Assembly: GCF_000008665.1 (NCBI RefSeq) | Contig: NC_000917.1 | Coordinates: 1,170,001-1,202,000 of the forward strand | From: Archaeoglobus fulgidus DSM 4304 | GTDB taxonomy: Archaea > Halobacteriota > Archaeoglobi > Archaeoglobales > Archaeoglobaceae | Length of the DNA stretch: 32,000 nucleotides | Direction of reading: 5' to 3' | Shown: positions 1 to 32,000 of the stretch, piece by piece | Layout of the letters: every line of letters begins with the position of its first letter | How positions within the stretch are numbered: the first letter of the stretch is position 1 | Program-made: the position numbers and the translations under genes | The notes under the pieces: generated by a model | Databases searched by the model: none | Told to the model about the DNA's origin: nothing | Seen by the model: only the letters and a program-made list of their open reading frames with translations

Positions 1-1
1 C

Positions 2-133
2 TGCAACCACGCCTCCAACTATTTGCCACTGAAGGGAACGCTGCCTGAAGACAGAGAAAAGCTGCTCAAGGCCATCGACTACGCCATAGCCCATCCGGAA
101 GTCCTTAAGCCTGAGTGGCTGAGGGGGCTTTAA
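2..133 (+). CDS. 3' end of an unidentified CDS entering from the left edge (...EKLLKAIDYAIAHPEVLKPEWLRGL*)
   Basis: Frame is open from the window edge to TAA at 131-133. Only 43 residues are visible and I recognise no family. Confidence 0.35.
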   Translation, partial: CNHASNYLPLKGTLPEDREKLLKAIDYAIAHPEVLKPEWLRGL

Positions 134-142
134 AAATAAAAA

Positions 143-1120
143 TTAGCTGAGCGACTCTGCAATCTTTATAAGTTCATCTTTCGGCAGCTCACCGCTAATG
201 GACACCTGAACTCCATTTTTCTCGATGTAAAGGACTGATGCCCCAAATATCTCGCCGTAATAGGCCTTTTCACCGTTAATCTCCACTTCCTCAAAATCCT
301 TGGGAACCTCTGACTTCTCGGTTGATTCCAAAATCGTTAAAGCCTTTTCTCCGTCTGAGTAAGTAAGAAATGCTGAGTCATTCGTTACGCTGACAGACTT
401 TAGCTCGTATCCTGCGGTGTAGGATGGGACAAGGATTTTGAAGCTCGCTTCCTTCTGAGCCTCCTCAACGCTTTCATACGTCTTCGGGAGCTTGAAGTCA
501 AATTTTTCAACTTCAGCACCCTCTGGAGGCTTGAACTCAAAGAAGCTGTCGTCAACGCCTGTGTTGAAGCTCAGATTCCTGTATTCGATGTACATTTTGA
601 TACCTCCGAAGCTCGTTTCCACCCTTATGGGGAACCAGAACTCCTTGTCAACCCACATTTTGGTGGCGTTCTCCCTATCATTCTTCGGCTTTAAATTCAG
701 AACGAAACAGTCCCTGCCTGAAACCTTCTCCTCTCCGAGAAGCTCAACATCGTAGTATTCGAGCATTTCCTTTATCAGTGTAGTGTAGTCGAACTTGAGC
801 GGTGTGGATTCCTTAGTCATGTTCATCTCAAAAACCACCACCTTGTTGTTCTTCTTGTCGTAGCTCCACATAACGCTGCCGTTGGACACAGCAATGGAGT
901 TCTCATCCTCCATGTATAATTTATAGGGCTTCTTGAAGATGTAGGTGTAGTTCATCTCCATCTTACCCATCGGGCCCTCAGACACCACATAAACCTCTGC
1001 CCTCAAATCCTGAATTTTCTCCTCCTTTTCCTGCATCTTCTTCGCTATCTCTTCGGCGCTCATCTGCACACAGCCAGCCAGAACGGAAACTACAAGGAGA
1101 GCAATCAGCAACCTCTTCAT
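143..1120 (-). CDS. LolA-like / DUF4367-like secreted lipoprotein (putative)
   Basis: From the internal ATG at 1120 the protein begins MKRLLIALLVVSVLAGC, a signal peptide with a lipobox-like Cys. The mature part is beta-rich and resembles LolA-fold lipoprotein-sorting-like proteins. A TATA-like gatatataaag at 1141-1151 lies ~26 nt upstream of 1120, which favours this start over the ORF-track start at 1159. Confidence 0.55.
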   Translation of the reverse strand: MKRLLIALLVVSVLAGCVQMSAEEIAKKMQEKEEKIQDLRAEVYVVSEGPMGKMEMNYTYIFKKPYKLYMEDENSIAVSNGSVMWSYDKKNNKVVVFEMNMTKESTPLKFDYTTLIKEMLEYYDVELLGEEKVSGRDCFVLNLKPKNDRENATKMWVDKEFWFPIRVETSFGGIKMYIEYRNLSFNTGVDDSFFEFKPPEGAEVEKFDFKLPKTYESVEEAQKEASFKILVPSYTAGYELKSVSVTNDSAFLTYSDGEKALTILESTEKSEVPKDFEEVEINGEKAYYGEIFGASVLYIEKNGVQVSISGELPKDELIKIAESLS

Positions 1121-1210
1121 GTGTGCTGTGTTTTGTTCTGGATATATAAAGTTTGCCACTTGCAGTCAAATGACTGAAAAACATATTAAATCATGAAACT
1201 AAGGCGAAAC

Positions 1211-1963
1211 ATGAAGTGGAACGATGAGGGAAAGAGAATTGTTGAGATGCTGAAACTCCGCACACCACCAGTTGGTGTAAAATTCTTCCAGGAGAAGTAC
1301 GAGCCTGAAAGGGCCTTTAGGCCGTCAAAATACGGAATAAAGATGGCAGTCTGTCAGGCCATTGCCTTTGCCCGCTACATCGGCAGAACGGTTGTGCTTG
1401 AGGCTGAGGACTTTGGGTGCCCTCCTGCGATGCTCCTTTACGGCGTGGCGGAGTATGAAGGGAGCCTGAAGGATATTCTGGTTGGCGCGCAGTGGCTGAA
1501 GGATGAGAGCTGCGAGGTTGCGGAGCAGAAGCTTCCATTGGGGAAGTATAAGAGCTTCGTTTTTGGGGACATGACGAAAATGGCGGAGGAGCCTGAGGCT
1601 GTGATGATTTTTGGAACTCCTGCCCAGATTGGGAGGCTGATACAGGCAGCAACCTACTTCGGAGGGGCTGTGAAGGCAAATCTGACGGCAAAAACTGCAT
1701 CGTGTGCTGAAGCTCTTTTCCCGGCTTTAAGGGGAGAGGTGGCGATTGCAGTTCCCGGAGCTGGAGACAGAGTTTTTGCCGCGATTCAGGAGACGGAGAT
1801 GATTTTTGCCATGCCCTATGCTTGGACAGGCAAAATCTTGGAGGGGCTTGAGAATGCAGGCAGGGGGGCAAATATCAGCTACCCGCCCTCACCCTTCCTG
1901 ATGTTCACTCCACGCTTCCCCAAGCACTACAGAGAGACTGCGGAGAAGTTCAAGCTCGTTTGA
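1211..1963 (+). CDS. DUF169 (COG2043) family protein
   Basis: N-terminus ...EMLKLRTPPVGVKFF... and overall length are typical of DUF169. The start is uncertain: ATG 1211 sits ~27 nt downstream of an AT-rich box (acatattaaat, ~1179-1189), while the ORF track starts at 1193. Confidence 0.55.
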   Translation: MKWNDEGKRIVEMLKLRTPPVGVKFFQEKYEPERAFRPSKYGIKMAVCQAIAFARYIGRTVVLEAEDFGCPPAMLLYGVAEYEGSLKDILVGAQWLKDESCEVAEQKLPLGKYKSFVFGDMTKMAEEPEAVMIFGTPAQIGRLIQAATYFGGAVKANLTAKTASCAEALFPALRGEVAIAVPGAGDRVFAAIQETEMIFAMPYAWTGKILEGLENAGRGANISYPPSPFLMFTPRFPKHYRETAEKFKLV

Positions 1964-2597
1964 GGGCTGTAATCACACCATGACACCTGCAGGCGGTGGC
2001 GACAACAATTTTTTCCCTTTTTTCAGCCTGCTTCATTAGCTTGGCGAGTTCCTCACCCGAAATAGCCCCCAAACCCGGCTCAAGCTGCCTGCTGATTAAT
2101 ACGAAAGCATCCGGATAGGCAAACTTAACGAGGTCGTGCATCGGGCAGGGCTTTTTTATCTTGGTTACGGGGCAGATGTCGGGAGCGGAGCACTTTTCCA
2201 AGCAATCGGCATCCCTGTTGTAGCTCACAACCACGCTTCCTCTGCCTGCTGAGACAACGACTCTTGCAGGCAGATTGCCGATTATGCAGTCCAGCACCTC
2301 ATTCCACGGTTTGAGGTCAAATTTCAGCCTCAAAGCCTCGGCAGCGACGTGGAGAGGAGCGGTGGGGAAGATGTACTCAGGCTTAAATTTGAGAAGGGAT
2401 GGCAGGATTTCGATGCCCCCCTTCAGAAAGTACCTTCCCTCTTTAACTTCCTCAATACTATCTACCCTGACCAAATCAAGCTCCCTCATCGCAAGGCACT
2501 CCGGATTTCTGTCGATTATGACGTAGTCCCTTGACCTCTTCTCCAGAAACCTCGCAGCCTCGACTCCGTACTTTCCCCCTCCGACAATTACGTCCAT
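1950..2597 (-). CDS. Rossmann-fold nucleotide-binding protein with a Cys-rich C-terminal half (function unknown)
   Basis: N-terminal VIVGGGKYGVEAARFL is a GxGxxG dinucleotide-binding motif. A Cys cluster follows (DCLEKCSAPDICPVTKIKKPCPMH, later ACRCH). The start lies 1 nt after the stop of the upstream CoA-transferase gene, so the two are probably co-transcribed. Confidence 0.5.
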   Translation of the reverse strand: MDVIVGGGKYGVEAARFLEKRSRDYVIIDRNPECLAMRELDLVRVDSIEEVKEGRYFLKGGIEILPSLLKFKPEYIFPTAPLHVAAEALRLKFDLKPWNEVLDCIIGNLPARVVVSAGRGSVVVSYNRDADCLEKCSAPDICPVTKIKKPCPMHDLVKFAYPDAFVLISRQLEPGLGAISGEELAKLMKQAEKREKIVVATACRCHGVITALKRA

Positions 2598-2598
2598 C

Positions 2599-3594
2599 TC
2601 ACCACCTGAAAGGAGGCTTGATCAGCCTTATCCTCCTTCCGTTCCACTCCACCTCATCCACAAGCTTCTCTCTAACCCTATCCTCAATTTTATCAACATC
2701 CCTCAGGCTCAAGACCTCAAAGGCGGGAACGTCGGCGTCTTGCAGAACTTTGACAGCCTCCTCAGTAGTCATCCGGCCGAGCTTTTCCTCAATCGCCTTC
2801 CTGACCTCCTCGTATCTTGAAAAGCTCTCAACGAGGGAAAAATTGAATCCAAGATTCAAAGCTGAGCAGAGTCGCCTCCAGAAGTGCTCTTCAGCAATGA
2901 TGCCGAGAGTTATGTATCCGTCTCTCGTCCTGTAGATGCCGTATGCGGGATTGCTTGAGAATGCTGGTAAAATTCCCAGCCCGTTTAGTATGGAGGAAGT
3001 GTGGATTGGGGCGGAAAAGAGGGCTGAGTGGAACATGCTGATGTCTATGTATCTACCCCTCCCCGTCCTCTCCCTCTCGTGAAGGGCAGCAAGAATTGCT
3101 ATGGCAGCATAAACGGCTGATGAGAAATCTGCGAGCTGCAAGTTGGGGTCCCTCATCTCCCTGCCCATTGCCGAAATCTCCAGAATGCCCCCAAGACCGA
3201 GGCAGTTTAAATCGTGTGCCGGCAAATGGGAAAGCCTGTTTTCCTGTCCAAAGGCTGAAATGGAGCAGTAGATAATGGATTCGTTCACCTTCTTAACGCT
3301 CTCGTAATCAATTCCAAGCTTCTTCGCCACTCCCGGCCTGAACCCCTCAACCACCACATCGGCATCCTCTGCAAGCTTCATGAACTCTCTCAAACCATCC
3401 TCCGACTTGAGGTCAAGGAAAAGGAACTTCTTGCCGTAATTCATCGCCGCAAAAACTGCGTCAAGCATCCTCCCCGGCTCACCGCCGGGGGGCTCGACCT
3501 TAATCACTTCTGCCCCCAAATTCCTCAGAAGCTGGCAGCAAAAGGGGCCGGGGTAGAAGGCAGCAACCTCAACAACTTTAACATCTTCAAGCAT
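2599..3594 (-). CDS. Family III CoA-transferase (CaiB/BaiF family)
   Basis: N-terminus LEDVKVVEVAAFYPGPFCCQLLRNLGAEVIKVEPPGG and the overall layout are characteristic of family III CoA-transferases. ATG is at 3594. Confidence 0.85.
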   Translation of the reverse strand: MLEDVKVVEVAAFYPGPFCCQLLRNLGAEVIKVEPPGGEPGRMLDAVFAAMNYGKKFLFLDLKSEDGLREFMKLAEDADVVVEGFRPGVAKKLGIDYESVKKVNESIIYCSISAFGQENRLSHLPAHDLNCLGLGGILEISAMGREMRDPNLQLADFSSAVYAAIAILAALHERERTGRGRYIDISMFHSALFSAPIHTSSILNGLGILPAFSSNPAYGIYRTRDGYITLGIIAEEHFWRRLCSALNLGFNFSLVESFSRYEEVRKAIEEKLGRMTTEEAVKVLQDADVPAFEVLSLRDVDKIEDRVREKLVDEVEWNGRRIRLIKPPFRW

Positions 3595-3614
3595 GACGGG
3601 AATTGTTTTGAAGA

Positions 3615-3622
3615 TTTATAAA
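3615..3622. promoter_or_regulatory. Palindromic TATA element TTTATAAA shared by the divergent genes starting at 3594 (-) and 3643 (+)
   Basis: The 8-bp palindrome is centred at 3618.5, the midpoint between the two start codons and ~25 nt from each. Archaeal TATA boxes normally sit at about -26. Confidence 0.45.
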
Positions 3623-3642
3623 GTGCGTGATTTACTGGCAGC

Positions 3643-4833
3643 ATGTACCGTCTGAAGTGCATTGAATGCGGGAAGGAATGGGGCGATGAAAACTACACCT
3701 GCGAGTGTGGAGGGCTTCTGGAGGTTGAAATAGACCTTGATGAGGTTGAAATTGACTTCAGGCTTGATGGAAGCAACATCACGGTCTGGAAGTACCGCTC
3801 TCTCCTCCCCGTTAAAATTGACCCTGTCACGCTGAAGGAGGGTGGAACTCCTCTTTACAGGGCCGAGAGGCTTGAGAAGGAGGTTGGTGTGAGGAGAGTT
3901 TATGTTAAGCACGAAGGTCTGAACCCCTCAGGCTCCTTCAAGGACAGGGGGATGACTGTAGGAGTGACCAAAGCCCTTGAGCTTGGGAGAAAAGCTGTTG
4001 CGTGTGCATCAACAGGCAACACCTCAGCCTCAATGGCGATGTATGCGGCAAAGGCGGGGCTAAAGGCCTACGTCCTGCTTCCTGCAGGCAAGGTGGCGCT
4101 GGGAAAGGTTGCTCAAGCTTTAATGCACGGGGCGAAGGTTATAGGAATCGACGGGAACTTCGATGACGCGCTCAGAATTGTGAGGGAAGTTTGCAGCAGG
4201 GAGCCAATCTACCTCCTGAACTCCATCAACCCCTTCAGGCCTGAGGGGCAGAAGACCATCGCCTACGAGATTGCAGATGAAATTGGTGTGCCCGACAGAG
4301 TTGTTCTGCCTGTGGGGAATGCCGGGAACATATCAGCAATCTACAAGGGATTTAAGGAGCTCAGAGAGGTTGGTTTGACAGATTCAATGCCCAAAATGAC
4401 GGGGATTCAGGCTGAGGGAGCGGCGCCGATTTACAGGGCTTTTAAAGAGGGAAAAGAGGACATAACACCTATGGAGAATCCGGAAACCATAGCGACGGCC
4501 ATAAGAATAGGGAATCCAGTCAGCGCGAAAAAGGCTTTAAGGGCCATCTACAGCACAAACGGGCTGGCAGAGGTTGTTAGCGATTCAGAAATCATCGAGG
4601 CGCAGAAGTTCTTAGCTGCGAAGGAGGGCATAGGGGTTGAGCCAGCCTCAGCGGCAAGCGTTGCGGGGCTGAGAAAGCTCGCAGCCAATGGTATGCTCGA
4701 CCCGGATGAAACCATCGTGTGTGTTGTGACGGGCAATTTACTCAAAGACCCGGAGACTGTTGTGAGGGTTTGCGGAGAGCCGGTGAAAGTTGAGGCGAGC
4801 GTTGAGGCTGTAATCAGGGCGATGAGGGCTTGA
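3643..4833 (+). CDS. thrC: Threonine synthase
   Basis: PLP-lysine motif LNPSGSFKDRGM, an N-terminal Cys4 zinc ribbon (CIECG...CECGG) and 396 aa length are typical of archaeal ThrC. Confidence 0.95.
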   Translation: MYRLKCIECGKEWGDENYTCECGGLLEVEIDLDEVEIDFRLDGSNITVWKYRSLLPVKIDPVTLKEGGTPLYRAERLEKEVGVRRVYVKHEGLNPSGSFKDRGMTVGVTKALELGRKAVACASTGNTSASMAMYAAKAGLKAYVLLPAGKVALGKVAQALMHGAKVIGIDGNFDDALRIVREVCSREPIYLLNSINPFRPEGQKTIAYEIADEIGVPDRVVLPVGNAGNISAIYKGFKELREVGLTDSMPKMTGIQAEGAAPIYRAFKEGKEDITPMENPETIATAIRIGNPVSAKKALRAIYSTNGLAEVVSDSEIIEAQKFLAAKEGIGVEPASAASVAGLRKLAANGMLDPDETIVCVVTGNLLKDPETVVRVCGEPVKVEASVEAVIRAMRA

Positions 4834-5208
4834 AAGCTATGAGATAAAGCCTGTTGAAGATTAGTCTGGATTCCCTTGAGAGCTCTTCCTTAACTATTTT
4901 GAGGAAATTCTGGCGGTATTCCTCACTCAAGGGTTTTGAATAGCATTGTTGGTTCAGGTAGGCTGCTGCAGCACCTGAAAGGAAAACTTTGAAAATTTCA
5001 TCCCCTGAATGGTGAGTTTCAACTCTCAGAATTTTGCAGAATCTGACGTCAAAGCCTGTCCTTTCAAACAGCCTTCGATACTCATTTTCGCTGTCGAGAA
5101 AGAACCACGGGCTTCTGAAGCTTTTGAAAATTTTTGAGGTTCTTTTATCTTTTTCAACAGATCTCAGCGCCTTGAGGAAGGTGGGAGAGTAGTTTTGCGT
5201 TGCGGGGG
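4814..5208 (-). pseudogene. Start-less 3' remnant of a Tam-like class I SAM-dependent methyltransferase gene
   Basis: My hand translation of the minus strand gives a stop-free frame from 5260 down to TGA at 4814-4816. The sequence is ...TQNYSPTFLKALRSVEKDKRTSKIFKSFRSPWFFLDSENEYRRLFERTGFDVRFCKILRVETHHSGDEIFKVFLSGAAAAYLNQQCYSKPLSEEYRQNFLKIVKEELSRESRLIFNRLYLIAFKPSSP*. There is no ATG, GTG or TTG until 38 codons from the end, which is why it is absent from the ORF track. The pattern matches the C-terminal half of trans-aconitate-methyltransferase-like enzymes. The SAM-binding N-terminal half is missing. Confidence 0.55.
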
Positions 5209-5282
5209 ATATATATACAAAACTTAAGTCTGTTTGGATAACCGCATTTAGATTTTGGTATTATTAATTTTATATTTAATTT

Positions 5283-5301
5283 GAATAATAGAAGAAAAGA
5301 T
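5283..5301 (-). terminator. Candidate oligo-T terminator downstream of the pAgo operon
   Basis: The minus strand reads atcttttcttctattattc 32-50 nt after the stop at 5333-5335. Archaeal termination uses T-rich tracts. The surrounding AT-rich background makes this weak evidence. Confidence 0.25.
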
Positions 5302-5332
5302 TAGTTAGCAGAATTATCTTCCGGTTTTCAAA

Positions 5333-6346
5333 TTAAGGTATCATTCTGGTTATTAATGAAACTAGTCCTAAGGCCTTTAAGATTGGAACCACTATCATAA
5401 ATTCTCCAATTTGCCCCAAAGTTATTTTAATTCTTTTTACAGGAAGTTCAATTGGTGGCAATCTTTCTTCAAAATATAAAAAAGAAGTTCCAACTATTAT
5501 CATTAAAATCTGCCCATGTGTTTCGTATGTAATTTTTATGCTTTCAATAGACCATAATTTGATTAACAAAAATAAAAGAGAAGACAGTACAGGAAACCAG
5601 ACTTTCTTATTTATTCTAAGCATAACTTCTTTTTTTATTATTCTGTTTAGCTCGCTTTCTGTGAAAATATATATCCTGTTCTTTTTTAGAAATAGATACA
5701 TCAAAAATACAACCAGATCAAATCTTTCAAATTTATAATTCAATATTTCAGGGATAAACTTTTCTCTTAGACTTTCTTTTTGATTTTCGTACTCCTCTGA
5801 AGTAATTAATTCCCATAACAAATATTCCTTTAAATTTTTAATTTTGGATGTATCTATATTTACATTTATTTTCTCTAAAAAAATTTGCTTACATGCCCAA
5901 TAATAAATTAACTCTTCACCTTGAGTCCTTAAGTACTCTAACAATGATTTAAAATATTCCAATTCACCAATTTTTTTGAGTATATTGAAATTCAATATTG
6001 GCAAAAGTTGAATTATTAGATTTGACTTTTCAGTAATAGGGCTTTTTTCAATTCTATTTTTCAATTTATTCCAATATATTAACAAATCCTCGCCAACAAT
6101 TAAAGCTGACACTAGGGCTGTTAAAATAGTTTCAGAGTCCAATCTTCTTCTTTCCTTAATTTTCTGAGAATAGGATTCCGCTAATTTCTTTACCTTCTTG
6201 TTTTTGTAGAAGCCATGAATGTATGCGCAAAGAACAAATCTAATCTCCTGATTAGAAATTTGTGGGTCAAACTCCCAATTATCAACAACATAATTCATCC
6301 TTTTTTCTATTTCATTTATTTTATCAATATATATTTTATCCATCAT
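5333..6346 (-). CDS. Hypothetical membrane protein; candidate pAgo-associated effector
   Basis: 337 aa from ATG at 6346. That ATG overlaps the Ago stop as ATGA (6343-6346). The N-terminal ~250 aa are K/E/I/L-rich and look helical and soluble. Hydrophobic segments (ORF-track numbering) are [18 protein letters not shown] (252-269), [15 protein letters not shown] (281-295) and [23 protein letters not shown] (314-336), plus [12 protein letters not shown] (212-223). I recognise no family. Confidence 0.7.
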
Positions 6347-7626
6347 AGGAACCACGGATTCGTTTGTAATGAGCGATTCCCTTCTGGGTTTATTGGATAT
6401 CCTCCATAACGATTTACATTTGCTATGATTCCTGCGACCAATTTTGGATAATTAACCGTAACGGGTAGATTTCTACTTCTAAATCCTCTCCAATTCATTT
6501 TAGACAGATAATATATTTCATCCAAAATCTCATGAACATTGTGGTAGTATTCTTCAGAAGTCCAATTATCGCTAACGATCTCAACACTTAATGGTTTTAT
6601 AGGGGTTACCATTTCTAATCCATTTCGTTTAAGATAAGGCTGTAAAAGTGTTAATAAGTATCTTTTAGAACTTAATTTTACTTTTGTCCCTTCATACGGA
6701 TGAAATCTATTGTTAGGGTCTCCCATTACCCAAAATGGATGAGTTTCATTTAAGTGAAGTATAGCATATTTTACGTCTCTTGATACCATTTCTTGTTTTT
6801 TTAACTCTTCAACCGTTTCTTTTAAAATCTTTGTCTCTCCATCTTTCATTTTGGGCCTTTTTCCACTTACATGTAAAGTTAACTTTTCGACATCCCAATC
6901 CGGATTACTTTTTTTGAAACCATATACCACTTTCTTAATTGTACTTTTTAAATATGTTAGATATTCACTACTCGTAACTATTGGTGAAATTTCATTCCAC
7001 AGCATTGTCCCATCTTTCTTGAAGACCATAGCAAAACAAAATAGATTTACATTATCAATACGTGTTGCGCCAGTTCCTATTATAATGTCTGAACCTTTTT
7101 CAGGATCTACATTTAAAATCCAAGGTTTTCCACCAAGTTTTGAAACAAATTGTACCAACAGATTGTCAACATAGAATGTCAAATTTCTGTTAGATAATAT
7201 ATCATATCTCATAAATTGTGATGGGATACTATTTATTAAATACGATTTAAGCTTATAATATAATGGGGTATTATATTCTGGAAGAACGAGCATAATTCCG
7301 TCCACACCCGTATCTATAGCATTATCTACTTGAGATTTGATAGAGTCAAAGTGTGGGGAATCGTAGATAAACTCAGAAATGTTTATATTATGAATATGCC
7401 ACACCTCATCAATTTTAGAACTTATTTGTGATTTCAATTGGTTTATTAAACTTGAAAACTGATTGTTATGGATTAATGCAATTTGATTATACTTTAAGGA
7501 GGGGACTTCATAAGGCCCATAATTCCTTAATCCTTTAATCAACTCACCAGTGTTTGATATTGGTACAGATGCGCCATTCCCTATACGGTATGTCAAACCA
7601 TTTTCAACTATTTTATATTCCATCAT
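6343..7626 (-). CDS. MID-PIWI-only prokaryotic Argonaute (AfPiwi/AfAgo), catalytically inactive
   Basis: 427 aa, [16 protein letters not shown]...[12 protein letters not shown] recognise this as the crystallised A. fulgidus Piwi protein. The 5'-phosphate pocket residues fall at Y123, K127, Q137 and K163 when I count them, and the chain ends in Leu427, whose carboxylate completes the metal site. The position of the first catalytic Asp reads IIIGTGAT rather than GxDV. GAGGTG at 7634-7639 lies 7 nt upstream of the ATG. Confidence 0.97.
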
Positions 7627-8363
7627 TGTTTGACACCTCTACTATTTCAAGAGGCTTAAAAACAATCTTAATTTCTCCATCAGGAGTGCTAAAAGTCTTT
7701 TCATCTTCTGAAGAACCGAAGGCTTCTTTTAAAAGCCCTGTGAGAAGGTTAAACTTATCCCGCATAGCTGTTGCATATTTTTTACCTTCAGGTGTAAGAT
7801 GTCTATGGAATGCTTGAACAGACACCCATATTTTCTTTTTGACACTTTCCCCGTACTTATCTTTAATCTTCGTATATGAGATTCGCTGGTTATTTTCTCG
7901 ATCAAGGATATTTATTTTTAGATCAACAATAATTCCAAAATTTGTATTTTGCCAATGATGAACATTAATTATTAACTCGTATTGTAGCTTTATTATATTG
8001 GAGAACTCATAGTTTTCAGTAATTTCCTTAACTAATCTCAAAGTTGATCCCAACTCTTTTAATTGCCATGGTGTAGCTATATTCTCTGACAATATATCAA
8101 GAAGATACTTTCGAAATATTTTTCCAAACAAAGCATTACTATTATCTATTTCATCAAATTCGTTTTCTATGCCATAACCATATAAATAAATTAAATCTCC
8201 GATCCTTTTTTTCCATTTACCTGGTAAAAATTCCTCATAATATGGAATTGCTGATACCTTTATCGTTTCTGGATAGTTAACGATGGGGTAAATATTAATA
8301 TAGAATTCCTGAACTTCTTACATCTGGAGTGTTCACATTACCCGAACTGAGTGGTATTTCCAT
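7613..8363 (-). CDS. Candidate Ago N-L1-L2-like partner protein (about 249 aa), interrupted by an apparent 1-nt frameshift near its 5' end
   Basis: ATG at 8363 is preceded by AGGAGG (8371-8376) with a 7-nt spacer. That frame gives MEIPLSSGNVNTPDVRSSGILY and then TAA at 8295-8297. The +1 frame is open from 8317 and reads EVQEFYINIYPIVNYPETIKVSAIPYYEEFLPGKWKKRIGDLIYLYGYGIENEFDEIDNSNALFGKIF..., continuing into the 172-aa track ORF, which starts only at a TTG at 8131. The stop at 7613 lies 14 nt inside the Ago ORF. The partner role is inferred from operon position, size and the beta-rich N-terminus. Confidence 0.7.
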
Positions 8364-8370
8364 GATAACT

Positions 8371-8376
8371 CCTCCT
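8371..8376 (-). promoter_or_regulatory. Shine-Dalgarno AGGAGG for the first gene of the pAgo operon
   Basis: The plus strand reads cctcct at 8371-8376, which is AGGAGG on the minus strand, 7 nt upstream of ATG 8363. It stands out in an AT-rich context. Confidence 0.6.
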
Positions 8377-8410
8377 AAAACTTGTTTTCATCACATCAAC
8401 TTAGGGTTTG

Positions 8411-8430
8411 GCTAAATAAATTTTAATCTT
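8411..8430 (-). promoter_or_regulatory. Candidate TATA box for the pAgo operon
   Basis: The minus strand reads aagattaaaatttatttagc, ~50-65 nt upstream of ATG 8363. This would give a ~30-nt leader containing the SD. The AT-rich background makes the call tentative. Confidence 0.3.
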
Positions 8431-8507
8431 GGACTGGAGTCTTATTAAATTGCAATTCCAGCTAAGTTAAAAATGGTTATATTTATTTTTTATCCTCAAA
8501 AAATTAC

Positions 8508-8517
8508 CTTTATTTAA
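8508..8517 (+). promoter_or_regulatory. TATA box for the secreted Cys-rich protein gene
   Basis: ctttatttaa is centred ~25 nt upstream of ATG 8538, a leaderless arrangement. Confidence 0.45.
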
Positions 8518-8537
8518 TTCACCAACAAGTTTTAACC

Positions 8538-9122
8538 ATGAAACGCTACATCCTTCTTCTGATACTTGCCGCCATCCTTCCGCTCTGCCTGCAGAGCGGA
8601 GAGCAGAATGCCGGAAGTGTGGAGAAGCTGAACTACACCATCAAGGGCTGTGGAGCTGAGAAGGTCGCTGAATACGGTGTTGAAGGCTACGAGTTTGTTG
8701 GTAGCAACCTCACAGTCCACATAATGAGAAACTGCTGCAGCGATGAGATTCTCGTGGAGAAATCCGAAAACGAATACAGAATCGTCGAGAAGGACAATGA
8801 CGGGGAAATATGCAAGTGCAACTGCATGAGCACGGTGGAGATATACGACGTCAGAGAGAAGGACTTTAAGGTCACCTTCACAGACTTTAACGGCGAAACC
8901 AAGGAAATCAAATCCCTTGAGGAGGAGTTTTGTGGATGGTCAACCTACGCTGAGTGCAAGAGCGATGCTGATTGCAAAGCGGCGGGATGCTCAGGGCAGG
9001 TTTGTGCTGGAGTTGGAGAGCAGATCGTCACGACCTGCGAGTGGAGGGAGTGCTTCGATGCTGCGAAGTACGGAATGAGATGCGGCTGCATCAACAATCA
9101 GTGCCAGTGGGCACAAAGTTAA
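8538..9122 (+). CDS. Secreted or lipid-anchored cysteine-rich protein
   Basis: Signal peptide MKRYILLLILAAILPLCLQSG. The C-terminal ~60 aa carry 10 Cys (CGWSTYAECKSDADCKAAGCSGQVCAG...TTCEWRECFDAAKYGMRCGCINNQCQW), resembling small archaeal Cys-cluster domains. Function unknown. Confidence 0.65.
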   Translation: MKRYILLLILAAILPLCLQSGEQNAGSVEKLNYTIKGCGAEKVAEYGVEGYEFVGSNLTVHIMRNCCSDEILVEKSENEYRIVEKDNDGEICKCNCMSTVEIYDVREKDFKVTFTDFNGETKEIKSLEEEFCGWSTYAECKSDADCKAAGCSGQVCAGVGEQIVTTCEWRECFDAAKYGMRCGCINNQCQWAQS

Positions 9123-9146
9123 TTTTTCCTTCACCAACTTAAGGGC

Positions 9147-9698
9147 ATGAAAATCTACGTGATATACAACTACGGCCAGTACAACCACCTCATCCACAGA
9201 ACTCTCAGGGACTTGGGAGTGGAAACGAAGCTTGTGGAGAACACCACACCCGTTGAGCAGCTTAAGGATGTGGACGGGCTTGTGATTGGTGGTGGGCCAT
9301 CCCTCGACAGAACGGGGAACTGCGAGCTTTATCTCAAAGAGCTTGACGTTCCAATGATTGGAATCTGCCTCGGTCACCAGCTCATGGCCAAGGTTTTTGG
9401 CGGTGAGGTTGGAAAGGGCTCGATGGGAGGTTATTCGGAGGTTAAGGTCAGGATTGTTGAGGACGACGAGCTTTTTGAGGGGATTCCGAGAGAAATTACG
9501 GTGTGGGCAAGCCACATGGACGAGGTAAAAAAGCTGCCTGAGGGATTCAAGAGGCTTGCCGAATCGGACATCTGCAAGATTGAGGCGATGAGGCACGAGA
9601 AGAAGCCACTCTATGGCGTGCAGTGGCATCCTGAGGTTTACCATTCCCAGTTTGGTGTGGAGCTTTACAGAAACTTCATCGAGATTTGCAAAAAGTAG
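9147..9698 (+). CDS. guaAA: GMP synthase [glutamine-hydrolysing] subunit A (class I glutamine amidotransferase)
   Basis: 183 aa with MKIYVIYNYGQYNHLIHRTLRDLG, the nucleophile motif GICLGHQL and VQWHPEV (His/Glu of the triad). This is the typical stand-alone archaeal GuaA-A. Confidence 0.9.
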   Translation: MKIYVIYNYGQYNHLIHRTLRDLGVETKLVENTTPVEQLKDVDGLVIGGGPSLDRTGNCELYLKELDVPMIGICLGHQLMAKVFGGEVGKGSMGGYSEVKVRIVEDDELFEGIPREITVWASHMDEVKKLPEGFKRLAESDICKIEAMRHEKKPLYGVQWHPEVYHSQFGVELYRNFIEICKK

Positions 9699-10562
9699 TC
9701 AGCTCAGCCTCTCCCTCAGCCTGCAGAAAGCACACACGTCTCCGCTCGAAACCTCTCCGCAGATTTTGCAGTACTTAGTTTCCTCAAACTCCTCCGCTGG
9801 CCTTACTAATCCCCTGACGAAGTTCTTAACGAAGCCCGGCTTTCTCCTCTCGATGTCGTAAACAATTTCCTTCCACTCCGGATTTGGAGCGTGGGGACAC
9901 TCCATAAGAGTGTGGGGGATGTCATTAACCAGAACGTATAGCATGTTTTCTTTCTCGCTTACCTCGAAGAGAGGCTTTGCCCTTGTAACAATTTTCTCAT
10001 CAAAGGGCTCGTTTCTCGGCATCAGCTTCTCCGCCCACACTCTCGTCCCGCCGGCAACGTTTTTGATGTAGAATGAAGCTATGTCCTCAGCCGTGTGGCC
10101 TGTGGCAACAACATCAAAACTATTCTCCCTCGCAAACCTGTTCATGATGTATCTCTTTGCAGTTCCGCAGGCTGAACAGGTTTTTCTCCTCATTTTCCTC
10201 GCAACATCATCAACGGTGAAGCCGTAGTCCCTCAGCCTCACCACGTTAAGGCTGAGGTCAAGACTGGATGAAAGCTCCCTCACAACCCTCTCCGACTCTT
10301 CAGAGTAGTTGCCAATTCCAAGGTCGATGTAGAGCAGCTCAGCATCGTAGTCGAGTTCCTTCAAAACTGCAGCCAGTGCAGAGCTGTCCTTTCCCCCCGA
10401 AATCGCTATCAGCACCCTCTCCTCTGGCCTGAGAATCCTGAACCTCTTTATGCTCCTTTTAACGAGATTTCTGTAAAATTCTGGGTAGCACTTTTCGCAG
10501 AGAGCTATGCCGTAGGCTTTAAGATTCGCTACAGCCTTTCTTCCGCACTTTTTGCACTTCAT
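9699..10562 (-). CDS. TtuA/TtcA-family PP-loop tRNA 2-thiolation enzyme
   Basis: PP-loop AISGGKDSSALA is flanked by N-terminal (CKKCG...CEKC) and C-terminal (CKICG...CAFC) zinc fingers, plus a central CSACG. The ATG overlaps the stop of the upstream protease gene as ATGA (10559-10562). Confidence 0.8.
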   Translation of the reverse strand: MKCKKCGRKAVANLKAYGIALCEKCYPEFYRNLVKRSIKRFRILRPEERVLIAISGGKDSSALAAVLKELDYDAELLYIDLGIGNYSEESERVVRELSSSLDLSLNVVRLRDYGFTVDDVARKMRRKTCSACGTAKRYIMNRFARENSFDVVATGHTAEDIASFYIKNVAGGTRVWAEKLMPRNEPFDEKIVTRAKPLFEVSEKENMLYVLVNDIPHTLMECPHAPNPEWKEIVYDIERRKPGFVKNFVRGLVRPAEEFEETKYCKICGEVSSGDVCAFCRLRERLS

Positions 10563-12064
10563 AAGAGACCCCTAATGTTCGGAATTGCTATTGACATCAG
10601 GATTGAGAAGAAGACGATGAAGGCGAAAAACTTGACGACCTTCATCGACATCTCTTCAGCCCTCTCACCATACCTCCTCGCCAGCAGCTTCGCAAAGACC
10701 TCGTGGAAAACTCTCCCGCCATCGAGAGGCACGGCTGGAAGGCAGTTGAAAAGGCCAACGTAGAAGTTAATCCACCCGACCCAGTAGAGTGTGTTCAGAA
10801 CCCAGAAAACCCACTGAGGCGCGACGAAGAGGGGCTCAAGTGCTTCTGTGAAGCCCTGAAACCTGAAGGGCATTGCGATGAGGTAAAGCCACCCTCCGAC
10901 GGACTTTATCAGCTCGGGAACGGATTTCAGCTCGTCGAGCATCGCCTTTGAGTGGAAGACGTTTATTCCATCAATGGAGTCAAAGGTGCTGACGTAAACG
11001 CCCAGAAATCCCTTCTCCCCTTTTCCAGCAAGCGTCACGTTGAAGGTTCTGAAGGTTCCGTTGTCGTAAACCTCAACGCTGACTCTCTGCCCCGGCTTCG
11101 TTTCCTGCATCTTCCTCTGAAAGTCCTCGTAGCCTGTAATTCGCGTCTCGTCTATTCTGACTATCAGCATCCCTGCTTTTATCCCCGCAAGCTCCGCGGG
11201 GAACTTCTCGCCATTTTCGGTGTAGAGGCCTATCACCTTCACGCCCATCACAGCCGGAACGCTCAGAATCCTGATTTCATCGCCATTCACAATCTTTATC
11301 TCCGCAATCTCCGCATTCTGCAATACCGCCTTCACGTCATCAACGCTGCTAACCTTCACTCCATTAACCTCAACAATCCTCCCCTCAACCACTCCGCTGT
11401 CGTTCACCGCAACAAGGGCGGGCTGAACTGTAGGGAGAAGGGAGAAGAAGAGTGCGAAGGCTATGAAGGCAACAGCAAAGTTGCTAACAACTCCAGCTGA
11501 GAAAATCCTGATTCTTGCAGAACTCTTTGTCCTTTCCTTATCCATAATTTCCTTCTCCTCCGGCTCGGCAAACCCGCCTATCGGGATGAGGGCGAGAATC
11601 ACGCCAAGCGATTTTACCGTCACACCCTCGACTCTGCAGAGGATGGCATGGCTGAACTCGTGGACGATTAGAGTTACAACAAGCCCTATCGTGCCCCACA
11701 CAATGGGAATGAAGGGATTAACGCCAGGCAAAAGCAGCGCAGCCCTCGGACTTGTCAGCTCAGACGGCTGGGGAGGACTTATGAGCATTATGTAATCCGC
11801 TATCAGAATGAGAGAGAACATGAAAACCATTCCAGCGAAGACCGCAGGCAGACCGAGGTCGGCAAAGAGCCTCCAGAATCTCTTCGGTCTTGAAAGCTTC
11901 TCAAGGAGTTCAAGCCCCTTTTTCGTTCTTATCATCAAAACTGGCCCGTAAGCGGTTATGTTGTATCTCTCAAGAGTTCCTCTTCTTCTCAGCCACTCAA
12001 CCAAGCCCCAGTAGGCTCCGAAGGCGATTAGTGCGTAGGCAATGGATTCAAGCTCGGTGGACAT
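10559..12064 (-). CDS. Site-2 protease family (M50) membrane metalloprotease with PDZ domains
   Basis: Contains HEFSHAILC (HExxH) and NCLPAVPLDGGRV (the LDG motif), several transmembrane segments and central PDZ-like repeats. Confidence 0.85.
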   Translation of the reverse strand: MSTELESIAYALIAFGAYWGLVEWLRRRGTLERYNITAYGPVLMIRTKKGLELLEKLSRPKRFWRLFADLGLPAVFAGMVFMFSLILIADYIMLISPPQPSELTSPRAALLLPGVNPFIPIVWGTIGLVVTLIVHEFSHAILCRVEGVTVKSLGVILALIPIGGFAEPEEKEIMDKERTKSSARIRIFSAGVVSNFAVAFIAFALFFSLLPTVQPALVAVNDSGVVEGRIVEVNGVKVSSVDDVKAVLQNAEIAEIKIVNGDEIRILSVPAVMGVKVIGLYTENGEKFPAELAGIKAGMLIVRIDETRITGYEDFQRKMQETKPGQRVSVEVYDNGTFRTFNVTLAGKGEKGFLGVYVSTFDSIDGINVFHSKAMLDELKSVPELIKSVGGWLYLIAMPFRFQGFTEALEPLFVAPQWVFWVLNTLYWVGWINFYVGLFNCLPAVPLDGGRVFHEVFAKLLARRYGERAEEMSMKVVKFFAFIVFFSILMSIAIPNIRGLL

Positions 12065-12103
12065 TGTATTAAATAAGGGAGGTCACAATAAAAGCTTTGA
12101 GGT

Positions 12104-12115
12104 AAAAATTTATAG
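12104..12115 (+). promoter_or_regulatory. TATA box for the decarboxylase gene
   Basis: aaaaatttatag is centred ~25 nt upstream of ATG 12135. This supports the internal ATG rather than the ORF-track start at 12042. Confidence 0.45.
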
Positions 12116-12134
12116 AATCCACACAACTAAAATC

Positions 12135-13508
12135 ATGAGCTTTCCCAATGGGAGCGATGCTGAGGGAGTGCTGAAGAGGCTTGAAGACTACGCTAAGAAC
12201 GATTTTGAGCCGCACAGCAGGAGAATGTGGGGACACATCTACTACGCCGGGCTTAAGGATGTTGTTGAGCTTGCGAGGAAGGCCTATTTAATGTACATGG
12301 ATAAGACTATGCTCGACTTTACCTGCTTTCCGAGCCTTCTGAGGATGGAGAGGGAAGTTGTGCGAATGGCTTCATCATTGCTGAATGGGGACGAGGAGGT
12401 TGTGGGAAACTTCACCTACGGTGGGACTGAGAGCATAATGCTTGCCCTAAAGGCGGCAAGAGAGAAGTTCAGGAAGGAGGAAGGGGGAAATGTCGTCCCC
12501 GAAATCGTTCTGCCCGCAACGGCCCATCCTGCCTTCTGGAAGAGTGCCGAGTATCTTGGAATGAGGTGCTTGAGGGCGAAGCTCGATGATGAGCTGAGAG
12601 CTGATGTGGAGACTGTGAAGGAGCTTGTTGGTGATAAGACGGCCATGATTGTCGGCTCAGCCCCAAACTACCCCTTTGGCGTTGTTGATGACATTAAAGC
12701 CCTCTCTGACATTGCGGTTGACGGGAAACTCTGGCTGCACGTCGATGCATGCCTTGGAGGCTTTCATCTCCCCTTCTTCAGGGAGCTTGGAGAGAAAATC
12801 CCGGATTTCGATTTCAGCGTTGAGGGAGTGCACTCAATTTCAGCGGACTTCCACAAGTACGGATTGTCGCCGAGAGGGGCTTCTGTGATTCTCTACAGGA
12901 ATGCTAAGCTCAGAGAGGGGCAGATTTTTGTTATGGCCTCATGGCCGGGCTATCCTCTCGTAAACACCGCTGTGCTCTCAACCCGCTCTGCGGGAACGCT
13001 CGCAGCAGCGTGGGCGGTTATGAGCTACCTCGGTTTTGACGGCTACCTGAAACTTGCAAAGAAAACGCTCTACGCAAAGAAAAGGCTGATAGATGGGCTT
13101 ACAGAGCTTGGGCTGGAGCTGCTTGGCAGTCCAGAGGGGGCGGTTTTAGCATTTACCTCTGAGAGGCACAACCTCTTCAAAGTGAGCACTCTCATGGCTG
13201 AGAAAGGGTGGTATGTGCAGTCGCAGCCCGGCTCCAAGAAACTGGGCTTTCCGAGGAGTCTGCACTTCTCGGTAATTCCGGGCCATGCGGAGGTTGTTGA
13301 CGAGTTTCTTGAGGACATGAGGGAGGTGCTGCCAGAGTGCGAGTGCAGCTATCCAGAAATGTCGTCCTTTGACGTTTCAAAGCTCAAATTCGGTGAGGAT
13401 GGACTGCCAGAAGATTCAGAGCTTATTTCAGAGCTAATCCACTCCATGCCGCCTGAGATTGTTGAGAGCGTGTTCAAGCAATTCATCAACGAGCTAATAT
13501 TCCGCTGA
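12135..13508 (+). CDS. PLP-dependent group II decarboxylase / sphingosine-1-phosphate-lyase-like enzyme
   Basis: PLP-lysine motif SADFHKYGLSP and fold-type I features (GGTESIMLALKAAR, LHVDACLGG). 457 aa from ATG 12135. Confidence 0.78.
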   Translation: MSFPNGSDAEGVLKRLEDYAKNDFEPHSRRMWGHIYYAGLKDVVELARKAYLMYMDKTMLDFTCFPSLLRMEREVVRMASSLLNGDEEVVGNFTYGGTESIMLALKAAREKFRKEEGGNVVPEIVLPATAHPAFWKSAEYLGMRCLRAKLDDELRADVETVKELVGDKTAMIVGSAPNYPFGVVDDIKALSDIAVDGKLWLHVDACLGGFHLPFFRELGEKIPDFDFSVEGVHSISADFHKYGLSPRGASVILYRNAKLREGQIFVMASWPGYPLVNTAVLSTRSAGTLAAAWAVMSYLGFDGYLKLAKKTLYAKKRLIDGLTELGLELLGSPEGAVLAFTSERHNLFKVSTLMAEKGWYVQSQPGSKKLGFPRSLHFSVIPGHAEVVDEFLEDMREVLPECECSYPEMSSFDVSKLKFGEDGLPEDSELISELIHSMPPEIVESVFKQFINELIFR

Positions 13509-15011
13509 GTTCAGCTTTCTGTAAACTTTTTTCAGCTTGCTGTAAAGCTCCTTGTAGTATTCGAAAAGCCTGTCGTAAACCTTTGCCTCCTCATCGTCGG
13601 GCTTGAAAACTCTGTCAACCTCGAACTTCGCTGCTGCACTTTCAAAGCTCTCCTCCCCCAGCCCAACCGCCGCCATTGTAGCCAAACCTCTCAACCCAGT
13701 TTCCTCAGGATGCTTTATCCTCCTCAGCGGCCTTCTAACGGCATTCGATATAATCTGACACCAGATGTCAAAAAGCGCCCCTCCCCCGACAATGCTCACC
13801 ATCTGCTGCGGAGCGGTCATCTTTTCCACATAGCCAAAGACCCACTTGATGTTCAATGCAACCCCCTCCATCATCGCCCTCAGAACCTCTTCCCTCCCGC
13901 TGTCGAGGCCCACGTTTACCAGCCCTCCCCTAACGTAGGGGTCGTCGATTGGAGCCCTCTCGCCGTAGAACCACGGCATGAATATCAGCTTTCCTGCAGG
14001 AGCCTTCTCCACAAGCTCCTTCACCAGCTCGTATTCTCCTTGAATGCCCACAAGCCTCATCGCCCACTCCAGAGCGCCTGCAGCAACTTCCTGTTCGGCA
14101 ATCAGCAAGTACTTCTCAGGAATGGCGCTCAGCAGGCTCCCTATAAAGTGGAAGATGTCAGTTTTTCTTTGTGGAATGTGGGCAGCAACCCAGTCACTCG
14201 TTCCGACGTAAATGTGGCACTCGTAGTCCTTCACCGCTCCAGAGCCAACGGCTGCAGCTGCAACGTCTCCAGAGCCAACCATTACCGGCACATCCCCCTC
14301 TAATCCAAATTCCTTCCTCACCTCAGGGCGAAGATAGCCGGCAATTTCTGTGCAGTTCTTTATCTCAGGGAAGAGCGAGGCTGACAAGGCATAATCTTTA
14401 AGGATGCTCTCAGACCACCTCGCCTTCCCTCCGCGGGTGTCTGCAAGCCATGTTAGGTGTGCTTCGTCGGGACTCGTAACAAAATTTCCGGTGGCTCTCG
14501 CAACCAAATATCCTCTAACGTCGAGCATCTTGAAGGTCTTGCCGAAAACATCCGGCTCATTCTCCCTGATCCAGACTATCTTTGAAATCGGGTCTTTACC
14601 CGTCCTCGACGGTGCTCCCCCCGTCAAACGCAGAAATTTGATTAGCTTGGTTAATGAGTAGCCCTGAATTTTAATCAAACCCTTCCACACGTCCTCAGGC
14701 AGTCCCGCAGCCCTTTCATCGAGCCACGTTATGATGTTCCTCAGCGCGTTGCCCTCTCCATCAACAGGCACAACCCCCGCCATGTGGGCGCCAAACACAA
14801 TGGCGTCGGGATTTGCTTTCTCAGCCAGAGGCTTGCAAACTTCAACAATACTGTTCCACAGCTTTTCCGGATCCTTCTCAGCCCAGTGCTTTTTCGGATA
14901 CTCCACAACAGCCCTTGTTGATTGAGTACTCTCAGCCTCAAAATTTTCGGTGCTAACAATCCCGGCTTTAATGGAGGTGGTCCCAACATCAACTGCAAGA
15001 ATGGAGGCCAT
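13494..15011 (-). CDS. FGGY-family carbohydrate kinase (xylulokinase/glycerol-kinase-like)
   Basis: N-terminal ILAVDVGTTSIKAG is the FGGY phosphate-1 motif, and the ~505 aa length fits the family. The ORF-track start at 15014 is a TTG. The ATG at 15011 lies ~26 nt from the TATA-like aaaattataaatattt (minus strand, 15030-15045). Confidence 0.85.
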   Translation of the reverse strand: MASILAVDVGTTSIKAGIVSTENFEAESTQSTRAVVEYPKKHWAEKDPEKLWNSIVEVCKPLAEKANPDAIVFGAHMAGVVPVDGEGNALRNIITWLDERAAGLPEDVWKGLIKIQGYSLTKLIKFLRLTGGAPSRTGKDPISKIVWIRENEPDVFGKTFKMLDVRGYLVARATGNFVTSPDEAHLTWLADTRGGKARWSESILKDYALSASLFPEIKNCTEIAGYLRPEVRKEFGLEGDVPVMVGSGDVAAAAVGSGAVKDYECHIYVGTSDWVAAHIPQRKTDIFHFIGSLLSAIPEKYLLIAEQEVAAGALEWAMRLVGIQGEYELVKELVEKAPAGKLIFMPWFYGERAPIDDPYVRGGLVNVGLDSGREEVLRAMMEGVALNIKWVFGYVEKMTAPQQMVSIVGGGALFDIWCQIISNAVRRPLRRIKHPEETGLRGLATMAAVGLGEESFESAAAKFEVDRVFKPDDEEAKVYDRLFEYYKELYSKLKKVYRKLNSAEY

Positions 15012-15063
15012 CAATAATATTGAGTTGCAAAATATTTATAATTTTCTACAATTAACGACTCAG

Positions 15064-15080
15064 GTTTAAAGCTTTAATAC
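15064..15080 (+). promoter_or_regulatory. TATA-like box for the MFS transporter gene
   Basis: gtttaaagctttaatac is centred ~29 nt upstream of ATG 15101. Confidence 0.4.
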
Positions 15081-15100
15081 TCCAGCGAAGATTAGGGGCA

Positions 15101-16216
15101 ATGCTCAGGCTCATACTTTCGGGATTCTTTGCCTACGCCTCGCTTAGCTGCGTCATTCCAATCATCCCCTCCTACGCCTCCTCACTTGGAGCTTCCGTCT
15201 TTCTCTCAGCTTTTGCTGCTGGAGTCTTCGCTTTATTTCCCGCAATAGCCATGACACCCTTCGGTATGCTGAGCGAGGTTTACGGGAGGAGGCGTTTTCT
15301 TGTTGCAGGGGCAGTTACAAGCCTTCTTGCATCTCTGCTCTATCTGCAATCCAGCACTGCAGAACTTCTCGTTTTTTCGAGGACTCTACATGGCTTGGGG
15401 AGTGCCCTCTACATCCCCTCCATCAATGCATTGGTTGCTGACATCTCAGAGGAGAGCAGAAGGGGAGAGGCCATGGGGAAGCTGCAAACCGCATTGATGC
15501 TCGGATTCTTTGCCGGCCCGCTTGCAGGGGGTTTTGTTTCGGATTTCTTTGGTGTTAAGGCAGTCTTCCTGCTCGCTCTGGTCTTTTCTGCTGCAGCACT
15601 TGTTCCTGTTGTTGGGGTGAGGGAAAGGAGCAAGGGCGGGGAGATTGGAAAGCAGTTCATCTTTCCGAGAAAGCTTGCCCCGCTGTTTGCGGTGATGTTT
15701 GTGGGAATGGCGACCGGCTCTTCTCTTGCACTCTTCGCCATTCCATTCTACGCTCCAGAGCTTAACATATCCCAGCAGCAGGCAGGATTGCTTGTTGCTG
15801 TGCTTTTCCTCTTCTCAGCCATCATTAGAGTTCCCGCAGGGATACTGGCAGACAGGGCTGGAAGAAATGTTACCGCCCTTTTGGGGATGGTAGTCACAGG
15901 CTTGGGGCTTTTTTCCGCATTTAAGCCCGATTTTCCCTTCCTGTTTCTCGCCTCTCTGCTCTGCGGCGCAGGAAACGGCATTGTGAACACTGCAGTCTTT
16001 GCCGCAGCCTCCGACTACGAGAACAGGGGGTATGCGATGGGCGTGGCGAACACAGTCCTCAACGCAGGAATTTTCGCTGGAACAACCTTGGCCGGATTTA
16101 TGGCAGGATTTCTCAGCTTTCAGAGCATGATGCTGATTCTTGCCGCAGCAACTCTGCTCTTCTCCCCTATATCACTATCGAAAGGCTTTGGCAGCATCTC
16201 TGAGGTTGAGAGATAA
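15101..16216 (+). CDS. Major facilitator superfamily transporter
   Basis: About 11-12 hydrophobic segments. MFS motif-A-like loops are present in both halves (GMLSEVYGRRRFL and GILADRAGRN). Confidence 0.8.
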   Translation: MLRLILSGFFAYASLSCVIPIIPSYASSLGASVFLSAFAAGVFALFPAIAMTPFGMLSEVYGRRRFLVAGAVTSLLASLLYLQSSTAELLVFSRTLHGLGSALYIPSINALVADISEESRRGEAMGKLQTALMLGFFAGPLAGGFVSDFFGVKAVFLLALVFSAAALVPVVGVRERSKGGEIGKQFIFPRKLAPLFAVMFVGMATGSSLALFAIPFYAPELNISQQQAGLLVAVLFLFSAIIRVPAGILADRAGRNVTALLGMVVTGLGLFSAFKPDFPFLFLASLLCGAGNGIVNTAVFAAASDYENRGYAMGVANTVLNAGIFAGTTLAGFMAGFLSFQSMMLILAAATLLFSPISLSKGFGSISEVER

Positions 16217-16768
16217 AAGATACTGCTTCAAGTCCCTTTTCAGGGCTGAAACTTCCCCCTTTTTAGCGCAGACTGGATAAATAACGTGCCTCCATTTTTC
16301 CCACGGCGGTTGCATCCCCAGCATCTCGGCAATTTTGTTGAGATTGGTGATATCATCAACCTTATCCATTTTATTGGCTGCAAGAAAGACTCTCGGTGTG
16401 ACATCATTCAGAAACTCGAACATCTCTATCTCAACGGGGATGTATCCTCTTTTTTCCCACCTCTCAGCAATTTCGAGAAAGGAGCTTGCGTCGATAACCT
16501 CGACTGACGCAACTATTCTCCTTGCATTGGTTTCGATGTACTCAACAACGAAATCCTTCACCCTCTCGCTGAAGTTTCTGCTGTAGCCGCTCACGTAGCC
16601 GAATCCGGGCAAATCGGTGAAAATTACACTTCCAACCTGAAAGGAGTTCGGTCTGATGGTCGTTCCGGGCTTTTTTCCCTTCCTGACCTCGAATTTGAAG
16701 AGGGCTGAGAATAAGGTTGACTTTCCAACGTTTGACCTGCCTGCGAATATGACCTCCTTTACTTTCAT
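16175..16768 (-). CDS. engB: GTP-binding protein EngB (YihA/YsxC)
   Basis: G1 GRSNVGKST, G3 DLPGFG, G4 NKMDK, and 197 aa length. Confidence 0.9.
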   Translation of the reverse strand: MKVKEVIFAGRSNVGKSTLFSALFKFEVRKGKKPGTTIRPNSFQVGSVIFTDLPGFGYVSGYSRNFSERVKDFVVEYIETNARRIVASVEVIDASSFLEIAERWEKRGYIPVEIEMFEFLNDVTPRVFLAANKMDKVDDITNLNKIAEMLGMQPPWEKWRHVIYPVCAKKGEVSALKRDLKQYLLSLNLRDAAKAFR

Positions 16769-16804
16769 GTTAAGGCTTGGTGGTGAGGGTTTATGACCCT
16801 TGAG

Positions 16805-17084
16805 TTATATCCAGCCCAGAATGCCGCCGAAGATTGCAAGCATCGCAGCATCGAAGGATAGGATTGCTCCAGCCGTAATAGCCTGCTTTCTCACCGATTC
16901 CATGTCGTAAATCCAGTATGCGGCGAGGAAGAAGGGCAGGTAGCCGATGAGGAAGATTAGCACAGGCATTGGCATTCCAACATGGATACTCCCAGGTTAG
17001 GACACCAGCTGTATTGAGAATGATTTCAACAGCCACGCATGCTGCCGAAAGCACGATGGCGTAGAAAAGCCTGTTTGGGACCAT
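16805..17084 (-). pseudogene. Small membrane-protein locus split between two frames (apparent 1-nt frameshift), or a stand-alone 56-aa membrane protein (16805-16975)
   Basis: The track ORF (16791-17084) begins with a plausible transmembrane segment, MVPNRLFYAIVLSAACVAVEIILNTAGVLTWEYP, then becomes low-complexity and implausible. The +1 frame, open from 16996, reads ...MPMPVLIFLIGYLPFFLAAYWIYDMESVRKQAITAGAILSFDAAMLAIFGGILGWI*, with TAA at 16805-16807. This looks like two clean transmembrane helices. The span is 280 nt, which is not a multiple of 3. Confidence 0.4.
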
Positions 17085-17180
17085 TGAAACTGTCCCGCAT
17101 CCCTCAAAATCGCCAGAGCCTGCATGGCAGTGGGCATGCTGTGTTCTGGCATCGTGTATTTTTAAACTTTTCGAAAATGT

Positions 17181-17196
17181 AAAAATTTATTAATAT
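17181..17196 (+). promoter_or_regulatory. TATA box for the GlpA-like gene
   Basis: aaaaatttattaatat is centred ~26 nt upstream of the GTG start at 17215. Confidence 0.45.
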
Positions 17197-17214
17197 CTCC
17201 GCTCAACACCCTCC

Positions 17215-18576
17215 GTGAAGGACGTGCTCATTGTTGGCGCTGGTGTAACGGGAAGCTTCATCGCAAAGGAGCTTTCAAAGTACCACCTCGACGTTGTGGT
17301 TGTTGAGAGGAAGTCCGGCCCCGGCCTCGACCAGACGAAGGGCTGCTCTGGGATAATTCATCCCCTCCAGCTCCCCTTCGGCTCATTAAAAAGCAAGCTC
17401 TGCCTTAAGGGCAACGCAATGATGGATGCGGAGGCTGAGGAGCTCGGCTTCACCTTCAAGAGGGTAGGGCTAATTCTCGTTGCTACCAACATCATAACCT
17501 TCCTTGCAATTCCCCTCATCCAGCTTTACTTCAGGCTAAACGGAGTGGTTTCGAAAAGGCTGGGCAAGAAAAAGGTTCTTGAAATGGTTCCCAATTTGAG
17601 GGAGGACATCTGGGGCGGACTCTTCCTCCCGACTGCTGGAGTTGTCAATCCTGTCGAGATGACAGCATCAGCAATAAGGTTTGCGAAGGCAAACGGCGTT
17701 GAGGTTCACTACGACTGTGAAGTTGTTGGTATTGAGAGGAAAGGAGAGGGATTCATTGTTAAAACAACCAAGGGCGATTTTGAGGCGAGATGCGTCATAA
17801 ACTGTGCGGGCCTTTACGCTGACGAGATTGCGAAAATGGTTGGCTACGAGATGACCATCACACCGGGAAAGGGAACGCACATAGTTTTTGCCGAGAGGGG
17901 CTTCTCAAACCACCTCACCGTCGCAATCCCCCTCAAGCCCAATAAGAGGACGAAGGGGGGAGGAGCGCTCATAGGCTTCGACGGAAAGCCGCTCTGGGGG
18001 CCCAATTTGATTGACGTGGAAAGCAAGGAGGACACCTCCGTAAAGAAGGAGGAGATTGAGGGCATAATCGAGAAGTTCTCCCCCCTCTTCACGAGGAAGC
18101 CTGAAGGTGTCGTAGCCTTCTACGCTGGTCTGAGGTCGATTGCAGGGACTGACTTCGTAATCAACCAGCCCGTTGAGGGATTCATCAACGTTGCAGGCAT
18201 TCAGAGCCCCGGACTGACTGCTGCTCCGGCCATCGCCGAGATGGTAATTGAAATGCTGTCATCAAGGTTTGAGCTTAGGAGAAAGGAGGAGATTAAAAGG
18301 CCGGAGTGGATTAGGCTGGCCGAGCTGGATGAGGATGAAGTGAGGAAGGCTATAGAGGAAAATGAGGATTTCGGAGAGATAGTCTGCCTTTGCAACATGG
18401 TCAGCAAAGCTGAGATTTTGAGGGCGGTAGAGGAGGGAGAGTGCTTTGATACTGTAAGGCACCTCACGTGGGCGGGAATGGACTGCTGCAAGTGCCATGC
18501 CGAGATCATGCAGCTAATAGAGGAGAAGACTGGAAAGGCGAGGAAGGAGATTGAGGGAAGTGATATTGTATGGTAG
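17215..18576 (+). CDS. glpA: FAD-dependent glycerol-3-phosphate-dehydrogenase-like oxidoreductase with a C-terminal BFD-like [2Fe-2S] domain
   Basis: N-terminal VLIVGAGVTGSFIAKEL is an FAD GxGxxG motif in a DAO-family body. The C-terminal CLCNMVSKAEILRAV...GMDCCKCH is the BFD-like 2Fe-2S pattern seen in anaerobic GlpA-type enzymes. Confidence 0.7.
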   Translation: MKDVLIVGAGVTGSFIAKELSKYHLDVVVVERKSGPGLDQTKGCSGIIHPLQLPFGSLKSKLCLKGNAMMDAEAEELGFTFKRVGLILVATNIITFLAIPLIQLYFRLNGVVSKRLGKKKVLEMVPNLREDIWGGLFLPTAGVVNPVEMTASAIRFAKANGVEVHYDCEVVGIERKGEGFIVKTTKGDFEARCVINCAGLYADEIAKMVGYEMTITPGKGTHIVFAERGFSNHLTVAIPLKPNKRTKGGGALIGFDGKPLWGPNLIDVESKEDTSVKKEEIEGIIEKFSPLFTRKPEGVVAFYAGLRSIAGTDFVINQPVEGFINVAGIQSPGLTAAPAIAEMVIEMLSSRFELRRKEEIKRPEWIRLAELDEDEVRKAIEENEDFGEIVCLCNMVSKAEILRAVEEGECFDTVRHLTWAGMDCCKCHAEIMQLIEEKTGKARKEIEGSDIVW

Positions 18577-19271
18577 TGGTTGTTGGTGGTGGTTACGCGG
18601 GTATTTTGATGGCAGAGAGGCTCAGAGAAAAGGGAGTCGTGGCTAAGGTTTACGACATGAGGGGAAAGGGAGGGGAGCTGGCAGAATTTGCGAGGATAGA
18701 GGAGCTGAGAGATTACTACGGGAAATTCATAGAGGTGATTGAGGAAAGCGACGTTGAGGTTACAAAGGGCTGCGTTGTTTCCACCTATCCTTTAAAGGTA
18801 ATTTCTCCGAGAGGAGTAGAAACTGGCAAGGCTGAGGGCTACTTCATCTGCACAGGAGCCGTTGACTTGACCCCTGCAGCATCGGAGGTTTATGGTAAGA
18901 GAGTGGCGGGAATCTTCACCCTTGAGACCGCAATCAGACTGCTGGCGATGGGGAAGAGAATCGGAAATAAGGTTCTAATCCTCGTAAGGAGAGAGGAGGG
19001 GATTTTCAAGGCGCTGGAGGAGCATTTAATCTCTAAAAACTACGAGGTTGAGCTATTGAAATCCAAAAGCCCCGCAGAAGTTTACGGTGGTAAGAGGGTG
19101 GAGAGAGTTGAGATTGATGGTGAAAGCATTGTTTGCGACACCCTCATAGTTTATGGCGGCAGAATGCCCTTCAATCCAAAAAATCTGAAGGGGGAGCTTG
19201 CAGGAAACGTTGTTGAGTGCACCTACGACTACGAAAAAGTTGAGAAAAACGTTCAGAGGATTATGTTCTGA
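18570..19271 (+). CDS. FAD/NAD(P)-binding oxidoreductase subunit (pyridine-nucleotide-disulfide-oxidoreductase-like), probable partner of the GlpA-like enzyme
   Basis: VVVVGGGYAGILMAERL is a dinucleotide-binding motif. The ATG overlaps the upstream gene by 7 nt. Confidence 0.55.
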   Translation: MVVVVGGGYAGILMAERLREKGVVAKVYDMRGKGGELAEFARIEELRDYYGKFIEVIEESDVEVTKGCVVSTYPLKVISPRGVETGKAEGYFICTGAVDLTPAASEVYGKRVAGIFTLETAIRLLAMGKRIGNKVLILVRREEGIFKALEEHLISKNYEVELLKSKSPAEVYGGKRVERVEIDGESIVCDTLIVYGGRMPFNPKNLKGELAGNVVECTYDYEKVEKNVQRIMF

Positions 19272-20263
19272 GCATAGCCGCAGTTAGGACACTTGGGCGG
19301 GTTGTCCCTCACCAGATTGATGTTGTAAACGTAGAATCCCTCCCTTTCAATCAGCAATTCCCCGCAGTTGGGGCAGTAGGTGTTCTCGTACCTATGCCCC
19401 CAGACGTTTCCCGCGTAAACGTACTCAATTCCTTCCTTCTTGGCTATCTCTACAGCCTCCTCAATCTTTTCAACGGGCGTTGGCGGTTTGTCGAGCATCT
19501 TGTAATCTGGATGGAAGCGGGAGAAGTGGACAGGGATTTTTGGAGATAAATCTGCCACCCACCTGCAGAAGTCTCTCAGCTCCTCTCTGCTGTCGTTTTC
19601 GCCGGGAATGATGAGGTAGGTCAGCTCGACAAAAACACCCTTTCGGTGAAGGTACTCGACCGTCTCAAGCACGTGCTCAAGCTTAGCCTTGCATATTTTT
19701 TTGTAAAAGTCTTCGCTAAAGGCCTTGACGTCAACATTGGCTGCATCAAGCACACCTTCAAACTGGTCAACCGCTTCTGGCGTCATGTAGCCGTTGGTGA
19801 CGTAAACCACATAGTATCCAGACTCCTTTACGAGCTTTGAGCTGTCCAGAGCAAACTCATGCCAGATTGCCGGCTCGTTGTATGTCCAAGCAACCCCATC
19901 CGCCCTTCTGTCAATGCACATCCTCAAAACCGTATCCGGGTCGATTTCTCTAAGGTAGGAGTAGTCAAGATCGGCGAAGGCAATCTCAAAGTTCTGGCAG
20001 TGCAGGCAGCGGAAGTTGCAGCTCACACTGCCGAATGACAAAACCTTGCTGCCGGGCTTGAAGTTGTTGAGTGGCTTTTTCTCGATTGGGTCGAGAGCTA
20101 TCGAGGATGCCATTCCGTAGTTTAAAACCAGCAGCTCCCCTCCTTCGTTCTTCCTGACCCTGCAGATTCCTGTTTTTCCTTCCTTGATAATGCAGCGATG
20201 CCAGCAGGTTTTGCACCTTACATCTCCGTTAAGCTTCTCGTAAAGGTACGACCTCACTATCAT
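19253..20263 (-). CDS. AmmeMemoRadiSam-type radical SAM enzyme (PflA-like activase family)
   Basis: CNFRCLHCQN is the CxxxCxxC radical SAM cluster motif. It is preceded by DPIEKKPLNNFKPGSKVLSFGSVSC and an N-terminal VRCKTCWHRCIIKEGKTGICRVRKNEGGEL, a pattern characteristic of the AmmeMemoRadiSam subgroup. Confidence 0.8.
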   Translation of the reverse strand: MIVRSYLYEKLNGDVRCKTCWHRCIIKEGKTGICRVRKNEGGELLVLNYGMASSIALDPIEKKPLNNFKPGSKVLSFGSVSCNFRCLHCQNFEIAFADLDYSYLREIDPDTVLRMCIDRRADGVAWTYNEPAIWHEFALDSSKLVKESGYYVVYVTNGYMTPEAVDQFEGVLDAANVDVKAFSEDFYKKICKAKLEHVLETVEYLHRKGVFVELTYLIIPGENDSREELRDFCRWVADLSPKIPVHFSRFHPDYKMLDKPPTPVEKIEEAVEIAKKEGIEYVYAGNVWGHRYENTYCPNCGELLIEREGFYVYNINLVRDNPPKCPNCGYAQNIIL

Positions 20264-21252
20264 AGCTCGCTCCAGATTTCTCTAATTTCCTTCGCGTACT
20301 CCTCGGGAACAAAGAAGACAACGCTCTCGTCGTGGAACATTTTCGGATAGAACACGTCGCACCAGTAGTACTTTGCGAAAGGTGTTCTGGCAACGATGTT
20401 GATGTTAGTCCTGAAGTGATCGCCGATTCTGTCAGCACAAAACATCGAGAAGTTGAACGCATTGAGATTTTTCCTTCCGTAGTACCTCAAAATTTTCGCT
20501 ATTCCTTCAGCGATGCCCTTCAGCTGCTCATCGCTCATCTGCATAAACTCCCTCTCTTCGGGTATGCCTGTGAAGTGGAAGAACCCCTTCGGAGCGAAGG
20601 CAGCGACCCACTCGGTTTTATCGGTGCTGCCGATGTATCTCTCTCCTCCCTTTTCAACCTCCGCAAGCTTTTTCCAGTAGTCAACGCCGTTGCTCTCTTT
20701 GAACTCAAGAGCGCTCCAGTCGAGTCTAGCGAAGTAGTCGGTTGACACCTCACTTATCATTACCTGAATGTGGGGGTGCATTATGCTGCTTCCGGAGGGC
20801 TTAAGATAGTTCATTCCGATGGTTACGTAATACTTCCCTTCGGGAACTTTCTTCACGTATTCCTGAATCAGCTTGAAGGCGTCGAAGAAGTGCTGCGACT
20901 TGAACTCCGAAACGGGAACGTAGTGCTCCTCAGTCAGCCTCAAAACGAGGGAGTATTTCGAATACGGCGTGAGGTTGGAGAAAAGCACAGCCTCCCCCCT
21001 CTTCCATAGCTCACCTTCCATTATCTCGGGGTCTCGAGACACCATCTGCTCAATCCTTTCTGGGCAGAAAGGGCACCAGGACCTCGTGCTATCAATCTCC
21101 TCCTGAAAATCCCCACTCTGCATCGGAATTGTCTTTTTCAGAATTCTCGACGTCTGCAGCGTCAGAGGGTCGTAGCGTATTTCAACAACGTTCTCTTCAA
21201 CCTTGCCACCAACAAGAATCTTCGCAACCTCAACCTCTTTTCGAAATTCCAT
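20260..21252 (-). CDS. Galactose-1-phosphate uridylyltransferase-like (GalT/HIT superfamily) nucleotidyltransferase or phosphorylase
   Basis: HPHIQVM is the HxHxQ active-site motif, and WCPFCPE is the zinc CxxC upstream. The stop overlaps the downstream radical SAM ATG as ATGA (20260-20263). Confidence 0.65.
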   Translation of the reverse strand: MEFRKEVEVAKILVGGKVEENVVEIRYDPLTLQTSRILKKTIPMQSGDFQEEIDSTRSWCPFCPERIEQMVSRDPEIMEGELWKRGEAVLFSNLTPYSKYSLVLRLTEEHYVPVSEFKSQHFFDAFKLIQEYVKKVPEGKYYVTIGMNYLKPSGSSIMHPHIQVMISEVSTDYFARLDWSALEFKESNGVDYWKKLAEVEKGGERYIGSTDKTEWVAAFAPKGFFHFTGIPEEREFMQMSDEQLKGIAEGIAKILRYYGRKNLNAFNFSMFCADRIGDHFRTNINIVARTPFAKYYWCDVFYPKMFHDESVVFFVPEEYAKEIREIWSEL

Positions 21253-21322
21253 GTATGTTCTTGGCTACCGAAGATTTAAAGATTATGAACAACCTTAAAC
21301 TTCCTGAGGTGTAGGTGGTGCG

Positions 21323-21871
21323 ATGAACCTGGATGAGCTTCTGCTCCTCATCGAAAAGAACAGGTCTCAGCTATCAAAAATTGATGATGATTTCTACGAA
21401 AAGCTGAGAGAAAGGATAGCAGAGCTGGAAGAGATGAAGAGCTCCGCAGGAGAGAGCGACTTTTTCAGGTACGAGGATGAGATCAGAACGCTGAAAAGGC
21501 TGCAGAGGAAAATTTTCGAGCTGAGAACCGGAAAGATAATCAGCGCTGCTTGGGCTGAGGTTTGCGGGCAGCAGTTCAGCAGCGATGTCGAGAACATGTG
21601 CAGCGATGAAAGGGTATTTTTCAAAAAGCTGATTGACATAATAAAGGAGTTCAAAAGGAGCATTCTCGAAGGAGGAAAAAGGAAAATTTCCGACAGAGTT
21701 CTTGTAAGGATTAAAAAGGATGTTGAGATACAGGGGGCTGACGGAAAAACATATAAATTGAGGAGGGAAGATGTGGTTACACTCCCTCAGTTGAACGCTG
21801 ATGCTCTAATCAAGGGTGGTATCGCTGAGAGAATAGAGGTGAAAGAGGATGAAGTATCCCAAGAAGGTTAA
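21323..21871 (+). CDS. GINS complex subunit Gins51-like (DNA replication)
   Basis: N-terminal [11 protein letters not shown]...[21 protein letters not shown] and the helical A-domain ([16 protein letters not shown]) are followed by a small C-terminal beta B-domain ([46 protein letters not shown]). This matches the archaeal Gins51 pattern as I recall it. GGTGGTG lies 3 nt upstream of the ATG. Confidence 0.6.
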
Positions 21872-22130
21872 GACGTTCTGCCGATATTGCGGAAAACACA
21901 CTCTCCACGAAGTCGAGAGAGTTAGCAAGGGGAAGGCAAGCTCACTGAACTGGATCAACAGGCAGAAGAAGAGGAGGGGAAAAGTTGGTAACCTCGGTAA
22001 GTTCAGCAAGGTTCCCGGTGGGGATAAGCCGACGAAGAGGGTGAACATCAGATTTCGCTGCACTGAGTGCAAGAAAGCTCACCACCGCCCGACGTGGAGA
22101 GCGAAGAGGTTTGAACTAATTGAGAGGTAA
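21849..22130 (+). CDS. rpl44e: 50S ribosomal protein L44e (eL42)
   Basis: [22 protein letters not shown]...[11 protein letters not shown], a zinc ribbon, 93 aa. Confidence 0.95.
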
Positions 22131-22143
22131 AGGGGGTGGTGGT

Positions 22144-22320
22144 GTGCACAGCAGGTTTGTCAAGGTCAAGTGCCCTGACTGCGAGCACGAGCAGGTAATT
22201 TTCGACCACCCCTCCACCATCGTCAAGTGCATAATCTGCGGAAGGACCGTTGCGGAGCCCACAGGCGGGAAGGGCAACATAAAGGCTGAGATAATTGAAT
22301 ACGTTGACCAGATAGAGTAA
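22144..22320 (+). CDS. rps27e: 30S ribosomal protein S27e (eS27)
   Basis: (M)[44 protein letters not shown] prefer the GTG at 22144, which is preceded by GGGGGTGGTG, giving 58 aa. The track ORF starts at a TTG at 22120. Confidence 0.9.
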
Positions 22321-22338
22321 TCCCCTTTTACAATTTTG

Positions 22339-22701
22339 TTAAATTAATGCCAGGACACCGGTCATCACTTTTACCAAGAATTCCACTTCGGGGAAGCCGG
22401 TCAACAAAAGCAGGTTGTGCACCGAGCATATCCCAAGCACGGCTGTGGAGATTGCAAGGCCTGCAACAAGGCCTATATAAATTCCCCTGCCGAGCGAAAA
22501 GCTTAGCCTTCGAGTATAGAGGAGGAGGGCAAAGGCTGTGGCAACAATAGCGATTTTGAGAAGAAGGAATGAAGCGGGATTTAGGGATGATACGAACTCG
22601 TTAAGCTCATGAAATCCCATTTCGATGCCCTTCACCGTTGTCATGTAGTCGGCAAGATTCACGATTGCGAACGTCATCATAAGGAGGTCTGTTTTCTCCA
22701 T
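22339..22701 (-). CDS. Small integral membrane protein (DUF5658-like)
   Basis: From the internal ATG at 22701: MEKTDLLMMTFAIVNLADYMTTVKGIEMGFHELNEFV..., followed by 3 hydrophobic helices. The N-terminal 67 codons of the track ORF overlap the cbiB promoter and start region and look non-coding. Confidence 0.5.
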   Translation of the reverse strand: MEKTDLLMMTFAIVNLADYMTTVKGIEMGFHELNEFVSSLNPASFLLLKIAIVATAFALLLYTRRLSFSLGRGIYIGLVAGLAISTAVLGICSVHNLLLLTGFPEVEFLVKVMTGVLALI

Positions 22702-22710
22702 ACTTACAAT

Positions 22711-22756
22711 ATTGCAATTACAATATAACAAGTTTTTGTTTGCAAAAGTTTTATAC
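22711..22756. promoter_or_regulatory. Divergent promoter region with two TATA-like boxes
   Basis: aaaagttttatac (22744-22756) is centred ~27 nt upstream of cbiB ATG 22778. ttatattgtaatt (minus strand, ~22715-22728) is ~20-25 nt upstream of the minus-strand ATG at 22701. Confidence 0.4.
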
Positions 22757-22777
22757 ACGCCCACACCTCTGAAATTG

Positions 22778-23650
22778 ATGGGTATTGAGGTCGTGGTTCT
22801 GCTCACCACTTTAATGCTTGATGCGGCAGTTGGAGAGCCTCCGGCGTTGCTACATCCGGTGGTGTGGTACGGAAAGCTGATCTCTCTCCTTGAGAGGGCC
22901 AAATTCAGAAAGATGTTGGTAGAGATTTTTTATGGAGCCTTTTGCTGTTTAATTGTCATAACCTTCGCCCTGATTCTCTCCTTGCTTCCCTTCCCTTACC
23001 CCCTGAACTTTCTCTGGGCCGTTTACCTTCTTTTTTCCTCCATATCGGTGAAAAGCATGGTGAACCACGCCAGAGTGTGTGTAGAGAGCGGAGTGGACAG
23101 GAAAGCCGTGCAGATGATTGTGAGCAGAAATACGGAAGAGCTGAGCGAGGAGCAGCTTTGCTCTGCAGTAATTGAATCCGTTGCGGAGAACTATGTTGAT
23201 GGAGTTGTTGCTCCCCTCTTCTACTTCTCAATTTTCGGAGTTGCGGGAGCGGTGGTTTACAGGGCTGTTAACACCTGCGATGCGATGGTGGGATACAGGA
23301 AAGGCAGATACGAGGCTTTCGGGAAGTTTGCCGCAAGGCTTGATGATATCCTGAACTACATTCCCGCAAGGCTTTCCCTGCTCTTCTTCGAGCTTTTGAA
23401 GAGAGGGGCATTTTCCTACGGCTTGAAGAGAAATGTGAAGCTGAATGGCTGCGCAATAGCGGCGATGTCCTACTTGCTTGGCGTTAAGCTTGAGAAGCCA
23501 GGATACTACTCTCTTCCGGGCATAGAGCCAAGTGCTGCTGACATTGAAAGGGCGATAAAGGCTTTTGTAAGACTCACAGTAATTGCAGTAATCTTCACAA
23601 CCATTGCAGTTTCAATCAGGATAGTGTTATTAACAAAGCTGCACTTCTGA
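22778..23650 (+). CDS. cbiB: Adenosylcobinamide-phosphate synthase CbiB
   Basis: From ATG 22778: MGIEVVVLLTTLMLDAAVGEPPALLHPVVWYGKLI, the canonical CbiB N-terminus. It is a membrane protein of ~290 aa. Confidence 0.9.
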   Translation: MGIEVVVLLTTLMLDAAVGEPPALLHPVVWYGKLISLLERAKFRKMLVEIFYGAFCCLIVITFALILSLLPFPYPLNFLWAVYLLFSSISVKSMVNHARVCVESGVDRKAVQMIVSRNTEELSEEQLCSAVIESVAENYVDGVVAPLFYFSIFGVAGAVVYRAVNTCDAMVGYRKGRYEAFGKFAARLDDILNYIPARLSLLFFELLKRGAFSYGLKRNVKLNGCAIAAMSYLLGVKLEKPGYYSLPGIEPSAADIERAIKAFVRLTVIAVIFTTIAVSIRIVLLTKLHF

Positions 23651-23655
23651 AACCA

Positions 23656-25734
23656 ATGATTTGCAACGCCTGCGGGGGCAAGGGATATATCGAAATCGAG
23701 AAGGAATGCGAGATCTGCGGTGGAACAGGGAAGGCAAAGAGCTTTGACCCGAAGATAACGGCCGAGCTTTCCGACGAGCAGATAAAGATGTTCATGAGTG
23801 GTGTTTGTGGAGTTTGCAGGGGAACGGGGAAGGTAAAAATAATGGATGTCTGCAGGGAGTGCAATGGAACGGGGAAAGCTGGAAGGTGCAAGATTTGCGG
23901 GGAGAAGGTTGTTGGCAACCACGACCTCTGCAGCAGGTGCAGAAGGCAGCCCCACGCTTACAGGCTGAGGAACAGCTGCGGCATTGAGGATGTGAGAATA
24001 AACAGAGTTTATGTTGGGACAGTTTCAGCAGTAACAGACATAGGCGTTTTCGTAAACCTGAACAAAAGGCTGAGGGGTCTCATTCACAGAAGGAACCTCG
24101 GAAACAACAGGTTTTCGGAGGATGAAGAGATTTTAGTGCAGGTGAGCGGAATCGGGCTGAGCGGGGAGATTGACCTGAAACCAGTTAAAATGGATGGCTA
24201 CAAGGTTGTTGAAATCTCGAAGGAAGTTGGGAGAGTTGAGATAGCGGAGCTTGAGAACTACATAGGGAAGATGGTTGAGGTAAGGGGGCTGGTTACGCAC
24301 ATCAAGGTCACGGGAGGGCCGACGATTTTCACGCTCCTCGATGGCAGGGCGAGCGTTCAGGCTGCGGCCTTTGAGGGAGGGGAGAGGGCCTATCCAGAGG
24401 TAAGAGTTGATGATGTTGTTAGAGTCATTGGAATAGTAAAGAGGAGGGAGAACAAGCTCCAGATTGAGATTCTTGAGATGGAGAAACTTCTCGGAGAGGA
24501 AGCCTACGAGGTGAGGAAGAGGGTTGAGGCTGAGATAGAGAGGGCATGCGAGCCTGATTTCAGGGGATTCCTCATCGAGAGCGAGGTTCTTGAGGCTCTT
24601 AAAGAGGACATGCTGAAGGTGGCAAAGGAGCTGAAGAAGGCCATCTACGAGTCAAGGCCCGTAATTATCAGGCACCACTGGGATGCTGACGGGACGTGTG
24701 GCGGAGTTGCCCTTGAGAAAGCCCTGACCGATTTGGTTGAGAGAGTGCACTCGGACAGCGAAGCAAAGTACTACCTCGTTAAGAGGAGAGTTTCAAGGGC
24801 TCCTTTCTACGAGCTTGAGGATGTTGTGAGGGATTTAGATGAAAGTTTAGAGGATGCAGAGAGGCACGGAGATAAGATACCTCTGGTTGTTTTGGTTGAT
24901 AACGGCTCTGGCCTTGAGGATGTCCCTGCGATAAGGCAGTTTCTGCTTTTTGGTGCGGATGTAATCACAATCGACCACCACTTTCCCGATGAAGAGGTGG
25001 ACAGCTACCTTCTCTACCACGTTAACCCCTACAAGGTCGGTGGGGACAGCAACTACACCTCCGGAGTGCTCTGCGTTGAGATTGCGAGGATGATATCTGA
25101 CTTGGACATGAAGCACCTCGCAGCCATTTCCGTTGTTGGAGATAGAGCTGAGGGGGAGGTCGAGAGGTACATTGAGCTTTCAGGGAAAAGCAGAGAGGAG
25201 CTTGCCGACATAGCTCTTGCTGTGGAGTACGAGGGCTTTTACCTGAGATTCAGGACTGCAAGCCAGATAATGCACGAGATTCTCGGTTTTGGAAGGCAGG
25301 ACAGGCATGTTAAGCTTGTCAGAATGCTCTCTGAATACGCCAAGGAGGCGATTGAGGAGCAGGTGAAGACGGCGATGGAGGGCGTTAAGGTGCAGATTCT
25401 ACCCAACGGAATAGCCCTTGCCGCTCTGGACGTTGAGAACTACGCCAAGAAGTTCACCTTCCCCCCGCCGGGAAAGCTGACTGGAGAGGTGCACGACAGG
25501 CTTAAGCAGAAGTATGAGAGGATCGTAACCATAGGCTACGGCCCCGACTTTGCTGTTATCAGGAGCGAGGGAGTGGAGCTGGACATTCCGAGGATTGTTA
25601 AAGAGCTTAGGGAGGAGATAGTTGCTGGCGTCGATGGTGGAGGACATCTGGTGGTTGGCTCAATAAAGTTCGTTCAGGCGAAGAGGAAGGAGGTTCTGGC
25701 GAGGCTTGCTGCAAAAATTGGGAACCTGAAGTAG
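23656..25734 (+). CDS. DHH-family RecJ-like phosphoesterase/nuclease with N-terminal DnaJ-type zinc fingers and OB/S1-like domains (HAN/RecJ2-like)
   Basis: Four CxxCxGxG repeats (CNACGGKG, CEICGGTG, CGVCRGTG, CRECNGTG) are followed by CKICG...CSRC. Then come S1/OB-like segments (VYVGTVSAVTDIGVFVNL...; EVRGLVTHIKVTGGPTIFTLLDG). DHH motifs follow: HHWDADG, VLVDNGSG and ITIDHHFP. Confidence 0.7.
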   Translation: MICNACGGKGYIEIEKECEICGGTGKAKSFDPKITAELSDEQIKMFMSGVCGVCRGTGKVKIMDVCRECNGTGKAGRCKICGEKVVGNHDLCSRCRRQPHAYRLRNSCGIEDVRINRVYVGTVSAVTDIGVFVNLNKRLRGLIHRRNLGNNRFSEDEEILVQVSGIGLSGEIDLKPVKMDGYKVVEISKEVGRVEIAELENYIGKMVEVRGLVTHIKVTGGPTIFTLLDGRASVQAAAFEGGERAYPEVRVDDVVRVIGIVKRRENKLQIEILEMEKLLGEEAYEVRKRVEAEIERACEPDFRGFLIESEVLEALKEDMLKVAKELKKAIYESRPVIIRHHWDADGTCGGVALEKALTDLVERVHSDSEAKYYLVKRRVSRAPFYELEDVVRDLDESLEDAERHGDKIPLVVLVDNGSGLEDVPAIRQFLLFGADVITIDHHFPDEEVDSYLLYHVNPYKVGGDSNYTSGVLCVEIARMISDLDMKHLAAISVVGDRAEGEVERYIELSGKSREELADIALAVEYEGFYLRFRTASQIMHEILGFGRQDRHVKLVRMLSEYAKEAIEEQVKTAMEGVKVQILPNGIALAALDVENYAKKFTFPPPGKLTGEVHDRLKQKYERIVTIGYGPDFAVIRSEGVELDIPRIVKELREEIVAGVDGGGHLVVGSIKFVQAKRKEVLARLAAKIGNLK

Positions 25735-25739
25735 TTGTT

Positions 25740-27134
25740 TTAAAGCCCTAAAACCCCCAAATCCAGCCTCCCTTCCACCTCATCCGCAATCAAATCAGCC
25801 CAATCCTCCTTTTGCCTGAATTTTATGCCCAGATAACCTCCCAGAGCCCTCAGAACGTTTTCATTCCAGAAGAGACCGTGGAGGTAAGTTCCCCAGCACA
25901 TGCCATCCTCGCTGGCACAGCCGTCATCCTCAAAAATGGGATTGCTCGCCCTCGTGATGCCCTTGTGAATCTCGTAGCCCCAAACCTTCTCGCCCCTTAT
26001 CCTGTCCAGAATCACTGCGTTGCCGTTAACTCTCTTCTCTACCTGAACCGTCCTCTTCCTGTACTCCCTGAACTCCGTAACCGCATCGAGAAGCCCGAGC
26101 CCCTTAGCCCTGATTCTGCCATGCTCCACGCCCATGTCGACGAGCTCTCTGCACATTATCTGATATCCCCCGCATATCCCGATGACCGGAATCTCTCCAG
26201 CCTTCCTCACAATCTCCTCTCCCAGCTTTGAGGATTTCAGAGCCTTCAAATCAGCAATGGTGTCCTTGCTGCCGGGAATAATCACAACCTCACAACCGTT
26301 GAGCGAGGAGTTGAGGCTGAGAAACCTCGCATGCTCCCTGAGGGGCTCAAAGTCCGTGAAGTTCGAAACTCTTGGCAGCCTTACTATCCCAACAGTCCCT
26401 TCTGCCCCCCACTCCTCGATGTTCAGCGAGTCCTCCGACGGAAAGTTGTAATCAAGGTAGGGAAGAACTCCCAGCACCCTTATTCCAGTCAGCCTCTCAA
26501 GCTCCCTTATACCGCTCTCAAGCACATCCTCCCTCCCTCTGAGCCTGTTTATCACAAACCCTTTAACGAGCGGCTTTACATCATCTGGCAGGAGTGCGTA
26601 GGTGCCGTAGAGGGAAGCAAAAACCCCGCCCCTGTCTATATCGCCCACAATCAAAATGTCAGGCCTCGCAAACCTCGCTATGTGAATGTTGGGCAAATCC
26701 CTTTCATAGAGATTGATCTCCGCCATCCCACCGGCACCCTCAATAACAACAAAGTCATACTCCTCGGCCAAGCTGAGATAAGCTTCTTCAACAACCCTCT
26801 TCAGCCACTCAACCTTCACCCCGTAATATTTCCTTGAATCAACGTCACCCACAGCCTCCCCCATTACAACAAGCTGAGACACGAAGTTTCCCTTCGGCTT
26901 GAGAAGAACGGGATTCATTCTTTCATCAGGCTCAATGCCCGCAGCAAAGGCCTGATAGGCCTGAGCGATGGCAATCTCCTTTCCCTTTGAAGTGACAAAG
27001 GAGTTCAGGCTCATGTTCTGAGCTTTAAAGGGGGCAACGTCATAGCCCCTTCTGGCCAGAATTCTGCAAAAAGCAGCAGCGAGCAAACTCTTGCCTGCGC
27101 TGCTGGTGGTTCCACCTACCATCAATGAAGGCAT
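25740..27134 (-). CDS. cobQ: Cobyric acid synthase CobQ/CbiP
   Basis: N-terminal LMVGGTTSSAGKSLLAAAFCRIL...APFKAQNMSLNS and a C-terminal amidotransferase domain with VIGICGGYQIM. Confidence 0.93.
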   Translation of the reverse strand: MPSLMVGGTTSSAGKSLLAAAFCRILARRGYDVAPFKAQNMSLNSFVTSKGKEIAIAQAYQAFAAGIEPDERMNPVLLKPKGNFVSQLVVMGEAVGDVDSRKYYGVKVEWLKRVVEEAYLSLAEEYDFVVIEGAGGMAEINLYERDLPNIHIARFARPDILIVGDIDRGGVFASLYGTYALLPDDVKPLVKGFVINRLRGREDVLESGIRELERLTGIRVLGVLPYLDYNFPSEDSLNIEEWGAEGTVGIVRLPRVSNFTDFEPLREHARFLSLNSSLNGCEVVIIPGSKDTIADLKALKSSKLGEEIVRKAGEIPVIGICGGYQIMCRELVDMGVEHGRIRAKGLGLLDAVTEFREYRKRTVQVEKRVNGNAVILDRIRGEKVWGYEIHKGITRASNPIFEDDGCASEDGMCWGTYLHGLFWNENVLRALGGYLGIKFRQKEDWADLIADEVEGRLDLGVLGL

Positions 27135-27155
27135 CAGAAAAAGTTGATTTGAATC

Positions 27156-27162
27156 AAAAAAA
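27156..27162 (-). terminator. Oligo-T (T7) tract immediately downstream of rpl10e
   Basis: The minus strand reads TTTTTTT 7-13 nt after the TGA at 27169-27171. This resembles archaeal intrinsic termination signals. Confidence 0.4.
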
Positions 27163-27168
27163 CTTTAC

Positions 27169-27693
27169 TCAAATCTTGCCCTTCAGCAGTTCGTGACCCT
27201 TCTCAACCACAATTTTCGTGGGAGTGGGCATCTTCATTGCCGCCCTTCTCAAAGCTTCCTTTGCAATCTCGAAGTGCTCTGGCTTAACCCACACGCTCAT
27301 AATCTTCGTTCCCGGCTTTACTCTTGCAGCCCTGCCTACTGGCTTGCCAAAAGCTGCCCTCATACCCTGTGAAATTCTGTCCGCTCCAGCACCCACAGCC
27401 ATCTTGTGCTCCCTCAGGATGTGGTGCGGGAAGATTCGGAGCTTGAGCTTGTAGTTGCTCGCTCCTGCCCTCCTCGAAACGTACTTGTTGGCAACGACTC
27501 TCGCAGCTTCCAGTGCATTCTCCCTGATTTGCACTGCCTCCTTGGCAACGAGTGTGAGCATAACCGGGAAGTCAGCGCTCTTGTTACCCATGTCGAACAT
27601 TCTGACTCTTGTTCCCGGAGCACCATCGATGTACTCGGTTCTTGTGTATGGCCTTTCAAGCCTTCGCCACATTCTCGCTGGTTTTCTTGCCAT
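27169..27693 (-). CDS. rpl10e: 50S ribosomal protein L10e (uL16)
   Basis: MARKPARMWRRLERPYTRTEYIDGAPG... The ATG at 27693 is preceded by GAGGTGGTGGGG. The track ORF starts 4 codons earlier at a GTG. Confidence 0.93.
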   Translation of the reverse strand: MARKPARMWRRLERPYTRTEYIDGAPGTRVRMFDMGNKSADFPVMLTLVAKEAVQIRENALEAARVVANKYVSRRAGASNYKLKLRIFPHHILREHKMAVGAGADRISQGMRAAFGKPVGRAARVKPGTKIMSVWVKPEHFEIAKEALRRAAMKMPTPTKIVVEKGHELLKGKI

Positions 27694-27730
27694 GTTCCCC
27701 ACCACCTCAGCATGTCAAATAAAGGTTTCG

Positions 27731-28849
27731 TCACCTTTTCGACAGAGGGATGAACTTCTTCTCCTTCTCCCCCACATACTCCGCTCTTGGCCTTATAAGC
27801 CTGTTGTTCTCGTACTGCTCTATGATGTGGGCAGTCCAGCCTGAAATCCTGCCCATAGCGAAGATGTTGACGAAGAGGTCGTCGGGAATGCCGAGGTTGG
27901 CGTAAACGCTTGCGGAGTAGAAGTCAACGTTTGGAAGGAGCTTCTTGTACTTGTAAGCAGCCTTGGCGATGGCCTCGCTGATTTCGAACCACTTCGTTGA
28001 GCCTTCAGCAGCAAGTCTTTTAGCCAGATACCTCAGCAACTCCGCCCTTGGGTCCATAACTCCTCTGTAAACCCTGTGCCCGAATCCCATTATCCTCTCT
28101 CCAGCCTCTATTTTTCTTTTCACGTACTCCTCAGCCCTTCTTGGAGATGCAACCTCCCTAAGCATCCTCATGACCTCCTGCGCCGCTCCTCCATGCAGCG
28201 GCCCCATCAGCGTTCCAGTTGCGGCAACAACGCAGGCGTAGATGTCTGCAAGAGTTGACGCTGCAATCCTCGCCGCAAAGGTTGAGGCATTTAGCTCGTG
28301 CTCCGCGTGAAGAATTAAATCCATGTCCAGCGCTCTCTCAGCAGTTTTGGTTGGTTCCTCCCCGTGAAGCATGTACAGAAAGTTTGCAGCATGGCTGAAT
28401 TCAAGAGCTGGCGGAATTATGTTCCTTCCCGTCCTGATTCTGTGATAGTAAGCCACTATTGTGGGAAACTTGGCAATCAAGTCCTTTGCCTTGTTGAAAG
28501 TTTCCTCCCTCGTCCTTACAGCTATCTTCTTGTCAAGGCTGCCGAGGTAGCTTGTTGCAGTTCTGAGCACGACCATGGGGTGCGTGTATGGCGGCAGATG
28601 AGTGAGGAGACCTATGATTTGAGGTGGTAGCTCCCTCCTCTCAGCAAGCTCTATTTTGAAGTCCTGAAGCTCGTATTTCTTCGGCAGCTCTCCGTAAAGC
28701 AGAAGGTAAGCCACCTCCTCGTAGCTTGCCTTTCTCGCAAGGTCACGGATGTCGTAACCCCTGTACTCAAGAATTGCCCTCCCGTTTTCAAGGGCAATCC
28801 TCGAAATCGTGGTTTTGCAGGCAATCACATCTTCCAATCCGTCCTTCAT
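27731..28849 (-). CDS. gltA: Citrate synthase
   Basis: GFGHRVY and LILHAEHELNAST motifs. 372 aa from ATG 28849, with GAGGTG upstream. The start lies 1 nt after the stop of the AMP phosphorylase gene. Confidence 0.93.
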   Translation of the reverse strand: MKDGLEDVIACKTTISRIALENGRAILEYRGYDIRDLARKASYEEVAYLLLYGELPKKYELQDFKIELAERRELPPQIIGLLTHLPPYTHPMVVLRTATSYLGSLDKKIAVRTREETFNKAKDLIAKFPTIVAYYHRIRTGRNIIPPALEFSHAANFLYMLHGEEPTKTAERALDMDLILHAEHELNASTFAARIAASTLADIYACVVAATGTLMGPLHGGAAQEVMRMLREVASPRRAEEYVKRKIEAGERIMGFGHRVYRGVMDPRAELLRYLAKRLAAEGSTKWFEISEAIAKAAYKYKKLLPNVDFYSASVYANLGIPDDLFVNIFAMGRISGWTAHIIEQYENNRLIRPRAEYVGEKEKKFIPLSKR

Positions 28850-28850
28850 T

Positions 28851-30365
28851 TTACACACCTCTTCTTCCGTAAACTTCCAGCACCATTCCCGAAACCACAA
28901 TTGGCCTCTCGGTGTTCGCAACCTCTATTGCGTTGTCGAGCTTCCACTCCTTCTCGGCGTAGATGGTGAGAAGCGGGTCTCCGACCTTTACAACCTCACC
29001 CCTCTTCTTGTGGACATAAACTCCCGCTCCCTTGTCCTTGGGAGCGCCTGCTGTTCTCGCTATTTTCACGATGCTTTTATTGTTTACCGAAACCACCGCC
29101 CCTTCCACCTGAGAGGTGAGTGTGTAGGTCTTATCTCCCACCGCCACGTCCTCGGCCTTAACGCTCTCATCTCCTCCCTGAGCCGCAACAATCTCCCTGA
29201 ACTTCTCAAGCGTTTTTCCGCTCTCGAATATCTTCCTGGCATGCTGATAGCCGTTTGTGGCTATGCCGGTCATCTCGAAGAGTATTCCCGCTATGCCAAG
29301 GGACTTCTCAACCAGACTCGAAGGACCTCGTCTGTCCTCCATCGTCTTAAGCGCTTCCCTTGCTTCCAGCGCGGGGCCAATAGCCCTTCCCACGGGCTGA
29401 CCTCCGTAGGTTATTGCCGCCATGACGTTAAGCCCGAGCCTTCTGCCGAGCTCAATGAAGTCGTTTGCCAGAGACCTGCCGACCTCCACCTTCTCAATCT
29501 TTGCCCCCTCCCCAACGGGAATGTCGATTACGACATGCTTCGCTCCAACCGAGCCCTTCTTGGCCATAACGCTGGCAAGAAGCTGCGGTCTGGGATCGAT
29601 GGAGAGGGGATGTTCGACCCTTATTATTTTATCATCTGCCGGAGCTATGTTCGTCGCCCCTCCCCAGGCAATGACTCCCCCCACTCTCTCCGTAATCTCC
29701 TTTATCTCGTCAACGCTCAGATTGACGTTTGCGAGAACCTCCATAGTGTCTGCCGTTCCGCTGGCTGACGTTATCGCTCTGCTTGCTGTCTTCGGAATTA
29801 AGAGCCCCGCCGCAGCAACAGTCGGAACGATGAGCAGGGATATCTTGTTGCCCGGCACACCGCCAATGCTGTGCTTGTCCACAACCGTTCCCCTGTCAAA
29901 CTCAATCCTCTCTCCGGTTTCAATCATCGACCTCGTTAACCACTCTATTTCGTCAAAATCCATCCCGCGAAGCATCGAAGAAATGACAAAGGCTGTGAGC
30001 TCAACCTCGCTCAGAGCGTTGTTGGTTATGTCCTCAACTATCCTCCTGATTTCATCCTGGCTCAGCTTCTCGCCCCTCGTCTTCTTCTTTATCAGCTCAA
30101 CGCTTTTTGGTTTCGGAGATGGAAACACATCAACCTCAGCACCGTCCGATATTCCAAGCTCCATTGAAGCGAGGTCTGTTAATCCGACAAAGCCCTTCTC
30201 AACGATTTCCCTCGTTATCTGTACTGTGGCGACAACCCCCGCCTTGCCGTACCTCACCCTGACTCTATCCCCCTCTCTGACGCCAAGCTCGCTTGCATCC
30301 TCTTCGTTAAGAATCACGGCAAACCTTCCCGACTTGAATGGAACTCTAACCGCCTTGAAAATCAT
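28851..30365 (-). CDS. deoA: AMP phosphorylase (archaeal DeoA-like, thymidine phosphorylase family), paralog 1
   Basis: 504 aa from ATG 30365. Contains HSIGGVPGN and TASRAITSASGTADTMEVL motifs of glycosyltransferase family 3 / thymidine phosphorylase. The extra ~85-aa N-terminal domain is typical of archaeal AMP phosphorylases. Confidence 0.85.
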   Translation of the reverse strand: MIFKAVRVPFKSGRFAVILNEEDASELGVREGDRVRVRYGKAGVVATVQITREIVEKGFVGLTDLASMELGISDGAEVDVFPSPKPKSVELIKKKTRGEKLSQDEIRRIVEDITNNALSEVELTAFVISSMLRGMDFDEIEWLTRSMIETGERIEFDRGTVVDKHSIGGVPGNKISLLIVPTVAAAGLLIPKTASRAITSASGTADTMEVLANVNLSVDEIKEITERVGGVIAWGGATNIAPADDKIIRVEHPLSIDPRPQLLASVMAKKGSVGAKHVVIDIPVGEGAKIEKVEVGRSLANDFIELGRRLGLNVMAAITYGGQPVGRAIGPALEAREALKTMEDRRGPSSLVEKSLGIAGILFEMTGIATNGYQHARKIFESGKTLEKFREIVAAQGGDESVKAEDVAVGDKTYTLTSQVEGAVVSVNNKSIVKIARTAGAPKDKGAGVYVHKKRGEVVKVGDPLLTIYAEKEWKLDNAIEVANTERPIVVSGMVLEVYGRRGV

Positions 30366-31879
30366 GACCACCACCTTCCCATCGTGTACCTCTCTATAAT
30401 AACCCCTGAAATCTCGAAGGCCTGCTTGGTGTTCGCAACCTCTATTGCGTTGTCGAGCTTCCACTCCTTCTCAGCATAGATGGTGAGAAGCGGGTCTCCG
30501 ACCTTTACAACCTCACCCCTCTTCTTGTGGACATAAACTCCCGCTCCCTTGTCCTTGGGGGCTCCTGCTGTCCTTGCTATTTCGTTAAGGGCTGCTATGT
30601 CTATTTCCCTAACGTAACCCTCCTTCGCAGCGTGGAGAGTGTAGGTCTTATCCCCCACCGCCACGTCCTCGGCCTTAACGCTCTCATCTCCTCCCTGAGC
30701 CGCAACAATCTCCCTGAACTTCTCAAGCGTTTTTCCGCTCTCGAATATCTTCCTGGCATGCTGATAGCCGTTTGTGGCTATACCGGTCATCTCGAAGAGT
30801 ATTCCCGCTATGCCAAGGGACTTCTCAAGCAAGTCCCCTTCAACCTTCCTCTCCATAACTTCGAGAACCTCTCTCGCCTCCAGCGCGGGGCCAATAGCCC
30901 TTCCAAGGGGTTGAGAGCCATCTGTCAGAGCCGTTGCAACCTTGAGGTTCAAGTTCCTCCCAATTTCCATCATAGCATTTGCGAAGCCTCTTCCGACGTC
31001 AACGTTCTCGACCTTGGCCTTCTTTCCAACCGGAATGTCGATGGCGACGAATCTTGCACCGCTTCCCAGCTTTTTGGACAGCACACTGGCCATTAGATGC
31101 GGTTTTGGGCTTAGCTCCAGCTGGTATTCGACCCTTATTATTTTCTCATCAGCCGGGGCAATTCCCGTGGGGGCGTTCCATGCTATAACCCCTCCAACTT
31201 CCTCGGTAATCTCCTTTATCTCGTCAACGCTCAGATTGACGTTTGCGAGAACCTCCATAGTGTCTGCCGTTCCGCTTGCAGTGGTTATGGCTCTGCTTGC
31301 TGTCTTCGGAATTAAGAGCCCCGCCGCAGCAACCGTGGGGACGGCAATCAGCGAAAACCTGTTTCCGGGCAACCCTCCAATGCTGTGCATGTCCACAACC
31401 GTTCCCCTTTCGAAAACTACCCTTTCTCCGACTTCGACCATCGCCTCGATCATCCACTGAATCTCGTCGTTCTGCATCCCTACAATCTCGTTTGCAAGTA
31501 TGAATGCAGAGATTTCAATGTCCGAGAGTACGTCAGATGAGATGCTGCCAATTATGTCCTTAATCTCCTCTCTTTCGTATTTAGCTCCGTTAAGCTTCTT
31601 TCTTATGTATTCGACCGACTTCGGCCTGGCGAAGGGAACAATCTCAACCACGCACTCCTCGGAAAGGCTGCACGTCTCGGCGGTGAAGGTGCAAACTCCA
31701 GCTTCCCCACTGCTAATGAACTCCTGAGAGATCTCAACCTCCGCTACGAATGATTTGCCGTCATAGCTAACCTTCACTCTGTCTCCCGGAAGGAGACCGA
31801 GTTCAGCCGCGTCATCCTGACTCAGAACAACAGCAATCCTTTCGGTTCTGAGGGGCAAGGTCTTTATCCTGAACTTCAT
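30362..31879 (-). CDS. deoA: AMP phosphorylase (archaeal DeoA-like), paralog 2
   Basis: 505 aa with the same motifs (HSIGGLPGN, TASRAITTASGTADTMEVL). The stop overlaps the paralog-1 ATG as ATGA (30362-30365). Confidence 0.85.
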   Translation of the reverse strand: MKFRIKTLPLRTERIAVVLSQDDAAELGLLPGDRVKVSYDGKSFVAEVEISQEFISSGEAGVCTFTAETCSLSEECVVEIVPFARPKSVEYIRKKLNGAKYEREEIKDIIGSISSDVLSDIEISAFILANEIVGMQNDEIQWMIEAMVEVGERVVFERGTVVDMHSIGGLPGNRFSLIAVPTVAAAGLLIPKTASRAITTASGTADTMEVLANVNLSVDEIKEITEEVGGVIAWNAPTGIAPADEKIIRVEYQLELSPKPHLMASVLSKKLGSGARFVAIDIPVGKKAKVENVDVGRGFANAMMEIGRNLNLKVATALTDGSQPLGRAIGPALEAREVLEVMERKVEGDLLEKSLGIAGILFEMTGIATNGYQHARKIFESGKTLEKFREIVAAQGGDESVKAEDVAVGDKTYTLHAAKEGYVREIDIAALNEIARTAGAPKDKGAGVYVHKKRGEVVKVGDPLLTIYAEKEWKLDNAIEVANTKQAFEISGVIIERYTMGRWWS

Positions 31880-32000
31880 TGAACTTCAAAAACTCTGAAA
31901 GAATATTAACTTTTTCTCGCTATCGTGAAGAAGTTATAGATAATGTTGTTTATGTTTAAAAATTCTCACCTGAAAAGGTTTTAAAGCTGACGACAATTTA

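Follow-up and report, generated by a model that had tools for sequence, protein, structure and literature searches.

Does the Argonaute gene of Archaeoglobus fulgidus DSM 4304 belong to a three-gene defence operon, and can that operon work in this strain? The window analysed here is a 32,000-nucleotide stretch of contig NC_000917.1 (positions 1,170,001 to 1,202,000, forward strand), in which the minus-strand genes agoN, ago (AF1318) and AF1317 adjoin with overlaps between positions 5333 and 8376, as read from the sequence (Table 1). A sequence-only reading of this stretch had proposed a translationally coupled operon of an N-L1-L2 partner, a MID-PIWI Argonaute and a transmembrane candidate effector. 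The locus is the already known A. fulgidus Argonaute operon, made up of the N-half partner, AfAgo and AF1317; the observation is genuine, although not a novel one. The deletion of 2 bp in agoN has been reported, the ORF restored and the AfAgo-N/AfAgo heterodimer solved (Manakova et al., 2024, NAR; PMC10954474), the structures of this fAfAgo being PDB 8ok9, 8old, 8olj, 8pvv and 8qg0, in which the restored AfAgo-N is the N-L1-L2 partner. The same study described the low-GC island with its overlapping ORFs, reported the conserved downstream association of AF1317, compared this protein with SiAga2 and named it a SiAga2-like candidate membrane effector; it also cites a reported operon transcript, Afu-277. 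Any novelty of the operon interpretation is therefore outdated. The published fAfAgo comes from the locus seen in the window, the only difference being the agoN deletion repaired by those authors. New in the present analysis are the agoN alleles across the population, a synteny count, the isolated position of the AF1317 family in sequence space and the linkage of the relatives to type I restriction-modification (R-M).

The GC content is 0.303 over positions 5200-8530, compared with 0.505 in the remaining window, and the island holds the three-gene module only. A search for the island's boundaries gave no tRNA in the window, no convincing flanking direct repeats and no Rfam family. The module is probably a horizontally acquired defence system built on a split, PAZ-less and inactive long-B Ago (agoN, ago and AF1317), most likely switched off in DSM 4304.

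Table 1. Features of the agoN-ago-AF1317 locus, in window coordinates and in minus-strand reading order after the island.
Feature	Position	Strand	Basis
Low-GC island, three-gene module only	5150..8530	.	Composition profile; ~30% GC vs ~50% in the flanks
AGGAGG, Shine-Dalgarno-like	8371..8376	-	Read from sequence; 7 nt before ATG 8363
AfAgo-N gene 5' fragment, 22 codons (MEIPLSSGNVNTPDVRSSGILY), then premature TAA 8297-8295	8295..8363	-	Three-frame translation
AfAgo-N (N-L1-L2) remainder, +1 frame, 234 codons + TAA 7615-7613, pseudogene	7613..8317	-	PDB match and translation
Frameshift site, tract CTATAT, one TA unit short relative to intact alleles (CTATATAT)	8298..8303	-	Allele alignment
A7 tract inside AfAgo-N; reduced to A6 in three further A. 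fulgidus-type assemblies (second, independent frameshift allele)	8206..8212	-	Alignment
GAGGTG, separate ribosome-binding site for Ago	7634..7639	-	Read from sequence; 7 nt before ATG 7626
AfAgo / AF1318, 427-aa MID-PIWI, truncated long-B pAgo	6343..7626	-	PDB 1w9h, Pfam Piwi, PADLOC pAgo
AF1317 N-terminal soluble all-alpha domain, ~residues 1-240, candidate Ago-docking/regulatory domain	5627..6346	-	AlphaFold2 model
AF1317 C-terminal membrane region, ~residues 248-337 + stop codon	5333..5605	-	Hydropathy, model, alignment A1

The middle protein had been named as AfAgo, and so it is: PDB 1w9h (AF1318) matches over residues 1-427 of both sequences (974 bits), the identity in the locus alignment is 100%, and the family scores are E = 4.5e-72 for Pfam Piwi and E = 4.7e-60 for PADLOC pAgo. 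The nearest non-self PDB match is EcAgo (E = 2.7e-12). The residues listed for the 5'-phosphate pocket (Y123, K127, Q137 and K163) and the C-terminal leucine (L427) are all present. The statement that a GxDV-type first catalytic Asp is missing needs a minor qualification: GTGAT (about residues 185-189) occupies the GxDV position of active Agos, and a single match to G.D[VIL] exists, the unrelated GSDI (residues 178-181) upstream of GTGAT. According to PMC10954474, the catalytic DEDX tetrad is absent from AfAgo.

The partner gene differs from what had been described. Its Shine-Dalgarno-like sequence, like the GAGGTG of ago, lies at the distance given by the sequence-only reading, and agoN is directly upstream of ago, the stop of its terminal frame falling inside the Ago ORF with an overlap of 14 nt, again as claimed. 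The continuous ORF of ~249 aa from 8363 to 7613 does not exist: this span measures 751 nt, which is no multiple of 3 and excludes one continuous ORF, and the frame of ATG 8363 ends after 22 codons. Relative to intact alleles, a TA is missing at about 8303 in the tract CTATA(TA)TTAAT. The +1 frame, which terminates at 7613, can be read only from 8317 onward; the earliest canonical start codon in it is TTG 8131, which would give 172 aa. An intact ORF of ~250 aa is consequently absent from the window, owing to the early TAA and the 2-bp deletion, and agoN in this strain is a frameshifted pseudogene. Thus, of three tightly packed minus-strand ORFs, the genes and their overlaps are present and the first ORF is broken; the translational coupling proposed between the first gene and ago is lost here, the partner gene being frameshifted. 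The assignment of the upstream gene as the N-L1-L2 half is confirmed, since the restored protein is identical to chain 8ok9_C at 230/230 aligned residues (E = 1e-152) and also matches 8old and 8pvv_C. Searches of Pfam, PADLOC, NCBIfam and PHROGs returned no family for AfAgo-N. Because of the frameshift, the heterodimer cannot be made from the allele of this window.

Other A. fulgidus assemblies carry different alleles. In the alignment, the TA unit is intact in L023 (DSM 8774, CP006577), L024, L026 and L030, where the gene encodes 250 aa, and deleted in the window and in L028. In L025, L027 and L029 one A is missing from the A7 tract, and the gene calls are split into 57 + 200 aa. These two frameshifts, both in agoN, are the only differences within the A. 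fulgidus island, with otherwise zero substitutions in a block of 4.6 kb. Four or more assemblies, whose flank haplotypes differ, keep the intact alleles.

These alleles bear on whether the module has a function in DSM 4304 at all. Zero island substitutions among the A. fulgidus-type assemblies imply a very recent acquisition or spread, and this, the frameshifted agoN of the window and the existence of two different frameshift alleles would suit a decaying relic of horizontal transfer without current function, in which AfAgo and AF1317 are intact for lack of time. Such a reading is unlikely, as intact agoN occurs in those four or more assemblies of different flank haplotype and an operon transcript has been reported (Afu-277, cited in PMC10954474); moreover, it concerns DSM 4304 only and is compatible with the preferred explanation for the intact alleles.

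It would be very surprising if the agoN lesion were instead bypassed, by a programmed +1 shift at CTA-TAT-TAA, or were reversible, slipped-strand phase variation at (TA)n and A7 serving as the on/off switch of a costly abortive-infection system. Both lesions do sit in simple-sequence tracts and are the sole differences in the substitution-free block, tracts of the same or greater length in ago and AF1317 carry no mutation, and agoN would return to frame, one residue shorter, after a +1 shift at the stop codon. However, (TA)3 and A7 are short for contingency loci, the A6 allele may be a homopolymer assembly error or the product of a single population, and 3/13 comparable tracts lie in agoN, so that two lesions would fall there by chance with a probability of ~0.05. 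In addition, frameshifts are found in the ago or AF1317 homologue of two other loci, no stimulatory context is known, and re-pairing of tRNA-Tyr on AUU would be poor. Programmed +1 frameshifting at TAT-TAA was also considered as a candidate in its own right, and was judged unlikely given that supporting context is lacking and intact alleles exist.

The third gene overlaps the Ago stop as ATGA (6346-6343), as claimed, and encodes 337 aa from ATG 6346. Hydropathy and the AlphaFold2 model bear out the proposed architecture, a soluble helical domain followed by C-terminal hydrophobic helices. The model contains 12 helices; over residues 11-220, the majority of 10-residue blocks have a pLDDT of 79-95. 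The Kyte-Doolittle profile marks residues 249-270 and 308-337 as clearly hydrophobic and ~273-293 more weakly so, and the model places helices near the C-terminus at 230-266, 274-295 and 310-325, its confidence in the transmembrane (TM) region being moderate (pLDDT 57-76). In the family alignment (A1), KKVWFP and FEExLP form invariant columns.

AF1317 had been described as belonging to no known family, and no match at threshold was obtained in Pfam, NCBIfam, PADLOC or PHROGs; a sub-threshold match to SHOCT_2 (E = 0.061) was disregarded. Foldseek with the AF1317 model returned nothing at E < 0.3 from PDB and BFVD, and sequence searches of PDB with AF1317 and its family profile gave chance repeat-protein matches only, though the EcBPAN entry 23wq was among those searched. 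When 1.84 billion representatives were searched with the profile, only the protein's own family matched; the homologues form 27 clusters. Sequence homology to validated effectors was not detected by profile searches, PDB searches or hhalign, and no experiments on AF1317 were found in the literature searched.

The recurrence of homologues of the 337-aa protein beside pAgo genes had been put forward as a test, and the gene neighbourhood is conserved. Counting distinct loci, an AfAgo homologue is directly upstream of the AF1317 homologue in 16/16 informative cases, and an AfAgo-N homologue precedes the AfAgo homologue in all 11 loci with enough DNA (11/11), the agoN count being limited to these. 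The start/stop overlaps are conserved across the homologous loci, with an ATGA-type overlap of 4 nt between ago and the TM gene in the gene calls. A genome-contig scan matched a single locus, which is not A. fulgidus itself. Frameshifts affect the ago or AF1317 homologue in two metagenomic loci (L020 and L021).

Farther out, both upstream and downstream, the flanking genes are variable and of defence type (type I R-M, DUF1156/DUF499). Fusion to type I R-M operons is seen in the closest relatives. In A. fulgidus, a search upstream of agoN gave no remnant of hsdS. A wider reading, put forward tentatively and regarded as possible rather than probable, is that the native unit is a translationally coupled operon of six genes, hsdR-hsdM-hsdS-agoN-ago-TM, with the AfAgo-type module as its distal half, which would co-express a two-layer defence of type I R-M and Ago/membrane abortive infection. 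A. fulgidus would have taken the Ago arm only, with a replaced agoN 5' end, and this orphan arm would have been repeatedly knocked out or phase-switched at agoN through short-repeat slippage; AF1317 would stand for a separate TM effector family, non-homologous to SiAga2 and bAgaM.

Several characterised systems resemble the locus. The SiAgo-SiAga1-SiAga2 system of Sulfolobus islandicus likewise combines a MID-PIWI Ago with a separate N-L1-L2/APAZ-like partner, and SiAga2, like AF1317, is encoded separately and carries its TM region C-terminal to a soluble domain (Zeng et al., 2022; PMC11788926). SiAga2 binds only guide/target-loaded SiAgo-Aga1 and depolarises the membrane; SiAgo differs from AfAgo in belonging to a separate phylogenetic clade (PMC11788926). 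The published similarity between AF1317 and SiAga2 is an EMBOSS Needle score only (PMC10954474), and HMMER here links AF1317 to its own small family only. The BPAM system of Elizabethkingia anophelis (EaBPAM) shares with the AfAgo locus an inactive long-B pAgo and a TM protein immediately downstream (PMC10620215), and a TM protein directly after a long-B pAgo is the conserved arrangement at the 16/16 informative loci. Cell death by EaBPAM needs the C-terminal TM region, and no stable Ago-effector complex was detected (PMC10620215). EaAgo, however, is a long-B pAgo in one chain, in contrast to AfAgo with its split form and missing PAZ. As to a relationship of AF1317 with bAgaM (og_100), the 1.84-billion search gave no match beyond the AF1317 family.

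By contrast, the output of EcBPAN (EcAgo and EcbAgaN; PDB 23wq; PMC13535254) is a PD-(D/E)XK nuclease in place of the membrane domain proposed for AF1317. The Ago-docking helical N-domain of bAgaN is absent from TM effectors according to PMC13535254; PMC10954474, in disagreement, speaks of a shared helical domain. In hhalign comparisons of the AF1317 family with a Shewanella bAgaN-like protein, the TM protein encoded downstream in Haloplanus and the profile of the haloarchaeal family, the probabilities were 0.07-0.13. Sequence or profile similarity to a docking domain of the bAgaN type was sought for AF1317 and not detected, the Shewanella protein being unmatched. A haloarchaeal split pAgo triad on plasmid pMBLA003601 of Haloplanus rallus has the same three-gene order with overlaps. 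Its partner measures 329 aa, its Piwi protein 436 aa and its third product, in which hydrophobic helices at the C-terminus follow a soluble domain, 438 aa. The identity between this Ago and AfAgo is only 23.6%, and hhalign detected no profile-profile similarity between the haloarchaeal downstream family and AF1317 (probability 0.12).

Synteny, the soluble helical domain and the hydrophobic C-terminal helices support the reading of AF1317 as effector, a role that we infer by analogy. It is improbable that AF1317 is instead a membrane tether or adaptor, not toxic itself, which either recruits the Ago complex to the envelope, where it could for instance encounter incoming DNA, or regulates this complex. 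A soluble domain with few TM helices would suit an anchor as well as a pore, AF1317 is without homology to proven pore-forming or depolarising effectors, and EaAgo and EabAgaM failed to co-purify (PMC10620215). A dead Ago with a mere tether would nevertheless have no output activity, and in the two Ago/TM systems that have been characterised, killing depends on the TM protein (PMC10620215; PMC11788926). Moreover, the charged residues in or beside the hydrophobic helices of AF1317 (FEExLP and KKVWFP) are strictly conserved, which suggests more than passive anchoring.

For an effector function of AF1317, the following sequence of events is envisaged. In strains with intact alleles, the AfAgo-N and AfAgo heterodimer binds a 5'-phosphorylated guide RNA and a complementary DNA target; its structure and its guide-RNA/target-DNA binding have been shown (PMC10954474), and a beta-relay conformational switch has been seen in fAfAgo (bioRxiv 10.1101/2025.04.08.647717). 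The target-bound complex may then engage the cytoplasmic all-helical domain of AF1317, whose C-terminal TM helices would compromise the membrane and lead to abortive infection, as in SiAgo-Aga1-Aga2 and EaBPAM. In DSM 4304, the TA deletion cuts AfAgo-N after 22 codons and the sensor half is missing; AfAgo and AF1317 are intact.

AfAgo is among the most-studied prokaryotic Argonautes, and a view of it as part of a three-protein sensor and effector system, a reinterpretation made already in 2024, alters the reading of two decades of structures of the isolated protein. The locus makes testable both the signalling from a split, dead Ago to a membrane protein and the status of AF1317 as a new effector family. 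If true, the linkage to R-M and the recurrent loss of agoN would bear on the regulation of abortive infection and on its cost to the host.

The Argonaute locus in this window is real and was read correctly in its biology by the sequence-only reading, but that reading was wrong on the first gene, and the locus had been published before. The published account (Manakova et al. 2024; PMC10954474) describes it in strain DSM 4304 as an island of ~31% GC with three overlapping ORFs, the upstream one being 172 aa long and shortened by the loss of 2 bp when compared with a second strain. A TA insertion restores it, and crystal and cryo-EM structures identify the restored 250-aa protein as the equivalent of N-L1-L2, forming a heterodimer with AfAgo that improves guide-RNA/target-DNA binding. 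The 337-aa downstream protein, Af1317, was likened to the SiAga2 membrane effector, and long-B pAgos were reported to be associated with "Af1317-type" proteins encoded downstream, an arrangement that is conserved. The composition found here agrees with the published island (GC 0.303 over 5200-8530 vs. 0.505 elsewhere in the window).

The stated signals and overlaps were borne out: AGGAGG and GAGGTG are read 7 nt upstream of ATG 8363 and of the Ago start (ATG 7626), respectively, the upstream-frame TAA (7615-7613) lies inside the Ago ORF with an overlap of 14 nt, and the Ago stop and third-gene start share an ATGA (6346-6343). The middle protein is AfAgo, as had been stated, with residues 1-427 aligned to residues 1-427 of PDB 1w9h (AF1318, A. 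fulgidus Piwi/AfAgo) at 974 bits. It matches Pfam Piwi (E = 4.5e-72) and the PADLOC pAgo models, and the predicted 5'-phosphate pocket (Y123, K127, Q137, K163) and C-terminal Leu (L427) are all present.

Coordinates of the Argonaute module, its neighbours and comparison features
Feature	Source	Position	Strand	Description
Three ORFs of the module	window	5333-8363	minus	
AfAgo ORF	window	7626-6343	minus	427 aa; PDB 1w9h, Pfam Piwi, PADLOC pAgo models
Gene bordering the island	window	8538-9122	plus	194-aa cysteine-rich protein
Type I R-M operon before agoN	L001	1-7047	same as agoN	
Type I R-M operon before agoN	L004	1-7023	same as agoN	
hsdS 3' remnant	L003	3810-3976		frameshifted
Split-pAgo triad	L031	2419-6025		329-aa partner, 436-aa Piwi protein, 438-aa protein with soluble domain and C-terminal hydrophobic helices

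The first gene, agoN, had been presented as one ORF of ~249 aa from 8363 to 7613. Its start ATG and its stop exist, but a continuous ORF does not: 751 nt are not divisible by 3, so the two are out of frame. Translation from ATG 8363 runs for 22 codons to a TAA at 8297-8295, and the frame that stops at 7613 is the +1 frame, open from 8317, whose earliest canonical start (TTG 8131) gives 172 aa. Alignment places the lesion at CTATAT-TAAT, which reads CTATATAT-TAAT in intact alleles. The assignment of the product to the N-L1-L2 half stands, although its gene is frameshifted here, as the +1-frame product shows no mismatch over 230 residues to the chains solved as "AfAgo-N, N-L1-L2 domains" (8ok9, 8old, 8olj, 8pvv, 8qg0). 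AfAgo retains a GAGGTG site of its own. AfAgo-N breaks off after 22 codons, and TTG 8131 lacks a ribosome-binding site in front of it; this leaves DSM 4304 with an incomplete sensor and an Ago system that is most likely switched off.

Over its first ~15 codons (MEIPLSSGNVNTPDV, window 8316-8363), the AfAgo-N of A. fulgidus bears no relation to the N-termini of relatives (L001, L004, L010 and others), which are of the MMRLNDFIEVE type. Homology starts at a conserved SSG(I/V)LYINIYP motif, the exact place of the DSM 4304 frameshift, and the left island edge probably lies within the 5' end of an ancestral agoN.

The island occupies the same chromosomal site in seven non-identical A. fulgidus-type assemblies (compared: L023-L030), among which window 3946-8587 carries zero substitutions while the flanks carry 4-33 SNPs. 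This 4.6-kb block, comprising the island and a 3' portion of the threonine synthase gene (the L024 flank has 29 SNPs in 3389-3945), looks like a recent sweep or recombination tract. Its sole internal differences both fall in agoN: the window and L028, which is identical to it, have lost TA, whereas the oil-reservoir-type assemblies L025, L027 and L029 have lost one A at 8212 (tract 8206-8212, A7 to A6), with gene calls of 57 + 200 aa. Slippage-prone tracts of equal or greater length in ago and AF1317 are intact, which weakly suggests that the partner gene is repeatedly lost or switched; the chance probability of both lesions falling in agoN is about 0.05. The A6 allele may be a real population polymorphism, may stem from one population, or may be a homopolymer assembly error; agoN is intact in L026, a sister sample with the same flank haplotype as the A6 assemblies. 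Apparent frameshifts also occur in metagenomic relatives, in agoN (L011, ~1193), the AF1317 homologue (L020, ~777-794) and ago (L021, ~1769-1799); AT-rich tracts may have introduced them as errors during assembly, and those in the latter two genes are a caveat on breakage confined to agoN. The contig L007 (Logan SRR5099565) matches the window at 100% identity between 8235 and 4866. Its positions 1-72, joining at 8235, carry ~70 nt of divergent sequence that encodes an agoN-like stretch (GYYKEFLPGKW vs. IPYYEEFLPGKW), so that the contig is a recombinant allele or else an assembly chimera.

Enrichment of homologues of the 337-aa protein beside pAgo genes, on which the sequence-only reading had let its case depend, was found throughout: an AfAgo homologue (59-84% identity) directly precedes the AF1317 homologue in 16/16 distinct informative loci, and an AfAgo-N homologue (61-70%) precedes that AfAgo homologue in all 11 loci with enough DNA. 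The genes 3' of the module vary (DUF4384, DUF1156/DUF499, pyruvate kinase). Since the triad is kept across loci, agoN, ago and AF1317 form one inherited unit; this gene order supports a joint function, in which the role of AF1317 itself stays a candidate one. The AfAgo clade is just as compact: its 34 clusters all lie at >=51% identity, after which the values fall to 23%.

A same-strand hsdS, a type I restriction-modification (R-M) gene, directly precedes agoN in 8/9 informative non-Archaeoglobus relatives (L001, L004, L010, L011, L014, L017, L019, L022). The start of agoN lies ~14-17 nt inside the end of hsdS, most of the eight having a GAGGTG-N7/8-ATG junction, and hsdM, plus hsdR in L001, lies further upstream; the ninth, L003, keeps only a remnant. 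No hsdS remnant was found upstream of agoN in the A. fulgidus island. This linkage goes beyond PMC10954474, where type I R-M is unmentioned. The cysteine-rich protein at the island border has a hydrophobic N-terminus resembling a signal peptide, and its L023 (DSM 8774) homologue carries a precomputed Pfam Heavy_Cys_CGP match (PF27854). This bordering gene has no connection with the Ago module.

AF1317 has no family in Pfam, PADLOC, NCBIfam or PHROGs and no sequence relative in PDB. Its relatives among 5.8 billion clustered proteins form 27 clusters (42-100% identity), and the family profile retrieved 14 proteins from 1.84 billion representatives, all members or fragments, so the family is small and stands apart from others in sequence. 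An AlphaFold2 model (mean pLDDT 80.3; most 10-residue blocks of residues 11-220 at 79-95) shows a soluble all-alpha domain of 12 helices, followed by a long helix (230-266), a second (274-295), a short hairpin and a last helix (310-325); Foldseek found no similar fold in PDB or BFVD. Hydropathy marks residues 249-270 and 308-337 as membrane segments and shows a less pronounced one between them, and the KKVWFP and FEExLP motifs located there are conserved or invariant in the family alignment. Seven of the 27 clusters (P0011, P0017, P0019, P0020, P0021, P0023, P0026) have an alternative C-terminus (alignment columns 330-381) without the PVKR hairpin and with an extra hydrophobic stretch ending IIWLFTE, so family members differ in how many membrane helices they have.

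The module has working analogues in SiAgo-Aga1-Aga2, where the complex must carry guide and target before the effector binds it, and membrane depolarisation results (PMC11788926), in EaBPAM, where the transmembrane (TM) region is needed for cell death and a stable complex was not detected (PMC10620215), and in EcBPAN, where the N-terminal helical domain of the nuclease docks onto target-bound Ago (PMC13535254). On a common helical docking domain in TM effectors, PMC10954474 and PMC13535254 are at odds. Membership of AF1317 in the SiAga2, EaBPAM or EcBPAN families found no support: HMMER gave no match outside its own family among the 1.84 billion representatives, PDB sequences gave none though EcBPAN entry 23wq was in the searched copy, and hhalign comparisons with a bAgaN-like protein from Shewanella, an Ago-linked TM protein from Haloplanus and the profile of that second protein's family gave probabilities of 0.07-0.13. 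The Haloplanus rallus plasmid pMBLA003601 (L031) carries an analogous haloarchaeal triad, whose 438-aa protein, from a family of ~23 clusters, has no detectable similarity to AF1317.

The literature has established the heterodimer and RNA-guided DNA binding (PMC10954474) and a beta-relay conformational change in the AfAgo-N/AfAgo heterodimer, fAfAgo (bioRxiv 10.1101/2025.04.08.647717); the present analysis itself shows the frameshift in agoN, the conservation of the triad and the build of AF1317 from a soluble and a membrane part. Target-bound fAfAgo would recruit or activate AF1317 by way of the latter's cytoplasmic helical domain, and membrane damage by AF1317 would then lead to abortive infection. 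The value left over beyond the published account lies in the putative mechanism of AF1317 and in two side observations, the agoN alleles and the type I R-M linkage.

Follow-up and report, generated by a model that had tools for sequence, protein, structure and literature searches.

Several prokaryotic Argonautes (pAgos) have been studied together with effector proteins encoded beside them. SiAga2 of Sulfolobus islandicus has two predicted transmembrane (TM) helices, kills cells by depolarising their membrane and joins SiAgo-Aga1 only once guide RNA and target DNA are bound to that complex (10.1101/2021.12.09.471704; PMC11788926). Binding to the guide/target-loaded Ago complex was shown with SiAga2 from which the C-terminal TM region had been removed (PMC11788926). 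In the BPAM system, the TM region of EabAgaM is needed for cell killing (PMC10620215). EabAgaM was not pulled down with its Ago (PMC10620215), and direct docking of the effector is therefore not universal. In EcBPAN, autoinhibition of the nuclease effector EcbAgaN is released when its N-terminal helical domain docks on target-bound EcAgo (PMC13535254). Nucleases or TIR, HEPN or Sir2 domains are found in the same downstream slot in other long-B pAgos (PMC10954474; PMC10620215).

AfAgo (AF1318) of Archaeoglobus fulgidus, which the cited literature describes as catalytically inactive, is among the most studied of the prokaryotic Argonautes. Manakova et al. (NAR 2024; PMC10954474) described its operon, the low-GC island in which it lies and a frameshifted gene that, when restored, encodes the N-L1-L2 partner AfAgo-N. 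They described Af1317, the product of the adjacent gene, as a putative transmembrane effector 'similar to SiAga2', with a Needle score of 93.5 against SiAga2 and a putative TM domain predicted by DeepTMHMM, and grouped it with proteins encoded beside long-B pAgos in which 'a conserved alpha-helical domain' is fused to a TM, TIR, HEPN or PD-(D/E)XK module. Transcription of the operon is shown by an snmRNA (PMC10954474). A beta-relay conformational switch has since been described in fAfAgo, with a proposed role in the control of effector binding (10.1101/2025.04.08.647717). The idea that AF_1317 is a membrane-damaging partner of AfAgo is thus already in print for this very gene (PMC10954474), and our literature search found no published experiments on the protein. 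New here are the compactness and isolation of the AF_1317 family, the lack of detectable homology to bAgaM or bAgaN, and the finding that the Needle score of 93.5 is within chance.

The low-GC island and its three genes

The window, a stretch of 32,000 nucleotides of the A. fulgidus DSM 4304 genome, includes an island of approximately 3.3 kb with a GC content of about 30% in surroundings of about 51%. The island was delimited using the composition profile, 60-nt GC steps, GC3 and codon usage. Three overlapping genes are found in it, all on the minus strand, in the order split Ago-N (8363–7613), a 427-aa PIWI protein (7626–6343) and AF_1317 (6346–5333).

5226–8530 (edges approximate), strand not applicable: low-GC island with the three-gene cassette
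7613–8363, minus strand: AfAgo-N (N-L1-L2 partner), interrupted by a frameshift around 8296–8305
6343–7626, minus strand: AfAgo (AF1318), MID-PIWI (Pfam Piwi, 4.5e-72; PADLOC pAgo, 4.7e-60; PDB 1w9h)
6343–6346, minus strand: ATGA overlap of the AF_1317 start and the AfAgo stop, read from the sequence
5333–6346, minus strand: AF_1317 coding sequence, 337 aa from ATG, stop codon TAA at 5333–5335 (open reading frame list and sequence)

The PIWI protein matches the PDB entry for AF1318 (1w9h) over its full length (E = 5.3e-293), and AfAgo would form the sensor half of a three-gene system. In DSM 4304 the N-terminal 22 codons of AfAgo-N (8295–8363) are out of frame with a run of 231 open codons (7613–8305), in agreement with the 2-nt (TA) deletion reported previously (PMC10954474).

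AF_1317 is a real gene, an intact open reading frame of 337 codons as an earlier note on this DNA had read it. An alternative GTG start at 6355 would give a protein of 340 aa. An exact-sequence look-up identified the product as AF_1317 (O28952, WP_048064368), annotated as an 'uncharacterized protein', with the 340-aa form in UniProt (O28952) and the 337-aa form in RefSeq (WP_048064368). The ATGA overlap is a classic arrangement for translational coupling, which suggests that AF_1317 is coupled in this way to AfAgo.

Residue counts (L 13.9%, I 13.6%, K 10.7%, E 10.1%, N 5.3%; I+L 27.5%) agree with the K-, E-, I-, L- and N-rich composition recorded earlier. The GC content of AF_1317 had been put too low, at about 22%, and is 27.3%, compared with 32.3% in Ago and 50.7% in the host flanks. 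The contrast with the host still stands, as GC3 was 0.26 in all three island genes and 0.59–0.66 in six host genes, and the codon frequencies of AF_1317 correlated at 0.81–0.83 with those of Ago and Ago-N and at about 0.2 with those of host genes. The shared GC3 and codon usage, the coupling and the synteny described below all support the earlier proposal that AF_1317 arrived with the Ago island. When the surroundings of the island were searched for traces of an integration site, no tRNA and no flanking direct repeats were found.

A compact family linked to the Argonaute pair

The earlier note could match the protein to no family and called it an orphan. The first part held for the curated collections. 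The sole Pfam match was to SHOCT_2 (13.9 bits, where the cut-off is 24; E 0.061), which was dismissed as it lies under the cut-off, and there were no matches in PADLOC or NCBIfam. A PDB sequence profile search and the proposed Foldseek searches with the predicted structure, run against the PDB and BFVD (viral models), produced no match with an E-value under about 0.1 to 1. The second part did not hold, since 27 full-length homologue clusters of 330–360 aa sharing 42–66% identity were recovered from 5.8 billion clustered proteins, and 34 columns were invariant in the alignment of the 27 relatives. When 1.84 billion representatives were searched exhaustively with an HMMER profile, 14 matches were returned, all of them AF_1317 family members or fragments. 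As far as these searches reach, the family is small, compact and isolated in sequence. A scan of genome contigs returned a single MAG locus, with A. fulgidus itself not among the returns, and no family members were found in the viral contigs scanned.

The context of the homologues was examined by running the three A. fulgidus proteins in tblastn against 28 loci, 26 of which have upstream DNA. In all 26, an AfAgo homologue ends at the start of the effector gene, and Ago-N precedes the AfAgo homologue in every locus whose contig extends far enough. For all seven family members identified by exact-sequence look-up, the gene immediately follows one with a Piwi domain, the two usually overlapping by 4 nt, and a gene for a protein of 242–249 aa was found before the Piwi gene wherever the contig was long enough. 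The earlier note had asked whether the same gene stands beside PIWI genes elsewhere, and had held that membership of a housekeeping family with a context unrelated to pAgo would count against its proposal; the protein matched no curated family and the context was pAgo in all 26 loci with upstream DNA. In 11 distinct loci, Ago identity (60–73%) and effector identity (41–62%) were strongly correlated (r = 0.95), so the cassette appears to diversify as a unit, with the effector diverging fastest. AF_1317 belongs to a conserved family that shows strict linkage to the Ago pair and has diversified in step with it. The flanks of the cassette vary among loci and often contain defence or mobile genes, including type I restriction-modification genes (hsdM/hsdS) in four contexts, Abi_C, DUF1156/DUF499, and IS110 and IS240 transposases.

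As Ago-N is frameshifted, the three-gene system may be inactive in DSM 4304. The cassette could be decaying in this strain, leaving AF_1317 without a current function there whatever the family does elsewhere. The split in Ago-N near 8296–8305, which was also reported in PMC10954474, is consistent with decay, and loss of the sensor would leave a toxic effector either neutral or silenced. On the other side, the AF_1317 and AfAgo frames are both intact, AF_1317 retains all 34 family-invariant residues, and the operon is transcribed (PMC10954474). We consider decay unlikely, and it concerns activity in one strain, not the identity of the protein.

A soluble helical domain and three hydrophobic helices

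An AF2 model built from the family alignment (mean pLDDT 80.3, pTM 0.63) and the conservation of hydrophobic segments in the family both support the architecture proposed in the earlier note, namely a soluble domain followed by a C-terminal hydrophobic bundle. The parts are as follows.

5681–6346, minus strand: residues 1–222, predicted N-terminal all-alpha soluble domain of 12 helices (AF2, pLDDT about 90), with conserved motifs including KEYLLWE
5603–5680, minus strand: residues 223–248, basic, putatively juxtamembrane helix, continuous with the putative TM1 (AF2 helix 230–266; family charge)
5549–5602, minus strand: residues 249–266, hydrophobic helix 1 (KD19 1.90), after the invariant KKVWFP motif
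5468–5518, minus strand: residues 277–293, hydrophobic helix 2 (AF2 helix 274–295), ending in the invariant FEE-LP motif
5417–5467, minus strand: residues 294–310, basic loop with a predicted beta-hairpin (AF2 strands 300–303 and 306–309; family mean 4.1 K+R)
5348–5416, minus strand: residues 311–333 (segment to about 336), hydrophobic helix 3 (KD19 1.98; Wimley-White –5 to –15 kcal/mol)

The all-alpha domain had no fold or sequence match in Pfam, NCBIfam, PDB sequences, Foldseek-PDB or BFVD, and may mediate docking to, or regulation by, the Ago complex. Three hydrophobic segments had previously been placed at nucleotides 5348–5602, and were located here at residues of about 249–267, 277–293 and 311–336. 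The fourth, weaker segment proposed at residues 212–223 was not upheld, as residues 211–222 are hydrophobic yet form a confidently predicted helix of the soluble domain (pLDDT about 92).

In the AF2 model, the helix at 230–266 has a basic, amphipathic start and runs on into hydrophobic helix 1, with family means of 6.7 K+R versus 2.9 D+E over residues 229–248. The family-mean hydropathy peaks at helix 1, its Wimley-White octanol values (about –4.5 to –15 kcal/mol) are favourable in 25 of the 27 members, and K248, V249, F251, P252 and F259 in and around it are invariant. Helix 2 is short, with an apolar core of 13–15 residues, a family-mean KD15 of 2.29 and Wimley-White values of –2 to –9 kcal/mol, and is weak when the AF_1317 sequence is taken singly. 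The C-terminal part was modelled as helices at 310–325 and 330–335, and pLDDT is 57–76 across the putative membrane region. Conserved polar residues lie inside the helices or at their ends (K263, Q279, E293, and the FEE-LP motif after helix 2), as does the conserved G286.

The three hydrophobic segments are kept in position in all 27 family members. Hydrophobicity is concentrated at the C-terminus, with a GRAVY of +0.92 for residues 248–337 compared with –0.30 for the rest of AF_1317. The family-mean net charge is +3.9 before helix 1, –0.8 in loop 1, +1.2 in loop 2 and –1.0 in the tail. As these flanking charges obey the positive-inside rule, a topology with three spans, the N-terminus inside and the C-terminus outside fits, and the sequences suggest this arrangement for AF_1317, with the loop at 294–310 presumably cytoplasmic. 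Seven of the 27 relatives have a different, longer tail after loop 2, in which two apolar helices replace helix 3. These variants probably have four spans, and the last membrane element thus appears to be exchangeable.

The hydrophobicity could instead be a by-product of AT-rich coding that favours I, L and F, with AF_1317 a soluble protein whose C-terminal helices form an oligomerisation or Ago-binding core. Shuffles of AF_1317 contained at least three segments (KD ≥1.6) in 9% of cases and reached an equal maximum in 38%. A buried helix of the soluble domain (73–91) scores as high as a 'TM' segment, helix 2 is short and the pLDDT of the C-terminal region is low (57–76). The hydrophobic signal of the single sequence is accordingly within chance, and becomes convincing through its conservation in 27 of 27 members and its concentration at the C-terminus. 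A soluble protein is nevertheless very unlikely. The segments are conserved at 42–66% identity with Wimley-White values down to –15 kcal/mol, the charges around them follow the positive-inside rule, and the alternative tail of seven relatives again consists of long apolar helices. In addition, AfAgo and Ago-N share the codon bias and are equally AT-biased, yet have maximum KD19 values of merely 1.08 and 0.57, respectively, and a putative TM domain was found by DeepTMHMM (PMC10954474). AF_1317 is most likely an integral membrane protein.

Comparison with known pAgo-associated effectors

The SiAgo-Aga1-Aga2 system resembles the A. fulgidus cassette in being archaeal and in having three parts, with a MID-PIWI Ago and a separate N-L1-L2-like partner. 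SiAga2 also combines a soluble domain with C-terminal TM helices, as is predicted for AF_1317. However, SiAga2 has two predicted TM helices compared with three in AF_1317 (four in the sub-family), and by locus tags it lies on the Aga1 side (M164_1612, with Aga1 as M164_1613 and Ago as M164_1614), whereas AF_1317 adjoins Ago. The SiAga2 family was not retrieved by the exhaustive AF_1317-family profile search of 1.84 billion representatives, and a phmmer search from AfAgo in the PDB did not reach SiAgo. The published score was calibrated using an emulation of Needle (BLOSUM62, gap penalties of 10 and 0.5, free end gaps). Against shuffles of the same composition AF_1317 scored 83.8 ± 12.9, with 21% reaching 93.5 or more, and against the unrelated AfAgo it scored 71. 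As a score of 93.5 is within chance for proteins of such composition, it is not evidence of homology. The relation to SiAga2 is judged here from the published score and the family profile search. SiAga2 is also marked by a basic pocket in its soluble domain that binds anionic lipid head groups; the feature of this kind visible in the AF_1317 sequence is the basic, putatively juxtamembrane helix.

The membrane protein bAgaM (og_100; EabAgaM in BPAM) is similar in that it is encoded directly downstream of a catalytically inactive long-B pAgo and has about 300 aa, with an N-terminal soluble part and about 100 aa of TM region at the C-terminus (PMC10620215). The systems differ in that the pAgo of bAgaM is a single chain and AfAgo is split. 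The EabAgaM and EcbAgaN sequences were taken from the supplement of PMC10620215, and families of 296 and 708 matches, respectively, were built into profiles. The two membrane protein families are separate in sequence, as the 27 AF_1317 clusters and the 296 bAgaM proteins, the named ones from Bacteroidota, have no member in common. In hhalign comparisons, the AF_1317 profile matched the EabAgaM sequence with a probability of 0.2% and the bAgaM profile with a probability of 1.0% (E 0.054, 80 columns). This co-linear alignment of the TM regions was rejected after hhalign was rerun with controls: it scored 18.0, a reversed control 19.3 and column-shuffled controls 15.1 ± 2.1.

A common alpha-helical region has been reported for Af1317 and bAgaN (EcbAgaN in BPAN; structure 23wq) by Manakova et al. 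(PMC10954474). In bAgaN the C-terminal module is a PD-(D/E)XK nuclease, in place of the predicted membrane helices of AF_1317, and Liu et al. (PMC13535254) state that its N-terminal domain is absent from TM effectors. None of the 708 bAgaN matches was shared with the AF_1317 family. When the N-terminal domains were compared using hhalign, the AF_1317 profile gave probabilities of 0.03% with EcbAgaN and 0.2% with the bAgaN profile, and controls were equal or higher. A predicted model of EcbAgaN was set aside because of its pLDDT of 44.6. At the level of these profile comparisons, the AF_1317 family is without detectable sequence homology to bAgaM or bAgaN.

CBASS effectors, Csx23 of type III CRISPR systems and others like them also have a cytoplasmic receiver domain controlling membrane-disrupting TM helices. 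Their input is a small molecule, whereas that of AF_1317 is likely to be protein contact with a nucleic-acid-loaded Argonaute. PADLOC and Foldseek-PDB produced no sequence or fold match of AF_1317 to other membrane effectors of abortive infection.

AF_1317 shares with the pAgo-associated TM effectors its place in one operon with, and its conserved position relative to, an inactive pAgo. It also shares a C-terminal putative TM region, seen at the level of the family as the signal in the single sequence is within chance. With a family this small and isolated in sequence, transfer of function by homology from SiAga2 or bAgaM is unjustified. Somewhat tentatively, we raise the possibility that AF_1317-like proteins are independent Argonaute-coupled membrane effectors, with a sequence, and perhaps a fold, unrelated to those of SiAga2 and bAgaM, an Ago-docking domain of their own and an exchangeable tail of three or four helices. 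If this were so, membrane-disrupting proteins would have become partners of inactive Argonautes on at least three separate occasions, and the label 'homologue of SiAga2' used in print would be wrong.

A possible role in membrane disruption

We favour, with moderate confidence, the interpretation that AF_1317 is the effector subunit of a split long-B Argonaute system made up of AfAgo-N, AfAgo and AF_1317. The earlier note had likewise proposed a membrane effector of abortive infection. The context (coupling, synteny and conserved helices) and the analogy with SiAga2 and EabAgaM support an effector, and pore formation or depolarisation is inferred from that analogy. Because homology to bAgaM or bAgaN was undetected and SiAga2 was not retrieved, the mechanism draws on likeness of architecture and context, not on homology, and the membrane topology, Ago binding and toxicity of AF_1317 are putative.

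In the proposed mechanism, the all-alpha domain of approximately 220 residues and the basic juxtamembrane helix would face the cytoplasm, and the three C-terminal helices would span the membrane. The AfAgo-N/AfAgo heterodimer, loaded with guide RNA, would bind complementary invader DNA, as it does in vitro in the literature. By analogy with SiAgo-Aga1/SiAga2 and EcAgo/EcbAgaN, a conformational switch in the PIWI lobe might then form a docking site for the cytoplasmic domain of AF_1317, and this contact could lift autoinhibition or drive oligomerisation of the membrane helices. As with SiAga2 and EabAgaM, the membrane would be depolarised or permeabilised, and the infected cell would die or become dormant (abortive infection). 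The term 'sensor-gated' used in the earlier note is misleading if the soluble domain is taken as the sensor of the invader, as in the characterised systems the Ago/Ago-N complex senses and the effector domain docks or regulates.

A protein that simply holds the AfAgo-N/AfAgo pair at the membrane as a tether or scaffold, for example where foreign DNA enters, and does it no damage would also fit the synteny, the coupling and a cytoplasmic helical domain joined to membrane helices, and no catalytic or pore motif was found in AF_1317 using Pfam, PADLOC, Foldseek-PDB or NCBIfam. We nonetheless give such a role a low probability. Both of the pAgo-associated TM proteins studied experimentally are killing modules (10.1101/2021.12.09.471704; PMC10620215), and the nucleases and TIR, HEPN and Sir2 domains in the same slot of related long-B pAgos suggest that this is the position of a toxic effector. 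The conserved polar or charged residues K263, Q279 and E293, in or beside the helices, are also a better fit for an oligomeric channel than for an anchor.

AF_1317 is the obvious candidate for the biological output of AfAgo. If the model is correct, the complete system would be a thermophilic, nucleic-acid-guided membrane switch made of three proteins, and a tractable structural case for the opening of a membrane effector by a target-bound Argonaute. Natural variants with tails of three and four helices exist for comparison.

C- and N-terminal regions of the AF_1317 family

The alignment of the family of AF_1317, the predicted membrane effector encoded by the third gene of the AfAgo operon, revealed two forms of the C-terminus (loci L001, L010 and L021, amongst others). 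In 20 members, of approximately 337 aa, a basic loop is followed by a single apolar helix and the protein then ends. Seven members, of 347–350 aa, carry an unrelated tail with two apolar helices (...IISIIGGIIIWLFTE). The presence of two forms suggests that the last membrane element has been exchanged as a module.

Published accounts of the N-terminal region of long-B effectors contradict each other. A common alpha-helical N-terminal region, present in Af1317 (AF_1317) as well, was described in PMC10954474, while PMC13535254 reported that TM and NADase effectors lack the bAgaN N-terminal domain. At the level of sequence profiles, our tests of AF_1317 side with PMC13535254 rather than PMC10954474.

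Separately, a start reading MV(P/S) is possible in all three effector families (AF_1317, bAgaM and bAgaN). If AF_1317 is read from the GTG at 6355, its N-terminus is MVPMMD, a stretch that overlaps the C-terminal codons of AfAgo (TGG TTC CTA TGA) at 6343–6355. In the alignments for the other two effectors, the N-terminus is MV[SP][IL]E for bAgaM and MVP[VI]EK for bAgaN; neither family shows any variation at M1 or V2. The shared start may reflect overlap with the conserved Ago C-terminus, a common N-terminal motif or coincidence.

Features of the Ago-N gene and the island edge

Three further features were found in the window:

7613–8363, minus strand: Ago-N gene, upstream of AfAgo, split by a frameshift, with the break near 8296–8305
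5276–5336: imperfect inverted repeat of 23 nt, 78% complementary, with a 15-nt spacer
4814–5225, minus strand: open frame of approximately 137 codons without a start codon, GC content approximately 45% (host-like)

The first part of Ago-N (22 codons, 8363–8295, minus strand) has an ATG start preceded by a good ribosome-binding site, AGGAGG, and ends SSGILY followed by a stop. The second part (231 open codons, 8305–7613, minus strand) is in a different frame and begins FYINIYP. Relatives read unbroken across this site (SSGVLYINIYP), and the break agrees with the reported 2-nt deletion of strain DSM 4304.

The right arm of the inverted repeat overlaps the AF_1317 stop codon and, downstream of AF_1317, T-rich tracts adjoin the repeat; transcription of the operon may terminate at this element. 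The frame at 4814–5225, ending ...RLYLIAFKPSSP and a stop, reaches the edge of the low-GC island directly and had no Pfam match. It appears to be what is left of the 3′ part of a host gene that was cut when the island inserted.

Genomic neighbourhood of the cassette

Type I restriction-modification genes (hsdM, hsdS) often directly precede the three-gene cassette, the end of hsdS overlapping the start of Ago-N. In other loci, DUF1156/DUF499 or Abi_C genes adjoin the cassette. These surroundings, recorded upstream of the cassette at L001, L004, L010 and L013 and downstream at L003 and L013, look like defence islands, and R-M and pAgo genes may be recurrently linked.

What the first reader, a model, noticed from the sequence alone, without database searches (positions are those of the whole stretch)
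8295..8320. Apparent 1-nt frameshift near the 5' end of the Ago partner gene
The only start with a strong RBS (AGGAGG-7nt-ATG at 8363) opens a frame that stops after 22 codons, at TAA 8295-8297. The +1 frame opens just after its own TAA at 8318-8320 and continues for 235 codons into the ORF that ends inside the Ago gene. That frame has no ATG or GTG before the TTG at 8131. Both frames are open only in the 20-nt window 8298-8317 (minus strand GAAGTTCAGGAATTCTATAT). Removing one nucleotide just upstream of that window, for example one A from the minus-strand GTAAGAAG at 8314-8321 (which destroys the frame-2 TAA), gives one continuous 249-aa protein, MEIPLSSGNVNTPDV-EVQEFYINIYPIVNYPE... There are three possible explanations. 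It could be a sequencing or assembly error. It could be a genuine inactivating mutation that leaves a decaying system. It could be programmed +1 frameshifting that limits how much partner protein is made. The three have very different biological meanings.
Basis: seen in the sequence. Interest (0 to 1): 0.6.

Follow-up and report, generated by a model that had tools for sequence, protein, structure and literature searches.

The report
Known broken Argonaute partner gene
The famous Argonaute of the heat-loving microbe Archaeoglobus fulgidus has a partner gene that is broken in this strain by a real two-letter deletion, which was already published in 2024; the only extra is that wild populations have broken the same defence operon in at least nine different ways.

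Summary
The frameshift is real and already published. The window is the Archaeoglobus fulgidus type-strain genome; the gene is AfAgo-N, the N-L1-L2 partner of AfAgo. Manakova et al. 2024 (PMC10954474) report a 2-bp deletion relative to strain DSM 8774 (250 aa), restored it and solved structures.

My checks: (1) Not a sequencing error: independently assembled contigs match the window letter for letter over 14-19 kb. (2) The lesion is loss of TA from TATATAT at 8297/8298, not an extra base at 8314-8321. (3) No conserved frameshift signal and no +1 tRNA re-pairing; only a -2 slip at the last codon could re-pair (untested, unlikely).

Not found in the paper: the same deletion sits in two other haplotypes, one from a vent metagenome. 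Across A. fulgidus loci the 3-kb operon shows nine distinct disruptions (eight frameshifts, one IS-type junction) and no substitutions away from contig ends, while flanking genes stay intact. That suggests repeated loss of a costly defence system; indel-biased mutation is a live rival. The scan had not noted this on other DNA.

The parts
8370..8376 (-). Shine-Dalgarno-like AGGAGG (8376-8371) and first spacer base, 7 nt before the true start
   Evidence: sequence
8295..8363 (-). 5' half of AfAgo-N: codons 1-22 (ending SSGILY) and the premature TAA created by the deletion
   Evidence: identical to residues 1-22 of intact P0001; G19, L21 invariant in 48 aligned homologs
8297..8302 (-). TA-repeat tract, TATAT(T) here versus TATATAT(T) in intact alleles: site of the 2-bp deletion
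   Evidence: (AT put in behind 8297 in X8, X10); PMC10954474
7613..8299 (-). 3' part of AfAgo-N (residues 23-250), now out of frame with the start; databases annotate only the 172-aa piece from TTG 8131
6343..7626 (-). AfAgo (AF1318), MID-PIWI only, 427 aa, start overlaps the AfAgo-N stop; intact here
   Evidence: PF02171; PADLOC pAgo, E 5e-60
5333..6346 (-). AF1317, 337 aa, putative membrane effector (SiAga2-like per the paper); intact here
   Evidence: PMC10954474; effector role not tested here
5200..8500 (.). Low-GC island (24-35% GC against about 52% in the flanks) that carries the operon

Best explanation
A genuine loss-of-function mutation. One TA unit was lost from a TATATAT tract at codons 21-23 of the AfAgo-N gene (shown by comparison; slipped-strand mispairing as the cause is inferred). 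Ribosomes starting at ATG 8363 stop after 22 codons, so the 250-aa N-L1-L2 subunit that normally pairs with AfAgo to form the guide-RNA/target-DNA binding cleft is not made (shown in vitro for the restored protein in PMC10954474; its absence in vivo is inferred). The sensor half of a three-gene Argonaute/membrane-effector defence operon is thus crippled, and the downstream overlapping genes may be translated less (inferred). It is one of at least nine different disruptions of this operon in A. fulgidus populations, so the system is being lost repeatedly.
For: Published 2-bp deletion versus DSM 8774. Intact alleles differ from the window in the operon only by these 2 bp. Re-sequenced contigs identical to the window: L029 18,938 bp, L034 17,153 bp, L035 14,191 bp at 100%, X1 without differences. 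47 of 47 full-length homologs (242-259 aa, about 56-74% identity) are continuous across the site with G[VIN]Lx[IV]N; most use TAC ATY there, so no repeat or slip site is conserved. Other lesions in the same gene and operon in other samples: A lost from an A7 run (6 samples), IS-type end joined inside AfAgo-N (2 runs), 8-bp duplication and C loss in Ago, four indels in the effector gene; no flanking gene is broken in 23 samples.
Against: No proteomics or ribosome profiling was available, so low-level read-through is not excluded. A -2 slip at the last sense codon would re-pair perfectly and give exactly the intact protein. Ago and the effector gene remain intact in all three haplotypes with this deletion, which fits a recent lesion but also a retained partial function.
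Confidence: 0.92

Rival explanations
1. Sequencing or assembly error in the reference genome.
For: The break lies in a short AT repeat, and other strains are intact.
Against: Independent de novo contigs from several runs are identical to the window across the site and over 14-19 kb; two further haplotypes that differ from the window by 82-87 substitutions in 17 kb carry the same deletion.
Confidence: 0.005
2. Programmed +1 ribosomal frameshifting in the 20-nt window limits partner production.
For: Both frames are open over 20 nt and a stop follows directly. The first 80 nt downstream fold somewhat better than shuffles (z -2.6).
Against: No codon from 16 to 22 can re-pair after a +1 shift. A shift early in the window would replace the conserved S17/G19/L21 residues. 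No homolog locus examined is split at this site. The fold signal vanishes with a 100-nt window (z -0.7) and the same sequence is in intact alleles.
Confidence: 0.01
3. Leaky -2 slippage: with the A site on UAA, peptidyl-tRNA-Tyr slips back two bases (C-UAU-AU-UAA), re-pairs on UAU and translation yields the exact intact 250-aa protein at a low level, attenuating rather than abolishing the system.
For: The -2 product equals P0001 letter for letter, and codon 22 is the only one of codons 16-22 with a matching re-pairing triplet. The allele is shared by three haplotypes with Ago and effector intact.
Against: The re-pairing is an automatic consequence of any dinucleotide-repeat contraction, not a sign of selection. 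No stimulatory element is robustly predicted. The other eight disruptions have no such escape. The archaeal recoding review describes -1 cases (fucA1, some viruses) in the passages read; I found no archaeal -2 case.
Confidence: 0.04
4. Extension of the best explanation: loss of the operon is positively selected (self-toxicity or cost of an abortive-infection system), not merely tolerated.
For: Eight distinct frameshifting indels plus one IS-type junction and zero substitutions away from contig ends in about 3.0 kb of operon; flanking genes show many substitutions and no coding indels. If 20-40% of neutral changes were indels, 8 of 8 has probability 3e-6 to 7e-4; counting only the 4 lesions seen in two or more samples, 0.002 to 0.03 (the indel fraction is assumed, not measured). 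The related SiAgo system kills cells by membrane depolarisation (PMC11788926).
Against: The island has 3.7 times more homopolymer runs per kb than its flanks. Second hits in already broken operons (L007, L021) are also indels, which points to indel-biased mutation or assembly error. Four effector indels rest on one contig each. Loci were fetched by exact protein match, so missense changes in the queried gene were invisible, although every lesion also appeared in a query on another gene and cluster members show no credible missense variant. Samples cluster in a few oil-field studies.
Confidence: 0.45
5. A shorter product (172 aa from TTG 8131, or re-initiation at ATT 8299 behind a weak AGGA) is made and keeps some function.
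For: The 172-aa ORF is what databases annotate; ATT 8299 overlaps the premature stop and has AGGA 7 nt upstream.
Against: No SD-like sequence before TTG 8131; the missing first 78 residues contain 9 invariant positions (G19, L21, N24, Y31, P32, W51, K53, R54, G63); ATT is a rare start (general knowledge).
Confidence: 0.04

Closest known systems
AfAgo-N / AfAgo / Af1317 operon of Archaeoglobus fulgidus DSM 4304 (Manakova et al. 2024, PMC10954474; PDB 8ok9, 8old, 8olj, 8pvv, 8qg0)
   Same: It is this very locus and this very lesion: 172-aa annotated ORF, 2-bp (TA) deletion, premature stop, 250-aa intact allele in DSM 8774, low-GC island.
   Different: Nothing in the lesion itself. In the sections read, the paper compares only two strains; it does not report the same deletion in other haplotypes or the other eight disruptions found here.
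SiAgo-SiAga1-SiAga2 abortive-infection system of Sulfolobus islandicus (PMC11788926)
   Same: Three genes: N-L1-L2-like partner, MID-PIWI Argonaute, membrane effector; heterodimeric sensor.
   Different: SiAgo system is intact with anti-viral killing shown in vivo; AfAgo is long-B by phylogeny, its effector activity is untested, and this strain's partner gene is broken.
fucA1 of Saccharolobus (Sulfolobus) solfataricus, programmed -1 frameshifting (PMC8211752, PMC1616953)
   Same: Archaeal gene split by a strain-specific indel in an A/T-rich tract, with full-length alleles in sister strains: a precedent that such a lesion can be read through.
   Different: fucA1 needs -1 at a heptameric slippery site with a stem-loop and about 10% efficiency was measured; here the shift needed is +1 or -2, there is no heptamer, no robust structure and no evidence of product.

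Membership tests
AfAgo-N (N-L1-L2 subunit of split long-B pAgo) | Sequence identity to the solved AfAgo-N protein | tested here: met
   Residues 23-250 identical to PDB 8ok9_C/8pvv_C, E 1e-152; intact P0001 identical to the tagged construct over 250 aa
AfAgo-N (N-L1-L2 subunit of split long-B pAgo) | Gene directly upstream of and overlapping a MID-PIWI-only Argonaute, with an effector gene downstream | tested here: met
   same order in homolog loci L047, L050, L053, L055, L056, L058
AfAgo-N (N-L1-L2 subunit of split long-B pAgo) | Forms a heterodimer with AfAgo | not tested
   Shown experimentally for the restored protein in PMC10954474; not re-tested here
Strain-level frameshift pseudogene (disrupted allele) | Lesion reproducible in independent sequencing | tested here: met
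Strain-level frameshift pseudogene (disrupted allele) | Intact orthologous alleles that differ by the indel | tested here: met
   L001-L010 encode 250 aa; only difference in the operon versus DSM 8774 is the TA
Strain-level frameshift pseudogene (disrupted allele) | No full-length product in vivo | not testable with these tools
   needs proteomics or ribosome profiling
Programmed ribosomal frameshift site | Split-frame architecture conserved across homologs | tested here: not met
   47/47 full-length homologs continuous; all 14 homolog loci with a motif match are in one frame at this junction
Programmed ribosomal frameshift site | Shift-prone sequence allowing tRNA re-pairing in the needed direction | tested here: inconclusive
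   +1: none at codons 16-22; -2: perfect UAU to UAU at codon 22, but not conserved (mostly TAC in homologs)
Programmed ribosomal frameshift site | Stimulatory RNA structure next to the site | tested here: inconclusive
   z -2.6 for 80 nt, -0.7 for 100 nt, 0.1 across the site; no Rfam family
Programmed ribosomal frameshift site | Trans-frame product detected | not testable with these tools
   no proteomic data available
Phase-variable simple-sequence-repeat locus | Long repeat tract that switches reversibly, with several lengths in a population | tested here: not met
   only 3.5 versus 2.5 TA units, two alleles, no longer variants among the loci; contigs cannot show rare revertants

The most novel reading that the evidence does not exclude
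The deleted allele is an attenuator rather than a null: a -2 slip of peptidyl-tRNA-Tyr at the premature UAA regenerates the exact intact AfAgo-N at a low rate, keeping a toxic Argonaute defence system at reduced dose; this would be an archaeal -2 frameshift in a cellular gene and would explain why three haplotypes share the allele with Ago and effector intact.
Probability: 0.04. Interest if true: 0.7.

Novelty: already known. Interest (0 to 1): 0.22.

Why it matters
The lesion explains why one of the most-studied Argonautes was treated for two decades as a stand-alone MID-PIWI protein, but that point was made in 2024 (PMC10954474). What this check adds is modest: the break is not a database error and probably not a culture-collection accident, and the operon has been knocked out many times in natural A. 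fulgidus populations. If that reflects selection, intact (DSM 8774) and broken strains form a ready natural comparison for the cost of an Argonaute abortive-infection system.

Tried and rejected
Sequencing error: rejected. One-base repair at 8314-8321: rejected, wrong size and place. RNA evidence: no RNA holder listed, which says nothing about expression. Rfam scan 4800-8700: one chance-level hit only. Afu-277 small RNA: could not be located, the 2002 paper is not held and the supplement search gave no match. Identity of assembly GCA_900069765.1: no paper found. DNA pattern scan of metagenome contigs: no match. Alignment-based scan of genome contigs failed to run. Plasmid collection: no match. 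Whether the TA deletion arose once or several times: unresolved, no other marker groups the three haplotypes exclusively. Two apparent stop changes in flanking genes were artefacts of scoring multi-base codon changes singly; tblastn shows those genes intact. The sigma-70 promoter scan does not apply to archaea and was not used. No structure or complex prediction was run, because solved structures exist.

Full report
Identity of the locus. The window lies in a single-contig genome of 2,178,400 bases. Three minus-strand genes sit in a low-GC island of about 5200-8500 (24-35% GC against about 52%): the broken gene (8363-7613), a 427-aa MID-PIWI Argonaute (7626-6343; PF02171, PADLOC pAgo) and a 337-aa gene (6346-5333). 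The long open frame is identical, from residue 23 on, to the solved protein 'Archaeoglobus fulgidus AfAgo-N' (PDB 8ok9, 8pvv). This is the AfAgo operon of the A. fulgidus type strain DSM 4304 (strain inferred from these matches and from PMC10954474).

Observation. The proposed repair does not hold. Twenty-five different single-base deletions between 8295 and 8320 all give a 249-aa frame, so that exercise cannot place the lesion.

What the lesion is. Laying four public runs on 7500-8700 shows one difference only: AT put in behind 8297 in a crude-oil and a subsurface metagenome, and none in a synthetic community and a hydrothermal-vent metagenome. Alignment of fetched loci to DSM 8774 (CP006577.1) confirms that the window lacks one TA of TATATAT and has no other change in the operon. 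The intact gene reads ...GGA ATT CTA TAT ATT AAT ATT TAC..., 250 aa. So frame 0 is the true frame up to Tyr22 and the break is at the very end of the doubly open window.

It is published. Manakova et al. 2024 (PMC10954474) state that the upstream 172-aa ORF of DSM 4304 has a premature stop due to a 2-bp deletion relative to the 250-aa protein of DSM 8774, inserted the missing TA, solved the structure as N-L1-L2 domains, and showed a heterodimer with AfAgo that binds RNA-guided DNA targets better than AfAgo alone. They also read the small RNA Afu-277 as a decay fragment of the untranslated part of this mRNA; I could not locate it.

Sequencing error is excluded. Contigs L029, L034 (both from run ERR9765783) and L035 (a JGI sample) are 100% identical to the genome over 18.9, 17.2 and 14.2 kb, and run X1 from 2013 matches too. 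These differ from the window by 82 and 87 substitutions in 17 kb but from DSM 8774 by only 10 in 21 kb and 3 in 17 kb; L032 also lacks the IS that the type strain has just before the window start. The vent haplotype is therefore not the type strain, which argues that the deletion exists in nature. Whether it arose once or recurred at the repeat is unresolved.

Programmed frameshifting. A +1 shift finds no re-pairing codon among codons 16-22. Homolog loci are in one frame at the site and mostly use TAC, which removes the repeat. Downstream RNA structure is not robust (z -2.6 at 80 nt, -0.7 at 100 nt) and pre-exists in intact alleles. One loophole remains: a -2 slip at Tyr22 re-pairs UAU on UAU and would give exactly P0001. 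That follows automatically from a dinucleotide contraction and is not evidence of use; the archaeal precedent fucA1 (PMC8211752) shows such lesions can be read through, so I leave about 4%.

The wider pattern, not seen in the sections of the paper I read. Among 23 A. fulgidus samples examined, five have an intact operon, 17 a disrupted one and one is incomplete; this ratio is biased by my targeted look-ups and is not a frequency. The distinct lesions, in approximate window coordinates: TA loss at 8297; A loss from an A7 run at 8206-8212 (six samples); a junction to an IS-type repeated end at about 8235 (two runs; 100% to genome position 169,017-169,088, beside ORFs that look like an integrase-core transposase); an 8-bp duplication at 6813 and a C loss at 6375 in Ago; and four single-base indels in the effector gene at about 6049, 5977, 5636 and 5420. 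No substitution was found in the operon away from contig ends, while flanking genes carry many substitutions and no coding indel or stop. Some more distant homolog loci are broken as well (L041, L048, L052, L058). Selection for loss of a self-toxic system is a natural reading, since the related SiAgo system kills by membrane depolarisation (PMC11788926). Against it: the island is richer in homopolymer runs (3.6 versus 1.0 per kb), second hits in already broken operons are also indels, and the four effector indels rest on single contigs. I put selection for loss at about 45% and relaxed selection with indel-biased mutation or assembly noise at the rest.

Mechanism, with status. Shown by sequence comparison: 2-bp loss, premature stop, intact alleles elsewhere. 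Shown in the literature: function of the intact subunit in vitro. Inferred: slipped-strand origin; no full-length subunit in this strain; reduced translation of the overlapping downstream genes; loss of defence.

Verdict. Real, correctly spotted, slightly mis-described, and already known. Interest 0.22, mostly for the repeated-loss pattern. Earlier scan notes on this window agree on the operon and island; look-ups by words, sequence and relatives found nothing on other DNA.

Noticed in passing
window 5333-8363; loci L003, L004, L006-L009, L018-L023, L036, L060: Nine distinct disruptions (eight frameshifting indels, one IS-type junction) and no substitutions away from contig ends in the three-gene operon across A. 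fulgidus samples; flanking genes intact.
   Followed up: partly
L032/L027 (ERR15087784) and L033/L028 (GCA_900069765.1): Same TA deletion on haplotypes nearly identical to DSM 8774 and 82-87 substitutions per 17 kb away from the type strain; the type strain's differences come in clusters (window 15967-16727, and 2133 downward) that look like recombination tracts.
   Followed up: partly
L060:1-72 and L036:1-28; genome C1:169017-169088: End of a repeated IS-type element (7 related places in the genome) joined to AfAgo-N at about window 8235 in two crude-oil runs: probable IS insertion.
   Followed up: partly
about 780-1740 bases before the window start (G000:C1:1168260-1169220): IS present in the type strain and GCA_900069765.1 but absent from DSM 8774, the vent haplotype and the oil-field haplotypes L031, L036, L038: a polymorphic insertion.
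   Followed up: partly
window 9699-13508 (decarboxylase-like, M50 peptidase, TtuA-like genes): 3.7 kb beside the island with no change at all among the loci, like the island itself, while nearer and farther genes vary: possibly a recent sweep of this region.
   Followed up: no
L004/L024:Ago gene (SRR23823832): Carries both the 8-bp duplication (alone in L008, L009) and the C loss (alone in L003): recombinant or chimeric assembly. The C loss replaces the last ten residues of Ago, whose C-terminal end binds the guide 5'-phosphate metal (from memory).
   Followed up: no
L041 (G067:C3:55161-55545), L048, L052, L058: Homologous operons in other organisms are also broken: frameshifts in the partner gene (L041, L058), a stop in the partner gene (L052), stops and a frameshift in Ago (L048).
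   Followed up: no
window 8299-8310 (-): ATT overlapping the premature TAA, 7 nt behind AGGA: a conceivable weak re-initiation site giving residues 23-250.
   Followed up: no
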